This document shows positions 1-64,000 of a stretch of 64,000 nucleotides of DNA, piece after piece. Made by a program: the position numbers and the translations under genes. The stretch comes from Escherichia phage Murica, in the sequence record NC_041871.1, one strand, 5' to 3'. Each line of letters starts with the position of its first letter. Positions within the stretch are counted from its first letter, which is position 1. Below the pieces are notes generated by a model, which made no database searches, had not been told where the DNA came from, and saw only the letters and a list, made by a program, of their open reading frames with translations.

Positions 1-1
1 G

Positions 2-556
2 AGGATCATAGCATTTTTTACCAACCTTGACAAGTGTAACGTTTGGCAACCCAAAAGGAAACTTGTTAGGGTCAAACCTGAAGCTGGCACGTAGCCAACT
101 GATCCCTCTACCTATCATGTCGGGTGACCATGATGGGCAGTGTGTACCCATGAAAGGATCAGATGTTTTTCTGTCGTTATGTAGCTCCCACGATACCAGA
201 TCTCCATACGAGGAAATAGGATTACCGTCGATAAGTATATCTTCTATACCTTCCAGAGGGTGATTGGCAAGAACAATAGCACAATGGAGGGTTCTGTCGC
301 TATCCTGCTCCAAAAACGCAAGCAATCCGGATGTGCGTGTCTTCCCATACACTACAGAGCAGGGTGCAGCAGAAGATCTGAGAAGCTTTTGTCTATCTTG
401 CTGACTTCTGTAAGATTTGTTGCCCTCAAAAATCTTATCCAGAGTTCTGGTGGTAACAGTGTTCAGGCTGTCAGCCAGAGCTGCCTTGGATGCGTTCCAG
501 TCATAACTTGAAGATCTTGCAGAAGCAACGATGTTATCAATCATTGCAATTGGCAT
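2..556 (-). CDS. tail protein, N-terminal part; gene runs off the window start (3' end missing)
   Basis: ATG at 554-556 overlaps the upstream stop (TAATG coupling); reverse frame has no stop from 556 down to position 2; the ORF track omits it because no stop lies in the window. Confidence 0.5.
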   Translation of the reverse strand, partial: MPIAMIDNIVASARSSSYDWNASKAALADSLNTVTTRTLDKIFEGNKSYRSQQDRQKLLRSSAAPCSVVYGKTRTSGLLAFLEQDSDRTLHCAIVLANHPLEGIEDILIDGNPISSYGDLVSWELHNDRKTSDPFMGTHCPSWSPDMIGRGISWLRASFRFDPNKFPFGLPNVTLVKVGKKCYDP

Positions 557-981
557 TAATACCTCCAGACATCAACAACTATAGAATCTTTCATGTCGAA
601 CATAAAGACCCCTTTATCACCTTTCGCCAAAATCTGGTTGTTCCAGAACACACCAGCGGTGAGCCCGTTCAGACCTTCGAAGATAACAATATCGCCACGC
701 TGAACCTGTTTAGGAGTATCTAGTCGAGTCATAAAGAGATCAAAAACAGTAGGCAGGTGTGTGGTTTTGAAACGGAGCATGCACCATCTTTTGCTTTCCA
801 ACTCTGTTTTATACGTTCCTTCGAAGTTAGAAAGAAAATCTGTTCCGTATTGGGCATCAACACACTTAGCTGCAAAGGTGCAGCAATCGTGGAATCCCCA
901 TTCAAAAGGTATGGTGGCCTCTTCGTCAAACACTTTCCACAATCTTTCTTGCCAATCCACTAAACGAGGGTGTGTGCTCAT
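556..981 (-). CDS. hypothetical tail-associated protein (possible Cys peptidase-like FHDCC motif)
   Basis: ORF track 556..993 trimmed to the ATG at 979-981, which has a GGGAGG RBS and TAATG coupling with the upstream gene. Confidence 0.5.
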   Translation of the reverse strand: MSTHPRLVDWQERLWKVFDEEATIPFEWGFHDCCTFAAKCVDAQYGTDFLSNFEGTYKTELESKRWCMLRFKTTHLPTVFDLFMTRLDTPKQVQRGDIVIFEGLNGLTAGVFWNNQILAKGDKGVFMFDMKDSIVVDVWRY

Positions 982-1532
982 TAAACCTCCCAAATGATCG
1001 GGCGGCTCGCCACCTGATCCACATATTTAAAAAATCTGTCATTATCGTTTCTTGAGCTGTGGCTTTCCTCCGTGTACCGATAAGGAAAACCTCTTAACCA
1101 ACTGTTGAAGATGGAAGAAATGGATATGGACAAAGCACTATTCTCACCCGTCTGAATAGCCATATCTGTTATAAGGCCGTCAAACAAGCCATTGGTTGTA
1201 ACAGGCAGACCATTCTCCATAGCGGTAATGTACAACGTGGCACGACACCCAGAATACTCCGTCTTCAGCAGATCACCCACATACTTAGGATCAAACCCGT
1301 TCAATGTCGCTACCACAGATCCGAAGTTGGTGGCATCTTTCTCAGACACAGCAGTTAATGTTGCTGATCCACCTATCCCTATAAAATGTTGCCCCTCAAT
1401 TACTACAACACCAGTGCCTGAGCACACCCTGACAGTTCCTGTCGGTAGCTCCAGCTTTGCAGCAATTAAGATCTCAACACCATCAAGCTCCAGCTTTTCA
1501 AGAAATAAATTATCTAATGGCGCTCTAATCAT
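981..1532 (-). CDS. hypothetical tail protein
   Basis: ORF track 981..1547 trimmed to ATG at 1530-1532 (GAGGA RBS); lies in the tail gene block. Confidence 0.5.
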   Translation of the reverse strand: MIRAPLDNLFLEKLELDGVEILIAAKLELPTGTVRVCSGTGVVVIEGQHFIGIGGSATLTAVSEKDATNFGSVVATLNGFDPKYVGDLLKTEYSGCRATLYITAMENGLPVTTNGLFDGLITDMAIQTGENSALSISISSIFNSWLRGFPYRYTEESHSSRNDNDRFFKYVDQVASRPIIWEV

Positions 1533-1533
1533 C

Positions 1534-2124
1534 TTAGAAATCCTCAAAGAAGTTGATAACTATATTATCACCTTTTTGCATAGCATCGACTTTTTGCTTA
1601 ATTTTATAAATATCTCTGATATGAAACCTACCCTTTGGGGATTGAGTTATTATCTCCATAGTATCCCCTGCGGCAATAGGTTTTCTAAGTCTTGGAGATA
1701 TGCTTATAACAGCAGACCCAACACCATCGCTACGCACTGGAGCGGTTACCACTTTCAATTCATCATTGACAGATATTTTATCCCCAGCTCTAGCTATGTC
1801 TCTGTTTGGCTCCCACCCAACCGTCTTCAAAAAATCGTCGTTACCAGTAGGCCCAAGGGCGATTGGCTCATTAGCTGTAACTGAGTGACCGTAAGTTTTA
1901 ATAAGAAAGATGTTTCCATCTTTATACACCTGATCAACAAAGCTCTTAAGCTCTAGCAACTGTGACTCGCTGATATTGGAAACCGTCAAAGTGCCTTTCC
2001 AGTTAGGTGTGGCATAGGTTACTTTTTGCGTTTTACCTGTAAACGGACTTTTAAACGTAACAATATCTGCCAGCAGCTCCAATCTAATATCTGGAAGGTA
2101 TCTAGGCCTTTCCCATAAAAACAT
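1534..2124 (-). CDS. hypothetical tail protein
   Basis: 196-aa ORF with GGAGG RBS upstream of ATG; position downstream of the long fibre gene. Confidence 0.5.
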   Translation of the reverse strand: MFLWERPRYLPDIRLELLADIVTFKSPFTGKTQKVTYATPNWKGTLTVSNISESQLLELKSFVDQVYKDGNIFLIKTYGHSVTANEPIALGPTGNDDFLKTVGWEPNRDIARAGDKISVNDELKVVTAPVRSDGVGSAVISISPRLRKPIAAGDTMEIITQSPKGRFHIRDIYKIKQKVDAMQKGDNIVINFFEDF

Positions 2125-2223
2125 TGTGCCTCCAGGTTAAACAATCATGATAGTTATTTTACCAGATTTTAAGTTAATACGCAATACAAACAAAAAGCCC
2201 CCGCCGAAGCGAGGGCAAAACAG

Positions 2224-5200
2224 TTACTTCAGTTTCTCTTGCAACCCAGTAACAACCTCTGTCAATTTTTTAACCTGCTCCTCAAGGGCGGTTATTTTAT
2301 CGTCCTGTTCCCTGCAAACCTGGACAAGCAAGCCTGTTACAGCTGCGTAGTCAACGTTATAGAACCTTTCTTCTGTTATCAAAGGAGTTCCATCTTGATC
2401 AGGATTTGGGATTTCCTTCCTTTTCACGAAAGACCCTACTGCCTCTGGCAATGCTTCCATGACCTCTTGAGCAATTACCCCCGCGTGAGGCATACCATTC
2501 TCTTTTAAAGTGTAGGTATAGCCCTTCATCTTACGGATAGCTTCCAGCGCGTTAGGAATAACCTCTATATTGTCCTTCAGGTCTCTATCAGAGCTCTGGC
2601 TCACAGTGGTGCACTCTACTACACCGTTGACAGCAAAATATCTTGACTTAGCCTCGTCTGACCTAGTGCCACAGTGGAATACCCAGCTAGCAGATGCAGC
2701 GTTGTCGTTTACCTGAAACTCAAGCACGTTCTTCCTGTCTGCGTTACCCCAATAGAACATTCTACCTGTATTGGTAGGTAAGTTATCGGCGTTGCTAGAA
2801 AGACTATTAGCACCGACATGAATTTCCAGTTGATTACTGGTTTCACCAAAAGTGTAATTAGGTCTTAACTGAATGCCTTTACCAGCATCGTGTCTCCATT
2901 CTTCCCAAGTAAAGACATCGCCAACGTAGTTACCAGCACGAGTATATCTGTCACCAAAATAGGTGATATATTCCTGCACACAACCTTGAGGTCTGTTAGC
3001 TGTGTTTTTGTAAACAAGCAGTGTACCAGCGTACGGAGCAGGGTAGTGGCGATCTATTACAAGTGCGTCAGCGTTTGAACCTTGGTGATAGAAACCTTCA
3101 CGGCTACCATCGTAGGCATTAAGGTCTTCTGTCCCCAGACCTTGACCACGGTGCTGAATAACTTTGTTCCACGCCCTGTGGTTACCACCCTCAATAGATC
3201 TGGTGTATAACTGATCAAGGCGACCAGCCATTTGGAAAGCATAGTTTCCAGAAAACGCCACAGACAGTCCACCAACAACCATCGAACCTTCCGGTCCGTT
3301 GACATTGCCAGCCATTATCTTGGAGGGGTTTGTATTACCAAACTGATTGTTCCAGTCAGCACCTGTCTGGCAAACATAGCCTCCAGGAGGGAAAAATGTG
3401 CCGTCTTTGTTGAAATTGTAGAACTTATGAGCTGTACCTACAACATCGCGAACGATAACTTGACCAGCTTCCGGAGTAGATCTGAACTCTGCCTGGCCTT
3501 GCAGTCTTGCACCATTACCACATTTAGAGGTAAAGGTGTTGTTGATCAGATCCTCTGTTCCTTCCGATGCAGCTTGGAACCCTGCGTTAGAGAACAGTGC
3601 TTTTCTAGTGGTCTGACTACCAGGACAAATGTAGTCAATACCGTCTGCCCAAAGCTCGACTTTAGGCATGTTCATTTTGCTCATCACTGCATAGCGTTCA
3701 GGAGTCCCCAGGTAGTGCCACATAGTTCCACCACCAGTGTAGAAACCTGATGTTCCTTTGAACTCAACCAGAGGTCTGGTGTTTGTTACATCATCACCTT
3801 TGATTGCAAGACTCAAATCTGCAGATTCCAGAGGAGCACAGAACTTGACACCATCTTGGTTACCTGTCACGTTGCCTACCTGCCAATCAGCCTCCCTGGT
3901 TGACACTTCTATTACAGTAGCGCCAGCATATACCGTAACAGGGAATGCACGTGCCTCTACATAGAATGCAACATACTCCTGCTTACCTCTGGTTGGAGAT
4001 ACACATCCGAGGATTGCTCTCTCGTTTTGGTAGAAATTAATAACCCCTTGGAAAGAATCACCTCTGTCTGTCCAGCCACCAGTTCTGTAGTGACACTGTA
4101 GTGTAGCACAGTTCATTGGGTCGCCGCCAGAAGAAGATCTGGTGACAATGGTTAAATCTGTCCCGATAGTTGCTGCAAAGTTGGGGTCAGTTCTGACGAT
4201 AATAGGATAATACTTACCGTCCTGCATAGCTGCAGTTCTAGGCAGGTTTACATATGGTCTAGCACCTGCTGCCAGAGGGATTCTGAATTGTGCTTGAGCA
4301 TCCCCTACAGTCCTGGCACTGGTACCACCACAAGCTATCGGTAGTGGTTCCCATTTGGCTTTCCGGTTGTTATAAACACCCCACTCAAGCGTTCCTTCAC
4401 CTTGCTCGTCCATACCGCCATCCCAAATGACCATCTTGGCGGCTTTCTTAGATCCCCAGAAACCTCTTTCTGCTCCTGAACTGCGGATCCATTCTCCAAG
4501 TCCCCAGTTTGTCAGCTGACCAGTAAGATCCCCAACCTGCATATATTTAGGGCAGTCTAATACGCCGTCTTCGCGGAAACCTAAATATTTATGAGTTTCA
4601 GATCCTTTTGCACCTTTGTGCAGGTGGATTGTCAGCCAAGCCTTATTGTCGTTTCTTACCTCAGAGTAGATCCTATATCCATGCTCAAGAACACCATCGG
4701 TGTTATATTTATCTCCATGGAGAATACCTGAGGCCGATTTAACATCTCCAGAGTATTGAGCTAAGTAAAGGTGCCCAAAGGCTGGCGAGTTGTTTTTACC
4801 AAGGCCAATATGAGATCTGAAGGTATCATCGTTACGAGGTCTGACCATCGGCTGCCATGCAGTCCACTGATTTGTGTTGGCCTGATAGGTTCTCAAATAC
4901 CAAACATCTACGTTAGAGAATGGATAGTATTCCTGACGACAACCTGTACCTCCGTTAGCATTGTTCTGCCAAACAATCAAGTGACCAGCACCAGAACCTG
5001 CAGGGTAACCATTTGCCTCGGTTGCATAAGCAGTCATCGGCTGGTAGTATACACCATCCTGATTACCAGTCAAGTTATTGATATTGAAATTTGACTCAAG
5101 AGCTGCACGTTGCTTATAGAAAGCCCCTAAGTTAATGCGTGCACCTGCGGCATCTCTGGCCCCCGTACCGCCTTGCTCTATAGCAAGAGGCTGCCACGAG

Positions 5201-6036
5201 GCTGTTTGTTGGTTCCACATGCCCCAACGGCCTGTTGCGTCAAGCTGCAAGTACCCTGCCGTGTTTAAATCATCTCCAGCACGGATAACTGTTCTTGTTG
5301 GGTTGTTTGCCTCCAGGCGTTTAAATTCATCACGAAGTGCTATTCTTTTTGTTGTTGCTACACCGTTGGTTACTGCGATGGTATACATGGCTCCGGATGT
5401 AGCGCCACGGAAAATACCATCAACAGTTGTAGTATCACGACGAGATACCACACCGTTCAGAAATTTTTCACCAGCTGCTACAGAAGGGTAGTTGGTGGTT
5501 CTTCCCTCTTCAATAACTGCAGGACCCACAAAGTTATCAAGGTGAATAACATCACCTACAGTGTGCACCGTACCAAAATCTACACGCTGTGCAAGTGCTT
5601 TAGCATCGTTAGCTGTCTGAACAGTAACATCCATTACATCCTGGACAGACTGCCCTTCGGCTGTCATGATCATAGATGCGCCAATGGTAGATTCCAGCTC
5701 CTCCCTTAGGGACGGGTCAGTATATACCATCCATGCAGCGTCAGTAATCCCACCATCGGAGTACGGTGAAGATAGTGCAGGAACAGTGTGTGGAAATTCG
5801 CCTTTCCAACGCAGGTAGAGATCTTCCTCTTCGAAATAGGCAAAATCCATTGGGCCGTTTAACTTACCACCTTCCTTAAAGGAGATTACATGAGAAACAG
5901 TCCCATCCACATGGACAACATCGCCAATTTTTACACGACGGGTCAGGTCTGGTTGTTGAACAACCAGGTAATCATCCTCTGTCACTGCGGTAGTGGCAGG
6001 AAGAGATTCAATTCTGACAACTTTAATATCAGCCAT
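2224..6036 (-). CDS. long tail fibre protein with C-terminal intramolecular chaperone (peptidase S74-like) domain
   Basis: 1270 aa; N-terminal motif shared with the 8671..9339 protein; C-terminus carries an SDRDLKDNIE...GYTY motif typical of autoproteolytic fibre chaperone domains, followed by a coiled coil. Confidence 0.75.
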   Translation of the reverse strand: MADIKVVRIESLPATTAVTEDDYLVVQQPDLTRRVKIGDVVHVDGTVSHVISFKEGGKLNGPMDFAYFEEEDLYLRWKGEFPHTVPALSSPYSDGGITDAAWMVYTDPSLREELESTIGASMIMTAEGQSVQDVMDVTVQTANDAKALAQRVDFGTVHTVGDVIHLDNFVGPAVIEEGRTTNYPSVAAGEKFLNGVVSRRDTTTVDGIFRGATSGAMYTIAVTNGVATTKRIALRDEFKRLEANNPTRTVIRAGDDLNTAGYLQLDATGRWGMWNQQTASWQPLAIEQGGTGARDAAGARINLGAFYKQRAALESNFNINNLTGNQDGVYYQPMTAYATEANGYPAGSGAGHLIVWQNNANGGTGCRQEYYPFSNVDVWYLRTYQANTNQWTAWQPMVRPRNDDTFRSHIGLGKNNSPAFGHLYLAQYSGDVKSASGILHGDKYNTDGVLEHGYRIYSEVRNDNKAWLTIHLHKGAKGSETHKYLGFREDGVLDCPKYMQVGDLTGQLTNWGLGEWIRSSGAERGFWGSKKAAKMVIWDGGMDEQGEGTLEWGVYNNRKAKWEPLPIACGGTSARTVGDAQAQFRIPLAAGARPYVNLPRTAAMQDGKYYPIIVRTDPNFAATIGTDLTIVTRSSSGGDPMNCATLQCHYRTGGWTDRGDSFQGVINFYQNERAILGCVSPTRGKQEYVAFYVEARAFPVTVYAGATVIEVSTREADWQVGNVTGNQDGVKFCAPLESADLSLAIKGDDVTNTRPLVEFKGTSGFYTGGGTMWHYLGTPERYAVMSKMNMPKVELWADGIDYICPGSQTTRKALFSNAGFQAASEGTEDLINNTFTSKCGNGARLQGQAEFRSTPEAGQVIVRDVVGTAHKFYNFNKDGTFFPPGGYVCQTGADWNNQFGNTNPSKIMAGNVNGPEGSMVVGGLSVAFSGNYAFQMAGRLDQLYTRSIEGGNHRAWNKVIQHRGQGLGTEDLNAYDGSREGFYHQGSNADALVIDRHYPAPYAGTLLVYKNTANRPQGCVQEYITYFGDRYTRAGNYVGDVFTWEEWRHDAGKGIQLRPNYTFGETSNQLEIHVGANSLSSNADNLPTNTGRMFYWGNADRKNVLEFQVNDNAASASWVFHCGTRSDEAKSRYFAVNGVVECTTVSQSSDRDLKDNIEVIPNALEAIRKMKGYTYTLKENGMPHAGVIAQEVMEALPEAVGSFVKRKEIPNPDQDGTPLITEERFYNVDYAAVTGLLVQVCREQDDKITALEEQVKKLTEVVTGLQEKLK

Positions 6037-6071
6037 TCTTTCTCCTGAAAGGGGGCAAACAGCCCCCTATG

Positions 6072-8669
6072 TTAAAGGTACAATCCACGGTATTGAGCAT
6101 AAAGGCCCAGACCGCGAAGGATTTCGCCAGAGTGATAGCCCACCGGATCAGAAACTGCCCAGCAGCCGTTTAAAACATTATCCCCATTGATGAAGTGGTG
6201 CTTTTGCAGTAGCTTCATACAGGCTTCTACAACAATGTCTATTTGAGGTATTGTCTCTGAATACCCGCACAGACCTAGCCAGCAGCAACCTGCAAGCCAT
6301 TCACCTACCACCCACATCCTGTCCCCTCTGTCTTGATAAGAATATCCCCCAGAGGTGTTAAAGTCTGTAGGCAGATTTCCTGAATGAGATGACTGGAATC
6401 TGTTGAGGAACCATGCCCATTTCTGGCAGAACAGGAATAATCTTTCATCAACAGGTTCTTTATGTTTCTTGAGCTCATAGATTGTGCGGCACGCAGCAAC
6501 AAAAGATCTTGACTGGAGCTTAGAGTTATCTACCATCTCCCACCAACCAGTCAGCCCTTCATTACCTCTCTGCCATACATAACGCGAGGCAACTGGACCC
6601 TCTGTCTTAAATGTATTATTATACCAGACTTGAGCGTCATACAGAAAGCCTATTGTATTTGACAATCTATGGCGATCTATGTTTTCTGCACCCATGCAGT
6701 ATACTGCTGGGTATTGCATGCCAGGGTAGGGCCAATTTGGCTTTTCCTCTAAGAGATAGTTTTCCTTATCTATCACCTTTCCGGCAGGGAACACACCTGG
6801 TGTGTGCCTGTATGCACCTTGCTTGTAGTTTCTGACATAGCAATCACCAACCTTAGCGGTTGATTCTGTCTTGCTTGCCATCCATACGCTAAACCATATT
6901 AGATAAGCATCCCTATCTGCAATATAGAACTGCGGCAGCGTGTTTACGCAGTACAGATCAAACAAGCCATTACCTATCTGCCTGTCGCTTAGGCTGAAAT
7001 CTACAGAGGTGAGCCCCTTAGGATTAGCAAAGAAAGGTTTAATCTCTTCTTCGGTGTGATGAGGTTGTGTCGGATCTAGTTTGAAATCTCCTAGAGTAAG
7101 AGTTTCTGTTATCCATTGTCCATTAGTGGCATATAGATCAGCATACCATAACCACCTATCTTTGTCAAGAAATTTGACCCTTACCATCTCATCATCTGAT
7201 CGATAAGTTACTGAGTTTAAAGAAATCTCTCTACCAAAATTGAAAGTTACTTTACCTCTTGCTATATTACAACGGGTGAAGTTGTCAGAGTGGTTGTAAA
7301 TGTCGGTATCATACTGCATACTAACACTAGCGCCACCGCTTACGACAATGTTTTCCTCTTTAGGTAAGAGATACGGATTACCGTCTTTACCAACTACCTC
7401 TACGAAATCAGTAACCTTGGCAACTATTTCTGTTACCTCTGCCCCTCCAAAAGGAACCCCTATCCTGTACTGTTTTTTGTTATTGTTGCCATCATTAAGG
7501 ATGAAATGTGGCTGGAACAGAACCCCTTCTCCTCCGAAATTCATAACAATTTCAGCATCTCTGCCTATTTTGTATGTAGTCCCTTTTTGAATTATTTCGC
7601 AAGGCTGGCGTGCGTTCATTCTAAAATTGATATACCCGTCACTGTCCCTGCTCATGGCAGGAACTGTTCCTGCAACAAGGCAAGTACCATCTGTAAACGG
7701 TGCCTTAATCAACGTGGTCTTCCTAAACAGTTTGTCGTAGGCGTTTATATCACTGAAATTAAGCAATTTGTTGTAAGACTGTTTAAACGCGGTGTAATAC
7801 TTTTCCTCACCTGTCAAGGTGTAGAGTTGATAACAAGCGTCACACCACATTTCTTCCCCGTCCAACTCTGGGGCCTGATTATCTGCAACCACGTTTATAG
7901 GATTTACAATTACAGGGGATCCTGCAGGTATCACCGATCCGCCCTGCTCTTGAGGTAATCTTACACAATAGGTCACCTTGTGGCTGCCTGTAACACCCTT
8001 ATCTTGTAATTGGATTGTGCCGAACTCTACAGACGTATGACCACTGTCGGCTATGCTACCGTTAGCCCAATAGCGGTTACCATCCCATGCTATGTACCAC
8101 TCAACCCACCAACTTAATCCGGATGTTGTCCAATCTGGGTTAGCATCTGTGCCACCGTAAACATCAGAGTCTACAGTGTTTCTTCCTAACACACCGTTAT
8201 ACGCTTGGAATGCCTTGTCAAGGTATTCCCCCCATGTCGGAGATCCAGCTGGGATTTTTCCTCTACCGTTGGTAAAAGACACCACCACATCTTTAAACCC
8301 ACCATGTGATGGAACCCCATCTGTGGATAGAGGGTAGTGGGACAATCTTTGCATTTTACTTTCTACTGCATATGTACCCAGAAGATGGCTATTGTAAGCT
8401 TCCCAAGCATCTTTTGCCCTATCCAGATAGAAATCGCTTTTCGATGCCCTGTATGCTTCAATGTATCCCAGAATCAACACAGCTTGGGACTCATGCATTG
8501 CCCAATCATTATTTATCTTATTACCTGCCCACCCTGCAGCTATAAGACCATCAGGGTTTACTAGCTTATTTTGTGTAGAGGTGTTGGTAATACCTGTGTT
8601 GTTATCGAGGCACTTCCTGTGCCCCTCAATCATCTGAAATACGTTATCAATGTTATGTTGAATACGCAT
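6072..8669 (-). CDS. tail-associated protein, putative polysaccharide-degrading enzyme (depolymerase-like)
   Basis: 865-aa ORF immediately after the short anchor-domain protein; Trp/Tyr/Asp-rich sequence suggestive of a carbohydrate-active fold; no anchor domain of its own. Confidence 0.45.
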   Translation of the reverse strand: MRIQHNIDNVFQMIEGHRKCLDNNTGITNTSTQNKLVNPDGLIAAGWAGNKINNDWAMHESQAVLILGYIEAYRASKSDFYLDRAKDAWEAYNSHLLGTYAVESKMQRLSHYPLSTDGVPSHGGFKDVVVSFTNGRGKIPAGSPTWGEYLDKAFQAYNGVLGRNTVDSDVYGGTDANPDWTTSGLSWWVEWYIAWDGNRYWANGSIADSGHTSVEFGTIQLQDKGVTGSHKVTYCVRLPQEQGGSVIPAGSPVIVNPINVVADNQAPELDGEEMWCDACYQLYTLTGEEKYYTAFKQSYNKLLNFSDINAYDKLFRKTTLIKAPFTDGTCLVAGTVPAMSRDSDGYINFRMNARQPCEIIQKGTTYKIGRDAEIVMNFGGEGVLFQPHFILNDGNNNKKQYRIGVPFGGAEVTEIVAKVTDFVEVVGKDGNPYLLPKEENIVVSGGASVSMQYDTDIYNHSDNFTRCNIARGKVTFNFGREISLNSVTYRSDDEMVRVKFLDKDRWLWYADLYATNGQWITETLTLGDFKLDPTQPHHTEEEIKPFFANPKGLTSVDFSLSDRQIGNGLFDLYCVNTLPQFYIADRDAYLIWFSVWMASKTESTAKVGDCYVRNYKQGAYRHTPGVFPAGKVIDKENYLLEEKPNWPYPGMQYPAVYCMGAENIDRHRLSNTIGFLYDAQVWYNNTFKTEGPVASRYVWQRGNEGLTGWWEMVDNSKLQSRSFVAACRTIYELKKHKEPVDERLFLFCQKWAWFLNRFQSSHSGNLPTDFNTSGGYSYQDRGDRMWVVGEWLAGCCWLGLCGYSETIPQIDIVVEACMKLLQKHHFINGDNVLNGCWAVSDPVGYHSGEILRGLGLYAQYRGLYL

Positions 8670-8670
8670 C

Positions 8671-9339
8671 TTAGATAGCTCCTGCGATAATCAGTGCCCC
8701 GTACCAAGTTAACCCGTTGTCGTAGGTTTCCAACTTGAAAATATCTGTTGCACCAGCTGTAAATGTTAGGATAGGATCTCTTCCGTAGGACCATTTAACA
8801 TTACCAGGCCAATAGACTTTGTTGCCGCCAGAGGTCTGAGTAATGCATACGGTTATAGTTCTCGCCACCCCTTCAAGACCTTCTGTTTGATTTTCAAAAG
8901 AGATTGTGGTATTTGAAGTTAGTCGAACCTTAAAGGTATCCGCAACTTCAAGATCCATATCAAGCTGACCACCGATAGATCCGTAATCAACTATTCTGCC
9001 AGAAGAAGTTGCAGCAAGCTCACCAAAAACAGACCAGGCATTTGCAGACACGCCCCCAGCACCCTCTACGGTGGAGTCTGGGAGGATTATTTTAGGATAA
9101 TCCCCGTTCCACGTGTAGTAGCGCTTAGTCTCTGGGTCATAAGCAAAGTCCTTCTTGCTCTTAAGATAACCACCCTCTGTGAAATAGACTATCTTAGTAA
9201 TACTAAGATCGTTGACAACATCGTCAATCTTAGCCTTTCTTGTCCCATCAGTCTGGTTGACAACCAAGAAGTCATCACTCAGGACTGTTTCTGCATCTTC
9301 AAGATCTGGAATTGGTATTGTAGGATAAGCTACAGCCAT
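8671..9339 (-). CDS. tail fibre-like adaptor protein (N-terminal anchor domain)
   Basis: 222 aa; its N-terminal 100 aa share a conserved pattern with the N-terminus of the 1270-aa fibre. Confidence 0.55.
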   Translation of the reverse strand: MAVAYPTIPIPDLEDAETVLSDDFLVVNQTDGTRKAKIDDVVNDLSITKIVYFTEGGYLKSKKDFAYDPETKRYYTWNGDYPKIILPDSTVEGAGGVSANAWSVFGELAATSSGRIVDYGSIGGQLDMDLEVADTFKVRLTSNTTISFENQTEGLEGVARTITVCITQTSGGNKVYWPGNVKWSYGRDPILTFTAGATDIFKLETYDNGLTWYGALIIAGAI

Positions 9340-9348
9340 GATTTCTCC

Positions 9349-10065
9349 TTAGTTAACATCAATAGCACGACCAGACTGGTTGGCAATAGCCTCATCATTG
9401 GAGGTAGCAATAACACCAGAGTATTCGCGCTCATCTGGAGCAAGCGTCCAGGTATTGCGGTTAATGGTTTGTTCTGCCTCAGTCATCAGCAGATCTTTAT
9501 CCTGAGTCAACAGAGAGCCTACAGGGATCGGGTTTTCCATCTCAGGGCCAGCATACTGGTTCCACCATGTGGCATCTCCTGTTCTAGGCAATCTGAAGTT
9601 GATCAGATAGTACAGTTTATTAGCCCACTTAATCCAACCCTCATCATCACAGAGAGAGGTTGTCCCAGAATCAGGCTGTGGGTAGGTGAACTGATCAAGA
9701 CCTACGAAAGCCAGCCTTACAATCTCGTTCTCTTTGGTAACAACCTCGAAGAACGCTTGGTATGTTCTCGATCTTCGGTCCATGGTAGACTGGAAGTTTA
9801 TGATGTTTAGCACATCCGGCTCTTGTCTTGCCACTTCCATGATCTTGTTATCAAGAACAGTCTTCATGACCTTCTTGCTGAGAAAGTCCATATAAGGGAA
9901 GCCAAACAGCTCGTCAAAGTACCAGCTCCCCTTCCACGTATTAAACCTCATCCACAAGCGCTGGCGCAGACTTACCTGGTTTGAATCTATCAACTCAAGA
10001 CCTTTGTCTATCGCCAAATCGCCTGTCTGCGGGTCCATCAATATATCACTATAAAGCGTAGCCAT
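9349..10065 (-). CDS. hypothetical baseplate/tail protein
   Basis: 238-aa ORF in the tail block, ATG start. Confidence 0.45.
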   Translation of the reverse strand: MATLYSDILMDPQTGDLAIDKGLELIDSNQVSLRQRLWMRFNTWKGSWYFDELFGFPYMDFLSKKVMKTVLDNKIMEVARQEPDVLNIINFQSTMDRRSRTYQAFFEVVTKENEIVRLAFVGLDQFTYPQPDSGTTSLCDDEGWIKWANKLYYLINFRLPRTGDATWWNQYAGPEMENPIPVGSLLTQDKDLLMTEAEQTINRNTWTLAPDEREYSGVIATSNDEAIANQSGRAIDVN

Positions 10066-10077
10066 GAAAGCCCTCTA

Positions 10078-10755
10078 TTAGTGCGGTCCACTTGTCTCGC
10101 CATCAGGGCAAGAGTGGGTATGACCTTTATATTCTGCATAGAATGAATCCAAATCCACGCCAGCAGCAGTTATAATTCTACCAGATGGGTCTATTGTAGC
10201 ACCATTCATTCTGATATTCCCATCCACAGCAGCTCGCAAATTGGCAGCCCCGTTAGTGAAAGAAAACTCCCCGCTGCTGTCGCACCGTAATGTCCCACCA
10301 GGTGTTTGAAGCTCAAAATCGCCAGAAGGTGTCAGTTTAAAATAAACCCTATCATTCCATAACTCTACGTTATCAGGATCGATCTGTAAGGCGTTTGAGT
10401 CTGAATGAACAGAGGTGATTGCCCACCCTGGAAACAGGCCGTGAGTTTGTTGATCGTCGTTATTGTTTTCATTTCTCTCTGAAAACTGCAATCCTACAAC
10501 ATCTCCAGCCTTAATAGGGAGTGTTAACCTTGCCTTTCCGCTGTTTGCAGACATCACCTGAATTGGAACGTCATAGATAAGAGGGTATCTCTCCACATCT
10601 CCGTCATCAAACGTAGTTTCAGCTATTGGCTGCACGGCTGCAGAAGGTATACTGTAGTCTACACTGACAACTCTGGCCCTGATACTGGTGTGGTAGTCCC
10701 TCATTATTTTTTCTATAAAAGATCTTACAGCAGCATCTTTCCTATTTATTGCCAT
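10078..10755 (-). CDS. putative baseplate central spike / puncturing protein
   Basis: 225 aa; C-terminal GHTHSCPDG (HxH) motif resembling the metal-binding spike tip of gpV/gp5-type proteins; sits between tape measure and fibre genes. Confidence 0.45.
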   Translation of the reverse strand: MAINRKDAAVRSFIEKIMRDYHTSIRARVVSVDYSIPSAAVQPIAETTFDDGDVERYPLIYDVPIQVMSANSGKARLTLPIKAGDVVGLQFSERNENNNDDQQTHGLFPGWAITSVHSDSNALQIDPDNVELWNDRVYFKLTPSGDFELQTPGGTLRCDSSGEFSFTNGAANLRAAVDGNIRMNGATIDPSGRIITAAGVDLDSFYAEYKGHTHSCPDGETSGPH

Positions 10756-11759
10756 TATACCTCCTCAGTTTTGTCAACAACTCCACCCACTGTTTCCCCA
10801 AGGCCAAGCTCTGTAGTGTAATCACCACCTTCTATGGTGCCCTTATGATGCACCGTGATCACCTTATAGAAGCCTGTATATTGCTTGCTTTTAAGATAAA
10901 TAGTGGACTCTGGGAGGATAGCTCCGTTAAGGCATGTGGTTACAGTAAGGCCAACATCCTCTCTCGGGTTTTTCTTTTTCTTTTTAGATGTCGAACCACC
11001 TTTGGCAGCAGCTTTAGCTTTTCGTTTTTTAGCAGGTTCTGGGTTTTTAGGGGTAGGAGATCCGTGCATCCCAGACTCTGCACTTATTTCAAACACAGAG
11101 TCTTTGAACCTTTTTCCAACCTTGGTCCAATACAAAGCCCCATCCTGAACGCTAAATGTTGAGTTGGTCAGCCTTGCAAACCTGCGGAGGTTCTCTGCAG
11201 TGTTTCCAGAGAAAGCCATAGAGTATTGCAAAGTCTGGTTTCCAAAACCAACAACCCTACCTTTTGGCAAGTTCATATCCTTCAGTAGGTCATTAAGCAC
11301 AGAGTTCAGAGGTGTACCTTTCTGATAAGATCTTGTGCTTTGGCACTTAATGATGTTCTCAGTGCCATCCCCAAAGATGAACTTAGTTTTTCTGGTCGGA
11401 CCTTCCCACCTGTCTTCAACAAACTCCACAGTTCCGGAGAATATCAACTGGTTCTCATTATCATAGCCAGCTTCAAACATAACTGCAAGGGCATCAGCCT
11501 GATGCATATCCAGATAGTTAACTGTATCGTCAGACAGGTTGTAAACTGTCACATAACCTTTGTTTGGCTCTTTGGTATTGTCCTTTTGTATGTCAAACTC
11601 TATATTGGCAGCACCAGTGTCCGAGCTAACTTCATAAACTCCGGAATCACTCTCCCCTTTCTTTTCAACAGATTTTGGGATATTGGTTTTTGATTTACCG
11701 CCATGTTCTACAGGACGACCAAACAATAATCGCCATGTTCTACGTCTGTACTCTGCCAT
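10755..11759 (-). CDS. hypothetical tail/baseplate protein with internal Lys-rich low-complexity segment
   Basis: 334-aa ORF, ATG start; KKRKAKAAAKGG..KKKKK tract. Confidence 0.5.
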   Translation of the reverse strand: MAEYRRRTWRLLFGRPVEHGGKSKTNIPKSVEKKGESDSGVYEVSSDTGAANIEFDIQKDNTKEPNKGYVTVYNLSDDTVNYLDMHQADALAVMFEAGYDNENQLIFSGTVEFVEDRWEGPTRKTKFIFGDGTENIIKCQSTRSYQKGTPLNSVLNDLLKDMNLPKGRVVGFGNQTLQYSMAFSGNTAENLRRFARLTNSTFSVQDGALYWTKVGKRFKDSVFEISAESGMHGSPTPKNPEPAKKRKAKAAAKGGSTSKKKKKNPREDVGLTVTTCLNGAILPESTIYLKSKQYTGFYKVITVHHKGTIEGGDYTTELGLGETVGGVVDKTEEV

Positions 11760-12139
11760 TATTCTAACCCTTGCTGTTCCTTGTAAAGATCAACCGGGGT
11801 GCCGTATACAAGTTGTAGCTCAGATCTCGCCCCAAGGTTATATCTTCCAACTCTACCCCAATATTGATCGTCTTTAAACGACAGCACCATCAGTCTTCCT
11901 TTCGGTAAATCATCTCTGTAATGCAGTCCGTCTAAAATATCTTGACAAGCTGTTACTTTTCTGGTTACTAAAGGGCTATCACCTACTGGACCAAGAGATA
12001 ACCACCAGGACTCATCCCTCTCATTCCATTGCATACGCATTTCATACGTTTCATTGTCTAAAACAACACGCATGGTTTGGTCAGGAAAGCCGTCAATGTC
12101 CCACACAAAGGTGATTATGCACCAATCTTTAAGCTCCAT
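11759..12139 (-). CDS. hypothetical tail protein
   Basis: 126-aa ORF, start/stop coupled with neighbours. Confidence 0.45.
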   Translation of the reverse strand: MELKDWCIITFVWDIDGFPDQTMRVVLDNETYEMRMQWNERDESWWLSLGPVGDSPLVTRKVTACQDILDGLHYRDDLPKGRLMVLSFKDDQYWGRVGRYNLGARSELQLVYGTPVDLYKEQQGLE

Positions 12140-12151
12140 TATACGCTCCCC

Positions 12152-13063
12152 TTATTTCCCGTTAACTTTGTTGTAGTTTCCCTGCTCAGATGGGACTATG
12201 GTAGAAGGTCTTCCATATTCCTGATAATACCAATCCGCAGCCGATTGGGTAACACCGTTTTCATCTGTCCACATCATAGATTTGTATGGCTGCCACTCCT
12301 CTGCAGCGTTTGTGGATGCAGTGTCTGCGAATGCTCCTGTGTCCCTCTTGTTACCTACGTTACTACCATTCTTACAGTCGTTGACAGCGCCTTTTTGTTG
12401 GGTCTTGCCTACTTTCTTAGGATTGCTGTATACAGTTGCATTAACAACCTTATTCAAGTAGAATGTGCGGAACTCTGTAAGTTCTACATCAAACACCATT
12501 GCAGCGCCTTCACCAACAGACTTGTTGGCAGAAAGACTGGTTATGATGTAGTTCTCAAGAAGTCTCTCCTCGGTAACCAAAGAAACCAACTGTCGCTTAT
12601 TGATAATCTCAGTCAAAGCCTCCAATGCAGCGCCTGGTCGCATAGATGCTGCAGGGTTTTTAGAGTCAGTATTCCTATCAATGTAGTTTTGCTCATAGAT
12701 TATGTGTGGGGATGTATTTACCCTACCAGTAAAAGAAAATACACCATCTTTAATTACGGCGTGGTCTGACAGGGTAGATTTATCTTCCACCGCAAACCCA
12801 GTCTTATCAACAGAATGTTTGAAAGAGTAATTCTCAACCTGATCGAAGATAATGGCAAGATCGTTAGTAAAGTTTTTACCCTTCATCTCCGTATTGCGAC
12901 CGCCATAGTTAAGACCGCTGACAAACATAGTGTACTTTACATCGCTTTCAGTTTGCTGCTCTGCCTTTTCAGCCTTTGGAGATTTAACCTCTTGAGGCTT
13001 GTACAGGTCTTTTTCATCAACTATATTGCTTGGCATAACCTCTCCAGGACACTCCGATACCAT
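12152..13063 (-). CDS. hypothetical tail protein (distal tail candidate)
   Basis: 303-aa ORF directly downstream of the tape measure gene. Confidence 0.45.
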   Translation of the reverse strand: MVSECPGEVMPSNIVDEKDLYKPQEVKSPKAEKAEQQTESDVKYTMFVSGLNYGGRNTEMKGKNFTNDLAIIFDQVENYSFKHSVDKTGFAVEDKSTLSDHAVIKDGVFSFTGRVNTSPHIIYEQNYIDRNTDSKNPAASMRPGAALEALTEIINKRQLVSLVTEERLLENYIITSLSANKSVGEGAAMVFDVELTEFRTFYLNKVVNATVYSNPKKVGKTQQKGAVNDCKNGSNVGNKRDTGAFADTASTNAAEEWQPYKSMMWTDENGVTQSAADWYYQEYGRPSTIVPSEQGNYNKVNGK

Positions 13064-13102
13064 CTAGATATTGTATCATAAAATAGCCGTTTTTACAACA
13101 CC

Positions 13103-13130
13103 GATAAAATAAAGGGGGCCGGAGCCCCCC
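13103..13130 (-). terminator. rho-independent terminator-like hairpin after the tape measure gene
   Basis: GGGGGC-N4-GCCCCC stem followed on the minus strand by TTTATTTTATC. Confidence 0.5.
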
Positions 13131-13141
13131 TGCACAGTTTA

Positions 13142-15478
13142 TTACCAAAGGTCGGTAGACATGAAGTTGATATCTTTATTGTTCTCCCACTCAAGTTTTG
13201 CATCAAATATTTTGTTAAACTCACCCTCATCTATTGAAATCGTGATTTTCCCATCACTGATCTCTAAAGGTAGCATTTCCATAGTTCTTAACTGAGAAGC
13301 AAAACCAGGGCCACCCGGCAACGGAAGAGTCCCGCCAGGCAAGGTGTCCAAAGGATTAACAAACCCGTTACCTCCCGATATGATATCTTTGCGAATCATA
13401 TCGCTGATAGTATCCAGCTGCTGATTTCTTTCACTTAGTGGGTTGTAACGGTCATTAAATAATTCCCCGGCGCTTAGTATTGTACCGATAATGCCCAGCT
13501 TACCGAGCAGACCAACTTTGCCACCAGGTGTCTTGAGGCCACCTCCACCTTTTCCTGCCGGAGCTCCACCACCAGATCCTTCTGTAGTAGCGGCACCTGC
13601 TGCTCCAGCTGCACCCCTTAGAGAGTTAAGGAATTTAAAGGTTTTTACAAGCATAGATGCCATGACAAAACCTTTTGTTAGGGCGTTGACGACCAGCATG
13701 ATGGCAGCAGCAAACCCTGCCCATTTAGCATAGCTAAAGGTGTCATGAAGCTCTTCAGAATATTCCTTCGTCTTAGCTGTTATGAACCCCCATTTAATCC
13801 CCCATTCAAGGAAAAACATGCGGATCTTGACTATAGTGTTGTTTAGTTCACCAACTACCCAGTTAAGGCCTCTCACAAACCCGCTAACAAAATCACCAGA
13901 GGCATCCCACACAAATTGCAGAGTCTCGCCCGTGCGGATCAGTGTATAATAGAACTCTGTTAGTTCGTCAGACCAACGGGTGAACAGTTTCTGACGAGTC
14001 AGTTCGATGAAGGTTTTCAGTCTGTTTTCTGCCAGCACGTTAGACTTCTGCATTCTTTCATAACCAGCTGCAGATGCCTCGTTCATGTACTTAGCCACAT
14101 ACTTCATGATCTTGGCTGTTTTAACCTCACCTTTCTTCATCATGTCCATGAACTGATCCATGGAGAGTTCAGAAAGACCAAAAGCCTCTTTGGTGGCCTT
14201 GATAAAAGGTTCGTATGCACCAGGCAATGCTTCGGCAAGTTGTTGCTTCAGTTCTTCGGACATTACTTGTCCTTTCCCAAGCATCTGTTGGATTGCCATG
14301 ATACCACGCTGGTATTTTACCTCATCGGCACCATAAGCAGCAGCATACTGGGAGTATGCAGAGAACAGCTCATGAACCTCCTGATTTGTCATCTGGTTTT
14401 TGGCGTTTACCGACATCTGGGCGTAACCTTGAAGACCAGATTTGAGATCAAAACCAAGACGCATAGCCTCTTGCTGGACAAACGCAACCTCACTGTTGGC
14501 TTTGTTTGGATCTCCAGTAACAGCAGTAAGAGCAGCACTTGCCCCCTCCATCATGTGACCGGATCTGTTAACCGCAGCAAATCCAGAAAAAGCTGTATAC
14601 GCAGCTGTTGCATTAATAACAGATCTACGTAAGTCTCTCATGGCATCGCCTAGTGTAAGCGTTTGGCTGGTGGCGCTTTTAAACCCAGACTGCAGCGCTG
14701 ACAGGTGGGCGTTAAAGGTTGACTTCTTCATCTCCCCGCGAGCAAACCTGGACTCTAACTCTGAGTATCCTGGCAAGCTTCCACGGAATCCGGCCCCATA
14801 CTTGGCAGAAAGTCTTATCGCGGAGTTGTAGAGGTGGGTTCTCCTTGCCTCACGATCCGACATAAGCCTATTATCCATACCAGCTTTACTGTCTCTTCTT
14901 AGCTGTCTATGATAACGATTCATAGCGGCTGTCTGAGCTTTCACAAGGTTAGGGTCGGAAGCCACACCACCCATATTAGGGTTACCGGGGATATATTTGA
15001 AAGATTTGGCATTAGCCAAAACTCTTGCCTTAGGTGCCTTATAACCACCGTAAGACACTGGTGCAGATTTGGCAGCCTTTTTGGCCTCTTTAGCTTGCTG
15101 CTGGTAGAACTTACGCATCCTAGCCATTTCTGGATTTTTAGCGGTAAGATTACCTACAGCTTGTTTACGTCTCGCATTCTCCCTACGTTCTATTGCAGCC
15201 CTTACTGCAGCCTCTTTCTTGGCCTGTGCTACGCTCTCTCTGTGCAGTTTAGCATTTGCCTGAGATTGCTGTCTGGCAACCCTCTGCATTGTCTGCTGGG
15301 TTTTAACAGCTACCGCCTGCCATCTACTCATGGGGTTGGCTGAGTTAAAATCCTCGCCCAGTTTCCTGAACTCCCTCCCAATACTGCGAATTTTCTCTAC
15401 AGCTTTTTTGTAGGAGGAGTTCTCTATCTCAAAGCCAATCTTGTTGACTGTTGTGGCAACTATTTTGTTTGTAGCCAT
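13142..15478 (-). CDS. tail tape measure protein
   Basis: 778 aa, alpha-helical/charged N-terminal part, Gly-rich hydrophobic segment, preceded by chaperone genes; GAGGA RBS. Confidence 0.8.
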   Translation of the reverse strand: MATNKIVATTVNKIGFEIENSSYKKAVEKIRSIGREFRKLGEDFNSANPMSRWQAVAVKTQQTMQRVARQQSQANAKLHRESVAQAKKEAAVRAAIERRENARRKQAVGNLTAKNPEMARMRKFYQQQAKEAKKAAKSAPVSYGGYKAPKARVLANAKSFKYIPGNPNMGGVASDPNLVKAQTAAMNRYHRQLRRDSKAGMDNRLMSDREARRTHLYNSAIRLSAKYGAGFRGSLPGYSELESRFARGEMKKSTFNAHLSALQSGFKSATSQTLTLGDAMRDLRRSVINATAAYTAFSGFAAVNRSGHMMEGASAALTAVTGDPNKANSEVAFVQQEAMRLGFDLKSGLQGYAQMSVNAKNQMTNQEVHELFSAYSQYAAAYGADEVKYQRGIMAIQQMLGKGQVMSEELKQQLAEALPGAYEPFIKATKEAFGLSELSMDQFMDMMKKGEVKTAKIMKYVAKYMNEASAAGYERMQKSNVLAENRLKTFIELTRQKLFTRWSDELTEFYYTLIRTGETLQFVWDASGDFVSGFVRGLNWVVGELNNTIVKIRMFFLEWGIKWGFITAKTKEYSEELHDTFSYAKWAGFAAAIMLVVNALTKGFVMASMLVKTFKFLNSLRGAAGAAGAATTEGSGGGAPAGKGGGGLKTPGGKVGLLGKLGIIGTILSAGELFNDRYNPLSERNQQLDTISDMIRKDIISGGNGFVNPLDTLPGGTLPLPGGPGFASQLRTMEMLPLEISDGKITISIDEGEFNKIFDAKLEWENNKDINFMSTDLW

Positions 15479-15487
15479 GGTTTCCTC

Positions 15488-15529
15488 ATAATAAAAAGGG
15501 CCAGATCCCAGAAAAGGAATCCGGCCCTT
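15488..15529 (-). terminator. terminator-like hairpin between chaperone and tape measure genes
   Basis: imperfect GC-rich inverted repeat followed on the minus strand by TTTTTATTAT. Confidence 0.4.
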
Positions 15530-15532
15530 AGA

Positions 15533-15907
15533 TTATCCTCTCCTGCGCTTAGCTTTCGCAGCAGCTGCGGCAGCCTTCTGCTCCCGCTCCATTTCCCTGT
15601 TTTGGACGGTATCTAGGAATTCTTCGATATCAAGATACTCACAGAGCTTCAGGAAATACGCCATATCTGCAAGATTTAGCGATTCAAAATTTTCCCCTTT
15701 GAAATTCTTGAGCACCCTACACCAAAGAAAGTCGAACCAGTTGAGTGAACTGTTCTTGGCTGCCCACTCACTGGCCCTCACAACAACCTTGCTTATTCCT
15801 GCTCTTCCGGAGTCTGATCCAGGTTGTTCACCTGCTGAATCATACCCATCTGCTGTAACATCTCCAGAAGGCTTCCTAAACCGTCTTGTGTGAAAAAACA
15901 GCCGTAG
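15533..15907 (-). CDS. -1 frame extension of the tail assembly chaperone (putative frameshift product C-terminal part)
   Basis: the frame of ORF 15533..15781 is open upstream to 15907 and is the -1 frame relative to the chaperone ORF. Confidence 0.4.
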   Translation of the reverse strand, partial: LRLFFHTRRFRKPSGDVTADGYDSAGEQPGSDSGRAGISKVVVRASEWAAKNSSLNWFDFLWCRVLKNFKGENFESLNLADMAYFLKLCEYLDIEEFLDTVQNREMEREQKAAAAAAKAKRRRG

Positions 15908-16266
15908 TTAACCTCCAGAACCTTACCTGCCAGCTTAATCATCTCCAGCAGATGCCCTGCAAACACAACATCTGGGTTAAGCTTATCCACACCATCTACG
16001 GTAATATCTTCGAACAAGATTTTAAATAACTCTTCAATAGAGCTATCATCAAGTTCTTGGAACAGGTAAGCCAGAGCAGTAGGAAGGACCTCTGCCATAT
16101 TCTGACCACCAGAGATAATAGATCCACCGATAGCACCTAGCGGGACAGCCACAATCTTACCGATTTTAGGCATGTTTTTCATTGCTTTCATCGGTCCCCA
16201 GTGGGTGATCACAAAGTTGTGCCCTGCTAAATCAATCTCTGTTGTAGGTCTAAAGTTTATAGCCAT
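15793..16266 (-). CDS. tail assembly chaperone
   Basis: 157-aa acidic protein immediately upstream of the tape measure gene; AAGGATG RBS. Confidence 0.6.
   Translation of the reverse strand: MAINFRPTTEIDLAGHNFVITHWGPMKAMKNMPKIGKIVAVPLGAIGGSIISGGQNMAEVLPTALAYLFQELDDSSIEELFKILFEDITVDGVDKLNPDVVFAGHLLEMIKLAGKVLEVNYGCFFTQDGLGSLLEMLQQMGMIQQVNNLDQTPEEQE
15892..15898 (-). other. candidate -1 programmed ribosomal frameshift slippery heptamer T_TTT_TTC
   Basis: heptamer in the 0 frame of the chaperone ORF (codons C-F-F-T); the -1 frame stays open to 15533. Confidence 0.45.
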
Positions 16267-16293
16267 TTTATAGCATCCTTATTAGTCATGTTG

Positions 16294-16337
16294 TGCACCA
16301 TATTTGTGTATTTTACCATGATTATGGTGCATTGTCA
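16294..16337 (-). promoter_or_regulatory. minus-strand promoter (TTGACA-17-TAAAAT) overlapped by a 9-bp inverted repeat TGCACCATA/TATGGTGCA
   Basis: -35 at 16332-16337 and -10 at 16309-16314 on the minus strand; inverted repeat arms at 16294-16302 and 16323-16331. Confidence 0.5.
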
Positions 16338-16377
16338 ATTTAACCTTTCAAGCAATTCAAGAACGTGTGTCAAAACC

Positions 16378-16411
16378 ATAAAAGCAAAAAGCCCCACCCG
16401 AAGGTGAGGCT
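16378..16411 (-). terminator. rho-independent terminator after the tail tube/sheath genes
   Basis: AGCCTCACC-TTCG-GGTGGGGCT hairpin followed by TTTTTGCTTT on the minus strand. Confidence 0.6.
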
Positions 16412-16428
16412 TATGCTAAAGTGTGCCC

Positions 16429-16902
16429 TTAGATAATACCTGCAAGACCTGCGAGGCCAGTAAGAGCACCAGTGATGTTATCACGGTTGAGCCATGCATC
16501 CAGAATACCGATATCCCAGTCCAGCTGACCTACTTCGGTTCCGTAAGTCAGGTCAGGCTGTTTCTGGATCCAACCAATTGTGGAAATACCAGGACCCTGG
16601 CTACCTTCCAGCAGAACTGGGAAGAATACCAGACCAGTAATCGATGCCTGTTTCTGCCAGTCAGAAAGGTAAGCGTTCCATACAGAAGTGTTCTGCAAAG
16701 ATACAGTCATAACACCAGATTGGTTACGAGACAGGGCCGCAGACATTTCGCCATCCACACCAACGTGAGGGTAGATGTTGTCTTCGTTTCTTGAAACAAC
16801 GATCTTGGTGTCAGCAGCGAAGCCAGTGACACGCTGCTGCATCAGGTACAGTTTGACCTTTTTAGGGTCATACGCATAAGGAGTTAAAATTTGAGTTTCC
16901 AT
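16429..16902 (-). CDS. putative tail tube protein
   Basis: 157-aa ORF immediately after the major tail protein gene; AAGGAAG RBS. Confidence 0.45.
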   Translation of the reverse strand: METQILTPYAYDPKKVKLYLMQQRVTGFAADTKIVVSRNEDNIYPHVGVDGEMSAALSRNQSGVMTVSLQNTSVWNAYLSDWQKQASITGLVFFPVLLEGSQGPGISTIGWIQKQPDLTYGTEVGQLDWDIGILDAWLNRDNITGALTGLAGLAGII

Positions 16903-16912
16903 CTAGTCTTCC

Positions 16913-18289
16913 TTATTCAGTCATTGCAACAGCATTGGTGGATTTAGAACCAACTTTGTCCAGAAGAACGTTGATCCGGATACGAACGAAGTGCAGGGCG
17001 TTGTTATACACCAGTTCTACTTTCACACCTTCCAGAACACGAGCAGCCAACTGATTGGTTGGGATTTCTGCACGTTTAGGAACTGTGATGATCGGGTCGT
17101 AGAATACATTATTGTCTTCGTCGAAACCTGTCAGGATCGCACCATTCTTAATGCCAGTGTTGATTGGGTTGTTCATCAGGACAGACTTGATAACCGGAAG
17201 ATCATCATCAGACATCTTCATGCTTAAACCCATGTTGGAGCGACGATGCATGTACCCAAACATAGATTCTTCAGATCTGAACTTGATCCAGTGTGCAAAA
17301 CGAATAGCGTCTGCATACTGACCTGAAGCACACTTACCTTCCCAGAAAGCGCCAACACCGTTAATCATTCTGTAGAAGTTAACGTGGTTTTCCCAAATAG
17401 CCATACGCTGAGTTAAAGTCAGAGACGGTGCAATCACACCTGGCATCTGTTTTAAGTGCAAGCTGTCGCCGTAAGACGGATCGTTGGATGCCATAGCACC
17501 TATGATACCACCCTCCGGGAAGTCCTTATCTGCACGAGGATCGTACATGCCGACACTGTCATATTGTGCAGCTTTCAGTTTGGTGGCGATGTTATTATCT
17601 TTACCAGTCACATCTTCTGCAGTAGAGTAGACATGCAGCTTGTAGTTAGCCTGAGCCCACTTAGCACATGCTTCAATGTCGGTGTGGTCTTCATGGCACA
17701 GGAAGTACCAATTGTCACGCTCAGCATTGATCTTATCAACTACTGTAGAAGGTTTTTCAGCATTGGCGATATTTTTGATTGTATAGTTACCAGTATGGTA
17801 ACCAACAGTACAGTCACCAGTGATGGTGATAACACCATCAGCAGCCTCTACAGTGATATCGTCCAAGTTATCATCTGCTTCGATTTTAGTCTTCATTGAC
17901 TCTGCAATCTGAGTTGCAGCTGTTCCACCAGAGATAGGGACTATCAAAGAGGTATTGTAGCTACCTTTTGCAATAGTCATTACGACATCGGTATCAGCTG
18001 CGGCAGCAATACCTTTAAAATCTACAGTGGTCTTTTCTTTGGCCTGTCTGCCGATCATAACGTATTGTGGAGGGAATACACCACCAAAAGCTTTTGCTGC
18101 AAACTCATACGCTGCAGAGCCTTGTGCGAAACCATCTTCCACCATCTGATCCAGCTCTGCATATACGCGAGCTCGCTCAGTAAAGTTGTTGTGGATAGCG
18201 ATGAACAGGGGAGTTTCGAAACCTACAGTGTCAATAGGCTGGGTTCCGAGGTTAACTGTAACATCTACCACTTTATCTAAATATGGCAT
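16913..18289 (-). CDS. major tail protein (sheath-like structural protein)
   Basis: 458-aa ORF with a strong RBS, between head and tube/chaperone genes; by recollection resembles phage sheath-like structural proteins. Confidence 0.5.
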   Translation of the reverse strand: MPYLDKVVDVTVNLGTQPIDTVGFETPLFIAIHNNFTERARVYAELDQMVEDGFAQGSAAYEFAAKAFGGVFPPQYVMIGRQAKEKTTVDFKGIAAAADTDVVMTIAKGSYNTSLIVPISGGTAATQIAESMKTKIEADDNLDDITVEAADGVITITGDCTVGYHTGNYTIKNIANAEKPSTVVDKINAERDNWYFLCHEDHTDIEACAKWAQANYKLHVYSTAEDVTGKDNNIATKLKAAQYDSVGMYDPRADKDFPEGGIIGAMASNDPSYGDSLHLKQMPGVIAPSLTLTQRMAIWENHVNFYRMINGVGAFWEGKCASGQYADAIRFAHWIKFRSEESMFGYMHRRSNMGLSMKMSDDDLPVIKSVLMNNPINTGIKNGAILTGFDEDNNVFYDPIITVPKRAEIPTNQLAARVLEGVKVELVYNNALHFVRIRINVLLDKVGSKSTNAVAMTE

Positions 18290-18329
18290 TTGTTTCCTCT
18301 TAATATCTGTGCACGGATATCAAACACGC

Positions 18330-18346
18330 AGTGTAATCATTACACT
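18330..18346 (-). promoter_or_regulatory. perfect palindrome AGTGTAAT-C-ATTACACT upstream of the major tail gene
   Basis: 8-bp arms around a single centre base, between a TATAAT-like element (minus strand, 18352-18357) and the RBS. Confidence 0.4.
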
Positions 18347-18361
18347 ACACAATTATAACGA

Positions 18362-18913
18362 TTACTGACCACTGTCTGTAACCGCTTTACCAGAATTGGG
18401 TGAAGGGAAGTGTGTGGTTATTTCAGCCTTAATTCCCTGAAGATCCTCAAAAGCCCCAATGTCTGTTTCAACAAACCTTACGTTAAATGTCAGCATCACA
18501 GTGGCTCTATTTTCATACGTCTGCTTATTCAACGGCACTCTTTGAGGTGAGATTGTTGAATTGTTAGAGTAGGCAAAGCACGATCCCAGAGGGAAATACT
18601 TGTCATAAAACATTGGAAGGTTTATTGCTTGCAATACTCTGCTAAGTGCAGCATATGCTCTGCCACGATAAGCTGTTAGCAGATAGGTAACAGTGTAGCT
18701 GTGGGTGACGTAAGCATTACCCTCCGCATCTTGAAACTCATTATCTTCCCAAGTGGTGGGATTGATCGCCAAGGTTTGTAAGAGTACAAACTCACCTTCC
18801 GGCTTCGGTATGGTAGAGCTTTCTGCCAGAACTACAGTTCTTCCTGTGGCAACCTTGACAAGCTTAGCAATGGTTGTTTCAAGATCAGAAAAAACTTTTT
18901 CGAAAGCTTCCAT
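18362..18913 (-). CDS. hypothetical head-tail joining/neck protein
   Basis: 183-aa ORF with AAGGAG RBS. Confidence 0.4.
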   Translation of the reverse strand: MEAFEKVFSDLETTIAKLVKVATGRTVVLAESSTIPKPEGEFVLLQTLAINPTTWEDNEFQDAEGNAYVTHSYTVTYLLTAYRGRAYAALSRVLQAINLPMFYDKYFPLGSCFAYSNNSTISPQRVPLNKQTYENRATVMLTFNVRFVETDIGAFEDLQGIKAEITTHFPSPNSGKAVTDSGQ

Positions 18914-19338
18914 CAGTTTTCTCCTTCAGGCTCTTCTACCACAAAAAATCTATATCTCCCACCACCAGAGGTAACATATGCATCGCATTTTAAAACAGTA
19001 AACCATTTCAAGTCACCACGGATGTCAGGCAGCTGAATTTGGTCAGCCATTGCATATGTTCCTTCGTCCGGACTATACAACTTGGTTGAGGAGTAAACTG
19101 TAAAAGCCTCGTACTGTCTGTCACCTTCAGGGTTTATTTGAGAGGAGTAATCTTTAGCTGCCCTTCCTGTCAACGGCTGCACAACACACTCTAAGACATC
19201 AAACTCTTCATACTCAAGTTCTAACCCCTCGTTGGCAAAAGGGCCACCAACTGTTTTGTTATACACTCTGTGGCGACCTTTGAATGTTTTACGAGGTATT
19301 AGTCTGTTCTTTCCTATCAGCTTATAACCTGCTGCCAC
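18913..19338 (-). CDS. hypothetical head-tail joining protein
   Basis: 141-aa ORF, GTG start preceded by AAGGGGG. Confidence 0.4.
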   Translation of the reverse strand: MAAGYKLIGKNRLIPRKTFKGRHRVYNKTVGGPFANEGLELEYEEFDVLECVVQPLTGRAAKDYSSQINPEGDRQYEAFTVYSSTKLYSPDEGTYAMADQIQLPDIRGDLKWFTVLKCDAYVTSGGGRYRFFVVEEPEGEN

Positions 19339-19354
19339 TCAACCCCCTTATTTT

Positions 19355-19813
19355 TTACTGTCCGATTTTAAAGGTTGCAGATTCAAGCAGCACATCGTAA
19401 TGCCGCATAGCCTCGTTGAAGCCTTTCTCTTGTGCCCACTGCTCGCTAACAGTAGGATTACTAAACTGCCCAGCCTCAATAACAAACTGGATAGCTTTGG
19501 CCCCTGTGTCCCCCATCTGCTTAAGAATAGCCTCTGCACTTGATCCTCTAGCCATAGCTCTCAACAATTTTTCTGTCAAGGTCTGTAGTTGAGTGCTGTG
19601 AAATGCAAAGGCTGTCTCCATGAAATTGCGAACAGGCAGCCCGTTCCAACCGAAGTTGTGAATGGCTGCCAATGTTGCCATATTTAAGCCTGACGGGTGA
19701 GGTTCATCATAAAAGCCGTAGGTTATTGTTTTACTTTCAAGTCTCACAAGTTCTTTGTAGAAGCTATCTAAACGCTTTAGGTTGAACCTTGTTTGACATT
19801 TAACCTTTAGCAT
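19355..19813 (-). CDS. hypothetical protein (head completion candidate)
   Basis: ORF track 19355..19825 trimmed to ATG at 19811-19813 with GAGGG RBS. Confidence 0.4.
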   Translation of the reverse strand: MLKVKCQTRFNLKRLDSFYKELVRLESKTITYGFYDEPHPSGLNMATLAAIHNFGWNGLPVRNFMETAFAFHSTQLQTLTEKLLRAMARGSSAEAILKQMGDTGAKAIQFVIEAGQFSNPTVSEQWAQEKGFNEAMRHYDVLLESATFKIGQ

Positions 19814-19866
19814 TATATCCCTCACTAATGTATTTTACCACAAAGATACATCAAAAGCAACAATTT

Positions 19867-20487
19867 TTAAAAACTGCGTTTGCGTCTTGGGTGGCGGGGA
19901 GGTTGGTTATTTAGACCACTGATAGGTGTAATACCCTGGACATCGAACGGCCCGTTGCTGTTTTCATTAAATTTAACCCGAATTCCTTCATCTACACGAA
20001 CACCACCAATGATAATCATTCTACTGTAAGCATCTAGCTCAGAATCTACATAGTCGGGGTGTGCCAGCAGCCAATCAAGGAAATCTTTCCATTGAGCGTA
20101 GGAAGATCCACCACGAATCTCTATAGTCTCATCACCTATTTTTTCCAGACGGGAAGTTATACTTGCATTACCGCTGGACACTTCCTGCATCATCAGCCAC
20201 CGCACAAGTTGCACAAGCACATTGTACTTAAGCAGAGGTAGCTTATCAGGATCTGCCGGATAATTTAGTTTCAACTTCTCCATGTCAAGGAATGTTTTAA
20301 TTACCTCATCAGGGAGAGTTTCCTCATCAACATTGCCGAGCAACAACCTCATAATATTAATAAGAGGTTGGTCTGGATCAGGTTCCGGAAGTACAGGATC
20401 TTCTTTTGGTGGTTCTTCTGGGGTATCGACTACACCATCATGGTTAGGCGGTGACGGGATAATCTCTTCATCTTCATACCATGCCAT
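19867..20487 (-). CDS. hypothetical acidic protein
   Basis: ORF track 19867..20544 trimmed to ATG at 20485-20487 (RBS GAGGT). Confidence 0.4.
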   Translation of the reverse strand: MAWYEDEEIIPSPPNHDGVVDTPEEPPKEDPVLPEPDPDQPLINIMRLLLGNVDEETLPDEVIKTFLDMEKLKLNYPADPDKLPLLKYNVLVQLVRWLMMQEVSSGNASITSRLEKIGDETIEIRGGSSYAQWKDFLDWLLAHPDYVDSELDAYSRMIIIGGVRVDEGIRVKFNENSNGPFDVQGITPISGLNNQPPRHPRRKRSF

Positions 20488-20546
20488 TTGAAAATACCTC
20501 GTAAAAATAAAGCCCCATTCCTGATTTGGAAGGGGCCTTAACAAAA

Positions 20547-21392
20547 TTATGCCAGTGCAGCCTCAAAATCTTTCATCATATTTTGGAAAGTTTTTGCCTT
20601 ACTTAAGGTAACACCGTGCTCTTTGGCGAAGGTTTGGAGTGCATCTTTTGAACCACTTTTGTCATCTTCGTTGTTAAGAGCTGCGGCCTGCTGCAGTATG
20701 GCATCAATATCACTGCGAGAAGATCTTGATTCTTGTGCCTGTTCAGGATCCTGCTCAGTGCCTCCCGGTGCAGCCGGATCTGGGGATTCTTCACCGTCAC
20801 CACCAGGTTCAGTAGGACCTACAGGCGGCTCCGGTTCTGGTTCAGGCGGTGGAGCTATTGTAGAAACCAGTCCAAGATTTACAACCTGAGAACGTTTCTT
20901 AGGCCACTCAATGGTGAAAGTTTGGGTATCTTCTTCATAAACAATGTTGCATTGCTCATCGTTTATGGTCACTTTTTTAGGCATCCCTACAGGGTCCCAT
21001 AGATGGCCCTCTGCCACGGAAACTTGGAAAGCAGCATCTACCTCTTTAAACACTGACGGGGTGAGTGTGATATTGACATCCCCGCTTTGCAGTGTTAAAG
21101 TGCTTTCATCAAGGTTCTCTGTGAAGAACAGAAGAATAACACCCATACGGATAGTTGAAATACCAGTATCAATTGGCAGGCCTGTATGTTTTGCAATCTT
21201 CTCGAAGAAGTCTACAATCGTTCTGCACGGATAGTGAACACTGCCAATAACGAATTCTGTTGGTGGCAGCAGGGCTGATAAACCAACATTGATTTCTGGG
21301 TTATATTGTGCTAAAAATTGATAAAAACTTAACTGATTGTTGAAAACTCTTAATAGAGGATCATACTCAACTGGATATACGGCTCTCTTCAC
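20547..21392 (-). CDS. hypothetical structural protein with Pro/Glu-rich linker (PPPEPEPEPP)
   Basis: 281-aa ORF, GTG start with AGGAG RBS; low-complexity linker encoded at 20763-20855. Confidence 0.45.
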   Translation of the reverse strand: MKRAVYPVEYDPLLRVFNNQLSFYQFLAQYNPEINVGLSALLPPTEFVIGSVHYPCRTIVDFFEKIAKHTGLPIDTGISTIRMGVILLFFTENLDESTLTLQSGDVNITLTPSVFKEVDAAFQVSVAEGHLWDPVGMPKKVTINDEQCNIVYEEDTQTFTIEWPKKRSQVVNLGLVSTIAPPPEPEPEPPVGPTEPGGDGEESPDPAAPGGTEQDPEQAQESRSSRSDIDAILQQAAALNNEDDKSGSKDALQTFAKEHGVTLSKAKTFQNMMKDFEAALA

Positions 21393-21411
21393 GGGGCACT
21401 CCTGTTAAACC

Positions 21412-21449
21412 CTAATAAATAAAAAGGGGAGGGGGAGAACCCCCTCCCC
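21412..21449 (-). terminator. strong rho-independent terminator after the major capsid gene
   Basis: GGGGAGGGGG-N4-CCCCCTCCCC hairpin followed on the minus strand by TTTTTATTTATT. Confidence 0.7.
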
Positions 21450-21473
21450 ATATGGGATGAATCACCTTAGTGA

Positions 21474-22481
21474 TTAGTCACCTTTCAGAGTTGCTTTAAC
21501 AACCAGCTCTGGGCGGGTGTTAACTGCCAGCATAGAAGTTTCAGATTCAATCTTCTCTTCACGCAGGTATGCAGAGTGTTTATACCACATGTACAGTTCC
21601 TGTGCTGGAGTGTTTGCTTCGTTAACATCGTCTGCCGGAGCAAAGTGCAGCTGGAACATCTGATCAATACCCATCGGCAGGATGCGGGCCTCTTTCTTAG
21701 GAATATTGCCAGAGATATCTTCGATAAAGGTGATACCTTTATGCTCAAACACACGGTATACGCTGTCTTGACCGCCAGCACCCAGACGGCGACGCAGAGG
21801 TTCCTGAGCAGAGCCGTAATAGGTGTATGCCAGTTCTACCAGCGGGTGATGGGTAATAGCACTGAAGAACTCCGGTGAGCACAGGGCTACGATGCGATAG
21901 CCAGCTGCGTTATCGCCAGCCTGCAGTGCAATGTGCAGACGAGCTTCTTCCAGAACCTCCATGGGATCCTGATCTGCTTTTGCAGGGTCAATTTCAACAG
22001 ATTTCTGAGACACACCCCACAGAGTGTAGTAATCATACTGACAGGTGGTGTCACCAGGTGCATAGGATTTACCCAGAATAGCCTGGAACAGCGCTTTCTC
22101 ACGCAGTGCTTCATGAGAAACACGGATACGGCGAACAACGCGGGTTACTACGTCCTGAACAGTTTTCGGAGCATCAGGAGTGAAGTAACGACGGAAGTTC
22201 TGAACATCTGCGGCAGTGATGCCTTTGTCCAGAGGGAAGAACGGGATGTTCAGGTTTTTAACCTGAGCACGTTCACTACCAACGTAGTTACGCTCACCAC
22301 CACGACGGCGTGCCGGAATGTCGGTTACAACTTCATCAACACGTTCGATCTGAGCAATTGTTGAGGTGCCGAGACGAGTTTCGAACAGATCCATACCAGT
22401 AATCAGGCGGAATTGACGCGGAACAAGGTCCAGAGTAGCACCTAAATCAACAATGCCAAATTCATCTTTACGAGTAATCAT
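21474..22481 (-). CDS. major capsid protein (lambda gpE-like)
   Basis: 335 aa; size, position after scaffold/decoration genes and a strong downstream terminator; sequence pattern recalled as lambda E-like. Confidence 0.75.
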   Translation of the reverse strand: MITRKDEFGIVDLGATLDLVPRQFRLITGMDLFETRLGTSTIAQIERVDEVVTDIPARRRGGERNYVGSERAQVKNLNIPFFPLDKGITAADVQNFRRYFTPDAPKTVQDVVTRVVRRIRVSHEALREKALFQAILGKSYAPGDTTCQYDYYTLWGVSQKSVEIDPAKADQDPMEVLEEARLHIALQAGDNAAGYRIVALCSPEFFSAITHHPLVELAYTYYGSAQEPLRRRLGAGGQDSVYRVFEHKGITFIEDISGNIPKKEARILPMGIDQMFQLHFAPADDVNEANTPAQELYMWYKHSAYLREEKIESETSMLAVNTRPELVVKATLKGD

Positions 22482-22529
22482 TTATTTCTCCAAAATAAAA
22501 CTTAAATATTTTCCCGAACAATTTAGGGC

Positions 22530-22919
22530 TTACTCTTCACCAAGAGTCTGGACCTGAACCTTGTTGCCCAGAGCCTCAAGCTTGTCTAACACAGCCTGTT
22601 CTGCTTTAGCGCCACCAGTTGCCAGCAATTTATCCTTGGCAAAAGTAACACCACGCACAGCAACAACCAGTTTATATTTCTTTGTGCCAAGAGGTTCAGC
22701 GATATGTACTTTACCAGCAGCGTCCGGAATTAAAGCACGATCCACCAGAACGCCATAGGCGTCTGAACCGTCCTGATTGGCAATGCTACCATCTTTGGTC
22801 ACAACCGTGCCAGCATGATGGTGCTCTGTCAGTGTAATTTCCATCTCTTTAAAATTGTAGCCAGCATCGCTAGAATCAACTTTGCCGAGCACGATATCAG
22901 AATATTGAGCGGTAATCAT
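22530..22919 (-). CDS. head decoration protein
   Basis: 129-aa ORF immediately upstream of the major capsid gene, Gly/Ala/Val-rich. Confidence 0.55.
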   Translation of the reverse strand: MITAQYSDIVLGKVDSSDAGYNFKEMEITLTEHHHAGTVVTKDGSIANQDGSDAYGVLVDRALIPDAAGKVHIAEPLGTKKYKLVVAVRGVTFAKDKLLATGGAKAEQAVLDKLEALGNKVQVQTLGEE

Positions 22920-22939
22920 TTATTTCCCCCGTTAATGTC

Positions 22940-23917
22940 TTATTTGTTAGATTCTGCACGTGCACGAGCAAGTGCTTTTGCAACGTTTTCAGCAAGAATT
23001 TCTTCTGCGGATTTTGCAATATCATCCACAACAGGTTCGCCATCATTACCATGTTCAGTGGTGGCAAACTCTTCTTTGGTTTTATGCACCTCTGCTTCCA
23101 GCTCTTCAATTTTTGCTTGAGCTTTCTCCAGCATAGCTACGATAGGTTCGTTAGCTTTTTCCAGCATGAAGTCAACCAGGGTTGCATGATCTTCTTCACC
23201 AACAAAGCTTAAAGCTTGAGCCTTAGTCAGCATTTTAGCTTTTTCAACTTCAACCTGGGCCTTGATGATTTCTTCAGCTTTACTCTGGGTTGCTTTCAGC
23301 TCTTCTACTTGCTTCAGCAGATCCAGATACTCTTTAGTTTTGGTTACGTCCACCGGATTCTCCTCGGTATTTGCGGATTTTGCAATATCATCCACCTCGG
23401 TAGTTTTATCCACCTCAGCAGGTTCCTGTACCGCCTTGATCAGGTTCCCTTCTTTATCGAAGAGATCAGCGGTTACTTGTTCAAAAATCTGTTGTGTTTT
23501 TAACAGGCTGTACTGATCTACCACACTAAGCTGCTTGCCTTCTTTTGCAGCCTTATGAATGGTCACGTTATCACAACGCTCTTCCAGCCATGCAATACAA
23601 GACTCTGCGTCAGCTTGCGCCCATTCCCAATCAGGATGCTCTTTAGCCCAAGCCTCCTCTTCAATCTCAAAACCAAGAATGTGTGCAAGTGCTTTAGCAT
23701 CATCATACCACATATCGAAGAAACGACGCAGGTATTCTTCAAAACTAAGCTCCACAGTAACTTGGCGAAGTGCCTTAACAATATCGTCTGTTAACTGCTC
23801 CGGCTTAAGATCACTCTTCATCAAAAGAGATACAGGTCTGTTGTTAGCGCTATAGCCTTGCGCCTTATGGCACAGGGCGATCCCCTTCTCTTTAATAGTA
23901 ATCGTTTTTTCAGACAT
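22940..23917 (-). CDS. scaffolding protein
   Basis: 325 aa, highly acidic, long predicted coiled coil with E/K/A repeats; between portal and capsid. Confidence 0.6.
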   Translation of the reverse strand: MSEKTITIKEKGIALCHKAQGYSANNRPVSLLMKSDLKPEQLTDDIVKALRQVTVELSFEEYLRRFFDMWYDDAKALAHILGFEIEEEAWAKEHPDWEWAQADAESCIAWLEERCDNVTIHKAAKEGKQLSVVDQYSLLKTQQIFEQVTADLFDKEGNLIKAVQEPAEVDKTTEVDDIAKSANTEENPVDVTKTKEYLDLLKQVEELKATQSKAEEIIKAQVEVEKAKMLTKAQALSFVGEEDHATLVDFMLEKANEPIVAMLEKAQAKIEELEAEVHKTKEEFATTEHGNDGEPVVDDIAKSAEEILAENVAKALARARAESNK

Positions 23918-24348
23918 TATTCATTGCCCTCTTCTACAACACTGATCCCGAAGTTTACGTTGGTAATTTCACCAGTTTCTTCATCAACATTACCTGTTGC
24001 CTGAATGCTTAGGCCACCAACAATGCCAGCCTTCTTAGCTTCCCATAATTCAGGATTATTGTATTTAACTTTAGCAACCCAAGAGCCAGCCTTGATGACC
24101 TGCTCAGTGCCAATTACTACAACATCAAACTCTTCTTGAATCCACGTCTTTTCAATAGTGAAAGCATCTGTAGAGGTCAAGTGGAAAAGGTTTTCAGAAA
24201 CTAGGCCTGCGGCGTATGCTGCGTCCCAGTTATCTTTAGCCTTTTTGATGGTGTCTTTACTCATCCACTCACCGTGAGCATCTTTAGTGTCAGGTTCGTA
24301 GATGATTTCGTAGGAAATCATTTCTTCCTGTGGCATCTTATTCCCCAT
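23917..24348 (-). CDS. head morphogenesis protein (possible XkdF-like/protease-associated)
   Basis: ORF track 23917..24492 trimmed to an internal ATG; overlaps the portal 3' end in the longer form; start uncertain. Confidence 0.35.
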   Translation of the reverse strand: MGNKMPQEEMISYEIIYEPDTKDAHGEWMSKDTIKKAKDNWDAAYAAGLVSENLFHLTSTDAFTIEKTWIQEEFDVVVIGTEQVIKAGSWVAKVKYNNPELWEAKKAGIVGGLSIQATGNVDEETGEITNVNFGISVVEEGNE

Positions 24349-24403
24349 GTGGATTATTTTATCACGCCAAAGGAGGTTTTGCAACCCCCTGTGTTGATAA
24401 TTT

Positions 24404-25960
24404 TTAATTTTCCATGTTGGATATGGAATTATCTCTGGTTGATGACATCTTAGAAGTGCCGTTACCAGTGGATCCTGCAGCCATTCCATCACCAGCTCTA
24501 CTGATGTCCTGGCCCAAGAGCTTCATCAGCTCTTCCTGATCCATGTCCTCGTCAAATCTTTCATCAAACCCACCTACTTCAAGAATCTTATTAATTACTG
24601 CAGGAGTTTTTGGCAAGTAACCTACAGCACCGATCCTCTGGACAAACTTGGAGAAGCTCTCCATGTCCACCTCTTCAATCAGACCAGGTTTCAGTTTAGG
24701 CATATCATCATCTTCAAGGATGATACCATTCAATGCCAGAAGTTGTGGAATAAGATCTTTGTTGAAGGCTTCAGTGATAATATCTATATCACGCTGAACA
24801 AAATGACCATGGATAGACTGTTTTGACTCAGACAGAGAGAAGGATCCAACGTTATCGTTACCGAGGTTAATAAAGCCAGCACCGAAACGGTCAAGAATCG
24901 CCTTCTTACGGGCATCAATCAAATCTTTAGTGGAATACTGCTTACCCATACCGTCAACCCCCTTCAGGGTCATGGAGTAAAGCTCTTTACCAGACTTATC
25001 TCTATCAGACGGAAGTATAAAGAAACTTTGCTCACCACTATGGGCGTTTGCTGCGTCAAGCATAAGGTCTGCAACCATTCTCCCCTCCATTGAATTCGGG
25101 TCAATGCTGGCCTTGTTCAAAATATTGGAAGGAATTTTCAGCTCAAGCACACCACCAAGGTCTTTGGAACAGCCAACAACCTCAAGGTTTTCAATCAGAA
25201 CTTTCTCACGGAAAGATCTGTAGCAACCTATCATAGGTGACACACCTGCAGGGTTAGATTCTGTTCCTGACAGGGTCATGAGCATAAGCTTTTTAGCAGG
25301 GATGAAAATTTCAGGCTCATTAAAGCCTTTTGAAGGCATTGCAGCAAGAGGTCCAGCCCAGCGTGCATTCTGAGTGTTTAGAAATGCATTAGGTGACTGA
25401 TAAATACCTGTCAGTGTTCTACTGTTCTTGTCAAAGACAAACGGCTCTGATCTGGACAAACTGGCCTGAGGTCGGAATGCAATTTTATCAATAAGAAGCA
25501 TCCCGGCGTATTTACCTTCTTTCTCTCTGCGGTATACTTTCTCAAACAGTGAAAAACCATACTCGTTAAAGGTAGCTGCGCTTCTTGCAATATCTCGAAG
25601 AGTTTGTTGGTTTGCCAAATTACGCAAAGAATACTCTATAAGCTCTGCAGCTTTCTTAGAGTCTTCACTTTTAACATTATAAAGGATCTTAAAATCATTG
25701 AATGCTTTCGTGATGAAAACATATTTTGTATCTAAGGCAGTAGCAACTGTGGAATCACATTTCATAGTCTCCACTGTAGCAATCAGCTGAGGCCAACGCA
25801 ATTCCTCAACCATCATAGATTGCGATTCTGCCATAATTTGGGAAAGTGCGCCAGAACCGATCTCACTCATACGAACATTATGAGTTGGTGCGCCTGCGTT
25901 CCCAGATTTATTCACAGTTTTGGCTGTGGCGTTGTGTTTCCTGCGGTTCTTTTTGGACAC
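24404..25960 (-). CDS. portal protein
   Basis: 518-aa ORF immediately downstream of the large terminase; GTG start with GAGGGG RBS. Confidence 0.65.
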   Translation of the reverse strand: MSKKNRRKHNATAKTVNKSGNAGAPTHNVRMSEIGSGALSQIMAESQSMMVEELRWPQLIATVETMKCDSTVATALDTKYVFITKAFNDFKILYNVKSEDSKKAAELIEYSLRNLANQQTLRDIARSAATFNEYGFSLFEKVYRREKEGKYAGMLLIDKIAFRPQASLSRSEPFVFDKNSRTLTGIYQSPNAFLNTQNARWAGPLAAMPSKGFNEPEIFIPAKKLMLMTLSGTESNPAGVSPMIGCYRSFREKVLIENLEVVGCSKDLGGVLELKIPSNILNKASIDPNSMEGRMVADLMLDAANAHSGEQSFFILPSDRDKSGKELYSMTLKGVDGMGKQYSTKDLIDARKKAILDRFGAGFINLGNDNVGSFSLSESKQSIHGHFVQRDIDIITEAFNKDLIPQLLALNGIILEDDDMPKLKPGLIEEVDMESFSKFVQRIGAVGYLPKTPAVINKILEVGGFDERFDEDMDQEELMKLLGQDISRAGDGMAAGSTGNGTSKMSSTRDNSISNMEN

Positions 25961-26062
25961 AAGCTTTACCCCTCAAAACAGTATAACAAAATAGCCCTCG
26001 TGTTAGAGGGCTAGTATCTCCGATTACTCTATTCTACCACATCTAATTAAGATTGGCAACAC

Positions 26063-27610
26063 TTAGATAAAACGCTTGAACATAGAAGGTGATGAGATTG
26101 ATGGAATCACACAAGGAAGTGCTACCTCCTCTTTCTCCAGGAAATTAATCGCAGAAGCTACACAGTCTGCCCAGTCGTCTTTTCTGTTAAATGTTGATCT
26201 TTCTCCGTTGAATTTTTCAAGTTCAGTCAGAAATGCTTCCAGAGTATCAGGATGGAAACTGGATTTTACAATCCTCACCATTCCTTGTTGTGCAAGATTG
26301 GCAAAAGGTGAGAACCTTGTCAGTTTAGATTTGTTGGAAGGCATTGGGTCTTCTTCAACCCTGAACCCTTCGGCGAGCAAGGATCTGGATGAGGTTAAGA
26401 ACTCACTCTTACCTGCCTGACCAGGGTCCACAGAGAATACGATTATGCAATCATCACCATCAAACTGCGCCTGTTTCCTGATGATCACATCTCGTTCACC
26501 AGCCTTTTTACAGAACTTGCCTTCCAGACCTGTGGAATACCTCCCGTCATCCACGTTCTCAGGACAATAATCACCGGACAGGTAATAAAAGCCGTCGCTA
26601 TCTTTACTTACCTTAATACTGGCGGTAAAGTCAGGAAATTTATTACCGGAAGTTCTCTCGGTTCCTGCCTTATCCCATGCCCTGCAAGATACTGATCCAA
26701 TGGGTACTCTATCGGCATCACGAAGGAAAGATCTTTGAAAATAGTTTGCACCCTCAGGCTTTGCAAACCAGTTACCATGAAGAAGCTGAGCTTTTTCCAG
26801 TTCCGGCAGACCTTCAAGGAAAGCAAGGTATTCTGGGTTGTCTCTTAAGCAGACAGGATTATCGAATATTGTTGCGCCTATAAACGAGAATGACAACGGT
26901 CTTGGCTTGATCTCTACGCCAAGTCCGTTAACCGTGGTGTATTTCTCTATCAACTCTTCTTTAGAGTCTCCCCAGATAAATTCACCGTCGCGTCGGATAA
27001 AATATCTTTTCTTACCGCATTTCTCCGGATCTGGATACCCTTCATCGTCCAACCACCATCTAACCAGTTTGGCAAGCATGTGTTCTGAATCGGGGTTACA
27101 GCTGATAACCATTCTTGATGGATACTTTGACTGAGATCGCAGACGAGACATCAGATAGTCTATCTGCTCCCATTCGAACTGCGTGCCCTCATCGAAGCAA
27201 ACCATGGTGTACTCAAGCCCCTGATGGTTAAGCTTATCTTGTACATACTCCATATGGCAGTATTTTACAACAGCTCCCTTTTTGCTTCTATCCCACTTAC
27301 CAGTGTTCGGATCAAACCGTGGAAAAATGAACTTATGATCCTTCTCTCTGAACTTTGGCTTAATGTTTTCAGGCAGATCACTGTAAATAGCTACTGCTTT
27401 AGGCCATAGTCCACCCTCACCTTCCAACTGTGGGGTTGTTCTTCGGAACATAACCACAGAGCTGTGGGGGTCATCAATAATTTTAAGTGGCATCAACTGC
27501 AAGAGGAACGACTTGCCAGACCCTGCGGCACCGCCGATTACCAAAATATCTGCATCGTTTTCTAGGATCATCTTCTGCTTTTCAGAACACGGTCCGTAAA
27601 TCTTAGACAT
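26063..27610 (-). CDS. terL: terminase large subunit
   Basis: 515 aa; N-terminal Walker A GGAAGSGKS, ATPase then nuclease-domain organisation; strong RBS. Confidence 0.85.
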   Translation of the reverse strand: MSKIYGPCSEKQKMILENDADILVIGGAAGSGKSFLLQLMPLKIIDDPHSSVVMFRRTTPQLEGEGGLWPKAVAIYSDLPENIKPKFREKDHKFIFPRFDPNTGKWDRSKKGAVVKYCHMEYVQDKLNHQGLEYTMVCFDEGTQFEWEQIDYLMSRLRSQSKYPSRMVISCNPDSEHMLAKLVRWWLDDEGYPDPEKCGKKRYFIRRDGEFIWGDSKEELIEKYTTVNGLGVEIKPRPLSFSFIGATIFDNPVCLRDNPEYLAFLEGLPELEKAQLLHGNWFAKPEGANYFQRSFLRDADRVPIGSVSCRAWDKAGTERTSGNKFPDFTASIKVSKDSDGFYYLSGDYCPENVDDGRYSTGLEGKFCKKAGERDVIIRKQAQFDGDDCIIVFSVDPGQAGKSEFLTSSRSLLAEGFRVEEDPMPSNKSKLTRFSPFANLAQQGMVRIVKSSFHPDTLEAFLTELEKFNGERSTFNRKDDWADCVASAINFLEKEEVALPCVIPSISSPSMFKRFI

Positions 27611-27897
27611 TAACCTCTCTCCTTTGGAAACAGTGTTCTAATATAGTCTTGCAAAATGATCAATTTAGCTCTATCATTGCTACAAGACAGATTATTATCC
27701 CTCATAATGCCAGAATTCACTGCATCTGGCGCACCTTTCTTCAAAGGCATAGCTTTAGCAGGTGGTTTCATGGCACCTTCCGGGGGTTTAACAATCAACC
27801 TTCCTACATCCGGAGGGTCAATCTTGTATTCTCTCTCAACGCTGGTTGCACACCCACATAATAACAAGCACACAATAAACAGTGTAGCAACTCTCAT
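27610..27897 (-). CDS. outer-membrane spanin lipoprotein (Rz1-like)
   Basis: 95 aa; signal peptide with lipobox LLCGC, Pro-rich mature part; coupled to the upstream i-spanin. Confidence 0.6.
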   Translation of the reverse strand: MRVATLFIVCLLLCGCATSVEREYKIDPPDVGRLIVKPPEGAMKPPAKAMPLKKGAPDAVNSGIMRDNNLSCSNDRAKLIILQDYIRTLFPKERG

Positions 27898-28292
27898 CTA
27901 CCCTCCTGATTAATACTCTCATTATAAATATCTATAAGCTGATCAGGAAGTGTTGACTTCTTACCCTCAGGTGACTGGAGGTAAATAATCTGCTTTTCTT
28001 TACCTGCCTTCTCAGCCATATTTAATTTATCCTGTAGATCAGAAAGGGATTTTTCAAGGTTTTTAACCTCCTCTGCGTGGCCCATTTTAATTTTGTCGGC
28101 CTGCTTTTGTTGCTGATCAAGGATCCGTTCCCACTTTAACTCTGTTGCTGACACACCTTCTTGGTAGGCATCATTAAGCTTAGAGTTAAACCAATACACG
28201 GCCCCAAGATAAGCTGTACCTATCGCAGCTGCAAAAACTAAACCTTTTATGATCCCTCTATACCTGCTCAGCCATGTTAAAACTGAAATCAT
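27894..28292 (-). CDS. inner-membrane spanin (Rz-like)
   Basis: 132 aa; N-terminal TM helix then charged coiled-coil region; overlaps the o-spanin start. Confidence 0.6.
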   Translation of the reverse strand: MISVLTWLSRYRGIIKGLVFAAAIGTAYLGAVYWFNSKLNDAYQEGVSATELKWERILDQQQKQADKIKMGHAEEVKNLEKSLSDLQDKLNMAEKAGKEKQIIYLQSPEGKKSTLPDQLIDIYNESINQEGR

Positions 28293-28304
28293 TTTAAGGC
28301 TCCA

Positions 28305-28340
28305 GAAACGAAAAAACCCCGCAGCTATACAGCTAACGGG
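28305..28340 (-). terminator. rho-independent terminator upstream of the spanin genes
   Basis: CCCCGTTAGCT..AGCTGCGGGG hairpin followed by TTTTTTCGTTTC on the minus strand. Confidence 0.5.
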
Positions 28341-28397
28341 GCGGGTTAAAATTGAGTAACCTAAATAGATCGAAACTAACTAAAAGGAGACTAATAC

Positions 28398-28667
28398 TTA
28401 TCGAGGCACTCGGTGGATGATTCTAACAGTAACTGCGTTTTCATTCATCAAGTATGCATCTACATCTCTGTAAATATAAAACTTCTGCTCACTATCAACA
28501 ACACAAGCTACCGCCCCTTCAGAGTTGTCTTCAAAAAAGACCACCACTGCATCGCAGCTGAGTTCATGATATGACTCTCGAAGATTTACAGCCAGAGGAT
28601 TGAAATCGTCACGAAAATCTACGGTATGGGTTGGATTTACACGCTCTACAATTTTAAGTGTATACAT
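28398..28667 (-). CDS. hypothetical protein
   Basis: ORF track 28398..28757 trimmed to ATG at 28665-28667 (AAGGAAC RBS); the longer form would overlap tRNA-Pro. Confidence 0.45.
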   Translation of the reverse strand: MYTLKIVERVNPTHTVDFRDDFNPLAVNLRESYHELSCDAVVVFFEDNSEGAVACVVDSEQKFYIYRDVDAYLMNENAVTVRIIHRVPR

Positions 28668-28713
28668 TTTAAAGGTTCCTTTTGTTTGTATATGTTTAAA
28701 GTATAACTGAAAG

Positions 28714-28790
28714 TGGTCTCCACGGAGTGATTCGAACACTCGACCTCCTGATCCCAAATCAGGCGCTCTACCAAGCTGAGCTACGCGGAG
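28714..28790 (-). tRNA. tRNA-Pro (anticodon UGG)
   Basis: cloverleaf folded by hand: 7-bp acceptor, T-loop TTCGAAT, anticodon loop TTTGGGA, encoded CCA. Confidence 0.8.
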
Positions 28791-28801
28791 TATTTATTAT
28801 T

Positions 28802-28876
28802 TGGTGGCCCTGGGTGGAATTGAACCACCGTCTGGCGATTATGAGTCGCTTGCTTGAACCTTCCAGCTACAGGGCC
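28802..28876 (-). tRNA. tRNA-Met (anticodon CAU; could be lysidine-modified Ile)
   Basis: acceptor GGCCCTG/CAGGGCC, anticodon loop CTCATAA, T-loop TTCAATT, encoded CCA. Confidence 0.75.
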
Positions 28877-28877
28877 T

Positions 28878-28953
28878 TGGTGCTGATGGCAGGACTTGAA
28901 CCTACAACCTATTGATTACAAATCAATTGCACTACCGATTGTGCTACATCAGC
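28878..28953 (-). tRNA. tRNA-Thr (anticodon UGU)
   Basis: acceptor GCTGATG/CATCAGC, anticodon stem ATTGA/TCAAT with loop TTTGTAA, T-loop TTCAAGT, CCA. Confidence 0.8.
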
Positions 28954-28960
28954 AAAAAGG

Positions 28961-29057
28961 TGCTAGGTGATGGAATCGAACCACCTATGTATTCAACGAC
29001 TACCTCGTCTATTTTCAGGATTAAAAATCCTCGCCCTTGCCAAAGGGCTTACCTAGC
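28961..29057 (-). tRNA. atypical 97-nt tRNA-like element (anticodon unresolved, possibly UUU; very long variable region)
   Basis: perfect 7-bp acceptor pairing GCTAGGT/ACCTAGC, canonical T-arm GGTGG-TTCGATT-CCATC and D-arm, but 65 nt between; no encoded CCA. Confidence 0.45.
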
Positions 29058-29155
29058 TCAGTATGTTGACCATGTTGCTAGTCGGCGATGACGACTGTAA
29101 CATTTGATAATCCGGTTCTGCTTCCGGCTTTCGCTTAATTACAAGGTCAACAATG

Positions 29156-29246
29156 TGGCGGAGAGTAATGGAATCGAACCATCATCGAGTCATCCTCAAC
29201 GGGACGGTTTTCAAGACCGCTTGAGCACCATTGCTCCCTACCCTCC
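29156..29246 (-). tRNA. tRNA-Ser (anticodon UGA), type II
   Basis: 91 nt, acceptor GGAGGGT/ACTCTCC, anticodon loop CTTGAAA, long variable arm, T-loop TTCGATT, CCA. Confidence 0.8.
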
Positions 29247-29360
29247 TTTATAAATTATACTGATAATGACACTGATTTTCGAGCAGTTAGTGACTAGTAT
29301 AAACGACGATAAATATCAATGCCATTATCTGTATTATTTATGCATCTAAAAATATAAATT

Positions 29361-29447
29361 TGGTGGGGAGTGGTGGAGTCGAACCACCCGAGTCGCAATG
29401 ACAATAGATTTACAGTCTACACCGCTACCTCTACGGGATAACTCCCC
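29361..29447 (-). tRNA. tRNA-Tyr (anticodon GUA), type II
   Basis: 87 nt, acceptor GGGGAGT/ACTCCCC, anticodon loop CTGTAAA, long variable arm, T-loop TTCGACT, CCA. Confidence 0.8.
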
Positions 29448-29451
29448 AATT

Positions 29452-29526
29452 TGGCACCCCGTACTGGACTCGAACCAGTGTCAACGGCTTAGAAGGCCGC
29501 TGCTTTATCCACTAAGCTAACAGGGC
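29452..29526 (-). tRNA. tRNA-Arg (anticodon UCU)
   Basis: 75 nt, anticodon loop CTTCTAA, T-arm ACTGG-TTCGAGT-CCAGT, acceptor with two G-U pairs, CCA. Confidence 0.75.
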
Positions 29527-29622
29527 ACTGGGTGGCTTTCTTTTACACCTTAGCCGCCAGAAAAGGTGGGAGACCATGTTTACAATATTACACTGTTAAG
29601 CAAAGTTTGTCAAGAAAATATT

Positions 29623-29961
29623 TTAGCTATTGCTAACAGGCTGTATTTCTGTAGTAAATGGCATAAAAGGTGCTGGTTTTTCAGCCTCTTCCACTACCAC
29701 CTCTTCCTCTTCACCAAACATCTCATCATATTCTTCCTGCATTCGGTCTGCCTTATCAAGAACATACTCTGCAATGCTTTGACGAATATTTTGTTTGGTT
29801 TTCGGGTCCAACATCAGCTCTCTTAAAACTTTGTGAGCTTCTGGAACCATCGCTATAAAAGATTCCTTCATATCAAGGATGTTCTTCTCTAGCTGAATGG
29901 CGTTGGACTCCTCTTTCAGAGGTCTGCCTCTACGGCGACGCTTTTTAGTTGTATCCGCCAT
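29623..29961 (-). CDS. small protein with N-terminal AT-hook-like basic motif (KKRRRRGRP) and acidic C-terminus
   Basis: ORF track 29623..30081 trimmed to the ATG at 29959-29961, preceded by GGAGGAAAC. Confidence 0.45.
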   Translation of the reverse strand: MADTTKKRRRRGRPLKEESNAIQLEKNILDMKESFIAMVPEAHKVLRELMLDPKTKQNIRQSIAEYVLDKADRMQEEYDEMFGEEEEVVVEEAEKPAPFMPFTTEIQPVSNS

Positions 29962-30305
29962 GTTTCCTCCATTATCACGTGATAGGTGGATTTTATCATA
30001 GCAAATACTGATTGTCAAGTTCGCCGCAGGGTGGTATTCCCTGCGACTTGTCCAGCGTCCTGGACCAGCAAGACCCAACAAGTGGGTTACCAGAGCCCAT
30101 TACCGCACTTTGGCTCGACCTTATTACAGGTTGGCCGGGGTCACATCGTCATGTGCTGGCTGCCCCTACCATTTTAAGTGTGGTGCACTATCAAGCCCTC
30201 TAAGGGGAACTCAGCCTTCTCCGAACCCTGTTTCAAAGCATCCGGAGATAAAGCCATCAAATTCATCTTTAAATTGGATATTCATCATGATACACGAAAA
30301 CAACC

Positions 30306-30548
30306 TCATTGTAAAGCACAAATAAATAAAACATACTTAATTTGTTTGTTATCAGGCTCAGGGTAGAAGTAGAAGATCTTGCTATCACCGATCTGAACAC
30401 CACCATCCCAACAGCATAGCCCATAACCAGTATTCATACAAGCTAAGTCGTTGGCAAAATCTATTGCATCATCCAGTGCACGAAATTCACCTTCATCTTC
30501 TAAATAATCCTCATTCATGGAACGAAAAACGAGCTTAACCTTAAACAT
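30306..30548 (-). CDS. hypothetical small protein
   Basis: 80-aa ORF, ATG start, weak RBS. Confidence 0.35.
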   Translation of the reverse strand: MFKVKLVFRSMNEDYLEDEGEFRALDDAIDFANDLACMNTGYGLCCWDGGVQIGDSKIFYFYPEPDNKQIKYVLFICALQ

Positions 30549-30624
30549 AGCATTACCTGTAGACCTCGTAAGTTAAAATTGCATCACATCATATTGCAGA
30601 TCTTATCAGGTAACACTATTTTTG

Positions 30625-30834
30625 TCAACAGATTCCGGCCTTATCCTTCCTGTCTGCGTATTCTTTAATCGCAACCTCATCTGCATTAGTGACCAGGTCT
30701 TCAAAGTAACTCTCAAGCTCCTCGTCAATGTCAGGAGACCAGCTCTTTTTCCTGTCAGTGTGAATTGCAGACTTGTTGAACTTATTACAGTTCTTTGCTA
30801 CCGGGTTGTTCATTAAGCGCTCCTCAGCGTTCAT
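30625..30834 (-). CDS. hypothetical small protein
   Basis: 69-aa ORF, coupled to the upstream gene. Confidence 0.35.
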   Translation of the reverse strand: MNAEERLMNNPVAKNCNKFNKSAIHTDRKKSWSPDIDEELESYFEDLVTNADEVAIKEYADRKDKAGIC

Positions 30835-31402
30835 AGTAAATCTTATTTAACATTACCTCATCCTTTGCAGAAAGGATATCAAGATATGCATCACCAAATC
30901 TTCCTGCAACAACCTCTGCATGATACATCACTTCGTTAACATCGTCAAGAGTGATAACCGGATGACCATATCTTTCTGAATATTGTCTCAGGGTGCGATG
31001 TAACGAGTCGTCATCATATGCAGACTTTTTAATATCACAAACACGACGAATAGCCTTGATGTCGAAAAAACCTGTGCGATACCACCCAAGAAAAAGGTTT
31101 CGTGCAGTGTCAACATCTACATTGATACCATCAAGAACCTTATCTACAAGATAGCTGTCATCCTTTGGACCAGCGTCCTTAGTGCGAATGTAGTTGCCAT
31201 CTTTTCCAGGCGACATCTCCTTCTCATCCCCAACATGCATGCCATCATTTGGCGGTGTTAGCCACTTATCCGGATGCTTACGATCACGAGCGTTAGAATG
31301 ATTACGCTGGAAACCTGGCTTCCACTTGAAAGTTTTCTCCATCTGTTCTTCATTCTGATAACGTTTTGCAATCTTTTCACGGTCATCTTTGCGTGGACTC
31401 AT
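30824..31402 (-). CDS. hypothetical protein
   Basis: 192-aa ORF with a strong GAGGAGG RBS. Confidence 0.5.
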   Translation of the reverse strand: MSPRKDDREKIAKRYQNEEQMEKTFKWKPGFQRNHSNARDRKHPDKWLTPPNDGMHVGDEKEMSPGKDGNYIRTKDAGPKDDSYLVDKVLDGINVDVDTARNLFLGWYRTGFFDIKAIRRVCDIKKSAYDDDSLHRTLRQYSERYGHPVITLDDVNEVMYHAEVVAGRFGDAYLDILSAKDEVMLNKIYYER

Positions 31403-31884
31403 AGCTGCCTCCTCTTCAAGTTATAGAAAAACTCGCTGTATCGCTTTGTAACGAGCTTTTCTATCAAACTGGTGCGATTGCCTTACTTGGTATAGTTTAT
31501 ATGGCTGTGGAGCGATTTAGGGGCCTCATTGTCCGTTTCCACACATAAACTTTATCCAAACTCGCGCGGGAGGCTCTCAACCGACTCCTTACGGCGCTGG
31601 CAAGCTTTCGTCGGTGGTCCACATTAGTGCTCGGCCTTTGGCCTGCGCCGCTTCGCTCCCACACATGTTAACAGACCTGCATGTGTGCACTATGGAGGCC
31701 CGGCATCTCGCCCCTCGTAGGCGAGTGCCAATGAAGGGCCGACACTACCTATAGAAAGTAATAAATTTAAAACATGGTACTTAGGATCTAGTATATTCTA
31801 CATAAGTTAAGTATATGTACTTAGTACCATAAGTACTAGATCTTTTATTTTTTATTATTTAGTTATTTTAGTTATATTCTTTAT

Positions 31885-31967
31885 GTGTCCGTATCACGGA
31901 CAGTTAGTGTCCGTATTACGGGCAGATGTGTCCGCGTGACGGACAGTGGTGTCCGTATCACGGACAG
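31885..31967. repeat. four tandem copies of a palindromic 19-bp iteron (GTGTCCGTATCACGGACAG), period 21-22 bp
   Basis: copies at 31885-31903, 31907-31925, 31928-31946 and 31949-31967; each contains inverted half-sites GTCCG-N5-CGGAC. Confidence 0.85.
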
Positions 31968-32041
31968 TTAATAGTTTCTGTTCCATGGTGAACATAAAAC
32001 ATACAAACCCTTATAGTACAGATATTTAAGTTTTTACTGGT

Positions 32042-32392
32042 CTAACCAGTTGTTGACATTCGAATAACTTCTTCTGGTGGCAAAACTTTGGAAAATGTGC
32101 ATCTTTTACCTCTCCCTTGTGTGGATGTTTCAACCACTCCTGCACATTCTAAAGTTTTAACGCACGCTGCTGCTTTTGTTTTCTTTATCCCAACATCTGC
32201 TGCAATTTTCCTTGTGCTTGGTGTGAAGCGGGAATTTCCTCCAAGCTTATACCAGTTGTGCAGGTAGCAGTATACAATCTTGTCATACAAGTCAAGAACA
32301 ACAACCTCCCCAGTTGTGTCATTCAAAACTTTTGACATAGATAGTATTTCAAGGGGGACTTTAAGATATAGCAGCTTATCCCCATCTTTCAT
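32042..32392 (-). CDS. putative helix-turn-helix DNA-binding protein
   Basis: 116 aa with AGGAGAT RBS; HTH-like segment STRKIAADVGIKKTKAAACVKTLECAGVV; lies next to the iteron array. Confidence 0.4.
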   Translation of the reverse strand: MKDGDKLLYLKVPLEILSMSKVLNDTTGEVVVLDLYDKIVYCYLHNWYKLGGNSRFTPSTRKIAADVGIKKTKAAACVKTLECAGVVETSTQGRGKRCTFSKVLPPEEVIRMSTTG

Positions 32393-32439
32393 ATCTCCTG
32401 ATTCTCCTTGTGTGGCAATTTTCTTTAAAATAGCAGGGA

Positions 32440-32994
32440 TTACTCCCTGCTGTCAATATCAAAACTCATTGCAATACGGTATGCCTCTTCTAATGGTAAG
32501 AGTCTCCCCCACACATCCCAACCGACATCAAGCTGCCTGCCAAACAACTGTTGTGTGGTTCCGTGAGCATGACCGAACAGTTGGACTGATCCGTGAGGCT
32601 TTCTGTTCCACTTTGCAAACTGGTAATGGCTCATACAGATCAAATTCTTGTTGTGGCGAAGCTCGTAATAATCTACAACCTCATGACCGAACTCTTTCAT
32701 AATTCTGACAGTCGTCCTTGTGTCATGGTTGCCACGAACAAGAATAATATGTCCGTTCAACATATTTAGAATATCTGGAAGTAAGTTGTTGATATTCTTA
32801 TCATTAGTGCACGCAATATCTCCCAGGTGGAACACAGTGTCTGCAGGTGACACAACGGAGTTCCACTCGGTGATGATTCCCGCATTCATACTGTCAAGAT
32901 TGTGATCATATTGAGATCTGTGTTTTTGACATGAATCAAACTCCATGACCCGCTGGTGGAGAAAGTGCGTATCGCTTGTTACAAAGTATTTCAT
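32440..32994 (-). CDS. calcineurin-like metallophosphoesterase (putative polynucleotide 2',3'-phosphatase)
   Basis: motifs SDTHF, GDIACT and GNHD; ORF track 32440..33099 trimmed to ATG at 32992-32994 with GAGGAA RBS. Confidence 0.65.
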   Translation of the reverse strand: MKYFVTSDTHFLHQRVMEFDSCQKHRSQYDHNLDSMNAGIITEWNSVVSPADTVFHLGDIACTNDKNINNLLPDILNMLNGHIILVRGNHDTRTTVRIMKEFGHEVVDYYELRHNKNLICMSHYQFAKWNRKPHGSVQLFGHAHGTTQQLFGRQLDVGWDVWGRLLPLEEAYRIAMSFDIDSRE

Positions 32995-33001
32995 ACATTC
33001 C

Positions 33002-33412
33002 TCATTTAAGTTTAATGCAGTTTTTAAGCTGGCGTTCCATACGATCCACAACCTTGTCTGGAACATCATGAATGCTTTTATTACCGTGGCGGTTTTCAAC
33101 CACGATTACGGTATAACTATACCCATGACTGATTGCCATGTCAACATATTCCTGCACATGTTTTTCTTTTGTAAACGTATTACTTACCACGATACGGTCG
33201 TATCCCATACGCATCATATCTTCTACGTTATCTTTGCACCATTTTGCTGCGAGTGTTACTTTACTTGCATCCCAGTTGTAATTGCCGTCATCGTCATACC
33301 AAAACATGTCATTCTCAAAATGTGGATACAGACCTTCTAAAGATAGCGCATTTGCCAGTGTTGATTTGCCAGACCCTGGCAGACCACGCACGATATATAG
33401 CATTTTAGACAT
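33002..33412 (-). CDS. P-loop polynucleotide 5'-kinase-like protein
   Basis: Walker A GLPGSGKST at the N-terminus; ORF track 33002..33469 trimmed to ATG at 33410-33412 with GGAGGATTGCT RBS. Confidence 0.6.
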   Translation of the reverse strand: MSKMLYIVRGLPGSGKSTLANALSLEGLYPHFENDMFWYDDDGNYNWDASKVTLAAKWCKDNVEDMMRMGYDRIVVSNTFTKEKHVQEYVDMAISHGYSYTVIVVENRHGNKSIHDVPDKVVDRMERQLKNCIKLK

Positions 33413-33440
33413 AGCAATCCTCCGTTTTAATTTTAATGAT

Positions 33441-33469
33441 AGTATACCTAACTGTTTTGTTAATTTCAA
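33441..33469 (-). promoter_or_regulatory. minus-strand early promoter (TTGAAA-17-TATACT) for the kinase/phosphatase operon
   Basis: -10 TATACT is the complement of 33441-33446, -35 TTGAAA of 33464-33469; RBS and ATG follow. Confidence 0.5.
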
Positions 33470-33472
33470 GTG

Positions 33473-33501
33473 TTGACACTAGGTTATTTGTGTGGCAGGA
33501 T
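33473..33501 (+). promoter_or_regulatory. plus-strand early promoter (TTGACA-17-TGTGG-CAGGAT, extended -10-like)
   Basis: consensus -35 TTGACA at 33473-33478; TG-containing element before a weak -10; back-to-back with the minus promoter. Confidence 0.4.
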
Positions 33502-33530
33502 AGACTGACAAAATGACAAATGAGGAACGT

Positions 33531-34448
33531 ATGATGAAGTATTTTAATGCAGATGACCTAGTAGACAAAGGTCTTGTAACCAGTCGGTATTATCCAGATC
33601 TTGGATTAAAGATCTATAAATATGCCAGAAAAGTATTCTACAACGATCTGTGGCATTTGTCTCCGCGTTTACTGGAGTGCCGAGGTATTGTTGTTGGCAA
33701 TGAGGGGAATGTTGTGGCATGGCCTTTCACAAAAGTATTCAACTTAGGAGAAAACTCCACCAACCTACCGGACAGTAAACTTGTTACTGCGGTAGAGAAA
33801 AAGAACGGATTCCTCGGTGTGGTATCATCTCATAAAGGTGAACTATTGTTCTCAACAACCGGGTCTCTTGATTCCCCATATTGTAACCTCGCAAAAGAAA
33901 CCATCAGGGAGCAATGTGGTAATTTAGATCTTATCAAGAAGGTTATGGGCAATGAAAACATGACATTCATGTTTGAAATTTGCCACCCTTCAGATCCGCA
34001 TATTGTTCAGGAAGATCATGGCGCATATTTGATAGGTTGCAGATATAATGATTCTGGAATAATGCTACCAGAAGCAGCTTTAGATGGGATTGCCAAATAC
34101 CTTGGTGCAAAACGTCCTCACACTGTGCGTGAAATTCCGTTCAGCTATGCAAAAGAATTAGCTGCAGAAACAAGAGGTGAAGGGTATATGATTCGTAAGC
34201 CTTACTACCCTTATGATCTGCAGCTGAAGATCAAGTCTCCATACTATCTGGCACGGAAGGCAGTAATGAGGGGTAAAGCTTGGAAGATTTGGGATGATGA
34301 TATCTTTAAACGTGTTGACGAAGAGTTTTACGGTATGGTAAAATTTATTCGTAGCAACTATACAGAAGATGTGTGGAATTGCTTATTAGAGCAGGAGCGT
34401 CGTGAGATACTGGACTACTATTTCCACAACGAGGACTATATGCAATGA
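33531..34448 (+). CDS. RNA ligase, T4 RnlA (Rnl1)-like
   Basis: N-terminal pattern LLECRGIVV...WPFTKVFNLGEN recalled as matching T4 RNA ligase 1; KxNG nucleotidyl-transferase motif (EKKNGF); start chosen at ATGATG after GAGGAA (track start 33513). Confidence 0.65.
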   Translation: MMKYFNADDLVDKGLVTSRYYPDLGLKIYKYARKVFYNDLWHLSPRLLECRGIVVGNEGNVVAWPFTKVFNLGENSTNLPDSKLVTAVEKKNGFLGVVSSHKGELLFSTTGSLDSPYCNLAKETIREQCGNLDLIKKVMGNENMTFMFEICHPSDPHIVQEDHGAYLIGCRYNDSGIMLPEAALDGIAKYLGAKRPHTVREIPFSYAKELAAETRGEGYMIRKPYYPYDLQLKIKSPYYLARKAVMRGKAWKIWDDDIFKRVDEEFYGMVKFIRSNYTEDVWNCLLEQERREILDYYFHNEDYMQ

Positions 34449-34795
34449 AGAAGTGGATTGTGTGGCTGGATGATTTGAGAGATCCGTCAAATTATGGACT
34501 CCCAGACGCTATTTGGCTGAAGAATTCCTCAGAGTTTATGGATTTTATTAACGATAAGGGAAAGCTCTACAGACGCGTTTCTGAGTGGCATATGGACAAC
34601 GACCTAGGAGAAGTATTCGAAGGATACGATTGCCTATCCATGTTGGAGGAAAAATTTGTATTCGGTAAGCCTCCAGTGATTGACAACGTGAAGATTTTCG
34701 TACATACTTCTAATCCATCGGCAGCTCGTAAATTTATGCTTGCTGCTGACTCATTCAAGAAGTTTGGAATAGAGATTAAACAAAACATCTACTGA
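34445..34795 (+). CDS. hypothetical small protein (possible receiver/flavodoxin-like fold)
   Basis: 116 aa, coupled to the ligase stop; pattern WLDD...D-DLG...HTS loosely resembles a CheY-like receiver domain. Confidence 0.35.
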   Translation: MKKWIVWLDDLRDPSNYGLPDAIWLKNSSEFMDFINDKGKLYRRVSEWHMDNDLGEVFEGYDCLSMLEEKFVFGKPPVIDNVKIFVHTSNPSAARKFMLAADSFKKFGIEIKQNIY

Positions 34796-34803
34796 GGACA
34801 CTT

Positions 34804-35565
34804 ATGCGACGACTGATTATTATCTCCGGTGCTGGTTTGAGCGCTGAATCTGGTATTCCCACTTTCCGATCTGGTAGCACTGCAATGTGGGAGAATTTCA
34901 GCATCGATGAGGTGTGCAACATCCACACCTTTGCCAAGAACTACTATAAGGTGCATGACTTTTACAATGCACGTCGTGTAGCTCTGGGCAGTGTTGATCC
35001 TAACCTTGCACATCTTCGGATCGCTGAGTGGTATTCCCGCTGGTCTGGTCGTGTGATCAACCTTACCACCAATGTAGATGATTTGCTGGAGCGTGCTGGT
35101 GTAAAACATGAAGATATTTTACATGTCCACGGGTATTTGCCTGAAATCACCTACGAAGATGCTGAAGGTAACGATGTAATTAAAAATATCGGATACACGG
35201 AGGTAGATACAGGCAAGTATACCTGGGTTAAGCCTAATGTAGTGTTCTTCGGTGAGGTTGCTCCTAAGTATACAGACATGTATGACCTGTTGACATCTCT
35301 CACAAGCAATGATATGGTGATCCTGGTGGGTTGTTCTAACACAGTTATTAATTTTAACTGGGAATTGTTTCCTGCTACTTGTAAAGGCACAAAACTGCTG
35401 ATTGTAAACAAGTATGACTCGCAGAGTGCAGATGGAAGTGGCATTTCACGTAGCGACCTTTATCAATATGAGGATCGCGGGATCCCTGTATGGTTTAACG
35501 GTGCTGTTGACGCTTTCTCTGATAAAGCATTTATTGAAACTGTAGAAAACTTTATGGAACTTTAA
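34804..35565 (+). CDS. Sir2-family (sirtuin-like) NAD-dependent enzyme lacking a Zn-ribbon
   Basis: GAGLSAESGIPTFR NAD-binding motif, TTNVDDLLERAG and HVHG catalytic His motif; no CxxC pairs. Confidence 0.8.
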   Translation: MRRLIIISGAGLSAESGIPTFRSGSTAMWENFSIDEVCNIHTFAKNYYKVHDFYNARRVALGSVDPNLAHLRIAEWYSRWSGRVINLTTNVDDLLERAGVKHEDILHVHGYLPEITYEDAEGNDVIKNIGYTEVDTGKYTWVKPNVVFFGEVAPKYTDMYDLLTSLTSNDMVILVGCSNTVINFNWELFPATCKGTKLLIVNKYDSQSADGSGISRSDLYQYEDRGIPVWFNGAVDAFSDKAFIETVENFMEL

Positions 35566-35578
35566 AAGGAGACCTTTA

Positions 35579-36292
35579 ATGCTGAATACTAAACTGATCG
35601 ACAACCTGGAAAAACTGTCTCAGCCTGAAAACTACCTTTGGTCTGCCAACTGGGTGGAAAACTGGAACCGTGTGGCAGCTAAAGTGAAAAAATCATACAC
35701 ACCATTCGAATTACAGCTTAGCTTCATTGAGGAAGAGTTCAATGAGGTTTTGGAAGAGCTGGAGAAAGGTGATGGTGGAGATCACCTGTTAAAAGAGGCC
35801 TGCGATCTTCACGTTGTCACAAGTTATGCCGCCTATCTTGTTAATGACAATCACGAAAAGTGGTCAAACCTGTTTGATAATCCACGAGGTCTTAAGTTCA
35901 AGATCGGTGAGTTCTATGATACACTGATCGCTGCGAAAAACACATCCAAGCAAAGAGCGTCAGCTTACCGCTTAGCGGAGTTGTCAACAGCTTTGCTGTT
36001 CCAGCTTCGCGGCGATGTGTGTGGGATGATGCGGAAGGTTCTCAAATCTAATGACAGTAAGTTTGCACGGATCAACCATCTACGGCATTCACACGGTGCC
36101 AGTGCAGATATGCCTGCTGAACAACTCATCGAGTTGGAGATTAAAGATCTTGAGCGTCGTTTTGGTGGTCGCTACGAAGGTTTTGTTGCTAAGGAAGAGT
36201 TCTACAACGGTAATAAAGTTATCATATTCCTTGACAGTAAAGGTAAGATCATGAAGCCTTCGAGCTTCAAGGATGTAACAGAGTATATTTGA
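35579..36292 (+). CDS. putative MazG-like nucleotide pyrophosphohydrolase
   Basis: 237 aa; EEEFNEVLEELEK...D acidic helix pattern typical of all-alpha NTP pyrophosphatases; AAGGAG RBS. Confidence 0.4.
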   Translation: MLNTKLIDNLEKLSQPENYLWSANWVENWNRVAAKVKKSYTPFELQLSFIEEEFNEVLEELEKGDGGDHLLKEACDLHVVTSYAAYLVNDNHEKWSNLFDNPRGLKFKIGEFYDTLIAAKNTSKQRASAYRLAELSTALLFQLRGDVCGMMRKVLKSNDSKFARINHLRHSHGASADMPAEQLIELEIKDLERRFGGRYEGFVAKEEFYNGNKVIIFLDSKGKIMKPSSFKDVTEYI

Positions 36293-36298
36293 CAACAT

Positions 36299-36322
36299 AG
36301 CCGGGTAATCCCGGCTTTACTT
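36299..36322 (+). terminator. terminator-like hairpin AGCCGGG-TAAT-CCCGGCT followed by TTACTTATTAT
   Basis: perfect 7-bp stem directly after the stop codon of the preceding gene. Confidence 0.45.
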
Positions 36323-36354
36323 ATTATGGAAAGTATGCAGCGAGGTAGTTAGTT

Positions 36355-36663
36355 ATGTACAAGCATTCCAGAGATCTTGAAAAAGATGCTGTGTTTGGCG
36401 ACCAGATGAAGGAGCTGATCAAACTTATAGGTAGAATGGAAGATAAGTTTGACACTAAAATCTACATCGATAGCAAGATCTTCAACCACAAAATATGGAC
36501 AAATGTGTGTGTTGGGCTACATGGTGATAAAGATATTGTAAATTTGGTTGTAATAAAGTTCATAGTGTGGCAGAATAAGACTATACGTTATTCCGATCCA
36601 CACTTACTTGTTTATCCTATAAAAGACCTACTACAGAAGGAGGACTGCAATGCCGTTATTTAA
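36355..36663 (+). CDS. hypothetical protein
   Basis: 102-aa ORF with RBS. Confidence 0.4.
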   Translation: MYKHSRDLEKDAVFGDQMKELIKLIGRMEDKFDTKIYIDSKIFNHKIWTNVCVGLHGDKDIVNLVVIKFIVWQNKTIRYSDPHLLVYPIKDLLQKEDCNAVI

Positions 36664-36919
36664 TCTTGCTAAACCTGTAGAAGCCCACCAGTTTGACGGA
36701 AGCTCTTCATCAGTATCTGATCTGCAACGGTGGATTGATACAGGTGTGTTTACATCGTCACCTGTTCGGACCAGAGATCTTCGTCGCATGTGTGAGCTTG
36801 TCGAGCCTTTTGGTAACCTTGTCTTGTACCAGGGAGATTGGCTAGTTGACTTTATGGGAGACTGGTTGGTAATGAGTAAAGAAGAGATGTTTAAAATTTT
36901 TAAGGAAGAGGCCGAGTAA
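36650..36919 (+). CDS. hypothetical protein
   Basis: 89-aa ORF with AAGGAGG RBS. Confidence 0.4.
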   Translation: MPLFNLAKPVEAHQFDGSSSSVSDLQRWIDTGVFTSSPVRTRDLRRMCELVEPFGNLVLYQGDWLVDFMGDWLVMSKEEMFKIFKEEAE

Positions 36920-38202
36920 TGCATCAAATCAAAACAACACTGTACGCACTGAACAAAGATGGCAGCTACCAACAGTGGAAAGTATTCACTGATGGCGAAA
37001 AGGTTATCGTAGAGTTTGGCAAGCTTGACGGTAAATTGCAGTACAAAGAGACGGTATGCACACCTAAGAACGTAGGTCGTGCCAATGAGACTACAGCTGA
37101 GCAACAGGCCGAGCTTGAGGCTATCAGCAAGTGGGAAAAACAAGTCCGTCTGGGGTATGTTGAAAACATGGAAGATTGCGAGCAGGGTGTTGACCTTTTA
37201 CCCATGCTGGTGCATGACTACCTGAAGCGTGGCAAGGCACTTAAATTACCTTGCTGGATCTTGCGTAAGTTAGATGGCCTTCGTCTGCTTGTTGTTTTCC
37301 AAAATGGTGAGCCTAAATTTATTTCCCGTGGTAATAAGTCCTACCCTATTCAAGGAAAGCTTTTAGAGCAACTTCGTTCTTTCCATTCTACCACTGGGAT
37401 TAAACAACTTGATGGGGAACTATACATTCATGGTCTTCCTTTGCAGAAAATAGTGTCTCTTGCTAAACGGTGGCGCACACAGGAAGAGATTCAGGCCGAG
37501 ATCGATAAAGACTATGAGGCAGATAAAAAACGCCGTCATGCCGCAATTAAGGCAGGCTTATCAACATACAAAAACTTCAACAAGGTAGATATTCCTGTCG
37601 ATGTTGAGCCTGTTCGTGATGATTTGCGTTACGGTGGGTACTGTAGCTACGATCTGGAGTATCACATTTTTGATATTCCTAGCGACAAGGTGTGGTGGGA
37701 TCCAGAAACAGAGTCTGGACGCTGCAAGGATCTTATGGATGCAGAGGATACCGTTACCACTCTGATGCTTGATCATATCAAGGTTGTTGACGCAGAGCTT
37801 GCGTACACAGTTGATCATTGCGAAGAATCTGTTGGTATATTCATGTCCGAAGGATATGAAGGTACTATCATGCGTAATTTCTGCGGTAAATACGAGTACG
37901 GTCAGCGAACATCTGAAGCATTGAAATGGAAAAAGTTCAACGACGCAGAGGTGAAAGTTATTGACGTTGAGAAAGATAAGAATGATGAAGGTGTTCTTAT
38001 CTGTGTTGACAAGGAAGGTGTTGTTGTTAAAATGAAGATGAAAGGCACGCACGAGGAGCGTAGCTATGACAGGATGCAGGAAATGATCGGCAAGTTTGTC
38101 ACCTTCAAATACCAAGCAAGGACAGAAGACAACAACTACCAATTCCCTGTCGGTATCTGCGTCCGAAATGTTAACCCAGACACTTGGGAGGTGCTTGAAT
38201 GA
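36919..38202 (+). CDS. ATP-dependent DNA ligase
   Basis: motif I KLDGLR, motif III DGELYI, motif IV EGTIM, motif V LKWKK in correct order. Confidence 0.7.
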   Translation: MHQIKTTLYALNKDGSYQQWKVFTDGEKVIVEFGKLDGKLQYKETVCTPKNVGRANETTAEQQAELEAISKWEKQVRLGYVENMEDCEQGVDLLPMLVHDYLKRGKALKLPCWILRKLDGLRLLVVFQNGEPKFISRGNKSYPIQGKLLEQLRSFHSTTGIKQLDGELYIHGLPLQKIVSLAKRWRTQEEIQAEIDKDYEADKKRRHAAIKAGLSTYKNFNKVDIPVDVEPVRDDLRYGGYCSYDLEYHIFDIPSDKVWWDPETESGRCKDLMDAEDTVTTLMLDHIKVVDAELAYTVDHCEESVGIFMSEGYEGTIMRNFCGKYEYGQRTSEALKWKKFNDAEVKVIDVEKDKNDEGVLICVDKEGVVVKMKMKGTHEERSYDRMQEMIGKFVTFKYQARTEDNNYQFPVGICVRNVNPDTWEVLE

Positions 38203-38325
38203 TGTAGGAAGGTTCAGTAGGTAACGGTAGCCAATTGAATGATGGTTTTCAATCGGCACATACATAACCACACTGTGTAGTGTTGTTGATCGTGTTAGTT
38301 ATGAGTAAACTGGAGAGTATGAAAA

Positions 38326-38796
38326 ATGAAACTTGATAAAAATGTTCAACGAAAAGCTTTCTTGGATATGATCGCATATTCGGAAGGCACAGATAATGGT
38401 AGGCAACCCACTAAGGATCGTGGATACGATGTCATAGTTGGTGGCAAGCTGTTTAGCGATTACAGCAAGCATCCAGGTGTGTACGTTAAGCTAAATGCTA
38501 AACTTACCTCCTCCGCTGCTGGTCGTTACCAGGTTTTGGAGAAGTTTGCTAAACACTACATGGAACAGTTAGGATTGCCAGATTTTGGCCCTGCCAGTCA
38601 GGACAAGATTGCGTTGCAACTGATCCGTGAGTGCAAGGCTCTCGCCGACATTGACGAAGGGCGTATCCACGAGGCTATCCATAAATGCCGTTCCCGCTGG
38701 GCTTCGTTACCTGGTGCTGGATATGGTCAGCATGAACAGAAGATCGAGAAGTTGATCGAGGTGTTTAAAAAGGCAGGCGGTGTTGTCCTTGATTGA
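38326..38796 (+). CDS. endolysin, lambda R-like lytic transglycosylase
   Basis: QRKAFLDMIAYSEGTDNGRQ...YDVIVGG is near-identical in pattern to the lambda R N-terminus, including the catalytic Glu. Confidence 0.85.
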   Translation: MKLDKNVQRKAFLDMIAYSEGTDNGRQPTKDRGYDVIVGGKLFSDYSKHPGVYVKLNAKLTSSAAGRYQVLEKFAKHYMEQLGLPDFGPASQDKIALQLIRECKALADIDEGRIHEAIHKCRSRWASLPGAGYGQHEQKIEKLIEVFKKAGGVVLD

Positions 38797-38799
38797 TCA

Positions 38800-38828
38800 T
38801 TGACATAACCACACGGACGTGGTATTGT
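38800..38828 (+). promoter_or_regulatory. promoter TTGACA-17-TATTGT with CCAC-N6-GTGG palindrome in the spacer
   Basis: -35 at 38800-38805, -10 at 38823-38828, TG-containing extended -10; upstream of the 38860 gene. Confidence 0.5.
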
Positions 38829-38859
38829 TACCTCATAAAATGTTTAGGAGGGCTTAACC

Positions 38860-39066
38860 ATGAAAGATTTTCTGTTGGCAATTTTGTTCATGGCAGCATG
38901 TCTGGCCTGTGGTGTCGTGTTTGCAGGTGAAACAGCGTATCTTGTCGATGTATATCGGGACAATGGTAAACGTATTTGCCTTTATGAGACAAGTCAAGGT
39001 GAGCTCTACGAGCTTGTGAAACAAGGCGAGGCTGGATCTTGTCCTCGCACCCATTTCTTTGAATGA
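38860..39066 (+). CDS. small membrane/secreted protein adjacent to the endolysin (holin or lipoprotein candidate)
   Basis: 68 aa, strong AGGAGG RBS, N-terminal hydrophobic segment LLAILFMAACLACGVVFA. Confidence 0.4.
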   Translation: MKDFLLAILFMAACLACGVVFAGETAYLVDVYRDNGKRICLYETSQGELYELVKQGEAGSCPRTHFFE

Positions 39067-39075
39067 GGAGAATAC

Positions 39076-39540
39076 GTGGAAGACGGACGTTTAATGAAGT
39101 CTGAACGCAGGCTTATTGTGCAACTGATCCCAGAAACAGCTTGGTATAATAACCTCCGAAACGCTGTGAAGAAGAGTGAGTGGGATAAGATCCGTAAGAA
39201 GTGCTACAGAGAAGCCAACTACACTTGCGAGGTGTGCGGAGGTAAAGGCAGCAAACATCCAGTTGAGTGTCATGAACTTTACACTTTCGAAGAAGGAGTG
39301 ATCCGGCTTGTCGGACTGATAGCGTTGTGCCCAGATTGTCACACATCGGTGCATCCTGGGTTAGCAAATATCCGTGGAAAGTATGCTCAGGCAGTTAATC
39401 AGTTGGCTAAGGTGAATAAGATCACCAAGGGTATGGCAGAGGCGTATTACCGAGACTGCTTTGCAGAGTGGCGTGAGCTTAGTAAAGTTCCAGAATGGAA
39501 GACTGACTTTTCGTGGATAGAGGGTTACCTTGATGGCTAA
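39076..39540 (+). CDS. putative HNH-like zinc-binding endonuclease
   Basis: CEVCGG...ECHE...CPDCH arrangement; GTG start after GAGGAG. Confidence 0.4.
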   Translation: MEDGRLMKSERRLIVQLIPETAWYNNLRNAVKKSEWDKIRKKCYREANYTCEVCGGKGSKHPVECHELYTFEEGVIRLVGLIALCPDCHTSVHPGLANIRGKYAQAVNQLAKVNKITKGMAEAYYRDCFAEWRELSKVPEWKTDFSWIEGYLDG

Positions 39541-39823
39541 GAAACCTGTAAAAGAGAAATTTGATAAGACAGCTTTTGTATTCGATACACCTTTGGACGA
39601 TATCATCAGAGGTATGCAAGCCTTGTATCGGAAGTCTGAATCTGAGCAGCTGTCGGAATCAGAGCTTTACTGGTTAGGTTGGTGGGAGCTTAATCTACCT
39701 AAAGCTGAAAGCTCTGATCTAAAAACCGTTAAAACGTGTGCCCAAGAAAATGCTGCACTTGGAATTTACCACAAAAGAAAAAGATCAACAAAAAGCTCTC
39801 CAAGAAAGACTAAAAAGTCTTGA
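39533..39823 (+). CDS. hypothetical basic protein
   Basis: ATG at 39533 after GAGGG; Lys-rich C-terminus. Confidence 0.35.
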   Translation: MAKKPVKEKFDKTAFVFDTPLDDIIRGMQALYRKSESEQLSESELYWLGWWELNLPKAESSDLKTVKTCAQENAALGIYHKRKRSTKSSPRKTKKS

Positions 39824-39849
39824 CAAATGAGTCTCTGATCTGATATTAT
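39820..39849 (+). promoter_or_regulatory. promoter TTGACA-17/18-TATTAT
   Basis: consensus -35 and near-consensus -10 hexamers upstream of the 39883 gene. Confidence 0.55.
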
Positions 39850-39882
39850 CAGTTAACTATTTATTAACTAGGAGAACTAGGT

Positions 39883-40191
39883 ATGCTTAAAATTTTTATT
39901 GTTGAAGATAAAGATATCGTCCAGTTGTATGCAAACGAGAATCACAAAGGTATGATTCTGAAGAAGGCAAAAAACCTTCATGAAAACACAATTCAACCGG
40001 GTGATGTAATTAAGATCTGTGGTTATATGATACCAGACTCCTTGATGAAAATAACCCACCACTGGGGGTCTAATCCGTTCCTTTTTGAAAAGTATTGGGA
40101 TGTTGAGTCACTTATTGCAGAGAGTGATGATGCATTTCATTACAGCATCCAACCATCTTGCAGAATAACTAACAGGAGGGGCTTTGAGTAG
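39883..40191 (+). CDS. hypothetical protein
   Basis: 102-aa ORF with AGGAG RBS. Confidence 0.4.
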   Translation: MLKIFIVEDKDIVQLYANENHKGMILKKAKNLHENTIQPGDVIKICGYMIPDSLMKITHHWGSNPFLFEKYWDVESLIAESDDAFHYSIQPSCRITNRRGFE

Positions 40192-41323
40192 AGAATATCC
40201 ACTTATTGAATCTGTAGATTGTCTTGCTGATCTTCTCGAACCTGACGCTATAGTTTATTATGACTTCGACCAGGTTGCATATCAAGCTGCGGCAAGTTGT
40301 GAAAAAAGGACAATTGAGGTAACACACAAAGCCTCCGGACGTAAGAAGATGTTTAAAACACGAACAGAGTTCTGGGGTCGGCAGAAGAACACCGTTGGTG
40401 GTTGGTTAAAAGCTGAGAATACCAACCGTGAAGCCGCATGTAAAAAGTCTGGTAAGGAGTTTATTCCGTGGACACGTGAAGATTTTGATGTCTTGGATAT
40501 ACAAACACCTGACCCTGTAGAGAACTGCTTGCACACAATAAAATGTAAGGCAAATGCAGTTCTTAACTATCTTGGTATTCCGGAAGAGCGATGCGTCGGG
40601 GTGTTGGGAGGCACAGGTAACTTCAGACTAGATCTTCCAATGCCGGAAAGATACAAAGCCAACCGTAACAATACCCTTCGACCACTGCTGCTTGGAGATG
40701 CAAGACAGTATCTCCAAAAGCAGTATAATGCTCAAGTGATCAACGGTATCGAGGCTGACGACTGGTTAGCTATCCAGCAATTTGAAGGTTGGAACCACTA
40801 CCAAAAAACAGGTAAGTTCAACAAGTTTATTATCTCTATTGATAAGGACCAAAGAACACTACCGGGGCTTGTGTTCGATCCTATGCGAAACGATAAGGGA
40901 GATTTTGTAAGGGAAACCCCTATGCTGATCGATAACGGTATGGGGAACATCTTCATGAAGCCTAATGGAGAGGTTGGTGGTTACGGAATGCTGTTCTTCG
41001 GATACCAAATGCTGTGTGGTGACTCTGCTGACAATATCAAGCCGTATCAAGGACTTATCGGTAAAGGTAAGTTCGGGGATGCCTCAGCATTCTACCTGCT
41101 GTCTCAGTGCAGCACTCCAAAAGAGATGTGGGTGGCTATTATTGATCAGTACAAGAAGTGGTTCCCGAAAGGTGTTGTTAAGTATACTGACTTCAATGGT
41201 ATTGATCGTAGAATTTCCGTAGGTCAATGGATGAGTATAATTTTTGACTGTTTGTATATGAAGCGAACATTCAATGATCAAACAAAACTTGTTAACGTTC
41301 TTAGAAATGTTGGAGCAATTTGA
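40184..41323 (+). CDS. 5'-3' exonuclease / flap endonuclease (FEN/RNase H-like)
   Basis: GIEADDW acidic motif and H3TH motif CGDSADNIKPYQGLIG; TTG start after AGGAGGGG. Confidence 0.65.
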   Translation: MSREYPLIESVDCLADLLEPDAIVYYDFDQVAYQAAASCEKRTIEVTHKASGRKKMFKTRTEFWGRQKNTVGGWLKAENTNREAACKKSGKEFIPWTREDFDVLDIQTPDPVENCLHTIKCKANAVLNYLGIPEERCVGVLGGTGNFRLDLPMPERYKANRNNTLRPLLLGDARQYLQKQYNAQVINGIEADDWLAIQQFEGWNHYQKTGKFNKFIISIDKDQRTLPGLVFDPMRNDKGDFVRETPMLIDNGMGNIFMKPNGEVGGYGMLFFGYQMLCGDSADNIKPYQGLIGKGKFGDASAFYLLSQCSTPKEMWVAIIDQYKKWFPKGVVKYTDFNGIDRRISVGQWMSIIFDCLYMKRTFNDQTKLVNVLRNVGAI

Positions 41324-41646
41324 TGACTAAAAATTCTGTAGATAGTGCAATTATGGAAGCTGTTTTTGAGGATGATCATACAACAGGGACCATTAAAACA
41401 AAAAATACATTTATTGTTGCCACAGGTATGTGGCGGTTGTATGAAGATGACACTATTGCATACATCTTGTATACTGATGATTACGCAGATGATCGTGTAT
41501 GGTCTGCTGTGTTAAAAGAGGATTGTGAGCTGATTGAGGGCGAGCGGCTATGCATGTTTACCAGCGTGGAAACAGACGTTAAGCTTTGCTCTCTTGTGCT
41601 GTTCAAAGACAAAGCTTATTCCCCAGATGAAGAGGAAACAGTATGA
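41320..41646 (+). CDS. hypothetical protein
   Basis: 108-aa ORF coupled to neighbours. Confidence 0.4.
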   Translation: MMTKNSVDSAIMEAVFEDDHTTGTIKTKNTFIVATGMWRLYEDDTIAYILYTDDYADDRVWSAVLKEDCELIEGERLCMFTSVETDVKLCSLVLFKDKAYSPDEEETV

Positions 41647-42272
41647 GAGAAAGACTGCTGTCTATAGATCAGTCTCTTACCCACACAGCCTGCGTTGTAT
41701 GGGACGATGGAAAGCCTGTTCATAAGGTTGTGTTACGAACTCAAAGCTCATCTGCAAAAGAAAAGAAACCAGGGACGGTTTCTTTTGCAACAGCTGCTGA
41801 GCGTATTGACTGGATCTGCAAACAGGTCAGATATTATATCCACACGCACGGAGTTGACACCGTGGTTATGGAAGGGCTTTCCTTTGGATCACGCGGGGAT
41901 GCCACACGTGAACTGGCCGGGTTGTTTTACGGTCTTGAAATTATGCTTTGGGATGCCTTAGCTGATTGTGCAAATGACGGCCTGTTTAAGGTCCACACAG
42001 TGACACCAACAACTGCCAAAAAGTTTGCTCGTAGTCATCTTCCTGAAGAACTTGCTTTTGAGGAGAAGAAAAAGCTTGACAAAAAGACAGGTAAAGAGCA
42101 TACTGTGAAGAAACCTGTTACAATGGATAAAAAGTTGATGGTTAAGGCCTGCGAAGTATCTGAACCTGGGTTCCTAGACGGGATCAATTTGGTACAAGGT
42201 AAGGCCGATCTCGCAGATGCTTATTGGATAGGCAGGGCTCATCTGGAGGGATTATCGCAAAGCGTAAAATAA
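41643..42272 (+). CDS. putative RuvC-like Holliday junction resolvase
   Basis: N-terminal LSIDQSLTHTACVV resembles the RuvC catalytic start IDPGxxxTGxxV. Confidence 0.4.
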   Translation: MRERLLSIDQSLTHTACVVWDDGKPVHKVVLRTQSSSAKEKKPGTVSFATAAERIDWICKQVRYYIHTHGVDTVVMEGLSFGSRGDATRELAGLFYGLEIMLWDALADCANDGLFKVHTVTPTTAKKFARSHLPEELAFEEKKKLDKKTGKEHTVKKPVTMDKKLMVKACEVSEPGFLDGINLVQGKADLADAYWIGRAHLEGLSQSVK

Positions 42273-42829
42273 GAAAGAAAGCTGTCAAAGCCCCAGTTCA
42301 TAACGGGTGGTTAAAAGATTCTAAGGACATAGCCAACTTTCGAAAAGAATTGTCAGAGGAGCAGGATGGTCTTGATCCGATCTTGTGCGAGCCACTTCGT
42401 AAGCCTTGTTTAGATCATGATCATCTGACTGGTCGTTGCAGGGGTGTTTTGTCTCAATGCACTAATACCTTTGAGGGGTATGTGCTTAAATACTGGATGA
42501 AATACTGTAACGAGTATACAGATTGCAGTTTATCAGAGGCGTTGCGCCGGATGGCTGACTATTTGGAGAAAGACTACAGCGACTTCCCACTCCACAAAAA
42601 CTACAGAGATGATATGACAAAGTTCTTGAGGAGATGCTCTAAAGCTACGATTATTGCACGAGCAGAATCAGATCTCAATCTTGTCATTAATCCGGAGTGC
42701 ACCAAGCATGAGGCTATTGAGTTCTACATGCAGGAGTTTATAAAGAAAACTGAGGAGAGAGATTTCTATGGGGATGAAAAAGGTATTCAATCCTTGCGAC
42801 TCAGTCCTGATCAGGATGAAATACCGTAA
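42224..42829 (+). CDS. endonuclease VII-like junction-resolving enzyme (T4 gp49-like)
   Basis: CLDHDHLTGRCRGVLSQCTN matches the endo VII zinc/catalytic motif HLDHDH..G..RGLLC..CN; start codon uncertain (TTG at 42224). Confidence 0.65.
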   Translation: MDRQGSSGGIIAKRKIRKKAVKAPVHNGWLKDSKDIANFRKELSEEQDGLDPILCEPLRKPCLDHDHLTGRCRGVLSQCTNTFEGYVLKYWMKYCNEYTDCSLSEALRRMADYLEKDYSDFPLHKNYRDDMTKFLRRCSKATIIARAESDLNLVINPECTKHEAIEFYMQEFIKKTEERDFYGDEKGIQSLRLSPDQDEIP

Positions 42830-42989
42830 CTGGAAAGGTGTTGTTGCAGATCGCTGCGTTACTGAGCCTAATTTATGGTTTGGCTCTACAGAGTATCATA
42901 AAGAAGAGCAGTGGTTGATGCGTGCCTTCGATGTAGACAAGGGCGAATATCGTGACTTCGCTTTAAAAGACATTCTTCAGTTTTACTAA
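42768..42989 (+). CDS. hypothetical small protein
   Basis: 73-aa ORF. Confidence 0.35.
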   Translation: MGMKKVFNPCDSVLIRMKYRNWKGVVADRCVTEPNLWFGSTEYHKEEQWLMRAFDVDKGEYRDFALKDILQFY

Positions 42990-43001
42990 GGAATCTTAAC
43001 G

Positions 43002-43985
43002 ATGATGACAAAGTTAACTCTTGAGCAAATTTTAACACTAAAGCAACAGGGATACACTAATAGACAAATTGCTCGTGAATTTTTAGGCCGTGAGTCACGT
43101 GAGAGCTGGATCCGACTACAGCTTAAACGTGCACAAGATAATATGTCAGAGATTGTAGGAGAAGCAACGGAGCGCTTCCTTGAAGAGCACAAAGGTGCTA
43201 AAGTTTGGGTGTATGATACAGAGACATCCCCAACAAACGGCTGGTTCTTTGGGCACTATAAGACCAACATTCAAACCTGCGGTATTGAAGTTATGCCCTA
43301 TATGCTAACTTTCGCAGGTAAGTGGTTAGACAGCCCTAGTGTGGTTGACTGCGCTCTTCCAGATTACAAAATGTGGGATGAAGATATTCACAATGATCTC
43401 GAATTGATTCAGGATTTGTGGTATTATCTGGATAAATGCGATGTCGCAGTAGCCCACAATTCAGGTTTTGACTGCGGGTGGGCCAACCAACGATTTGCAT
43501 TTCACGGGTTGCCTCCAACAAGCCCTTACAAAGAGGTTGACACCCTTAAAATGATCAAGAAGGCATTCCGTTTGAATGCAAACACTTTGGAGTATGCATG
43601 CAAATACTTCCAACTGGCCCGACAGAAACTGATTGATCACACATTTGAAATGTGGATCAAGTGTGTCCATGGCGATCTTGAGGCATTTAAACAGATGCGA
43701 GAGTATAATGTTGGTGATATCCTGTCTCTGGAAGGACTGTATTTGCTGGCTCGCCCGTTTGCTAAGCAGCACCCAAACATGTCATTGTACTACCAAGACG
43801 AGGAGCCAAAGGTTCGTTGCCCACGCTGTGGTGGAGAACACTTTCACGAGGAAGAAGCTTTGGCATATACTCAGCTGAGTGCATTTAAAACATACCGCTG
43901 TGAAGGTTGTGGATCTGTTGTTCGTGACCGTAACAACATCCGTACCAGAGAAGAAATGAAAAACACCCTGATTCAGATAATCTAA
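43002..43985 (+). CDS. DEDD-family 3'-5' exonuclease with N-terminal HTH and C-terminal zinc ribbon
   Basis: Exo I VYDTET, Exo II HNSGFD; HTH-like YTNRQIAREF; CPRCGG...CEGCG. Confidence 0.55.
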   Translation: MMTKLTLEQILTLKQQGYTNRQIAREFLGRESRESWIRLQLKRAQDNMSEIVGEATERFLEEHKGAKVWVYDTETSPTNGWFFGHYKTNIQTCGIEVMPYMLTFAGKWLDSPSVVDCALPDYKMWDEDIHNDLELIQDLWYYLDKCDVAVAHNSGFDCGWANQRFAFHGLPPTSPYKEVDTLKMIKKAFRLNANTLEYACKYFQLARQKLIDHTFEMWIKCVHGDLEAFKQMREYNVGDILSLEGLYLLARPFAKQHPNMSLYYQDEEPKVRCPRCGGEHFHEEEALAYTQLSAFKTYRCEGCGSVVRDRNNIRTREEMKNTLIQII

Positions 43986-43993
43986 CAATTATA

Positions 43994-44021
43994 GGGAGGC
44001 TTGCGCCTCCCTTTTCCTTTT
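43994..44021 (+). terminator. rho-independent terminator
   Basis: GGGAGGC-TTGC-GCCTCCC hairpin followed by TTTTCCTTTT. Confidence 0.65.
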
Positions 44022-44030
44022 GGAGGCACT

Positions 44031-44849
44031 TTGAGCAAGAAAGAGTCCAACGACAAATATTACACAAACCCTAAGTATGCAGAATATCTTGTTGGTAAAG
44101 TAAAAGACAAGTATGGGAATTGTGCATACGTTGAGCCTTCTGCTGGAAGGGGTTCTTTTTCAAAACTATTTTCAGAGATACTGTCGTACGATCTAGTACC
44201 AGATCCTGAATTTGAAGGACCAACACAGTGCATTCAGGCAAACTTCTTGGAGGTGCATCCTAAGGCAGATGTCTTCATAGGTAACCCACCATTTGGCAAG
44301 AATTCATCTTTAGCTTGCAAATTCTTTAACCATTGTGCATCATTGCTAGAGCTTGGCGGGGCTATAGCCTTCATCTTGCCACGGACATTTGAAAAAATAT
44401 TTTTTGCAAACAAACTGGACATGTCTATGCACCTTGTCTACAGCGAAAGGTGCCCTAAGAACTCGTTTTTACTTAATGGCAAACCTTACGACGTGCCATG
44501 TGTTTTCCAAATTTGGGAGAAAAAGGCGTGCAATAGGGATCCTGTAGAGATTGGAGAGAATAAGTTATTTTCTTTTAGCACACCGGATGACTACGACTTC
44601 TGTGTAAGACGTGTTGGGTATAACGCTGGAAAAGTATTGGGTGATGATGATCCAAAATCTGAAGAATCTACGTATTTCATAAAATCTTTAGTTGACGGTG
44701 TTGACAGAGTGTTTGCTGAATGCTATTCTTCTTTTCAAGAAGAAGCAGGTAAGACTGCTGGAATGAAGAGTATAGGCAAGAAAGAACTACAATACATTTT
44801 GGAGACCTGGTATGATCAAAAGCATAGACTTGACAAAAGAACTTACTGA
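44031..44849 (+). CDS. N6-adenine DNA methyltransferase (gamma-class, NPPF motif)
   Basis: YYTNP...EPSAGRGSF...IGNPPFG motif order; TTG start after GGAGG (track start 44001 lies inside the terminator hairpin). Confidence 0.6.
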   Translation: MSKKESNDKYYTNPKYAEYLVGKVKDKYGNCAYVEPSAGRGSFSKLFSEILSYDLVPDPEFEGPTQCIQANFLEVHPKADVFIGNPPFGKNSSLACKFFNHCASLLELGGAIAFILPRTFEKIFFANKLDMSMHLVYSERCPKNSFLLNGKPYDVPCVFQIWEKKACNRDPVEIGENKLFSFSTPDDYDFCVRRVGYNAGKVLGDDDPKSEESTYFIKSLVDGVDRVFAECYSSFQEEAGKTAGMKSIGKKELQYILETWYDQKHRLDKRTY

Positions 44850-45270
44850 TGCAAAAGCTTTTGGTGAGACAGCGGTACAAAGAGGCCAGGCGATGGGACT
44901 GGCACTACCTTTCGTCTTAAAAGAGCACTTTACAGATTTTCAACTTATCAAAGGTGATAAGGGAATGCTTATCCTGGAGCATAAGTTGAGTAAGAAACGC
45001 TACAAAGTTGTTTTTAATTCTAAAGCCCCAACAAAACTTGGATTCAGAACTTACAATCTCAACCCATCCTATACTAAGGGTGTTGGAAGGGTAGAACAAC
45101 AGCATTTCAGCGCTAGAGCTTCTTTAGCTCCTTTGATGCTAAATTTCTCAGGGGTGGCTTTAGGATACCTTGATAAGAAAAGAGTTCTTCATGTCCGTTT
45201 CACAGACTTTGTAACGCTTTTAGCTAACAACGAAGTTGATGAAAAGGGACGTGTAAAAACAAACTTCTAA
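44812..45270 (+). CDS. hypothetical protein
   Basis: 152-aa ORF with GGAGAC RBS. Confidence 0.4.
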   Translation: MIKSIDLTKELTDAKAFGETAVQRGQAMGLALPFVLKEHFTDFQLIKGDKGMLILEHKLSKKRYKVVFNSKAPTKLGFRTYNLNPSYTKGVGRVEQQHFSARASLAPLMLNFSGVALGYLDKKRVLHVRFTDFVTLLANNEVDEKGRVKTNF

Positions 45271-45285
45271 TAACGCATAGTATGA

Positions 45286-45489
45286 TTGGAGACTACAATG
45301 ACACTAAAGTTAACAATTCCAGACAGCTTTTCAGAAAACTTTATCCCAGAAATGATGGGTAAGATGCGATCATTGCTTGATCAGATTGAGGAAGCTGTTT
45401 GGGAAGACGATGCTGTAGTGGCTAACGAGCTAGTAGATAAGTGTAAAAGTATTATTGATGCAGTTGAAGAATACCACGGAGGTTTTTGA
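45286..45489 (+). CDS. hypothetical small acidic protein
   Basis: 67-aa ORF. Confidence 0.35.
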   Translation: METTMTLKLTIPDSFSENFIPEMMGKMRSLLDQIEEAVWEDDAVVANELVDKCKSIIDAVEEYHGGF

Positions 45490-46103
45490 TGGATATTATT
45501 GTTCTTAACGCCCCACCCAGCAGTGGTAAGGATCACATTGCAGATCTCTTGTTGGAAGCTATTCCTAACTCACACCACCGTGAGGTTAAGGAGATGCTCT
45601 TCAGTGTGGCAATTAAGGCAGCTGGTGTAACTCCTCAACTCTGGAATGCACTTTATGACCGCCACTACAAAGAAGATCCTTGCCCTTTCTTAATGATAGA
45701 CGGCAAGCATGTTTCTCCGCGAGAGTGGATGATCCATTGTAGTGAAAATCTGATTAAACCTATCTTTGGTGAAGATGCTTTCGGTAAGGCCGCAGTCACA
45801 TCCTTGAAGAAAGATTTCCCTAAAGGTAAAGGGGTTGTTGTTTACTCCGATGGTGGATTCAAAGAGGAGCTGGCATGCCTTAGTGAGTACGCATACAGCA
45901 CAGGTGGAGATCTGTTGTTGTTCCGTATTCACCGTGTAGGATATGACTGGGGAAATGATTCCAGAACCTATCTAAGTCTGGAAAAGAACGGAATAAAAGG
46001 GGTTGAGTTTGATGTTGTAAACCCTGAAGGTGCACCTTGGGAGTGTGCATCGGAGATTGTGTGCAAGTATATTGATGCTAAAGAGGCCCAAGAAGAATGT
46101 TAA
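45486..46103 (+). CDS. putative deoxynucleoside monophosphate kinase
   Basis: N-terminal IVLNAPPSSGKDHIAD resembles the T4 gp1 P-loop LSGVKRSGKDTTAD. Confidence 0.5.
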   Translation: MMDIIVLNAPPSSGKDHIADLLLEAIPNSHHREVKEMLFSVAIKAAGVTPQLWNALYDRHYKEDPCPFLMIDGKHVSPREWMIHCSENLIKPIFGEDAFGKAAVTSLKKDFPKGKGVVVYSDGGFKEELACLSEYAYSTGGDLLLFRIHRVGYDWGNDSRTYLSLEKNGIKGVEFDVVNPEGAPWECASEIVCKYIDAKEAQEEC

Positions 46104-46690
46104 TCGGAATTGATGTAGATCTGACACTGGTAGATTCAGGAACAGCATGGTGGGAGTGGTTGGAGCGTTTGTATGGTCCAGCCAGTAAGACAGTAGCTAA
46201 ACCTTCTAATGGGCTAATGTATTACGATCTGTCAAAGTATTGGCCTGATCGTCCCAAAGAAAACATCATAGGACCTTTTGATTTCTGGAGTGATCCGTTC
46301 CTCTACGACTTCCTTAAGCCTGAAGAGGGGGCTATTGAGGTTATGAAAGATTTGGTGGCTCGTGGTCACAAGCTTGCATTTATCTCGGTATGCAAGAAAG
46401 GTCACCTTGCATCTAAATCAAGGTTCTTAAAGCGTTGGACCAGTGATTTTATGGATCTGGACGATCACACCCAAGGCCACGGCTTCTACGCCACACATTT
46501 CAAAGGGAATGTGGCTGTAGATGTTATAATTGACGACAGGCATGAATACCTGAACCAATTCGCTTCACGACCTGAAGTTATTAAAATCCTAAAAGATACA
46601 CCTTATGAGCAATTCGAGGAGTTAAAGGTCAGTGTTGACTATACCGCTAATAGCTGGTATAAAATAGGAAAATTTTTAGAAGGTATTTGA
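46097..46690 (+). CDS. HAD-family phosphatase (possible 5'-deoxynucleotidase)
   Basis: N-terminal DxDxT motif IGIDVDLTLVD. Confidence 0.45.
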   Translation: MLIGIDVDLTLVDSGTAWWEWLERLYGPASKTVAKPSNGLMYYDLSKYWPDRPKENIIGPFDFWSDPFLYDFLKPEEGAIEVMKDLVARGHKLAFISVCKKGHLASKSRFLKRWTSDFMDLDDHTQGHGFYATHFKGNVAVDVIIDDRHEYLNQFASRPEVIKILKDTPYEQFEELKVSVDYTANSWYKIGKFLEGI

Positions 46691-46691
46691 A

Positions 46692-46892
46692 ATGGGCAGA
46701 TGTTCTAAAGGTGGCGATCCTGTAGTCAGATACGGTGACTGGCTAGAGGTGTATGATCTAGGAGGTAAGCTAGTGTATGCCTCCAGGATCACCCAAGACA
46801 TGTGCTCCGATATGTTCAACAGATACCTTGCATTTAAGGCCAACATAAACCCAGACGAAATTTCCAAAATTAAAACAAGGAGAGCTAAATAA
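46692..46892 (+). CDS. hypothetical small protein
   Basis: 66-aa ORF with RBS. Confidence 0.35.
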   Translation: MGRCSKGGDPVVRYGDWLEVYDLGGKLVYASRITQDMCSDMFNRYLAFKANINPDEISKIKTRRAK

Positions 46893-47875
46893 TGCTAAAA
46901 CTGTGCACTGCAAAGATCATTGCTGACAGCATTTCCGAGAAAGGTAAGCGCATCACCACTTTTGAGCTAGAGTATCCTCGAATTATTCACTCAGAGCTTA
47001 TGACGCACCGAGTGTTCAGCCGAAACGCCATGTCTTCCCGTGCAGTGCCTGTCGGAAAGATGCTGCAACAGATTGTGGAGAATCCGGCAATGCCAGTTCG
47101 CTTCGGTGTAAATAAGCGAGGAATGGAAGATGGTGGGGAACACGATCAAAAGATCCGTGTAGAGTACACTGATATGGAGCTAACTCCGGAAGAGTTTTGG
47201 AAAGAAGCTGCAAAAAACGCCGCTTGGCATGCAGAGAAGTTTGCCCTTGCTGGTTACCATAAGCAAGTATGTAACCGCTTAGTGGAGCCTTTTCAGCGCA
47301 TGAAAACAGTTGTAACAAGCACCGAGTGGAATAATTTTTTCCACCTCCGTTGCTGGCACGATGCGGATCCTACGATTCAGATGTTAGCTAATTGTATGTG
47401 GGAGGCTCTTGTGAATAGCACTCCTGAAATCCTTAAACCGGGTCAATGGCACACTCCATATGTAGAGCACGTTTATTTGGACGGGGAGTTTAACTACGCT
47501 GTACGTGACACAGAAGGAAAGCTCTGCATTCTCGATACTAAAGAAGCTCTGTCTATCAGTGCTAGTTGCTGTGCACAAGTATCTTATCGAAATATTGACA
47601 GCACGTTTGAAAAGGCAGACAGTGTGGCTAAAAAATTGATTGGTGGGGATCGTATTCATGCAAGCCCTTACGAGCACCAGGCAACACCTATGGATCACGA
47701 TAACGCAATGGAACGTTTAAACTACTACCTGTCTTCATGTGAAATCACACAAGACATCAGTACTTGGCAGGAAGGTGTAACCCATCAAGACCGTGATGGT
47801 AAATTCTGGTCTGCCAACTTTTGTGGGTGGGTTCAGCACAGACAACTGCTTAATAACCACTTCGTGAAAGGTTAA
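46892..47875 (+). CDS. thyX: flavin-dependent thymidylate synthase
   Basis: ThyX-like motif ELMTHRVFSRNAMSSRA (HR-x7-S-x-R); sits in the nucleotide-metabolism block. Confidence 0.6.
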   Translation: MLKLCTAKIIADSISEKGKRITTFELEYPRIIHSELMTHRVFSRNAMSSRAVPVGKMLQQIVENPAMPVRFGVNKRGMEDGGEHDQKIRVEYTDMELTPEEFWKEAAKNAAWHAEKFALAGYHKQVCNRLVEPFQRMKTVVTSTEWNNFFHLRCWHDADPTIQMLANCMWEALVNSTPEILKPGQWHTPYVEHVYLDGEFNYAVRDTEGKLCILDTKEALSISASCCAQVSYRNIDSTFEKADSVAKKLIGGDRIHASPYEHQATPMDHDNAMERLNYYLSSCEITQDISTWQEGVTHQDRDGKFWSANFCGWVQHRQLLNNHFVKG

Positions 47876-47904
47876 TCCTATCACAGCGATAGGTAACTTT
47901 TGTG

Positions 47905-47933
47905 TTGACTAATAGTATTAGATAATCTATAAT
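47905..47933 (+). promoter_or_regulatory. promoter TTGACT-17-TATAAT
   Basis: near-consensus hexamers with 17-bp AT-rich spacer; the downstream gene start was moved accordingly. Confidence 0.6.
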
Positions 47934-47973
47934 AATGGCTCACTTTGTTGGTGAGCCAGAAATGGAGACAGAT

Positions 47974-48435
47974 ATGAGTAATGTTATGATTCCTAAAAAG
48001 ACATTTATTTCAGTTACTTTGGATTTCCTATCTACCGTTCCCGGGTTTAACGTTCGCACACGAAACGGTCTCCGAGCTGCACTCTTTGCCGTAGGGTTTG
48101 ATTTAAAAAGTATTGATGTTCTTCGTGGAAAAAACGTTCGATGCAAAAATAAGCCAACACATTATCGAAAGGCAGATGTATTTGCTGGTGTCATGCGTGC
48201 AGACTTTAGATACCCGCAAATGTATAACGGTGTAGATATTTTAGATGTGGATAAAGCACCTGGTGAGGCAATGCTTGTTCAAGATCTTCCGTATGATATT
48301 CCTGTAGAGGATCGTGTTAATGTAAGAAAGTATACAAAACAATCTGAAAAGGCTGAAGATATTCATATTGTTGATGAACCTTTCAATTTTGAAGATCTGC
48401 ATCGCCTGGAAAAATTATTCGGTATTGAAAGCTAA
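47974..48435 (+). CDS. hypothetical protein
   Basis: ORF track 47935..48435 trimmed to the ATG after GGAGACAGAT, downstream of the promoter. Confidence 0.4.
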   Translation: MSNVMIPKKTFISVTLDFLSTVPGFNVRTRNGLRAALFAVGFDLKSIDVLRGKNVRCKNKPTHYRKADVFAGVMRADFRYPQMYNGVDILDVDKAPGEAMLVQDLPYDIPVEDRVNVRKYTKQSEKAEDIHIVDEPFNFEDLHRLEKLFGIES

Positions 48436-48445
48436 GGTGGTGAAG

Positions 48446-48676
48446 ATGAGTCATAACTCCAAGTGGAAGGATCTTGGTTTTGCAAGTCGGTCAGAGTATG
48501 TTGGTTGGCTTTGGTTCAACGGCCTGACAAACGATATTAAAATGTATGATGATGTTTATTATGACGAGTATACAGGCAAAATTATAAATATCTCTGTAGA
48601 AGAGGATACCTTTATCCAGCAAGATACTGATACCTGCCTTGATAAATACGTTGATGAAGTGGAGGAAGCAAATTGA
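48446..48676 (+). CDS. hypothetical small protein
   Basis: ATG after AAGGTGGTGAAG; coupled to the nrdA start. Confidence 0.35.
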   Translation: MSHNSKWKDLGFASRSEYVGWLWFNGLTNDIKMYDDVYYDEYTGKIINISVEEDTFIQQDTDTCLDKYVDEVEEAN

Positions 48677-50988
48677 TCACCAAGGTAATTAAAAGCAACG
48701 GATGTGAAGTGGCATTCGATCCAGAACGTTTAAATAAGGCAGCTATTTTCGGTGACGACGGTAACGGCAATTGGTCACATATTGCACTGGATGCATACAA
48801 ACGACTGTATGATGGATGTACAACCAAAGAAGTTAACCAAGCTATCATAGACTCCTGTGTTAGCCGTAAAGACGAAGCACATTCCCGTATGGCTGGTCGT
48901 GTTCTTATTGGTCAGATTTATAAAGAGGCTTTTGGAGGGTTTACAAAGATCCCTTCCTTACCATCATTTTACAACGACATGGTTGAGAAAGGGTATTGGG
49001 AGGATATGGGATATAGCTTTACCGAGCTAAACACTTTAGACGCTGTTATTGACCACAGTAAAGATCTCGGTTATGGCTATGCAGTCCTTAAACAGTTTCG
49101 CGACAAATACGGGATCAAGGATACTCTTAAAGACACCTTGTTTGAATCTCCCCAGATGATGTTTATGGGGATAGCAATGGCTGTCATGAAGAATATGCCG
49201 AAAGAACGTCGTATCAACGATGTTGTAAAATTATACACTTATCTGTCCGACTTAAAGATCAATGCCCCGACACCGTACTTAAACGGGCTGCGCACAGGTA
49301 AGACAGGGTATGCATCTTGTTGTGTAATAAAAGCTGACGATACAGCAAAATCTATTGGTGTGGCACGTGAAGTTGCGTACACAATGACGGTTAACCAAGC
49401 AGGTATCGGCTACTATTTATCATCAAGATCTGCAGGTGATGGTGTTCGCGGTAACACTATTAAACACATGGGTAAGATTCCATATTATCGAGGTATTGAC
49501 GCTGGGGTTAAGGAGAACAGGCAACAATCACGTGGCGGTTCTGCAACAGTATCATTCCTTGCACTAGACCCGCAGATTGATGAGCTAATCCGCTTGAGAA
49601 ACCCTATGACTGTTGCTTCAAAAAGAATCAACACCATGGACTACTCCATCGGTATTAATAGGTCGTTTATCAACCGTGTGGCTAAGAATTTAGATTGGAT
49701 GCTTGTTTCTTATAAGCACGCTCCTCAACTGCATGAGGGTATCTTCACCATGTCTATGGAGGAGTTTGATGCAGAGGTTGATCGTATTGCTAAAGATGAC
49801 AGTATCCCTAAAACATGGATCCGAGCCAGAGATCTTGCTGTTGAACTGATCACGCAGCGTACTGAGGTGGGAAGGCTGTATGTATACTGGACAGATGAGA
49901 TGAATAGACATACACCTTTTAAAGATGTGATCTATTCAAGTAACCTGTGTGCAGAAATAGCCCTCCCTACAAAAGGCTATTCAGATATGCGTAATATCTT
50001 CAAGTACGATGCTGATGATGGAGAGGTTGCATTGTGCTTCCTGTCATCTCTTGTAGCTGGAAGGGTTACTCCAGAGGAGTATGAGGATGTTGCATACTAC
50101 ACGGTGCTTATGATTGACAATGTTATGGAAATCATGACATATCCGTATGAAAATATGGAAAGCACAGTTAAAAAACGCAGATCCATCGGGGTTGGCCTTA
50201 CCAATGTTGCACATTTTATTGCCAGCCACAAGGTTACTTACGGATCTCCTGAAAGTAAACAGCTTGTTCACGATCTTGCAGAACTTCACAGCTACAGCTT
50301 GCATAAGGCAAGTTTACGGTTGGCAAAAGAGCGTGGTGTCTGCGAGTGGATGCATAAAACAAAATATCCAGAAGGTTGGTTACCAATCGACACCTATAAC
50401 AAAGAGGTCGATAGCGTGGTGAAAGATCCTTCTCTTAAACAGGATTGGGAAGGGTTACGTAAAGAAATTATTGAAAATGGTGGGCTACGTAATAGCGTTC
50501 TTGAAGCATATATGCCTAATGAAAGCTCTTCGCTGGCAACAAACACCACTAACGGGGTTTATCCTGTCCGTGAGCACATTATCTTTAAAAAGTCGCCACA
50601 AGGGCAGGTGCTGTTTATCGTTCCTGACTATGATGAGTTGAAAGAGTATTACACCTCGGCTTGGGACGTTGATACTAACGACATGATCGATATGTATGCT
50701 GTGATTCAAAAATTTACAGGTCAGGCAATCAGCGCGGATTTATACATAGATTACACCAAGTTGAAAGATGGTAAAATTTCAATGAAGGAGCAGCTAGGGT
50801 ACCTTATCCGTGCCACTAAATTCGGGATGAAGACATGGTATTATTTAAACTCCAGGGTTGGTGCTGGTGACTCATTGGCAGAGGAACTTCATGCCAAGAA
50901 ACAGGCTGAAGATGAAACCAGAAAGAACTACCCTTTGATTGCAGATAGTTCGGTTGAAGATCCGTATTGCGAAAGTTGTGCACTATAA
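48673..50988 (+). CDS. nrdA: ribonucleotide reductase class I large subunit
   Basis: N-terminal ATP-cone, NLCAEI active-site region, C-terminal CESCAL tail; TTG start with GGAGGAAG RBS. Confidence 0.9.
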   Translation: MITKVIKSNGCEVAFDPERLNKAAIFGDDGNGNWSHIALDAYKRLYDGCTTKEVNQAIIDSCVSRKDEAHSRMAGRVLIGQIYKEAFGGFTKIPSLPSFYNDMVEKGYWEDMGYSFTELNTLDAVIDHSKDLGYGYAVLKQFRDKYGIKDTLKDTLFESPQMMFMGIAMAVMKNMPKERRINDVVKLYTYLSDLKINAPTPYLNGLRTGKTGYASCCVIKADDTAKSIGVAREVAYTMTVNQAGIGYYLSSRSAGDGVRGNTIKHMGKIPYYRGIDAGVKENRQQSRGGSATVSFLALDPQIDELIRLRNPMTVASKRINTMDYSIGINRSFINRVAKNLDWMLVSYKHAPQLHEGIFTMSMEEFDAEVDRIAKDDSIPKTWIRARDLAVELITQRTEVGRLYVYWTDEMNRHTPFKDVIYSSNLCAEIALPTKGYSDMRNIFKYDADDGEVALCFLSSLVAGRVTPEEYEDVAYYTVLMIDNVMEIMTYPYENMESTVKKRRSIGVGLTNVAHFIASHKVTYGSPESKQLVHDLAELHSYSLHKASLRLAKERGVCEWMHKTKYPEGWLPIDTYNKEVDSVVKDPSLKQDWEGLRKEIIENGGLRNSVLEAYMPNESSSLATNTTNGVYPVREHIIFKKSPQGQVLFIVPDYDELKEYYTSAWDVDTNDMIDMYAVIQKFTGQAISADLYIDYTKLKDGKISMKEQLGYLIRATKFGMKTWYYLNSRVGAGDSLAEELHAKKQAEDETRKNYPLIADSSVEDPYCESCAL

Positions 50989-50995
50989 TTTTAAA

Positions 50996-51014
50996 GGGGC
51001 TTCGGCCCCATTTT
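50996..51014 (+). terminator. terminator-like hairpin after nrdA
   Basis: GGGGC-TTCG-GCCCC followed by ATTTTAG. Confidence 0.5.
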
Positions 51015-51027
51015 AGAGGTTAGAATA

Positions 51028-52116
51028 ATGGCTGTATTTAATGCTGAGAACACCGCTCATAAAACTGGTGACTATCCGCTGTTTCTAGGACAGCAAATGG
51101 GTATGTATGACTCTATCAACAAAAAATATCCACAACTGTTTGAACTATACAAAAAACAAAAAGAGCAAGATTGGGCAGAGGATGAAGTGGATTTGTCGCA
51201 ATCTATTTCAGATTTTGTAACATGCTCCAAGTCAACTTATGACGTGATGGTGCAGACCTTGATGTGGCAATGGGAGGCTGATAGCGTTGCGGCAAGATCG
51301 ATCATCTGCCTCTTTTCACCATTCATCACTAATAGTGAGCTTTTCACTCTATTGATGAAACAGTCAGAGATTGAAGTTCTTCACGCACTAACTTACTCAG
51401 AGATTGTTAGACAATGCCTCCCAAATGCCCGTGAGATTATAGAAGAGATTCAGGAAAACCAAAACGTTCTGAGCAGATCTGGCGTTATTGTCAAATACAT
51501 GCAAGAGCTTGAGGTTATTGGTGCAAAATACCGACTGGATCCTTCTAGTGTTGAAGAAGATATTGTGCGGAAATGCATTCTTAGAGCGCTTTTTGCACTT
51601 TTAGCCCTGGAAAGTATTGAGTTTATTGCAAGTTTTGCATGCACTTTCGCAGTAGCTGAACAGGGTATCTTTGTTCAGGTGGCGCAGCTTGTTCAAAAAA
51701 TCATGCTTGACGAAATGCTGCATTCGAAAGGTGATTTTGCCATCATTGATATCCTGCTTAATGATCCCGCATGGGAGAAAAGCTTCCTTGAGATAAAGGG
51801 GGAGTTAAAAGAGATTCTTGATGAAGTACGAACCAAAGAGTACGGTTGGAGTGACTATATTTTCAGCGAAGGAAGAGCGATTATAGGTCTTAACTCACCG
51901 TTGCTTAAAGAATGGGTTGACTATAACTGCTCACCGATTTATGATTACTACGACATCGACAAAGACTTTGTGCCGCCAACAAAGGACCCGCTACCGTTTA
52001 TGCAGGTGTGGATGAAACCTTCATTGCAACAGACGGCAAACCAAGAAATGTCGAACACTGACTACCGCGTCAACACAACTGTTAATGACGCTGAAGAAGA
52101 AATTTGGGAGTTTTAA
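51028..52116 (+). CDS. nrdB: ribonucleotide reductase class I small subunit
   Basis: N-terminal pattern FN...P.F.G...G.Y....F.EL...Q..DW..DEVDL recalled as T4 NrdB-like. Confidence 0.85.
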   Translation: MAVFNAENTAHKTGDYPLFLGQQMGMYDSINKKYPQLFELYKKQKEQDWAEDEVDLSQSISDFVTCSKSTYDVMVQTLMWQWEADSVAARSIICLFSPFITNSELFTLLMKQSEIEVLHALTYSEIVRQCLPNAREIIEEIQENQNVLSRSGVIVKYMQELEVIGAKYRLDPSSVEEDIVRKCILRALFALLALESIEFIASFACTFAVAEQGIFVQVAQLVQKIMLDEMLHSKGDFAIIDILLNDPAWEKSFLEIKGELKEILDEVRTKEYGWSDYIFSEGRAIIGLNSPLLKEWVDYNCSPIYDYYDIDKDFVPPTKDPLPFMQVWMKPSLQQTANQEMSNTDYRVNTTVNDAEEEIWEF

Positions 52117-52119
52117 TAC

Positions 52120-52398
52120 ATGAGCTGTGAAAAATCTTTTTTCTTTATTATTTACGGTAAAGATAACTGCCCACATTGTGTAAGAGCAAAAGAATTTGCA
52201 GTCAGTAAAGGTCTGCCTTTTGTATATAAGACACTTGGCGAGGGTTACACAAAAGAAGAGCTTATTGAGAAGTGCAGTCCAATCGTACCCAGAACGTTGC
52301 CGCAGATCTTCTTAGAAAGCAATCTTGAAAGTGTCCATATAGGCGGTGCCGACGATTTCATCTCTTTTGTTAAGAATGGTTTTGGAGAGAAAAAGTGA
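52120..52398 (+). CDS. glutaredoxin-like redoxin
   Basis: 92 aa with CPHC active-site motif after a beta strand. Confidence 0.65.
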   Translation: MSCEKSFFFIIYGKDNCPHCVRAKEFAVSKGLPFVYKTLGEGYTKEELIEKCSPIVPRTLPQIFLESNLESVHIGGADDFISFVKNGFGEKK

Positions 52399-54518
52399 AA
52401 GTTGTAAAACGGGACGGTAGAGAAGAGGTCTATAACGGAATTAAGGTGATCAAGGCGGCAGAGTCCGCCTTACTTGAGTCTGGACATACTGAAGAAGAAG
52501 CTTACCGGATCGCTTGTGCGGTTAATGAAGTTGTTGCTAACAATCTACCAACCGACCAGTGCACAATCTCTGTAAAAAATATCCATATCCTTGTTGAAGA
52601 TGCTCTTATGGATATGGGTTTAAAATGTGCAGCCAGAGAATACATCCAGTATAGACAGACAAGAGATAATAACAGAGAGGCAGGTGGAAAACTGCTTGCA
52701 GATATTAGTGGCTTCTTGGATCGAACTTGTGATGAATTTACAAAAGAAAACGCAAATAAGCCTACCAATCATGTACACACTCATCGTGACCTGCTTGCAG
52801 GCATCCTTAGCAAACACCTTGCATCAACACAGATCCTGCCAGACCGTGTCTCAGAAGAGCACAATAAAGGCTTCATCCATGTGCATGATCTTGACTACTT
52901 GATCAGTCCGTTAACAAACTGTTGTTTGGTAAATTATCCAGATATGTTGGAAAACGGATTCAACATTGGTAACGCCCATGTCAGTAAGCCGAAGTCAATA
53001 GGGGTTGCAACAACAATCCTTAGCCAAATCTCTAGTGCGGTAGCTAGTGCTCAATATGGGGGTCAGACTATGAGCCATATTGATCATTATCTGGCACAGT
53101 ATGCTGAGGCGACTTATGAGAAGAACCTTAAATTTTGCCAGGAACATTGGTTGCCAGATGCTGAGACTGTTGCAATGCAGATGACAGATAAAGACGTATT
53201 TGACAGCATGCAGACTTTACTCTATCAAATCAATACGTTAACTTCTGTCAACGGGCAAACCCCATTCATCACATTAAGTTTAGGTCTGGACACCTCAGTC
53301 TTTGGTAGAATGATTACCAAAAACTACTTGAAAGTCCACAAAATGGGTCTTGGTGAAGAACGTATCACACCTGTGTTCCCTAAAGTGTTGTTCTTCCTAG
53401 AAGAGGGTGTCAACATGAACCCTGGAGATCCTAACTATGATTTGAAACGATTAGCTCTGGAATGCTCTGCAGAGCGGATTTATCCTGACTTTGTTTCTGT
53501 TCCACTAAATCGTAAAGTGACAGGCTCGACAGATGGCAAAGTAACGAGCATGGGTTGCCGGAGTTTTCTTAGCAAATACAGTGACTTGGAAACAGGCGAG
53601 GAGAAATATCTTGGCAGATTTAACTTAGGCGTTGTTAGCCTTAACCTACCAATGATTGCGGCAAAAGCTAAGACGGAAGGTGTTGATTTCTTTGCAGTTC
53701 TTGACGAATACTTGGATCTTGCATACGAGGCTCACCTTGTAAGGGTTAACCGTCTAAAAGGAACAAAGGCAGGGCAGAACCCCATCATGTGGTGTGAAGG
53801 AGCTCTTGCTCGCCTGGATCCTGAAGAGAGTGTTGATAAACTCTTCTATGACGGGTACGCTTCCATCAGTATTGGGTATATTGGTGTGTATGAAACCTGT
53901 CAGATTTTGGGTAGAGAGGGTGACAAGGCTTTAGCTCTTGGAATCCTTCAGCACATGAGAGATGCTTGTGAGCGATACAAGAAGGAAAGTAGACTAGCGT
54001 TTAGCTTGTACGGCACTCCTTCTGAGAGTCTATGCTATAAAGCTGCAACCTGTCTGGATCGTGAATATCCGGAAGTGTTGAAGCACGAGCATGAATATCT
54101 CACCAACAGTTTCCATCAGCCAGTATGGATAAATAGCTCTCCTTTTGATAAGTGGGAGTATGAGGAAGGTTTTGCTATGATCTCCTCTGGTGGCAACATC
54201 GGATACGTAGAGACACCTAACCTGAAAAACAACTTGGATGCTTTAGAGGCTCTTGTTGACTTCGGGTATAAACACATTATGTATTTTGGTATTAACCAAC
54301 CTGTGGATAAATGTCTCAAGTGTGGTTTCTCTGGTGAGTTCAGTGCAACAGCTAAAGGGTTCTGCTGCCCTGCGTGCGGATGCCACGATGAACAATATAT
54401 CTCAGTGATCCGAAGAGTGTCTGGATATCTTTCCAGTCCTAACTCCCGTCCTTACAATAAAGGTAAGCAAGCGGAAGTTATCGAGCGAGTTAAGCACTAC
54501 GGAAGTTGTGGTTGCTGA
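52395..54518 (+). CDS. nrdD: anaerobic ribonucleotide reductase class III
   Basis: N-terminal ATP-cone; C-terminal Cys cluster CLKCGF...CCPACGC and glycyl-radical motif RRVSGYL. Confidence 0.85.
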   Translation: MKVVKRDGREEVYNGIKVIKAAESALLESGHTEEEAYRIACAVNEVVANNLPTDQCTISVKNIHILVEDALMDMGLKCAAREYIQYRQTRDNNREAGGKLLADISGFLDRTCDEFTKENANKPTNHVHTHRDLLAGILSKHLASTQILPDRVSEEHNKGFIHVHDLDYLISPLTNCCLVNYPDMLENGFNIGNAHVSKPKSIGVATTILSQISSAVASAQYGGQTMSHIDHYLAQYAEATYEKNLKFCQEHWLPDAETVAMQMTDKDVFDSMQTLLYQINTLTSVNGQTPFITLSLGLDTSVFGRMITKNYLKVHKMGLGEERITPVFPKVLFFLEEGVNMNPGDPNYDLKRLALECSAERIYPDFVSVPLNRKVTGSTDGKVTSMGCRSFLSKYSDLETGEEKYLGRFNLGVVSLNLPMIAAKAKTEGVDFFAVLDEYLDLAYEAHLVRVNRLKGTKAGQNPIMWCEGALARLDPEESVDKLFYDGYASISIGYIGVYETCQILGREGDKALALGILQHMRDACERYKKESRLAFSLYGTPSESLCYKAATCLDREYPEVLKHEHEYLTNSFHQPVWINSSPFDKWEYEEGFAMISSGGNIGYVETPNLKNNLDALEALVDFGYKHIMYFGINQPVDKCLKCGFSGEFSATAKGFCCPACGCHDEQYISVIRRVSGYLSSPNSRPYNKGKQAEVIERVKHYGSCGC

Positions 54519-54521
54519 TTC

Positions 54522-54551
54522 TTGACAAAAGCCACAAGGATGTGGCATATT
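54522..54551 (+). promoter_or_regulatory. promoter TTGACA-18-CATATT with CCACA-N4-TGTGG palindrome in the spacer
   Basis: -35 at 54522-54527; palindrome 54532-54545 ends in a TG-containing extended -10. Confidence 0.45.
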
Positions 54552-54581
54552 ATTGACACACAGTGAGCTAGGAGGTGCAGT

Positions 54582-54698
54582 ATGTCATCAGGTATTTATA
54601 AAATTTGCAAGTGCGGCTGTAGTTGCAATCTTCGTTGGTGCAAGGCACTAGACGATTTTATTTGGCATTGCCCTAAATGTGATGCGGAGTATCTATGA
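54582..54698 (+). CDS. small Cys-rich zinc-ribbon-like protein (38 aa)
   Basis: not in the ORF track (below 60 aa); GGAGG RBS then ATG; CKCGCSC...CPKCD; stop overlaps the nrdG ATG. Confidence 0.35.
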   Translation: MSSGIYKICKCGCSCNLRWCKALDDFIWHCPKCDAEYL

Positions 54699-55168
54699 AC
54701 ATTGTCGGATACGCAGAAATATCTTACACCGAAGGGCCAGGTATTAGAACTGCCTTGTGGGTATCTGGGTGCCCACACGCTTGCCCTGGTTGCTTTAATC
54801 AGGCATTTTGGTCAAAAGATAAGGGGAGGGAGTTCACTGAAGAAGACTTGCAAAAAATCTTGTCAGGTTTAGATAACCCGTCTGTGTGCGGTATCTCTCT
54901 GCTGGGTGGAGAACCCTTAGCATACTATAATGAGCCAGATATTATTAGCCTGATGGAGAAAATTAAGGAAAAATTTGGTGACAAGAAAACTATTCTTGTA
55001 TATACTGGGTTCACATTTGACCATATCTCTAGTGATGTTCTTAAACTGGCTGATATCATCATTGACGGTAAGTATGTAAAAGATTTACCAACCAAGAAAC
55101 CGTTCCGAGGCAGTGATAACCAAAGAATGTTTAAAAAAGTATCAGGCGGTTGGGTTCAGGTAGACTAG
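54695..55168 (+). CDS. nrdG: anaerobic ribonucleotide reductase activating protein (radical SAM)
   Basis: N-terminal Cys cluster GCPHACPGC characteristic of NrdG. Confidence 0.8.
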   Translation: MNIVGYAEISYTEGPGIRTALWVSGCPHACPGCFNQAFWSKDKGREFTEEDLQKILSGLDNPSVCGISLLGGEPLAYYNEPDIISLMEKIKEKFGDKKTILVYTGFTFDHISSDVLKLADIIIDGKYVKDLPTKKPFRGSDNQRMFKKVSGGWVQVD

Positions 55169-55171
55169 TTG

Positions 55172-55201
55172 TTGACAAAGCTTTGTTTAGATAGGTATAA
55201 T
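55172..55201 (+). promoter_or_regulatory. promoter TTGACA-18-TATAAT
   Basis: consensus hexamers immediately after the nrdG stop. Confidence 0.6.
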
Positions 55202-55232
55202 TATCGTAAAATGAAAGCAGAGGAGGTGCCAA

Positions 55233-55346
55233 ATGGCTAAAAAAGCCTTGAAGAAGGCGTACAAGAAAGAGATTGCGCTTGAGCTTAAGAAAAAACACAA
55301 GCGTGAAAAGAAACATCATGAAGATGAAGAGGGGGTGCAACAGTGA
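55233..55346 (+). CDS. small basic protein (37 aa)
   Basis: not in the ORF track; GAGGAGG RBS; Lys-rich MAKKALKKAYKKE... Confidence 0.3.
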   Translation: MAKKALKKAYKKEIALELKKKHKREKKHHEDEEGVQQ

Positions 55347-55693
55347 CACAAGAACGTATCGATTTGGCTAATAAGTTTGTAGATCTCATTTTGCCACGGT
55401 TAGTTACTCAACATGCAGATGCTATTTCTACTAATCTTGATGGCTTACGCCTAATGCTGAATCGCACAGATGACCCTCGTATTCGGGCTGATTTAGAAGC
55501 CTCTGCCAACAAACTGGAAAAGTTCTTGCAAGTAGACACGCAAGAAGCCTTGCACAAGATTATGGTGGAAGGTTTCTCTAAAGAATTTACCATTAAAGAG
55601 CTTAAGGAGCTGATCCACCAAGAAGAGATGAATATCCGAGTTCAGGCTGTTGCAAGCAGCATGGAAGCGGCTATTGAAAAACTGTTGCAGTAA
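55343..55693 (+). CDS. hypothetical protein
   Basis: 116-aa ORF, GTG start. Confidence 0.4.
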   Translation: MTQERIDLANKFVDLILPRLVTQHADAISTNLDGLRLMLNRTDDPRIRADLEASANKLEKFLQVDTQEALHKIMVEGFSKEFTIKELKELIHQEEMNIRVQAVASSMEAAIEKLLQ

Positions 55694-55731
55694 AAGTACT
55701 TGGCACATCTCAATCTGAAAGGAGTCCCAAC

Positions 55732-56520
55732 ATGGGTCGAGCTAAAGAAACAAAACGCATGCGTGATGAAGCTAGAGAGGCTCGCAAATCTGATCGCCTG
55801 CGTAAGGCTGCTGAGAAATTTGCTGACGAAAGAGAGCACACCGCTCCAGCTCTCCGACCAATGAATAAGAAGCAGCAAAAGTATCTTGATTATCTAGGGT
55901 CACGTAAGATTATTATTGTAAACGGTGTGTTTGGATCCGGTAAGACATTCATGGCATCTGCATATGCAGGTGATCTTCTGCGTAAGAACGAGATTGATAA
56001 GATTATTGTTGCACGTCCTTACGTTCAGACAGGAAAGACTTCAGGATTTAAACCTGGAAATGCAATGCAGAAACTGTGGCCCTATCTTCGAAGCATGATG
56101 GACACGATTTGTCGTCGTGTTGGCAAAGGTGCTTTTGCCGCAATGCTGGGAGACGGTCAGAACAGCCGTATCGAGATTTGTGAAGTTGAAAGCATTCGTG
56201 GTCGTAGTTTCGATGAGCGATGCTTTGTCCTGATTGACGAGGCACAGCAAACTAACCCTGAAGAAATGTTGTCAATTATCACAAGGATCTCTGATCAAGC
56301 CACCCTTGTAATTATGGGTGATAATAGCCAACGTGACATCCCTGGTAAATCTGGCCTTGCATGGGTGACGGATTTCTTTACTCGTCATCCAGATCCTGAG
56401 GTTGGAATGATCAGCTTTGATAGTCCAGACGATGTCGTTCGTTCCGGGTTGGGTCGTCAGATCGCACTCAATCTTATTGATGATCGTGCAAATCATATTT
56501 GGACCCCTGTTTCCGAGTAA
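55732..56520 (+). CDS. phoH: PhoH-like ATPase
   Basis: Walker A GVFGSGKTF, Walker B LIDEAQ; AAGGAG RBS. Confidence 0.8.
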   Translation: MGRAKETKRMRDEAREARKSDRLRKAAEKFADEREHTAPALRPMNKKQQKYLDYLGSRKIIIVNGVFGSGKTFMASAYAGDLLRKNEIDKIIVARPYVQTGKTSGFKPGNAMQKLWPYLRSMMDTICRRVGKGAFAAMLGDGQNSRIEICEVESIRGRSFDERCFVLIDEAQQTNPEEMLSIITRISDQATLVIMGDNSQRDIPGKSGLAWVTDFFTRHPDPEVGMISFDSPDDVVRSGLGRQIALNLIDDRANHIWTPVSE

Positions 56521-56525
56521 TACAG

Positions 56526-56546
56526 AAGGGTGGTTATTCCACCCTT
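56526..56546 (+). terminator. hairpin after phoH (no U-tract; weak terminator or RNA processing site)
   Basis: 8-bp stem AAGGGTGG/CCACCCTT with 5-nt loop. Confidence 0.3.
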
Positions 56547-56564
56547 AAATATCTAAAACAGTTG

Positions 56565-56593
56565 TTGACAAATAGGTAAGCTTTAGATATTAT
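56565..56593 (+). promoter_or_regulatory. promoter TTGACA-17-TATTAT
   Basis: consensus -35 and near-consensus -10 upstream of the 56622 gene. Confidence 0.55.
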
Positions 56594-56621
56594 TATCGGA
56601 CAAAACAGAGAGAAGGACAGT

Positions 56622-56933
56622 ATGGCTACAATACAAGAGAAACTGAATAAAATATACTGCCTGTTTGTCTATAACGGCGAGACAATTTTGGCAAATAAGG
56701 GATCCAAGAATGTGTGGACCAAGGACAGCGGTGGTAATATAATTAACTTAGCGTTGCTACGTGAGCGCCGACACAGATTCTTTATCGAGTCTAGAATTAT
56801 TGAAAGCAGCACTTGCTACAGAACAGGCGATAAAGTAATTGTTGACAATGATACGTGGTATGTGGTAGACTGGCAATCATTGAGTTGTGATGCTTCTGAC
56901 AATCGTAAGTATTCCATAGTGATTGCTAAATAA
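56622..56933 (+). CDS. hypothetical protein
   Basis: 103-aa ORF with RBS; contains an internal promoter-like element at 56842-56871. Confidence 0.4.
   Translation: MATIQEKLNKIYCLFVYNGETILANKGSKNVWTKDSGGNIINLALLRERRHRFFIESRIIESSTCYRTGDKVIVDNDTWYVVDWQSLSCDASDNRKYSIVIAK
56842..56871 (+). promoter_or_regulatory. promoter-like TTGACA-18-TGTGG-TAGACT inside the 3' end of the preceding ORF
   Basis: same TTGACA..TGTGG architecture as at 33473 and 38800; about 120 bp upstream of the ClpP-like gene. Confidence 0.35.
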
Positions 56934-56993
56934 AGGTAAATGTGAATCAGGTTTAAATAAATAGCTTTCAACTTCCAATATTAAGGATTTCTC

Positions 56994-58043
56994 ATGAATT
57001 TAACACCTCGCAGAACCATGGTACACGGCATGAAAGAAAAACAGAACGGTTTCGAACCTATGAGTAATAAAATGTTTGGTATGCCGGGCGGTATCATGGA
57101 AACATACAGCTACCCAACACCTGTTGTTGACCACGTTCTTTATATCGACGATTTGGAAGACTTACAAGATCATATGTCTCGCCTGCAGACGATCCGTATG
57201 GCTCAGCCTGAAGAAAGCATTCGAGTGATCATTAACAGCCCTGGTGGTTGCGTGCACATTGCGATGGCTTATCTGCAGGCATTCCGCGAGTCTCAGGCAA
57301 GCGTTGTTGCACATGCTGAAGGAATGTGCTGCTCTGCGGGAACAATCTTATGGCTGGGTTGCAAAGAACGCACTGTGGCTCCGGACACAGAGTTTATGTT
57401 CCACTACTATCAAGGTGGCACTTATGGTAACGGTGTGAACATGAATACTCAGGTCAGCTACTGGAAAAAACGTTTTGAACGCCTGATTGAAAAATACTAC
57501 GGTGGGGTGCTGACAGAAGATGAGATCGCATCCATCACAGCTGGTGGCGAAGTGTGGTTGGACGGAGAAGAGCTGGCAGCACGCACTGGAGCTATTATTC
57601 TGGATGAAGGCAACATACAACGCATCCAGAACGGACAAAAACCGAAAAAGCTTCTGGCAAAAGGTGATGAAGAAGGCGTGTTAGGTGAAGCAGGTCTCCC
57701 GGAGATTCACCAGTGCACATCTTTAGATGAGTTAGTTCATGCTGTTGAATCTGCAAAAGCGGGTGGTTCGAAAGGTGATGTTCACACTGTGTTCCTGAAT
57801 CTGCAGATGGAAAGTGGCGAGACCGTCAGAATTGCCCTGGGTGAGATTACTTCAGAAGATCTGCAGAGATTCTCTGTCGTTGAACTTCAGGATATTCTGT
57901 CTCAATTGAAGACTACTCTGAACGGCGGTGAAGAGGTTAAGGTGAAAGATAAGACTCGCAAGCGTCTGGTGGACAATATTATTAAAACAGCAAAAGAGCT
58001 CAATGAAAAAATCCTGGGTGCAGGAATTGTCGAAGAAGCTTAA
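56994..58043 (+). CDS. ClpP-family serine protease-like protein with C-terminal extension
   Basis: IINSPGG, GMCCSAG (Ser) and MFH (His) motifs in ClpP order within the first 180 aa; about 170 aa of extra charged C-terminal sequence. Confidence 0.6.
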   Translation: MNLTPRRTMVHGMKEKQNGFEPMSNKMFGMPGGIMETYSYPTPVVDHVLYIDDLEDLQDHMSRLQTIRMAQPEESIRVIINSPGGCVHIAMAYLQAFRESQASVVAHAEGMCCSAGTILWLGCKERTVAPDTEFMFHYYQGGTYGNGVNMNTQVSYWKKRFERLIEKYYGGVLTEDEIASITAGGEVWLDGEELAARTGAIILDEGNIQRIQNGQKPKKLLAKGDEEGVLGEAGLPEIHQCTSLDELVHAVESAKAGGSKGDVHTVFLNLQMESGETVRIALGEITSEDLQRFSVVELQDILSQLKTTLNGGEEVKVKDKTRKRLVDNIIKTAKELNEKILGAGIVEEA

Positions 58044-58057
58044 ACATTAATTCTAAA

Positions 58058-58079
58058 GCCCTCTTCGGAGGGCTTTTAT
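58058..58079 (+). terminator. rho-independent terminator
   Basis: AGCCCTC-TTCG-GAGGGCT followed by TTTAT. Confidence 0.6.
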
Positions 58080-58094
58080 GATCTGGAGATTTGC

Positions 58095-58628
58095 ATGACT
58101 TGTGCTAGAAAACCTGATGAACAACGTAACGCCTACGATGAGTATGTGACACCGGAGTGGTGTGCAGAAGGGCTGTATGACCTTATTCAGTTCCCAGAAG
58201 ACTGGACCTACTTAGAGCCTTGCAGGAATAGTGCCTCAGGTGTGTTCTACTCCCGTATGCCGTTAGGATCTGCATGGGGAGAAATACAAGAAGGTGTTGA
58301 CTATCTGAATACAGAATACAACCATGTTGACTGTATTATCACCAACCCACCATACAGCCTGGCTCGTGAGTTTGTAGACAAGGCGTTGAAAGATGCTGAC
58401 GTAGTTATTATGCTTTTGCGTCTTAATTTTCTGGAAAGCAAAGCCAGATTTGAATGGTGGCTTGATAATGCACCTACTACTGTGATCACAATATCTAAGC
58501 GTCCATCATTTCAATCAAACGGCAGAACTGACGGGCAAGCATATGCATATTTTGTGTGGGATAAGAAAAACCGTTTAGACTTGCCGCCGTTTATGTGGTT
58601 GGCACCCCCAGAGGTAGACCTGAAATGA
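58095..58628 (+). CDS. small N6-adenine methyltransferase-like protein (NPPY motif)
   Basis: 177 aa with TNPPY motif IV. Confidence 0.5.
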   Translation: MTCARKPDEQRNAYDEYVTPEWCAEGLYDLIQFPEDWTYLEPCRNSASGVFYSRMPLGSAWGEIQEGVDYLNTEYNHVDCIITNPPYSLAREFVDKALKDADVVIMLLRLNFLESKARFEWWLDNAPTTVITISKRPSFQSNGRTDGQAYAYFVWDKKNRLDLPPFMWLAPPEVDLK

Positions 58629-58909
58629 AAATGAGTGCTAAGGACAAATTACACCATCTAGCGCTAAAACGCCCTGTAACGCTCCCTGACGAACTTAACT
58701 CCATTTATGATGCGATTGTAGGGGAGATACAAAATAAAGCGTTAGCAGGCTTTCTGGGGTGCGGATTTTCGATAAATCTACCCTCGCATCTCTCAGATTA
58801 CTTCCCGCACATTGTTGGAGATTTAAGGGCAGGAGGTCTGCAGGTAGATGTTGTTGGCATCTCCCCAGAGAAAAATAATACGGTTGCCTACTTGACAGTA
58901 ACCTGGTAG
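58625..58909 (+). CDS. hypothetical protein
   Basis: ATG overlapping the preceding stop (ATGA), RBS GAGGTAGACC. Confidence 0.35.
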   Translation: MKMSAKDKLHHLALKRPVTLPDELNSIYDAIVGEIQNKALAGFLGCGFSINLPSHLSDYFPHIVGDLRAGGLQVDVVGISPEKNNTVAYLTVTW

Positions 58910-58945
58910 TTGTGTATTGTTGTTTTCAACAAGAGGGGGTCATTT

Positions 58946-59185
58946 ATGTACAAGTCATTTTCAATCTACTCAAGACAGGCGAAACACTACACAGAGATCC
59001 TGATCACTCAGAAAAAATCTGTGGAAGGTGAGTGGGAATATCACCATAAAATGTTGCGTCCAGACTGGGTTTTTGATAGACTTATTGCTATGATCCCTCT
59101 CGGAGAAGTATACCCTCTGACAGCCCATCGCGATGCTTGGGATTTAATTGATTACATAGATTCATTTAAGGAGCCTAGATTATGA
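58946..59185 (+). CDS. hypothetical protein
   Basis: ATG after AAGAGGGGG (track start 58910 is TTG). Confidence 0.35.
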   Translation: MYKSFSIYSRQAKHYTEILITQKKSVEGEWEYHHKMLRPDWVFDRLIAMIPLGEVYPLTAHRDAWDLIDYIDSFKEPRL

Positions 59186-59580
59186 AGATTGAGATTACTA
59201 AAGAAGGTAAGAAAGTGTCCGGCAACTATGCAACAGTAATTCGGGATTTAATGTTTGAAGCCACCAAGATCGGTACATCTAAAGTTGGTCAAACTGTTAG
59301 TGTGAAAAGTAATATCTCCACAGGAGAGAAGGTATTCATTGTGGTCAAAGGGCAGGATCCCGTGGAAGGAACAGTGGGCCGAGGTGGCTACCTGTGCATT
59401 TCTGAAGAGCCGCGTATGTTAGTGGCTGACGCTACTATGGGTGGGAAACGTGTGTGCGAGGCGGATGAGGTAATGATTATCCAACCTGTTGATCCAGATG
59501 ACCCAGCAACTTGGGTGGTAGGAAATGAAATCTTCTCTTTAGAAGAGTTATCCTTCCCAGCACCGCGCTCTGTTCAGTAA
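59182..59580 (+). CDS. hypothetical protein
   Basis: 132-aa ORF with AAGGAG RBS. Confidence 0.4.
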   Translation: MKIEITKEGKKVSGNYATVIRDLMFEATKIGTSKVGQTVSVKSNISTGEKVFIVVKGQDPVEGTVGRGGYLCISEEPRMLVADATMGGKRVCEADEVMIIQPVDPDDPATWVVGNEIFSLEELSFPAPRSVQ

Positions 59581-59617
59581 TAATTTATCTTACCAGGGAC
59601 GGTAGGTAGGAGGTAGC

Positions 59618-59851
59618 ATGAAAGTTAAATTTCTTACAGATTTAGGGTACCCTTCCTTGGTTGACTGTGTTGGTAAAATTGTGGAAGCAAAACGGCTATC
59701 TGCAAACGAGAATGTTGTCCTGGTTAAAGGGAAGGATTTACTAGCTGCAGGTGCAGAGTCTGGCAGGATCTCTCCTGATTATATGTATTACCTATCTTTA
59801 AGTAATCTGCCAGAGCGAGGCGGTAAAGGCCTTGAAGTTGTGGAGGAGTGA
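59618..59851 (+). CDS. small protein, member of a three-copy paralogous family (MKVK-L...DLLAAGA)
   Basis: 77 aa; shares N-terminal MKVKxL and central G(K/A)DL(I/L)AAGA motif with 63180..63404 and 63394..63648. Confidence 0.45.
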   Translation: MKVKFLTDLGYPSLVDCVGKIVEAKRLSANENVVLVKGKDLLAAGAESGRISPDYMYYLSLSNLPERGGKGLEVVEE

Positions 59852-59856
59852 CAGGT

Positions 59857-60381
59857 ATGCTTCTGATTAACTGGGAAGACCTCTATGGGGACAAAGACCC
59901 TGTTGCGTTTGTTGATCGTAGGTGGAGATACACTGAAGAACAACTGGCGGCAAAAAATTTAACTGCAAAACGCAGAAAGATCATCCAGTGCAAGTACAAA
60001 TACGCACAGTTTGCTGCAAAAGTGTCTCCACAAATCGAGAGCTTTGTGCTTAAATTGTATGACGAGTACCTCAAATTCAAATTGGATTTTGTGCAGGTGT
60101 ACCGTGCACAGGTACGACCAGATACCAACATATGTAGATGGAAGGTTGTTTGTGAAGGTAAAGATTTGCCGCTCAGCTTGACAATTGAGTGGCGTTATGG
60201 GTATCATGAGTGTGGTCTGTATGATATTTGGGATGTCATTGTAGATCCTGCTAAGCATCTGAACACAGAGGAGCTGGAATATATCAATAAGGTTATTCTC
60301 GATATGTTTTTCAGCTACACACATGAAAACTCTGAGAAAGAACGGGATAATTTTCTTGACACCCTCAGCGACCATTTGTAG
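59857..60381 (+). CDS. hypothetical protein
   Basis: ATG after GGAGGAG (track start GTG 59848). Confidence 0.4.
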   Translation: MLLINWEDLYGDKDPVAFVDRRWRYTEEQLAAKNLTAKRRKIIQCKYKYAQFAAKVSPQIESFVLKLYDEYLKFKLDFVQVYRAQVRPDTNICRWKVVCEGKDLPLSLTIEWRYGYHECGLYDIWDVIVDPAKHLNTEELEYINKVILDMFFSYTHENSEKERDNFLDTLSDHL

Positions 60382-60411
60382 TATACAATTTAACCTACAA
60401 AGGGAGGACCA

Positions 60412-60639
60412 ATGAGTATAAATGTTGTGCTAATAGGTTACCTGGTAATGTCCGTTATAACAGCGGTATTCTTGACAGGTGTATGCATCGTGTCCAGACG
60501 AAGGGTGAAGTTTGATGATTTTATCACCATCATCACTGCTGCACCTTTTTGGCCTGTTGTTATCTTCATCGTAATAATGTGCCTAGTTGATTACTACAAG
60601 AATATCAGGAAGGAGAGTAGGGATGGAGACCGCACCTAA
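60412..60639 (+). CDS. small membrane protein (two predicted TM helices)
   Basis: 75 aa with two hydrophobic stretches; RBS AGGGAGG. Confidence 0.4.
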   Translation: MSINVVLIGYLVMSVITAVFLTGVCIVSRRRVKFDDFITIITAAPFWPVVIFIVIMCLVDYYKNIRKESRDGDRT

Positions 60640-60858
60640 AACTATCTATACTGTTCTTAAAGAGATTGCGTTCTACGCAGATCTTAGCCAGGCACCTTTA
60701 TGGGAAAAGAGCATGTATTTAAAATGGTGCGTTAATTTAGGGAGACCTTCCAGTGTTTCAAGCCATGTTTATTGAGATGCTATCTGGGATATTGTTACTA
60801 GTAGCCATCTTAGGTGGTGCAGTTCTGATGTATAACTATCTTGAAAAAGGAGACAGCA

Positions 60859-61044
60859 ATGGTAAAAAATAAATCTTTAGAGCAGGCTGAAAACCTTCTC
60901 CACGAGCTGGTAAAGGAGTGGAAAGTTGAATACTCAGATTTTAATGCACGAGAGGGTGAAGATTATTGGCCTACGGAGCGCTCAGAGGGCGAATGGTATC
61001 AAGATTTTATAGAGTGGTTATATCAGACGTGCGATGAGGGGTGA
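60859..61044 (+). CDS. hypothetical small acidic protein
   Basis: ATG after AAAAGGAGACAGCA (track start TTG 60841). Confidence 0.35.
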   Translation: MVKNKSLEQAENLLHELVKEWKVEYSDFNAREGEDYWPTERSEGEWYQDFIEWLYQTCDEG

Positions 61045-61046
61045 CG

Positions 61047-61511
61047 ATGTTTGTTAAATATGTAAAAACGTGCCTCAACAGTCTTGGCAGAGAGCATTGG
61101 TACACCTTGCTTGAAAAAGGGGAAATTTTAACAAAATCTGGAAAGATAACTTTGATACCTCTTGATAGTAAAGGTAAAGACCCGTCACGACTTGTTATAG
61201 ATGATTACGTTACAGGTGTGACGTTCGAGGTCTCTGTGGAGAGGTTAATACGCAGAGCTGGCGGCCCTTATGACCGAAGAGAGTATGTTTTCGATTCCGT
61301 TACAGAGATGGGGGAGCATCCGTCTTTAATGTTCAGGATGGTAATCAGAGATATGAGGTCATCTATAGATAGGATCGTAAAGGACATTAAGGAACCTTTT
61401 AGAGTAAAAGTTAAGAAGTTTTTCGATTCTAAGATTAACATACTCGCCGTTGCACTAGGTGTAGTTCAACTTCTGTTAATTTTGCACTATTTTGAACTAC
61501 TATTTAAGTAG
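61047..61511 (+). CDS. hypothetical protein with C-terminal hydrophobic helix
   Basis: ATG just after the upstream stop; C-terminal ILAVALGVVQLLLIL. Confidence 0.4.
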   Translation: MFVKYVKTCLNSLGREHWYTLLEKGEILTKSGKITLIPLDSKGKDPSRLVIDDYVTGVTFEVSVERLIRRAGGPYDRREYVFDSVTEMGEHPSLMFRMVIRDMRSSIDRIVKDIKEPFRVKVKKFFDSKINILAVALGVVQLLLILHYFELLFK

Positions 61512-61573
61512 TAGTTGAGATATGGCACAAAGGATGTGCCATAGTGAAATAAACTAAGAAAGAGGTAGAGAGA

Positions 61574-61921
61574 ATGCCAAAGATTAAAACGTTATTACTG
61601 TGGGTAGCTGTTTTAGCTTTTATAGGGTACTGGACTTGGGAAACTGAATTAAAAGATATCGGATATACCAGTCTTGAGAGCAAGGCGTGCATTGGCATAA
61701 CCGATGCGTTCAGGCAAAATGCTATGGATCACGAATGTGTTGATGCAGATATAGATGAGAAACTGTCTAAGGACAAAGATTTTTACCATGGGCATGCTTT
61801 ACTTGATAGTGGTGACACTGTAGAGTTCTGGTCGTGGTTTCGTGAAGATGGAACAATAAAAACAGCAGTAAAGATCTCTAACAAAGAGTTAATGCTGTTG
61901 CAGCAAAAGGAGGCTCAATGA
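61574..61921 (+). CDS. hypothetical secreted/membrane-anchored protein
   Basis: N-terminal hydrophobic segment LLLWVAVLAFIGYW; RBS AAGAGG. Confidence 0.4.
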   Translation: MPKIKTLLLWVAVLAFIGYWTWETELKDIGYTSLESKACIGITDAFRQNAMDHECVDADIDEKLSKDKDFYHGHALLDSGDTVEFWSWFREDGTIKTAVKISNKELMLLQQKEAQ

Positions 61922-62205
61922 TCTGGATATCCTATGCTGATGGCACCATGCTGTATACTGCAGGTACCAGATATGAAGTTCAGGAGAACGATAAAAAATT
62001 TATCGTAAAAACATTTGACAAGGACGACAACCTTTTGCTAGAATTGACTTACAAAGTTGGAGAGGTATCCAATATCCAGTTGGATTGTGGTCATAAAGAT
62101 AATCCACTCAAAAAACCTGGAGTAGGTAAGGCTTCAGAAGAACGTCTGTCTCGTATTGCAGAAAGCGTTTCTCCCCAAAAATCTAAGAAGAGGACTAGAA
62201 AATGA
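61918..62205 (+). CDS. hypothetical protein
   Basis: 95-aa ORF, ATGA coupling, AAGGAGG RBS. Confidence 0.4.
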   Translation: MIWISYADGTMLYTAGTRYEVQENDKKFIVKTFDKDDNLLLELTYKVGEVSNIQLDCGHKDNPLKKPGVGKASEERLSRIAESVSPQKSKKRTRK

Positions 62206-62396
62206 AAAACTTACGTTTTAACACTTATTACTACAACACATTGAATGATTTGTATTATATTGTTCGAAGTAAAAGTCCTGAAACAGTCCTATTCTGCCGC
62301 GAACCTTTCAAAGGGGAGGAAGTAGAGTCTGAGATGAATGTTAGCCAGATCACCTCTTTGTTGCTCTCAGGCGCAATGGAAGAAGCAATATTCTAA
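62202..62396 (+). CDS. hypothetical small protein
   Basis: 64-aa ORF coupled to the upstream gene. Confidence 0.35.
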   Translation: MKNLRFNTYYYNTLNDLYYIVRSKSPETVLFCREPFKGEEVESEMNVSQITSLLLSGAMEEAIF

Positions 62397-62414
62397 ACCA
62401 GGCAGGAGGGTTTT

Positions 62415-62603
62415 ATGAAGCACTATTGCCTGTCTGGTAGAATGGGTGCAGATTGTGATTGGGTTTTCTTAAAACTTGTCAGCATTCGAGAGTTCATCCC
62501 AGAGGAAGAGCAAGAAAGCGAGCTGATGTCATGGATCAACCATTACGGTAACACTTTTCGGCATGTTAAGGTAGAAGAGTTGCCAAGCGAGGCTGAATTA
62601 TGA
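62415..62603 (+). CDS. hypothetical small protein
   Basis: 62-aa ORF with AGGAGGG RBS. Confidence 0.35.
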   Translation: MKHYCLSGRMGADCDWVFLKLVSIREFIPEEEQESELMSWINHYGNTFRHVKVEELPSEAEL

Positions 62604-62896
62604 AACTTTTTGAGTGGTTTAAAAAGTTTAAATATAAAGCTGTAGCCATCGTGCCGTGGTCCATTCAGTGGGTTGATGAAGGTGGTCTACCGATACCTGG
62701 TGACAAAGATACTGGGTACTGGATTATGATGGAGAACGGGTTTGGAAAGCGAAAGTATACGTGCACAAACTCTACTCGATCTGCACTTAATAGAGTGCCC
62801 GGTTACAAACTTATGGTTGTGTGGAAAATGTCAGGCGTGCCTCCAGCCAATGCTCAATTTCTTACTGACAATCCGACCACGGTAGAGGGAGATTGA
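62600..62896 (+). CDS. hypothetical protein
   Basis: 98-aa ORF, ATGA coupling. Confidence 0.35.
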   Translation: MKLFEWFKKFKYKAVAIVPWSIQWVDEGGLPIPGDKDTGYWIMMENGFGKRKYTCTNSTRSALNRVPGYKLMVVWKMSGVPPANAQFLTDNPTTVEGD

Positions 62897-62898
62897 TA

Positions 62899-63180
62899 AT
62901 GAAAAAGATTAACAGTAGTGAAGTAGAGTTTAAACTTGTCGGAAAAGGCACTTACTGGGAAGTTCGTCAAAAGGTATATTTGTTCGGTCTTATTCCCTAC
63001 TGGTCTAAATTCTACTGGGGAGCTAACGAGTTGGGAAGATATGCCACCAAATCAATGGCACTTATTGGTATAGCAGAGTACATTGCAGCCCGAGACAGGG
63101 TTGGAACCACTTATTACTACACTGCTGACGATATTCGTAACAGTGTTTACGTCCCACAACCACCTGATGGAGACCGTTGA
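62899..63180 (+). CDS. hypothetical protein
   Basis: ATG after GAGGGAG (track start TTG 62893). Confidence 0.35.
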   Translation: MKKINSSEVEFKLVGKGTYWEVRQKVYLFGLIPYWSKFYWGANELGRYATKSMALIGIAEYIAARDRVGTTYYYTADDIRNSVYVPQPPDGDR

Positions 63181-63404
63181 TGAAAGTTAAAGTTTTAGAT
63201 TCAAGCTTCTATATTGGTCAGGAGCCTTTAGTAGGAAAAGTGTTTACTGCTGTCCCTAACGAAGATTACCCTGACCTTTTAAAAATAAAAGGAGCAGATC
63301 TTATTGCCGCTGGTGCATCTCAGGAATGCTTTGACAGTCAGTGGACCTATAACTTTGCCCTAGGTGAGGATGTAGAGGTAGTGGAGGACGATCATGAAGG
63401 TTAA
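63180..63404 (+). CDS. small protein, paralogous family member (MKVKVL...DLIAAGA)
   Basis: ATG at 63180; motif shared with 59618..59851 and 63394..63648. Confidence 0.45.
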   Translation: MKVKVLDSSFYIGQEPLVGKVFTAVPNEDYPDLLKIKGADLIAAGASQECFDSQWTYNFALGEDVEVVEDDHEG

Positions 63405-63648
63405 AATTCTTGATTCTAACGTCTACTTGGGGCAATCCTTCCTGAATGGAAAGGTCGTTCCTGCGGTATACTTTGAAGGGTTGCCGTGGGATGATCCTGT
63501 GCGGCAACATCACAATTATGTAGGCCACAACGTGGTGTTTATCTTGGGATCAGACCTGATCACCGCTGGTGCACCTGAATATTATTTCGGGGAAGAGTCC
63601 TACTATGCCTTTGGGGTAGGGTCAGATGCAGATATTGTAGAGCTGTGA
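63394..63648 (+). CDS. small protein, paralogous family member (MKVKIL...DLITAGA)
   Basis: overlaps the previous paralogue by 11 nt; RBS GGAGGACG. Confidence 0.45.
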   Translation: MKVKILDSNVYLGQSFLNGKVVPAVYFEGLPWDDPVRQHHNYVGHNVVFILGSDLITAGAPEYYFGEESYYAFGVGSDADIVEL

Positions 63649-63687
63649 TGGGTAACCGTTGTGAAAAATAAACTGTTTAAAGTTACA

Positions 63688-64000
63688 ATGAAAATTCGCG
63701 GGGCTTGGAGCGTAAAGCAAGGGCGTATTCCAGAATTTGAGAAAGACTTCTACGTAGTCTCCACCTCTGAGGAGGCTGCATGCTGGCAGGCTGGCTATGC
63801 CTATGCAAGAACCTGGTACGAAGGATACCAGACTGGGGGCTATGACGGAGAAATTATCAGCAAGGGTGTAGAAGAAATTAATGTGTTGACAAGTGAAAAA
63901 GTTTTTGTTATAGTGCATCCAGATTCCAGAGTGAAGCATTACTGGAATGCCAGAACAAAAACTTGGACACCGTTTGCAGATTCTGCTACGCCACTTTTAA
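63688..64000 (+). CDS. hypothetical protein, 5' part (open to the window end)
   Basis: ATG at 63688 opens a frame with no stop to position 64000; weak RBS; contains a promoter-like element. Confidence 0.3.
   Translation, partial: MKIRGAWSVKQGRIPEFEKDFYVVSTSEEAACWQAGYAYARTWYEGYQTGGYDGEIISKGVEEINVLTSEKVFVIVHPDSRVKHYWNARTKTWTPFADSATPLL
63886..63914 (+). promoter_or_regulatory. promoter-like TTGACA-17-TATAGT
   Basis: consensus -35 and good -10, but inside the putative ORF at the window end. Confidence 0.35.

Follow-up and report, generated by a model that had tools for sequence, protein, structure and literature searches.

In the replication origin of phage lambda, an AT-rich tract that undergoes unwinding directly borders four iterons, and each iteron is an imperfect inverted repeat of 19 bp (PMC7466680). 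The number of iterons differs between lambda (four) and the Stx phages (six), and two iterons, combined with the AT-rich tract, are enough for unwinding (PMC7466680). A second described system is that of PLE, a satellite of Vibrio cholerae, in which the origin has iterons to which the RepA protein binds, and RepA drives PLE replication during ICP1 infection; the N-terminal domain of this protein is PDB entry 4RO3, and the iterons of the RepA_N group are semi-palindromic direct repeats (PMC7145576). The PLE replicon relies on a phage replisome of the gp4/PolA type (Barth et al. 2020, PMC7145576), and ICP1 is among the closest polymerase homologues of phage rV5 (PMC3606486). According to the rV5 genome paper, the origin of this phage could not be defined from skew (PMC3606486). 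A search of the searchable literature found no description of an rV5 origin or of the 13-kb satellite-like elements discussed below.

The locus described here lies in a 64,000-nucleotide stretch of Escherichia phage Murica (NC_041871.1), referred to as the window, whose numbering is used throughout. It is an intergenic region of 639 nt (31403-32041) that contains all of the non-coding elements described below. To its left is a gene of 192 aa to which no function has been assigned (30824-31402, - strand; rV5 ORF77), and to its right a gene encoding a 116-aa winged-helix/helix-turn-helix protein (32042-32392, - strand; homologue of rV5 ORF79/gp075). The segment 31400-32100 is 100% identical, in reverse complement, to Escherichia phage vB_EcoM-Pr121LW (MH752840.1) and 88-97% identical to 116 other Vequintavirus (rV5-like) records. 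Eighteen records deposited as "Campylobacter phage" (MG0656xx) match this E. coli phage region, with 89-97% identity among those listed, and are probably mislabelled. The 137.6-kb record CP057073.1 was deposited as a plasmid of E. coli; it shows 93% identity over the intergenic region and has the size of an rV5-like genome.

Several smaller features were found in and around the region. A conserved 13-nt inverted repeat, ATAGAAAAACTCG / CGAGCTTTTCTAT (31423-31464), lies in the leader, a short distance upstream of the ribosome-binding site of ORF77. On the - strand, a cluster of tRNA genes covers 29160-29526 and extends further left; two of its long-arm tRNAs give weak tRNA-Sec-like matches in Rfam, and related records annotate Ser and Tyr tRNAs for this cluster. 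In rV5, a putative ORF78 (gp074) is annotated at the position corresponding to 31497-31664 (- strand), overlapping the structured GC-rich core described below. Its frame is open, and it was considered as a coding gene and rejected: it is probably not coding because the changes among relatives are mostly non-synonymous and 90 nt are invariant. Another putative small ORF, Pr121lw_80 (31894-31995, - strand), crosses the repeat array and is doubtful.

All genes around 31403-32041 are oriented leftward, and transcription diverges at approximately 33.1-33.5 kb. The global minimum of cumulative GC skew was located at 32.2-33.45 kb of the window, 1.3-1.6 kb from the candidate origin. As this minimum coincides with the divergent transcription point and is explained by gene orientation, it cannot separate replication from transcription, and GC and AT skew were dropped as origin locators.

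The original prediction placed an almost entirely A/T tract at 31841-31884, next to an iteron array. This description is accurate: 40 of the 44 positions are A or T (91%), 31 of them (70%) being T on the + strand, and the tract runs straight into the repeats at 31885. No other 44-mer of the window, or of the whole 134,575-bp genome, has a lower GC content (4 G/C versus 7-8 in the next best). When duplex stability was calculated by the nearest-neighbour method, the least stable part of the genome was 31745-31895 with each of the window sizes used (40, 60, 100 and 150 bp); at 100 bp its value is -102.2 kcal/mol, whereas the genome averages -133.6 (sd 5.8) and the runner-up has -108.5. The composition and stability of the tract are far beyond chance. 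In iteron-type origins, an easily melted AT-rich region lies beside the repeats; the T-rich tract, which touches repeat 1, has this character in its sequence and predicted stability and is proposed here as a DNA-unwinding element.

The sequence GATCTTTTATTTT (31839-31851) overlaps the left edge of the tract and is the sole exact match in the genome to GATCTnTTnTTTT, the consensus of the E. coli oriC 13-mers. An arrangement of the oriC type, with three tandem 13-mers of GATCTnTTnTTTT, was not found, the copy at 31839 being the single exact one. With respect to DnaA boxes, only 9-mers with one mismatch were detected (at 31535 and 31552); these vary among the relatives and none is conserved. A search of the region for the IHF consensus was negative, and no IHF site is conserved among the relatives.

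To the left of the tract, two inverted-repeat pairs had been reported in the order A-B...A'-B', and both are present with the sequences and positions claimed. Arm A, ATGGTACTTAG (31774-31784), is complementary to A', CTTAGTACCAT (31820-31830), at 10 of 11 positions and is therefore imperfect, while arm B, GATCTAGTA (31785-31793), is complementary to B', TACTAGATC (31834-31842), at 9 of 9. A third, nested pair (TTAAGTA, 31807-31813; TACTTAG, 31818-31824) had been overlooked. The heptamer TAAGTAC/GTACTTA occurs ten times in the genome, and three of the ten copies fall within the 60 bp from 31777 to 31836; a cluster of this heptamer with a small nested hairpin is an equally good description of the block. 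Of 5000 shuffles of 31760-31884 that preserved dinucleotides, 18% contained a perfect inverted repeat of at least 9 nt; the number of 7-mer inverted seeds gave p = 0.08, and folding z-scores of the block were -1.6 to -1.7 on both strands. On their own, the inverted repeats are no better than chance. In phages Aya, TP4 and FFH2, changes in the arms either break pairs or alter both arms without restoring complementarity, and this absence of compensatory changes gives the hairpin idea no support. The cluster 31774-31842 may be a site for an auxiliary factor, or it may form a weak hairpin before the T run.

The repeats at 31885-31970 are four direct repeats of 21-22 bp, putative iterons of the adjacent RepA_N-like protein. 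Each contains one copy of a 17-bp palindrome, TGTCCGTATCACGGACA, with 7 + 7 bp inverted halves (TGTCCGT-nnn-ACGGACA). Their start-to-start spacing is 22, 21 and 21 bp, or two helical turns; the array is thus of the kind found in iteron origins, which have at least three direct repeats of approximately 17-22 bp in helical phase. A search of all 134,575 bp found no other match to the palindrome, at up to one mismatch, outside the array. That the palindrome is confined to one genome site speaks for one site acting in cis and against a dispersed operator. The number of repeats is two in phage YN3, three in FFH2, EdH4, TP4, nimi and a gut-metagenome phage, or else four, as in the window. Just right of the repeats is a conserved sigma-70-like element on the + strand, TGAACA-17-TATAGT (31989-32017), whose -10 sequence is TATAAT in Aya; it is directed antisense into the 3' end of the 116-aa gene.

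The 116-aa protein is annotated as a putative transcriptional regulator in GenBank and as a replication initiation protein in RefSeq. Even in very large protein sets its relatives are very few, and a search of viral contigs returned none. Among Pfam families, HTH_36 and DUF6945 score just under their cut-offs and RepA_N gives no match at E ≤ 0.1; among PHROGs, several families annotated as replication initiation protein match it. When PDB sequences were searched with phmmer, the sole significant match was 4RO3 (E = 3e-6), and a profile built from 16 family members matched the same entry with E = 3.8e-11. Structure prediction from the single sequence was unusable (pLDDT 39), and an AlphaFold model based on the family alignment reached a pLDDT of 82. 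With this model, Foldseek ranked 4RO3 first, followed by 4PQL, 4PT7 and 5KBJ, which are RepA_N initiators, one of them DNA-bound. The homology to 4RO3 identifies the 116-aa protein as a homologue of an origin-binding domain, and both the sequence match and the model place in it the N-terminal winged helix of the RepA_N/DnaD-NTD fold. The protein ends after this domain, and the C-terminal effector domain that is usual in RepA_N initiators is missing.

Upstream of the 116-aa gene is a sigma-70-like promoter on the - strand, TTGACA-18-TATTTT with a TG element (32427-32456), which is P76 in the rV5 record. Possession of its own sigma-70-type promoter suggests that the gene is expressed early, and transcription from this site would traverse the repeats and the tract. 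Relatives of the protein are also encoded on two metagenome contigs from other phage lineages (L047 and L048), where they are 182-195 aa long. There the gene opens an early operon next to a divergent intergenic region of about 490 nt, and genes for DNA polymerase A, RNA ligase and PhoH are nearby; near the homologues in these two lineages, no clear iteron array was seen.

Conservation was determined from an alignment of 11 Vequintavirus phages. Nucleotide diversity (pi) is 0.008 in the T tract and 0.019 in the AT/inverted-repeat block, compared with 0.100 at third codon positions of ORF77 and 0.10-0.34 in those short spacers of this intergenic region that are unconstrained. The tract and block are therefore 5-12 times less variable than synonymous sites, and this low diversity points to a constraint on sequence and not on composition alone. 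A more distant comparison is provided by a 137-kb metagenomic rV5-like phage (L018/L044) with the same gene order, whose ORF77 is 81% identical to that of the window. Its counterpart of the 116-aa protein is 143 aa long and only 28% identical (E = 7e-7), and its repeats are different palindromes, of the ATCTGATGCAAATATGTATCAGAT type. Gene and repeats have thus been replaced together, as expected of a binder and its sites. Between its repeats and the conserved GC-rich block, L018 has a T-rich tract of about 70 nt with the same polarity, and it lacks the A/B inverted repeats. Comparison with related phages, which had been put forward as a check on the origin layout, shows that tract and block are conserved within the genus and that in the divergent phage the T-rich tract is retained as a feature and the inverted repeats are not.

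The original prediction did not mention the GC-rich block further left (31563-31746), which consists of two covarying stem-loop elements with recurring CCCACACA punctuation. The structured core (31563-31665) contains a helix between 31572-31585 and 31610-31619 with covarying pairs, three of which are changed on both sides between phage and satellite-like elements and one more within the phages. The second element is a GC-rich hairpin, GGCCCGGCATCTCGCC...GGCGAGTGCC...GGGCC (31694-31746; pi = 0.007), also present in one satellite-like plasmid, NZ_CP020521.1, with 85% identity. One of its 16 predicted pairs was scored as changed on both sides, and direct reading reveals a second compensated pair (CTCGCC/GGCGAG in the phage versus CTCTCC/GGAGAG in the satellite). 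Folding z-scores of the GC block, -1.1 on the - strand and -2.3 on the + strand, are not decisive. As for the strand, the wobble pairs U15-G56 and G13-U58 of the core favour the + strand, and an A-C in Aya and L018 favours the - strand. Searches of the window region and of the satellite non-coding region against Rfam gave no family, a match to rli43 being below threshold and attributable to chance.

Small circular E. coli "plasmids" of 13.2-13.7 kb contain a non-coding stretch with about 84% identity to approximately 31563-31746, and two metagenome contigs also match. The family includes NZ_CP020521.1 (L017; 13,689 bp) and its relatives L016, L038-L041 and L043. In NZ_CP043822.1 (39.6 kb), the GC block is matched at three places, and this record looks like a trimer of a 13.2-kb element. 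The elements encode a major head protein and Dit-like tail, tail-completion and tape-measure proteins, the last three being 50%, 45% and 25% identical, respectively, to products of this phage; no terminase is found among their annotated genes. Judged by this gene content, the 13-kb elements look like satellites of rV5-like phages. In NZ_CP020521.1, positions 2563-2628 were compared with window 20697-20731: downstream of a near-consensus promoter (TTGACA-17-TATAAT) come 35 nt with 91% identity to the phage. The match is antisense to a phage ORF (20547-21392, - strand) and could represent an antisense RNA against a helper gene.

Because they were assembled as circular plasmids, the 13-kb elements presumably replicate autonomously. 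Each has a Rep gene of the O-like/DnaD-like kind, together with non-coding DNA of about 2.9 kb; this region beside the Rep gene is the most plausible origin of the elements. Its parts are arranged in the order GC core, hairpin modules, an AT-rich part or 12-mers, and then four to six palindromic iterons. The 12-mers are of the GATCTATT type (GATCT-type) and are present in two to three tandem copies before the iterons, and different satellite lineages have different iteron sequences. No non-coding sequence other than the GC core is common to the phage and all of the 13-kb elements, and in the satellites the core is followed by a strong intrinsic terminator on the + strand (11-bp stem, TTTCATTT, fold z = -5.2); a terminator 3' of the core hints at a transcript. 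At the protein level, phrog_8102, phrog_428 and phrog_270 are common to the 116-aa protein and the satellite Rep. By analogy, a candidate origin with this composition in the elements strengthens the origin reading of the phage module. Two shorter matches were discarded. The 10-mer TTAAGTATAT, shared by the phage block and the satellite AT repeats, was judged compatible with chance, and the 19-mer CGGCGCTGGCAAGCTTTCG, searched for in genome contigs, gave 19 matches in high-GC genomes, all of them due to chance, with flanks only about 25-30% identical.

Based on these results, we predict that rV5-like phages probably replicate from an iteron-type origin in which this block is the part that unwinds. 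An origin is the best-supported explanation for the T-rich tract and the repeat array, given the unique locus, the genome-wide stability minimum, the conservation, the homology to 4RO3, the joint exchange of gene and repeats in L018 and the parallel layout in the 13-kb elements. To this extent the proposal that this region has the layout of an origin stands, while the part of it that relied on the inverted repeats does not, as these are at chance level, show no compensatory change and are missing from L018. The 116-aa protein, expressed early, would bind as dimers to the four palindromic repeats on one helix face, and the resulting nucleoprotein complex would stress the adjoining tract (31841-31884) until it opens; supercoiling, and transcription from the gene's own promoter through the site, may aid this opening. 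A phage primase-helicase of the gp4 type and a family-A polymerase, or host factors, could then load at the opened tract and begin replication, with the cluster 31774-31842 and the GC block 31563-31746 serving as conserved accessories. Binding, unwinding, helicase loading and initiation are thus predictions drawn from the anatomy of the site. Some of the evidence points the other way: a purely compositional unwinding element would not need the exact-sequence conservation of tract and block, the protein has no C-terminal domain of the kind with which RepA_N and O-type initiators recruit replication factors, no clear iteron array was seen near the L047 and L048 homologues, and conserved DnaA or IHF sites are absent. 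Large lytic phages can also use several origins or initiate replication by recombination.

The same exact-sequence conservation fits recognition by a protein or an RNA, and the region might instead control transcription. The 116-aa protein would then be a repressor or roadblock acting on four operators, and a non-coding RNA of the + strand, begun in the GC core, would terminate at the inverted-repeat hairpin and its T run, or else the A-rich face would serve as UP-like element to a promoter on the - strand for ORF77 and the tRNA cluster. Such a role would suit a winged-helix protein, since many of its structural neighbours are regulators and its GenBank label is that of a putative transcriptional regulator, and it would suit the presence of TTTTATTTTTT directly 3' of B', the short hairpin that precedes the T run in L018 and the strong + strand intrinsic terminator that follows the homologous GC core in the satellites. 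In the phage itself, however, a scan of 31300-32500 found no intrinsic terminator; B/B' would form a 9-bp AT-rich stem with a 40-nt loop (fold z -1.7), and a T tract of 44-70 nt far exceeds what a terminator needs. No sigma-70-like promoter with at least 9 of 12 matches was found on either strand of 31403-31988, the nearest being 31989-32017 (+) and 32456-32427 (-). The palindrome is restricted to a single genome site that lies downstream of the protein's own gene and overlaps no promoter, and the closest characterised homologue of the protein is an initiator. We consider transcription control unlikely as the function of the region, and it could in any case coexist with an origin.

The sharing of the GC core, as the only non-coding sequence common to the phage and to all of the elements, which carry no annotated terminase, raises the question of a packaging or helper-satellite cis site, recognised by the phage terminase or another machine and with the AT block as a cutting or bending region. 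Satellites such as P4 and the cos-type islands share the packaging site of their helper. The rV5 genome has been reported as circularly permuted (PMC3606486), which implies headful packaging from a pac site. This explanation appears quite improbable to us: what the satellites share is the GC core only and neither the AT/inverted-repeat block nor the repeats, the covarying stems of the core suggest a single strand that folds and not a site recognised as duplex, and in each replicon the region is accompanied by an initiator-like gene and repeats particular to that replicon. Nor does the start or end of any record support a terminus, the start of MG065672.1 within the repeats being most simply an assembly break. 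That the region has no dedicated function, and is an AT-rich spacer with chance inverted repeats beside a tandem repeat, agrees with the chance-level inverted repeats and with a copy number that varies as in neutral arrays. It is nevertheless scarcely credible, as the diversity of the block is 5-12 times below that of synonymous sites, the block is the stability extreme of the whole genome, and the layout recurs in the divergent phage and in the satellites with different sequences.

The origin reading can be extended to a composite module in which a GC-rich structured element and an unwinding tract are joined to an exchangeable cassette of binder and iterons, the module being shared with the 13-kb elements. 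The GC element might be a cis site, or a transcript, that engages the same replication or packaging machinery in both, and the binder a minimal initiator with an N-terminal domain only. We put this forward tentatively, as possible rather than probable. The rV5-like phages (Vequintavirus) are widely used as candidates for biocontrol and therapy against O157 and other E. coli, and a candidate origin together with a candidate binder would open their replication to study and engineering by means of origin plasmids, replication-based reporters and conditional phages. The satellite link may matter more than the origin itself: the conserved structured element matches no known family, and a second Gram-negative phage-satellite pair built round a RepA_N-type protein, beside ICP1/PLE, is on offer.

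Among the known systems, lambda resembles the rV5-like site in having iterons with internal dyad symmetry beside an AT-rich tract, and the number of iterons varies among rV5-like phages as it does in lambda and its relatives. Lambda also has a palindrome beyond its AT-rich tract. Unlike the lambda origin, which is inside the O gene, the site described here is at least 71 bp downstream of the stop codon of the 116-aa gene. Lambda O has a C-terminal domain that recruits P-DnaB, whereas the 116-aa protein is a single domain; it matches no O-like family, and its link to O is indirect, through the PHROGs that it shares with the O-like-matching satellite Rep. The site is similar to iteron plasmids and to oriC in that an AT-rich unwinding region abuts an array of initiator sites. 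It differs from oriC in having one 13-mer instead of three and no conserved DnaA boxes or IHF site, and from iteron plasmids in that its repeats are palindromes while theirs are asymmetric.

The RepA_N plasmid initiators, such as RepA of pSK41 and pTZ2162 (4PQL, 4PT7, 4PTA and 5KBJ), are dimeric winged-helix domains on semi-palindromic iterons (PMC7145576). The 116-aa protein has no significant sequence match to them (E ~0.8), and it is without the host-specific C-terminal domain that they carry. The origins of RepA_N plasmids are located within repA. The PLE origin is like the one proposed here in that its binding sites lie in non-coding DNA and take the form of semi-palindromic direct repeats (PMC7145576). 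In contrast to PLE, the protein is encoded by the lytic phage itself and not by a satellite. It also differs from PLE RepA in comprising 116 aa only, with no C-terminal domain and no match to Pfam RepA_N, and the repeat sequence is unrelated to that of PLE. The origin candidate of the rV5-like phages thus joins a well-known kind, and what is unusual about it is that the binder has no more than the N-terminal domain and that apparent satellites share its structured GC-rich element.

Follow-up and report, generated by a model that had tools for sequence, protein, structure and literature searches.

ColE1 RNA II and RNA I and the countertranscripts of other plasmids are multi-hairpin RNAs encoded beside an origin and common to a plasmid group, with their function residing in conserved loops and covarying stems. 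The ssi signals (G4-type, phiX174-type, and ssiA and ssiB of RSF1010) are GC-rich, orientation-specific hairpin clusters of 70–150 nt near plasmid or phage origins; it is their folded single strand of DNA that is recognised, and they pass as modules from one replicon to another. Among large virulent phages, T4 oriF and oriG and the T7 primary origin set a structured or transcribed segment next to an AT-rich unwinding stretch. The phi29 pRNA is a phage-encoded structured RNA cofactor of virion assembly and a precedent for helper and satellite RNAs docking on shared machinery; it is known only from phi29-like podoviruses and is encoded near a genome end. RNA-based cross-talk between helper and satellite is represented by the CI/C4 RNA of P4, P1 and P7 and by satellite small RNAs, and T4 stable RNAs C and D are noncoding RNAs of the transcription block of a tRNA cluster. 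A conserved element of rV5-like phages, described here, bears a likeness to each of these systems and departs from each of them.

The window analysed is a 64,000-nt stretch of Escherichia phage Murica, an rV5-like myophage (Vequintavirus). Positions 31480–31745 had been singled out from the letters of the DNA as a GC-rich island, and this was borne out: GC content is 56.4%, against 43.8% and 33.5% in the left and right flanks and 43.5% in the whole window, and a scan of the 64 kb in 10-nt steps found no second 266-nt stretch as high. The island lies inside a 640-nt gap between two minus-strand genes, rV5 ORF77 and ORF79 (Table 1). Its limits hold for base composition and not for the feature itself, whose left edge is placed by homology at ~31450, about 30 nt further left. 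In the phages, and in two small plasmids that look like phage satellites (L003 and L033), a landmark, TAACG[AC]G, precedes the core by 143–144 nt. The window has one copy of the element, and 117 Vequintavirus records have a single copy at this locus, with identity of ≥90% in 116. No other non-coding sequence found in the window is as constrained.

Table 1. Coordinates of the conserved element, its predicted structural parts and its neighbours in the window; the strand given for the element and its parts is the most likely one.
Feature	Position	Strand	Basis or remark
Whole conserved non-coding element, ~300 nt	31450..31752	+	Extent of phage/satellite similarity; includes the GC-rich island
5' domain (H2, H3, ATTTAGGGGCC motif, helix Pa and loop)	31488..31636	+	Covariance model R1
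Hairpin H2, GUAUA-GUU-UAUAU	31490..31502	+	Covariation
Hairpin H3, GCU-GUGG-AGC	31504..31513	+	Covariation
Conserved single-stranded motif ATTTAGGGGCC	31515..31525	+	Kept in phages and both satellite core types
Helix Pa, 31578–31585 with 31610–31617	31578..31617	+	Presents 24-nt loop UCCUUACGGCGCUGGCAAGCUUUC (31586–31609)
GGCC-UUU-GGCC hairpin	31633..31643	+	Phage-invariant except for one mismatch in L046
CCCACACA motif and 8-bp hairpin CACACAUG/CAUGUGUG	31658..31687	+	Inverted-repeat search
3' module: nested helices GGCCC/GGGCC, GGCA/UGCC, CUCGCC/GGCGAG	31697..31740	+	Folding and covariation
Hairpin H1	31423..31464	-	Inverted repeat; just upstream of the ribosome-binding site of 30824..31402
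AT-rich stretch, ~34% GC, interleaved palindromes	31750..31870	.	Plus strand: GAUCUAGUA/UACUAGAUC, then UUUUAUUUUUUAUU
Four tandem 21–22-bp repeats, each a palindrome (GTGTCCGTATCACGGACAGT)	31885..31970	.	Iteron- or operator-like
116-aa winged-helix protein gene, rV5 ORF79, annotated 'replication initiation protein'	32042..32392	-	
rV5 ORF77, 192 aa, downstream flanking gene	30824..31402	-	Vequintavirus only; no Pfam family

Nucleotide searches of host and phage databases, a check proposed with the original prediction, matched the 117 phage records and the satellites but no E. coli chromosome (5426 genomes). The suggestion of a horizontally acquired fragment therefore survives in part: the element is shared with small plasmid-like satellites, which argues for a functional module, exchanged or inherited together, and against debris, and a source in the host chromosome finds no support. 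An exact 19-mer scan returned one viral contig, another rV5-like phage, and 19 bacterial contigs that the covariance model described below identified as chance seed matches; a metagenome scan gave only further rV5-like phages and satellites. Proteins related to the ORF77 and ORF79 products were found nowhere outside the genus, so other Vequintavirinae offer no syntenic locus for comparison. The literature yielded nothing on the element or on 13-kb plasmids as satellites, and the rV5 genome paper does not discuss the surrounding region (PMC3606486).

The covariance-model search that had also been proposed drew a blank for both phage and satellite copies. Rfam 15 (4227 models, gathering thresholds) gave six tRNA matches in the whole window and none at the element. 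A permissive search of 31300–32100 had rli43 as its best match (24 bits against a threshold of 100, mostly over the AT-rich flank), and the satellite copy had no match at E≤1. The element gave no Rfam match to RNAI or other ColE1-type RNAs, to C4 RNA or, across all 4227 families, to phi29 pRNA; a link to packaging would for this element be conjecture. It is also far larger than C4 RNA, and the rest of the window showed no complementarity of ≥11 nt to it or to its loops that could mark an antisense target. ARAGORN placed seven tRNA genes at 28714–29526 and no tRNA or tmRNA at 31400–31800. As a noncoding RNA candidate in the transcription block of a tRNA cluster the element recalls T4 RNAs C and D; it differs in its distance of 2 kb from the tRNAs, in its probable location on the opposite strand, and in recurring in satellites that have none.

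The case for structure stands on covariation between the aligned copies, not on stability. The minimum free energy of 31450–31760 was no better than that of shuffled sequence (z-score −1.28 on the plus strand and −0.77 on the minus strand), and perfect stems of ≥6 bp numbered 3 against 0.84 expected (p ~0.08). Of the 'hairpin-dense' description the hairpins stand and a density beyond chance, in thermodynamic terms, does not. All three hairpins named at the outset are real (31660–31687, 31707–31725 and 31633–31643), the first pairing CACACATG (31660–31667) with CATGTGTG (31680–31687), one position away from where it had been placed. Folding beyond shuffled sequence was confined to the 3' module and to H1. 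The 3' module (31692–31745) reached −28.6 kcal/mol (z −3.86), and none of 200 shuffles folded as well; H1, on the minus strand, reached −17.6 kcal/mol (z −3.2), with a U-run at its end just before the ribosome-binding site.

Comparison of the copies shows a conserved nucleic-acid structure, not a protein gene, in which several helices are held by compensatory change. Across H2, H3 and Pa, 87% of cells were paired and 8 of 16 pairs changed on both sides, a figure reached by 4 of 500 shuffles, with much of the covariation coming from a few diverged lineages (L006, L032 and the satellites). The covariation score of the three helices was 0.308, compared with ≤0.08 for slid controls. H2 becomes GUGCA..UGCAU in the divergent phage L006 and GUGU..ACAC in L032, three of its five pairs changing on both sides, and its G.U pair becomes G-C or A-U in L040, L032 and L046. 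H3 is GUC..GAC in L006, all satellites have GCC..GGC instead, L037 and L038 show G.U variants, and 100% of cells are paired. In Pa, phage ACCGAC/GUCGGU corresponds to satellite GCUGCC/GGCAGC in an otherwise identical block; all three phage-versus-satellite changes in the 3' arm are compensated. Single-stranded parts are constrained too: the ATTTAGGGGCC motif is nearly invariant, and the Pa loop has one variable position (A or C) across the copies read, plus one G>U in FFH2. A covariance model of this 5' domain (R1) had a single match in the window (178.9 bits, E 1.6e-32) and scored satellites at 34–137 bits; its matches in bacterial genomes cover only an 18–20-nt seed.

In the 3' module, CUCGCC (31707–31712) pairs with GGCGAG (31720–31725). 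Satellite L003 carries GUCA/UGAC for GGCA/UGCC and CUCUCC/GGAGAG for CUCGCC/GGCGAG, both compensatory, and helices with compensatory changes number five in all. The 31658..31687 hairpin occurs in most phages as an 18-nt longer version that keeps a CACACA/UGUGUG base; in L006 it shows one compensatory pair (A-U to C-G), and its 5' part resembles satellite cassettes that begin CCCACACAUGU[AG]AAC. The middle of the element is invariant, so covariation is not applicable there, and for the same reason the GGCC-UUU-GGCC hairpin lies outside the reach of the test. A blind search for covarying columns returned ~400 pairs, spurious products of single diverged sequences and useless at this depth; we therefore counted only stacked helices with several independent events. 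A long-range helix (31631–31639 with 31734–31742), absent from satellite L003, and a GGGAG/CUCC pseudoknot across Pa, broken by two phage variants and compensated by none, were not adopted. Among the fates first envisaged for the island, a structured non-coding RNA is the best-supported reading, with five compensated helices, near-invariant loops and no coding signature.

The second source of comparison is a set of circular E. coli 'plasmid' records of 13.2–14.3 kb that hold blocks of the element at 84–85% identity, exemplified by BLAST blocks 31563–31625 and 31694–31752 in L005; NZ_CP020521.1 is one such plasmid. They encode a Rep-like HTH_36 protein, iterons, a major capsid protein and rV5-type tail proteins. 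A single cluster of the capsid protein comprises 441 member sequences. Their tape-measure protein is 25% identical over 77% of its length to a Vequintavirus protein; a Dit-like protein and a tail-completion protein are 53% and 48% identical to the window products of 12350–12907 and 19385–19726, respectively. Genes for terminase, portal, sheath or tube were not recognised in these records. A small replicon with a subset of helper-related morphogenesis genes and the rest missing is what defines a phage satellite, and this gene content makes the 13–14-kb plasmids look like satellites, presumably mobilised by a helper phage. The element is the sole nucleotide-level match of a 13.7-kb satellite to Vequintavirus genomes (E≤1e-3), while the proteins common to satellites and phages are only 25–54% identical. 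Satellite copies sit next to the iterons and carry extra hairpin cassettes, of which the three-hairpin ones covary without a mismatch. Some satellites swap the phage-type core hairpin for a different one (type-2 core), so the 'invariant loop' is not universal; no phage in our collection has the type-2 core. A search of IMG/VR with the capsid protein returned no satellites. A further RNA, antisense to a head-module gene of the helper, also seems to be encoded by the satellites.

Phages and satellites agree in the surroundings of the element: an AT-rich stretch, palindromic repeats in tandem and an HTH_36 gene lie next to it. Direct repeats of about two helical turns beside an AT-rich stretch, the arrangement of an iteron origin, are found in the phage (four of 21–22 bp) and in the satellites (at least six at 23-bp spacing). 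The ORF79 product falls just under the Pfam cut-offs for HTH_36 (24.5 bits) and DUF6945 (27.4 bits), belongs to PHROG 12838 ('replication initiation protein', by annotation only) and weakly matches phrog_428. It has no BLASTP homology to the satellite Rep-like protein and shares only the HTH_36 family with it. In L006 a different repeat set occupies the repeat position and the ORF79 protein has diverged, with the element unchanged; among satellites, too, the repeats differ and the element does not. The wider neighbourhood consists of early genes (predicted RNA ligase, phosphoesterase and ATPase), with the tRNA cluster 2 kb off. A repressor with its operators would look like the same arrangement of repeats and HTH_36 gene.

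Base-pair wobble and transcription signals bear on the strand. Read on the plus strand, H2, H3 and Pa contain 12 G.U pairs and 9 mismatches; read on the minus strand, 4 G.U pairs and 17 mismatches. The minus strand is the better fit for H1, for a small hairpin at 31545–31555 and for one pair of Pa, and by our own reading the plus-strand lead over independent events appears small. In satellites a plus-strand intrinsic terminator, an 11-bp stem followed by UUUCAUUU, stands directly after the element, and L006 has a terminator-like site on the same strand at the same place. A weak plus-strand promoter-like site, TTGTCA-16-AATTAT, is conserved in the three satellites scanned. No convincing sigma-70 promoter lies directly upstream of the phage element on either strand; TGGTATAGT, considered as an extended −10, is the covarying hairpin H2.

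We tentatively read the island, from comparative evidence, as the core of a structured non-coding RNA gene in a replication-control module of rV5-like phages, most likely on the plus strand and antisense to the flanking genes. The predicted RNA would be ~300 nt long in the phage and 350–450 nt in satellites. Replication control is favoured as the process by position only. Such an RNA would use its invariant single-stranded parts to bind a single conserved partner (a protein of phage or host, or a nucleic acid), and satellites would carry a mimic that engages or titrates the same partner during helper infection.

This candidate RNA departs from its nearest plasmid counterparts in several ways. 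A ColE1-type primer was rejected because the satellite element ends in the terminator (11-bp stem and U-tract) before the iterons, without reading into the origin. Unlike countertranscripts, the element lies off the leader of the rep operon, whose promoter is on its far side, and unlike ColE1, the phage and satellite replicons are probably of the iteron and initiator type. The origins of T4 and T7 are defined by a promoter and an unwinding element, not by a conserved folded RNA, and no promoter was found at the phage element. The replication proteins of rV5 include a family-A DNA polymerase and a T7 gp4-like primase-helicase (PMC3606486). In contrast to ssi signals, the terminator at the element's end points to RNA.

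A competitor, though an unlikely one, is that the element is a cis-acting part of a replication origin, working as folded single-stranded DNA that melting of the adjacent AT-rich stretch would expose (a priming or helicase-loading signal) or as a nascent primer or activator transcript, and kept by satellites for the helper replisome. The adjoining AT-rich stretch, repeats and annotated HTH_36 initiator suit this proposal in phage and satellites, as does an element that stays constant while the repeats and their protein vary and that is the only helper-like sequence in the satellite; selection on hairpins, moreover, suits RNA and single-stranded DNA equally. Cumulative GC skew in the window reaches its minimum at 32–34 kb, 1–2 kb from the element and near the skew change reported for rV5 at 66675–66725 (PMC3606486). 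It also coincides with a switch in gene orientation, so the skew gives no origin location. The strong plus-strand terminator between element and iterons in satellites argues against a read-through primer RNA, and the HTH_36 proteins could be plain repressors with the repeats as their operators. On our own reading, DnaA-box-like motifs (TTATCCAAA at 31552–31560, and CCACA) and T7-type primase sites (TGGTC, GTGTC) in the element are not conserved among phages. The origin of rV5 was never mapped (PMC3606486).

We consider it improbable that the element is a minus-strand feature, either the structured leader or processing region of a leftward transcript running from ORF79 through ORF77 to the tRNA cluster, or a small RNA ending at H1. 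All neighbouring phage genes lie on the minus strand, including the tRNA cluster 2 kb downstream, and in L006 a promoter-like site for that strand stands on the element's right side. H1 folds well on this strand, with its U-run just before the ribosome-binding site, and a direct reading of the alignment shows single-sided substitutions in it that give G.U pairs on the minus strand alone. H1 is probably a separate minus-strand feature that overlaps the element's left edge. Wobble pairs of H2, H3, the Pa extension and one satellite cassette work on the plus strand only, and the terminators at the element's end are on that strand. In the satellites the strong leftward promoters (10–11 of 12 matches) are found on the element's left side, which places it outside the leader of their leftward operon.

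Quite improbable, in our view, is a packaging (pac) signal of the helper, copied by satellites that lack a terminase of their own. The cos site of phage P2 is also present in its satellite P4, a parallel that counts for this proposal together with the absence of a recognised terminase or portal gene from the 15 satellite genes and with the restriction of nucleotide-level satellite/helper similarity to the element. A double-stranded site, however, leaves the hairpin-preserving compensatory changes and the end terminator unexplained. Known pac sites tend to be within or next to the small-terminase gene, but the element has predicted RNA ligase and phosphoesterase genes as its neighbours and the tRNA cluster 2 kb away. 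One of several small satellite proteins of no assigned function could, moreover, be a small terminase. The DNA of rV5 is reported to be circularly permuted (PMC3606486), which implies headful packaging and was counted in favour.

That the island is non-functional DNA, a decayed mobile-element remnant as once suggested or a chance GC-rich patch, is very improbable: its folding energy as a whole is unremarkable and its GC content atypical for the genome, but it is kept at one locus in the 117 phages, intact in 116 of them, with near-invariant loops and covarying helices, and it recurs in satellites whose proteins have diverged to 25–54% identity.

A small protein gene can hardly be credited. The expectation of no ORF above 60 codons was correct, the largest with a start codon being 55 aa (31497..31664, minus, GTG) and 46 aa (plus); the former corresponds to rV5 ORF78 (55–56 aa, minus strand), which is annotated as a hypothetical protein in rV5, ECML-10, MaxTheCat and MiataMamis and whose frame survives a 3-nt deletion in the window, but it starts with GTG, has variable sites spread 15/18/16 over the codon positions and 38 non-synonymous against 9 synonymous changes, is broken in Alma, is not kept in L029, gives way to other open frames in L032 and L006, is interrupted by variable cassettes in satellites and goes unannotated in most records, all six frames being open as expected of GC-rich DNA.

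Returning to the structured RNA, a bolder and rather unlikely extension casts the element as an RNA cofactor of a new type, serving the rV5-type machinery for replication or packaging, with modular satellite versions (two core hairpins, swappable cassettes) that plug their DNA into the helper machinery or jam it. If true, this would be hijacking or interference through RNA mimicry, not through a protein or a plain DNA site. Coliphages of the rV5-like group are common and find wide use in collections for phage therapy and biocontrol, and the small E. coli plasmids that bear the element look like satellites, hitherto undescribed, of a virulent myovirus. Should helper and satellite make contact through this element, it would provide an experimental handle on a plasmid-borne satellite exploiting a lytic phage. 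It would also add a new family of structured RNA, or of single-stranded DNA, whose hairpin cassettes are modular, and might account for phage failure or interference on plasmid-carrying strains. Virus and parasite may both gain access to one machinery through this element.

Over the stretch queried, the window and Escherichia phage vB_EcoM-Pr121LW, a Vequintavirus (rV5-like myophage), are 100% identical. The GC-rich island belongs to a conserved non-coding element (31450..31752) within a 640-nt gap that has minus-strand genes on both sides. Seven tRNA genes are clustered 2 kb further along the minus strand, and genes for a predicted phosphoesterase, a P-loop ATPase and an RNA ligase lie on the other side of the locus. 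The original prediction of a compositional island was borne out: 31480-31745 has a GC content of 56.4%, against 43.8% and 33.5% in its flanks, and no 266-nt stretch in the 64 kb is richer. The reported absence of any ORF above 60 codons also held, the longest with a start codon being 55 and 46 codons. All three hairpins named there are present, with one set of coordinates shifted by one base. The whole island folded no better than shuffled sequence (z = -1.3 for the + strand and -0.8 for the - strand), perfect stems were only marginally more numerous than expected, and the 3' module (31692-31745, z = -3.9) was the only exceptionally stable part. The description is therefore correct, yet composition and hairpins alone are no proof of function.

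The element was found in 117 phage records, all Vequintavirus, as a single copy at the same locus, with at least 90% identity in 116 of them. ORF77 and ORF79 are also restricted to this genus, and E. coli chromosomes gave no match to the element. The host labels of eighteen GenBank records (MG0656xx) named 'Campylobacter phage' are probably wrong, since these carry this rV5-type E. coli locus with 92-99% identity. The PLSDB entry CP057073.1, an E. coli 'plasmid' of 137.6 kb whose size matches an rV5-like phage genome, also carries the rV5-type element. Two segments present in most relatives are missing from the middle of the element in the window, 3 nt (TAT) at 31649-31652 and 18 nt at 31681-31682; loss of the 18 nt takes away the upper part of a long hairpin and leaves its CACACA/UGUGUG base in place. 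The Rfam search proposed with the original prediction returned no match at curated or permissive thresholds for either the phage or a satellite copy, and ARAGORN called no tRNA or tmRNA at the element. Elsewhere, ARAGORN reported a 99-nt tRNA-like gene (28959-29057, minus strand) with a four-base anticodon 'atcc', an Rfam tRNA score of 35.5 bits and no counterpart among the six annotated tRNAs of rV5; one possibility is a tRNA with an intron or some other aberration.

Unannotated DNA of small circular E. coli 'plasmids' (13.2-13.7 kb) contains two blocks of the element at 84-85% identity. Contigs of 13.2-14.3 kb from metagenomes and assemblies supplied further copies, and a 39.6-kb record that matches three times may for that reason be a trimer. 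The replicons examined (L005, NZ_CP020521.1; L003, L004, L026-L028, L033, L035 and L047-L055) encode a Rep-like HTH_36 protein adjoining at least six palindromic 23-bp iterons, and their own major capsid protein. The capsid protein sequences group into 18 clusters with identities of 82% or more throughout, one of them with 441 member sequences. Their tape-measure protein has a Vequintavirus protein as its broadest match (25% identity over 77% of length), and Dit-like and tail-completion proteins are 53% and 48% identical to the window products of 12350-12907 and 19385-19726, respectively. None of their genes was recognized as coding for a terminase, portal, sheath or tube. From this gene content the 13.2-14.3-kb circular replicons look like plasmid-borne satellites of rV5-like phages; we found no paper describing them as such. 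At the nucleotide level (E<=1e-3), the element was the only match between a 13.7-kb satellite and Vequintavirus genomes. A covariance model made from its 5' domain gave a single hit in the window (178.9 bits), found one copy in each satellite, and identified exact 19-mer matches in 19 bacterial contigs as chance.

Phage-satellite similarity begins near 31450, and several helices of the element covary. Hairpin H2 changes from GUAUA/UAUAU to GUGCA/UGCAU in the diverged phage L006 and to GUGU/ACAC in L032, a second diverged phage, and three other phages have G-C or A-U in place of its G.U pair. H3 is GUC/GAC in L006 and GCC/GGC in all satellites, instead of GCU/AGC. Helix Pa is ACCGAC/GUCGGU in phages and GCUGCC/GGCAGC in satellites; all three phage-satellite changes in its 3' arm are compensated, and the rest of the block is identical. 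The 3' module of satellite L003 replaces GGCA/UGCC with GUCA/UGAC and CUCGCC/GGCGAG with CUCUCC/GGAGAG. By formal count, 87% of cells in H2, H3 and Pa are paired, and two-sided changes occur in 8 of 16 pairs, a value reached by 4 of 500 shuffles. The covariation score was 0.308, compared with at most 0.08 for slid partners. When columns were scanned blindly, about 400 pairs came out as covarying, since one diverged sequence alters many columns together; as this makes the scan unreliable, only stacked helices with several independent events were counted. The invariant middle of the element lies outside the reach of the covariation test. The element forms a nucleic-acid structure under constraint, and its single-stranded parts hardly vary.

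Features of the element and its surroundings (anatomy of the element as read on the + strand)
Feature	Position	Strand	Remarks
rV5 ORF77	30824..31402	-	flanks gap
Hairpin H1	31423-31464	-	z -3.2; ends in U-run; kept even in L006
Hairpin H2	31490-31502	+ coordinates	
Hairpin H3	31504-31513	+ coordinates	
Conserved motif ATTTAGGGGCC	31515-31525		followed by variable spacer
Block CGCGCGGGAG	after variable spacer, before Pa		
Helix Pa	31578-31585 with 31610-31617		presents 24-nt loop UCCUUACGGCGCUGGCAAGCUUUC
First CCACA motif and small hairpins	3' of Pa, before CCCACACA hairpin region		
CCCACACA and 8-bp hairpin	31658-31687		
3' module	31697-31740		three nested helices
CCCACAC motif in window	31539, 31619, 31659		
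AT-rich palindromic stretch	31750-31870		right of element in phage
Four tandem 21-22-bp repeats	31885-31970		each a 6-bp-stem palindrome, GTCCGT-ATC-ACGGAC
rV5 ORF79, 116-aa winged-helix protein	32042..32392	-	the HTH_36 gene; annotated 'replication initiation protein'
Second core type	e.g. L055 2740-2850		satellites L047, L048, L052, L053, L055

Satellite copies carry zero to four additional cassettes between core and end, closed or separated by CCCACACA, often paired with UGUGGG. One cassette of three short hairpins exists in six sequence versions in which about eight pairs differ with zero mismatches. The 13.7-kb satellite L005 has 12 copies of CCCACAC (1.3 expected), mostly in non-coding DNA, where the motif borders hairpin cassettes and is often paired with UGUGGG; it showed no enrichment across the phage window. 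Some satellites have a second type of core hairpin, GUCCGGAU and AUCCGGAC around an 18-nt loop, between the same conserved flanks as the phage-type core. This second core was in no phage of the collection; any helper lineage that matches it would therefore have to be an unsampled one.

The surroundings of the element resemble a replication-control module. In the phage, the tandem repeats lie just past the stop codon of the HTH_36 gene; satellites have the order rep operon and promoter, element, C/G-rich hairpin, AT-rich stretch, iterons. L006 keeps the element next to a different repeat set (ATCTGATGCAAATATGTATC, 2211-2345) and a protein of 28% identity, and iterons differ among satellites too. 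The HTH_36 protein and the repeats, judged from sequence, look like a cognate protein/binding-site pair. Repeats and protein vary together while the element is kept, which makes it the constant part of a module common to the phage genus and its apparent satellites. The cumulative GC skew of the window has its minimum at 32-34 kb, near a skew change described in the rV5 genome paper (PMC3606486); this is no proof of an origin, since gene orientation switches there.

Wobble pairs in H2, H3 and Pa point to the + strand (12 G.U and 9 mismatches, against 4 and 17 on the - strand), as does a further wobble in one satellite cassette. Intrinsic terminators on the + strand, each an 11-bp stem with UUUCAUUU behind it, close most satellite copies; L003 is the exception and closes with the phage-type 3' module. 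L006 has + strand terminator-like hairpins and a long U-tract directly after the element, and in typical phages the + strand of the AT-rich stretch offers an AU-rich hairpin of 9 bp that leads into UUUUAUUUUUU. A weak + strand promoter-like site is kept in all three satellites scanned, back to back with the strong leftward rep-operon promoter, an arrangement that places the element outside the rep-operon leader. Counting against this strand, no promoter for the element was found in the phage. The + strand is favored rather than settled. The satellite terminator, located between element and iterons, speaks for a discrete RNA rather than a primer made by read-through. Our leading reading, a tentative one, is that the element gives rise to a discrete RNA that codes for no protein, is probably read from the + strand and would bind one conserved partner through the Pa loop and other invariant segments; the satellites would carry a mimic that engages or titrates this partner upon infection.

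A separate satellite transcript was also predicted. At 2570-2700, L005 has a consensus sigma-70 promoter (TTGACA-17-TATAAT), and the first 35 nt of the predicted transcript match the window + strand at 32 of 35 positions (20697-20731), antisense to a minus-strand helper gene (20547..21392) that lies shortly after the major capsid gene. The same promoter and 3' scaffold are combined with another 5' segment in two further satellites, and in one of them this segment matches elsewhere in that helper gene (14/14; 20908-20921). The pattern suggests that these satellites encode a small antisense RNA whose targeting segment can be exchanged.

A cis-acting origin element, acting as folded single-stranded DNA or as a nascent transcript, would fit both the position of the element and its being the only helper-like sequence of the satellite; we consider this unlikely. 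A minus-strand leader or processing region is a distinctly poorer candidate. H1, one Pa pair and a small hairpin (31545-31555) all fit the minus strand better; H1 stands immediately in front of the ORF77 ribosome-binding site, is probably a minus-strand feature in its own right and may be an attenuator, terminator or processing site of the leftward transcript. The pac site of the helper phage is appealing because no terminase was recognized in the satellites, but it leaves the hairpin covariation and the terminator unexplained and is very unlikely. That the element is non-functional DNA is highly improbable. Least credible of all is the protein gene ORF78 (55-56 aa, minus strand, annotated in some records only): among 17 distinct phage sequences, variable sites number 15/18/16 over the three codon positions and non-synonymous changes exceed synonymous ones (38 vs 9), its frame is lost in several relatives, and the element is open in all six frames, as is normal for GC-rich DNA.

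By analogy, the element would be closest in its working to replication-associated RNAs of plasmids and phages such as ColE1 RNA II/RNA I and countertranscripts. It may also be likened to single-strand initiation signals (G4-type, RSF1010 ssiA/ssiB) and to T4 RNAs C and D, and phi29 pRNA is the nearest precedent for the idea of an RNA cofactor common to helper and satellite. The element was assigned to none of ColE1-type RNAs, countertranscripts, ssi signals and pRNA: it has no Rfam family match, satellite copies neither run into the origin nor overlap the rep leader, and no antisense target of the element was found in the window. The element is real, conserved, structured and non-coding and stands outside all described families, and its interest lies in being shared between a virulent myovirus and its apparently undescribed plasmid-borne satellites.

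Follow-up and report, generated by a model that had tools for sequence, protein, structure and literature searches.

Organization of the intergenic region

The window analysed in this study consists of 64,000 nucleotides of Escherichia phage Murica and is 100% identical to Escherichia phage vB_EcoM-Pr121LW, a Vequintavirus (rV5-like myovirus). All positions given below refer to the window (the position p corresponds to 71761 - p in the Pr121LW record) and the whole-genome scans were realized on the 134,575-bp genome of the identical phage Pr121LW. Four tandem iterons are located in a 639-bp intergenic region (31403-32041) that is bounded by the genes corresponding to ORF79 and ORF77 of phage rV5. 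Both genes are on the minus strand (32042..32392 and 30824..31402, respectively) and belong to one leftward transcription unit departing from a divergent point at about 33.48 kb; the array itself is included in the leftward transcription unit 81->27. Along the direction of transcription, the order is the promoter, ORF79, a spacer of 71 bp, the four iterons, an AT-rich block of 139 bp, a GC-rich block of 249 bp and the leader of ORF77 (Table 1). The ORF79 promoter drives leftward transcription through the array, and the scan for terminators detected none overlapping the array and none elsewhere in the region.

Table 1. Positions of the features identified around the iteron array, in the order of leftward transcription
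Feature	Position	Strand	Basis or remark
Sigma-70-type promoter of the ORF79 gene	32427..32456	-	TTGACA-18-TATTTT with TG; promoter scan; P76 in the rV5 annotation
ORF79 gene, 116-aa winged-helix protein (rV5 ORF79 / bas54_0212)	32042..32392	-	Open reading frame
Variable spacer, ORF79 stop codon to array	31971..32041		Diversity of 0.120, the highest of all segments
Array of four 21-22-bp iterons	31885..31970		Repeat search, diversity, Tn-seq
AT-rich block, proposed DNA-unwinding element	31746..31884		79.9% A+T; stability scan
GATCTTTTATTTT, oriC-type 13-mer	31839..31851	+	Exact match to the consensus
Conserved GC-rich block flanking the AT block	31497..31745		57% G+C; nearly invariant core

The repeats form a 22-nt family of four copies that start at 31885, 31907, 31928 and 31949 (spacing of 22, 21 and 21 bp) and are 77-100% identical to the reference copy; these are exactly the four tandem units announced by the original prediction, which had also placed a helix-turn-helix gene and an AT-rich block beside them, both being present. 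The inverted repeat GTCCG-N5-CGGAC that had been described for each unit is present as well, with half-sites of 6 bp instead of 5, one base longer on each side. The palindromic cores TGTCCG-N5-CGGACA occupy the positions 31886-31902, 31908-31924, 31929-31945 and 31950-31966, with TATCA, TATTA or CGTGA as central N5; in the second unit, one half-site reads CGGGCA. When the 17-mer was searched with up to 3 mismatches, 9 matches were found in the 64-kb window, of which 8 are the four sites on both strands, for 0.09 matches expected from shuffled sequences (none of 100 shuffles reached 9). The search for further copies in the whole genome, suggested together with the original prediction, indicates that the cluster is unique: the remainder of the 134,575 bp contains three isolated matches with 2 mismatches. 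An additional half-site, TGTCCGT, had been reported at about 31529-31530. This sequence exists; its occurrence is at chance level (the two hexamers are found 18 and 22 times in the genome) and it is not conserved, the copy near 31530 reading TGTCAGT in isim, ECP26 and other relatives.

The array begins 72 bp past the stop codon of ORF79 and is directly followed by the AT-rich block. For windows of 60, 100 and 140 bp, this block is the most A+T-rich segment and the least stable duplex, in the analysed window and in the whole genome alike; at 100 bp its duplex stability is -102.2 kcal/mol, versus -108.5 for the second least stable segment and -133.6 on average (sd 5.8). It contains the 13-mer GATCTTTTATTTT, an exact match to the Escherichia coli oriC 13-mer consensus GATCTnTTnTTTT given in reviews of oriC. 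A scan of both strands detected no other match to this consensus in the window or in the 134.6-kb genome, and the 13-mer is invariant in 8 relatives. The locus presents three traits of an iteron-type origin: three or more tandem repeats, each about 17-22 bp long and helically phased (four here and 3-6 in relatives), an AT-rich block directly beside them as candidate unwinding element and a putative cognate initiator gene adjoining them. The semi-palindromic nature of the tandem iterons is, in addition, a trait of the RepA_N type. Neither DnaA boxes (TTWTNCACA) nor IHF sites (WATCAANNNNTTR) were detected in the region 31403-32041; such sites are typical of iteron plasmids, not of phage origins. 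The global minimum of the cumulative GC skew is at position 33454, 1.5 kb from the array, in a genome region where the skew follows the direction of transcription. The skew analysis of the rV5 genome paper likewise yielded only switches in transcription direction, with which its authors found the skew switches to coincide. Beyond this analysis, no literature on a Vequintavirus origin was found, and none describing the array or the unwinding element; in the records of some relatives, the array is merely labelled 'repeat_region'.

Among 50,697 phage records, the region was recovered in 116 other Vequintavirus records with 88-98% identity, and searches of these records by tblastn and blastn gave no match outside this genus (only 117 Vequintavirus records). 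From an alignment of 14 Vequintavirus genomes, the nucleotide diversity of each segment was calculated (Table 2). Variation in the iteron half-sites is about one tenth of that at synonymous sites (0.0096 versus 0.084-0.120 for synonymous sites and spacer). The half-sites are also more constrained than the first and second codon positions, since the diversity at the latter is 0.018-0.025, and are under purifying selection. The number of copies varies only by whole units and the phasing is kept: most phages have four copies, whereas FFH2, typing phage 4, nomine and BP9 have three and typing phage 14 has six.

Table 2. Nucleotide diversity of the segments of the region in 14 Vequintavirus genomes
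Segment	Diversity
Iteron half-sites	0.0096
Linkers between units	0.011
AT block	0.028
Central N5	0.043
GC block	0.049
ORF79 third codon positions	0.084
ORF77 third codon positions	0.100
Spacer, stop codon to array	0.120

Conserved stems enclosing a variable loop would also fit an element acting at the level of RNA, namely tandem stem-loops in the ORF79 transcript with, for example, a stabilising role at the 3' end, a role in processing or one in attenuation. Transcription from the ORF79 promoter crosses the region, where no terminator was found, and the minus-strand RNA of positions 31875-31985 folds at -43.2 kcal/mol (z = -6.7). However, the predicted minimum-energy fold pairs neighbouring units and does not consist of four separate hairpins. 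Moreover, the C-A mismatch of unit 2 in the transcribed strand is kept in 12 of the 14 phages and no compensatory change is observed, the conservation of the linkers (0.011) and of the 21-22-bp phasing would be needless for hairpins, and the same motif recurs within protein-coding initiator genes (see below). We consider this explanation highly improbable. No known RNA family was detected by Rfam at E<=1 over positions 27000-34000, where tRNAs and chance matches alone were obtained. As for the GC-rich block, its RNA folds have z-scores of -0.8 and -1.9 and its alignment contains one compensatory pair, which is weak evidence for a structured RNA; the block may form part of the element.

The ORF79 protein and related loci

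The ORF79 protein displays similarities with two Pfam families, both just below the cut-off: DUF6945 (PF22182; 27.4 bits for a cut-off of 28) and HTH_36 (24.5 bits for a cut-off of 25). In Pfam there is no match of ORF79 to Phage_rep_O or to RepA_N (PF06970, absent at E<=1), and NCBIfam gave no match. Among the PHROGs, ORF79 matches phrog 12838, annotated as 'replication initiation protein' (E 5e-80), and more weakly phrog_8102, 428 and 270; all these relatives are replication initiation, O-like or DnaD-like families. In RefSeq, the name 'replication initiation protein' has already been given by family transfer to the homologues of ORF79 in rV5, FV3 and slur16. The best match of ORF79 in the PDB by sequence (phmmer) is 4RO3 (E 3e-6, residues 12-89), which is the N-terminal domain of RepA from the Vibrio cholerae satellite PLE (Barth et al., PMC7145576). 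PLE RepA drives the replication of PLE experimentally, binds semi-palindromic iterons in a non-coding origin and belongs structurally to the RepA_N initiators (PMC7145576).

Structure prediction from the single sequence gave a pLDDT of 39, and the AlphaFold (AF2) model obtained from a 23-sequence alignment a pLDDT of 80.8. The best match of this model by Foldseek is again 4ro3 (TM 0.60-0.63, 29-30% identity), followed by 4pql and 5kbj, 4pt7 being at rank 12; the latter three are N-terminal domains of staphylococcal plasmid RepA proteins, one of them in a Rep-DNA complex. Generic winged-helix regulators (MepR, LexA, ArsR and CodY) are also present in the list, interleaved from rank 5. The fold predicted for the single chain matches that of the dimeric winged-helix N-terminal domain of the RepA_N-type initiators. 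The protein of 116 amino acids ends after the winged helix and has no C-terminal, host- or replisome-specific domain. As judged from its sequence and model, ORF79 is a winged helix of the origin-binding type lacking the C-terminal domain of its relatives, and we propose that it binds the iterons and corresponds to the N-terminal domain alone of RepA_N and O-like initiators. Its family is narrow: HMMER gave 8 matches among 1.84 billion representatives, of which 3 looked real (HTH_36 and/or DUF6945 proteins).

The missing domain was also sought nearby, under the assumption of a split O gene in which ORF77 or the GC-rich block would be the detached C-terminal domain. This assumption was rejected: ORF77 shows no resemblance to the C-terminal portion of O-like proteins, the intergenic region yielded no trace of such a domain, and ORF77, unlike ORF79, is neutral in the Tn-seq data.

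Every ORF79 relative examined in other lineages adjoins its own tandem repeats, the sequence of which is specific to the lineage. In the Seunavirus phage 4MG and three metagenomic relatives, a homologue of 105-114 amino acids (phrog_8102; 35% identity to ORF79 over 48 amino acids) is encoded at a point of divergent transcription, and two repeats of the TCAAnTTGAGnAnAGGCT type, 23 bp apart, are followed by an AT-rich block containing AGATCTTTTA. A DnaD-like winged-helix gene of 119-120 amino acids is present in Klebsiella phage K54_rec4 and in Salmonella phage SSE121; beside it are a comparable AT block and TCTAATTATTCCCnnnnAGGAATA repeats, two or three in number and spaced by 24 bp. The AT block of K54_rec4 contains AGATCTTTTA too. 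In a third group, with homologues of 182-195 amino acids, two repeats ending in AGGTACA are found 22 bp apart beside an AT-rich stretch. A distinct repeat beside each homologue fits cognate pairs of protein and site. These genera do not separate an origin from an operator, because their repeats are located at the promoter of the gene.

The motif of the window was then searched in IMG/VR, two adjacent TGTCCG-N5-CGGACA units being required. Eight unrelated viral contigs were recovered, none from Vequintavirus, with a G+C content from 49 to 70% and 3-7 tandem units each at 20-25 bp. In the four loci that were read in detail, the array is inside a gene of 284-387 amino acids, just after the N-terminal winged helix, and an AT-richer tract with short repeats comes next, which is the layout of the lambdoid in-gene origins; three more contigs are homologous to one of these four. 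Three of the four in-gene-array proteins match PHROG replication-initiation, O-like or DnaD-like families, including phrog_270, which is also a weak match of ORF79. The L030 array is 78% identical over 82 bp to that of the window and has both centre types in common with it. The similarity between the ORF79 profile and the in-gene-iteron proteins is marginal; common descent of the recognition module is therefore no more than plausible, and the motif could be convergent.

Transposon-insertion data and possible functions of the module

Transposon-insertion sequencing of Bas54, which is phage MaxBurger and shares 93% identity with the window in the intergenic region, has been published in the HIDEN-SEQ preprint. 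The counts for the genes and ORF calls of the locus are given in Table 3. The neighbours of bas54_0212 have mean counts of about 135-190, and in these published data ORF79 and the array display the same specific deficit, of about 10-fold, indicating that they are genetically coupled. The deficit is non-polar since insertions further downstream are neutral. Neither the protein gene nor the array is essential in Bas54, and the array therefore cannot be the sole indispensable origin. The authors of the preprint described a non-coding region of about 2.5 kb between the convergent genes bas54_0134 and 0135 with zero insertions. This region (Bas54 92.8-95.3 kb), which is outside the window, AT-rich and full of other repeats, implies that an indispensable cis element is elsewhere than in the array, and constitutes a rival site for such a function, for example as primary origin or packaging site.

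Table 3. Published Tn-seq results for Bas54 at the locus (HIDEN-SEQ preprint)
Gene or ORF call	TA sites hit	Class	Mean count
bas54_0210	33/36	Non-essential	170.6
bas54_0211	26/27	Non-essential	139.9
bas54_0212 (ORF79)	17/20	Intermediate	13.6
bas54_0213 (ORF call over the iterons)	4/7	Intermediate	18.1
bas54_0214 (ORF call within the GC block; neutral)	5/5	not classed	134.9
bas54_0215 (ORF call within the GC block; mild)	4/6	Intermediate	78.4
bas54_0216 (ORF77)	31/34	Non-essential	139.5

The dispensability of the array speaks against a packaging (pac) site bound by the small helix-turn-helix protein, as a pac site should be essential. Small proteins of this kind are known to bind repeated sites both there and at partition-type centromeres; moreover, the large terminase gene is about 4 kb away and the genome is circularly permuted. 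The protein nevertheless has an early sigma-70 promoter and is encoded among early genes of nucleic-acid metabolism, and ORF79 has no similarity to small terminase subunits or to ParB/ParR, while partition would be needless for a virulent phage. A role as pac site or centromere is hardly credible.

The original prediction proposed either an iteron-type replication origin or a cooperative operator. According to the latter proposal, the winged-helix protein would bind the four sites cooperatively and control transcription, replication starting elsewhere. Two modes of action are conceivable: as a roadblock or repressor, it would limit the leftward transcription that reads through from its own early promoter into ORF77-74, the tRNAs and the late genes; alternatively, it would activate a promoter in the AT block. 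Helically phased palindromes suit repressor dimers and several repressors occur in the fold list (MepR, LexA, ArsR, CodY), the array is inside the leftward unit 81->27, and the AT block has a -10-like sequence, ATGTAGAAT, similar to the -10 elements of strong early promoters from 4MG and K54_rec4. In addition, the cognate repeats of the Seunavirus-like loci precede the small winged-helix gene by 10-55 bp, a position that would suit autoregulatory operators, and a non-essential module with an intermediate Tn-seq phenotype suits a regulator. On the other hand, no sigma-70-type promoter overlaps or adjoins the array (the scan covered this type of promoter), unlike the situation of the lambda OR/OL-type operators, and the array is downstream of the helix-turn-helix gene and not at its promoter. 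An autoregulatory site at the ORF79 promoter was looked for and rejected, an unrelated palindrome being the only one there and no iteron-like sequence being present. The closest relatives of the protein are initiators and not regulators. Finally, transcriptional control leaves unexplained both the adjacency of the array to the least stable duplex with its oriC-type 13-mer and the arrays of the same motif inside O-like initiator genes. As sole function, transcriptional control is the main alternative to an origin, and we regard it as possible but doubtful.

The replication origin is better supported, by the likeness of the protein to initiators, the least stable duplex with the 13-mer, the skew minimum, the in-gene arrays and the Tn-seq data. 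We give about even chances to the explanation that the array and ORF79 constitute an accessory iteron-type origin with an initiator reduced to its N-terminal domain. Gene, iterons and AT block are disposed along the direction of transcription, an order that by analogy with lambda would be that of an origin. We infer that dimers of the 116-aa winged-helix protein would bind the four palindromic sites; as these are 21-22 bp apart, that is two helical turns, the dimers would be on one face of the DNA. The conservation of the half-sites and the Tn-seq phenotype common to gene and array lend indirect support to such binding. The nucleoprotein complex would open the adjacent AT block, early transcription from the ORF79 promoter through the site probably aiding the opening, and the own helicase-primase and polymerase of the phage would be loaded there. 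Since ORF79 corresponds to the DNA-binding N-terminal domain only, the replisome would have to be recruited by a further factor or by the melted DNA. Such an origin would be accessory: the loss of the protein or the disruption of the array costs about 10-fold in fitness and is not lethal, as in T4, where other initiation routes can substitute. Arguments against an origin are that ORF79 has no helicase-recruiting C-terminal domain and is below the Pfam cut-offs, that DnaA boxes and IHF sites are absent from the region, that winged-helix folds are common in repressors too and that the skew tracks the direction of transcription. The origin and the transcriptional control do not exclude each other, because plasmid initiators often do both.

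The locus could also be a 'half' replication module, made of an initiator cut down to its origin-binding domain and of an iteron array nearly identical to those within the O-like initiator genes of unrelated high-GC phages: either a bare DNA-binding domain would suffice, in a new kind of origin, for opening the DNA to the replisome of the phage, or the module would be a dominant-negative or decoy weapon against rivals with the same iterons. This idea appears unlikely to us. In a competition or exclusion system, kept for conflict and not for the replication of the phage itself, the domain-only initiator would act as a dominant-negative binder of co-resident TGTCCG-N5-CGGACA origins, or the array would titrate a rival initiator. 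Such a system would account for an ORF79 without effector domain and for a module that is non-essential in the laboratory host, and the O-like initiators of other phages use the same iteron motif. A precedent is Odn of phage ICP1, a phage-borrowed RepA-like N-terminal DNA-binding domain that targets the origin of the PLE satellite; the Seunavirus and Mydovirus relatives, furthermore, encode a protein combining a winged helix with T5orf172 beside the small winged-helix gene. Yet satellites or prophages with the same array, the potential targets, were not recovered from 5,426 complete E. coli genomes, which contain no similar array, so that no target is known in the host range. The module also has a 10-fold fitness cost in E. 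coli K-12 when disrupted, with counts for bas54_0212 nearly unchanged in a clinical isolate (13.6 versus 12.5), and the strict conservation of the AT block and of the 13-mer would remain unexplained. Competition is therefore very unlikely in our estimation.

If the accessory origin is correct, origin binders similar to RepA_N and PLE RepA would also serve large virulent phages of Gram-negative bacteria, and their DNA-binding domain could work without the usual C-terminal domain; the locus would further provide a defined cis element for phage-dependent replicons or for the engineering of rV5-like phages. These phages are widely employed for the biocontrol and typing of E. coli strains, O157 among them. 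For them, the locus represents a concrete candidate origin with a named protein partner, and it offers an explanation for a pair of 'Intermediate' calls that had passed unremarked in the Bas54 Tn-seq.

Comparison with known replication systems

One of the closest known systems is ori-lambda, where four 19-bp imperfect inverted-repeat iterons are recognized by a dimeric initiator, as compared with four 17-bp palindromes at 21-22 bp here. In both cases an AT-rich region, which here is a proposed unwinding element, directly follows the iterons, the site is in an early transcription unit and the number of copies varies (4 versus 6 in lambda and Stx phages; 3, 4 or 6 here). Contrary to lambda, where the origin is inside the O gene, the array of the window is downstream of the stop codon; the O protein has a C-terminal domain that recruits P-DnaB, whereas ORF79 has a single domain and no Phage_rep_O match; and O and ori are required, whereas the module is dispensable according to the Bas54 Tn-seq. 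The in-gene arrays of the O-like initiators in the IMG/VR contigs have the same iteron sequence as the window.

The iteron plasmids of Gram-negative bacteria likewise combine tandem iterons with a neighbouring rep gene and an AT-rich region that contains oriC-like 13-mers, and in RK2 the iterons are followed by an AT-rich and then a GC-rich region, the order observed here. In these plasmids (RK2 oriV, pPS10; PMC4980987), Rep proteins with two winged-helix domains bind the iterons as monomers and the origins carry DnaA boxes, while the region studied here has no DnaA boxes and its palindromic sites imply dimers.

Of the proteins with a solved structure, PLE RepA is the closest to ORF79, in sequence (E 3e-6) as in fold (TM 0.6, 29-30% identity), and its semi-palindromic iterons are likewise in a non-coding region adjoining the gene (PMC7145576, PMC8263062). 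In PLE, changes in the origin go along with changes in the DNA-binding domain, the two varying together as one module (Barth et al., PMC7145576, PMC8263062). The differences are the conserved C-terminal domain of PLE RepA and its three iterons of about 30 bp; PLE is moreover a helper-dependent satellite, whereas the N-terminal domain alone is found here in a virulent phage of 135 kb. The RepA_N plasmid initiators of Firmicutes (RepA of pSK41 and pTZ2162; 4PQL, 5KBJ, 4PT7) share with ORF79 the winged-helix N-terminal domain, which is dimeric and gives the second-best fold matches, and tandem semi-palindromic iterons. Their iterons are within repA and converge on a poly-A tract, unlike the centres TATCA, TATTA and CGTGA of the window; the host and the type of replicon are different and ORF79 has no significant Pfam match to RepA_N.

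T4 is also a large virulent myovirus with its own replisome, and its single origins are dispensable thanks to other origins and to recombination-dependent replication. A similar substitution of origins would explain the non-lethal phenotype in the Bas54 Tn-seq. The T4 origins consist of a promoter and an unwinding element that forms an R-loop and, unlike the locus described here, are not known to have iterons or a dedicated binding protein. The kind of element to which the array would belong is well known already from lambda, the iteron plasmids, the RepA_N replicons and PLE; unusual here are a protein made of the DNA-binding domain only and an iteron sequence in common with distant high-GC phages.

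An insertion-free non-coding region in Bas54

Published Tn-seq data show that a non-coding region of ~2.5 kb in the closely related phage Bas54 (MaxBurger) tolerates zero transposon insertions. In Pr121LW, the genome identical to Murica, its counterpart falls at the two ends of the record and thus outside the window. This region is AT-rich (G+C of 31-36% over about 1 kb) and abundant in repeats, which comprise units of the TGTAAACA type, ATAGTTGCC in both orientations and an exact 20-mer present twice. It contains the genome's second least stable duplex and the GC-skew maximum is close to it; no Rfam match was found for the region. It is a candidate for an essential cis element, either the primary origin or pac.

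Features noted in the window and in related phages
Feature	Location	Strand	Context
Conserved GC-rich block	window 31497-31745		AT block on one side, ORF77 leader on the other
Motif GCTCGTTACA(A/G)AGC(G/T)ATACAG	window 31436-31460; also window 32969-32992 and L017 (local locus numbering) 983-1007	minus (31436-31460)
Palindrome AGCAGGGA-TTAC-TCCCTGCT, perfect 8-bp arms	window 32432-32451
~2.5-kb non-coding region	Bas54 (MZ501093.1) 92786-95297 = L028 (Bas54 segment) 487-2998		flanked by convergent genes
Winged helix + nuclease-region protein gene, SSE121	L016 (SSE121 locus) 1213-1773	(-)
Winged helix + nuclease-region protein gene, K54_rec4	L015 (K54_rec4 locus) 1012-1575	(-)
99-nt tRNA-like gene	window 28959-29057	(-)	inside tRNA cluster

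Non-coding elements and a tRNA-like gene in the window

The GC-rich block contains 57% G+C (43% for the genome) and its core is almost without change among 14 phages, with indels of 18 nt and 3 nt. ORF78, the annotation given to this block in phage rV5, is probably spurious. A structured RNA has weak evidence in its favour, with one compensatory pair; the block yielded no match in Rfam and the Tn-seq effect of insertions is neutral to mild. The motif at 31436-31460 is found immediately upstream of the ribosome-binding site of ORF77; in the phi92-like phage EmilieFrey it occurs again, ahead of the gene that opens an operon. It may represent a phage-specific promoter or leader element. In the promoter of ORF79, the small winged-helix protein gene, the palindrome separates the -35 from the -10 and overlaps the phosphoesterase stop codon. 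This palindrome, unrelated to the iteron sequence, could be the terminator of the upstream gene or the operator of another factor.

For the tRNA-like gene, ARAGORN called a four-base anticodon (atcc), Rfam scored a tRNA at 35.5 bits and the equivalent cluster in Bas54 contains an annotated tRNA-Lys of 97 nt. The gene may encode an intron-containing or unusual tRNA.

ORF79 region in database records, and a winged-helix protein with a nuclease region in related phages

Across the region, 18 "Campylobacter phage" records (MG0656xx, host field C. jejuni) display 92-97% identity to this E. coli Vequintavirus, and these host labels look doubtful. A 97% identical ORF79 is encoded at 102789-103136 of CP057073.1, a 137.6-kb record that stems from an E. 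coli isolate of cattle faeces; this "plasmid" is evidently a Vequintavirus genome submitted under the wrong label.

In the Salmonella phage SSE121 and the Klebsiella phage K54_rec4, the small winged-helix gene adjoins a gene coding for a protein of 186-187 amino acids, composed of an initiator-like winged helix at the N-terminus and a T5orf172/GIY-YIG-type nuclease region at the C-terminus. This architecture is that of Odn, the origin-directed nuclease of phage ICP1, which cuts the origin of the Vibrio cholerae satellite PLE.
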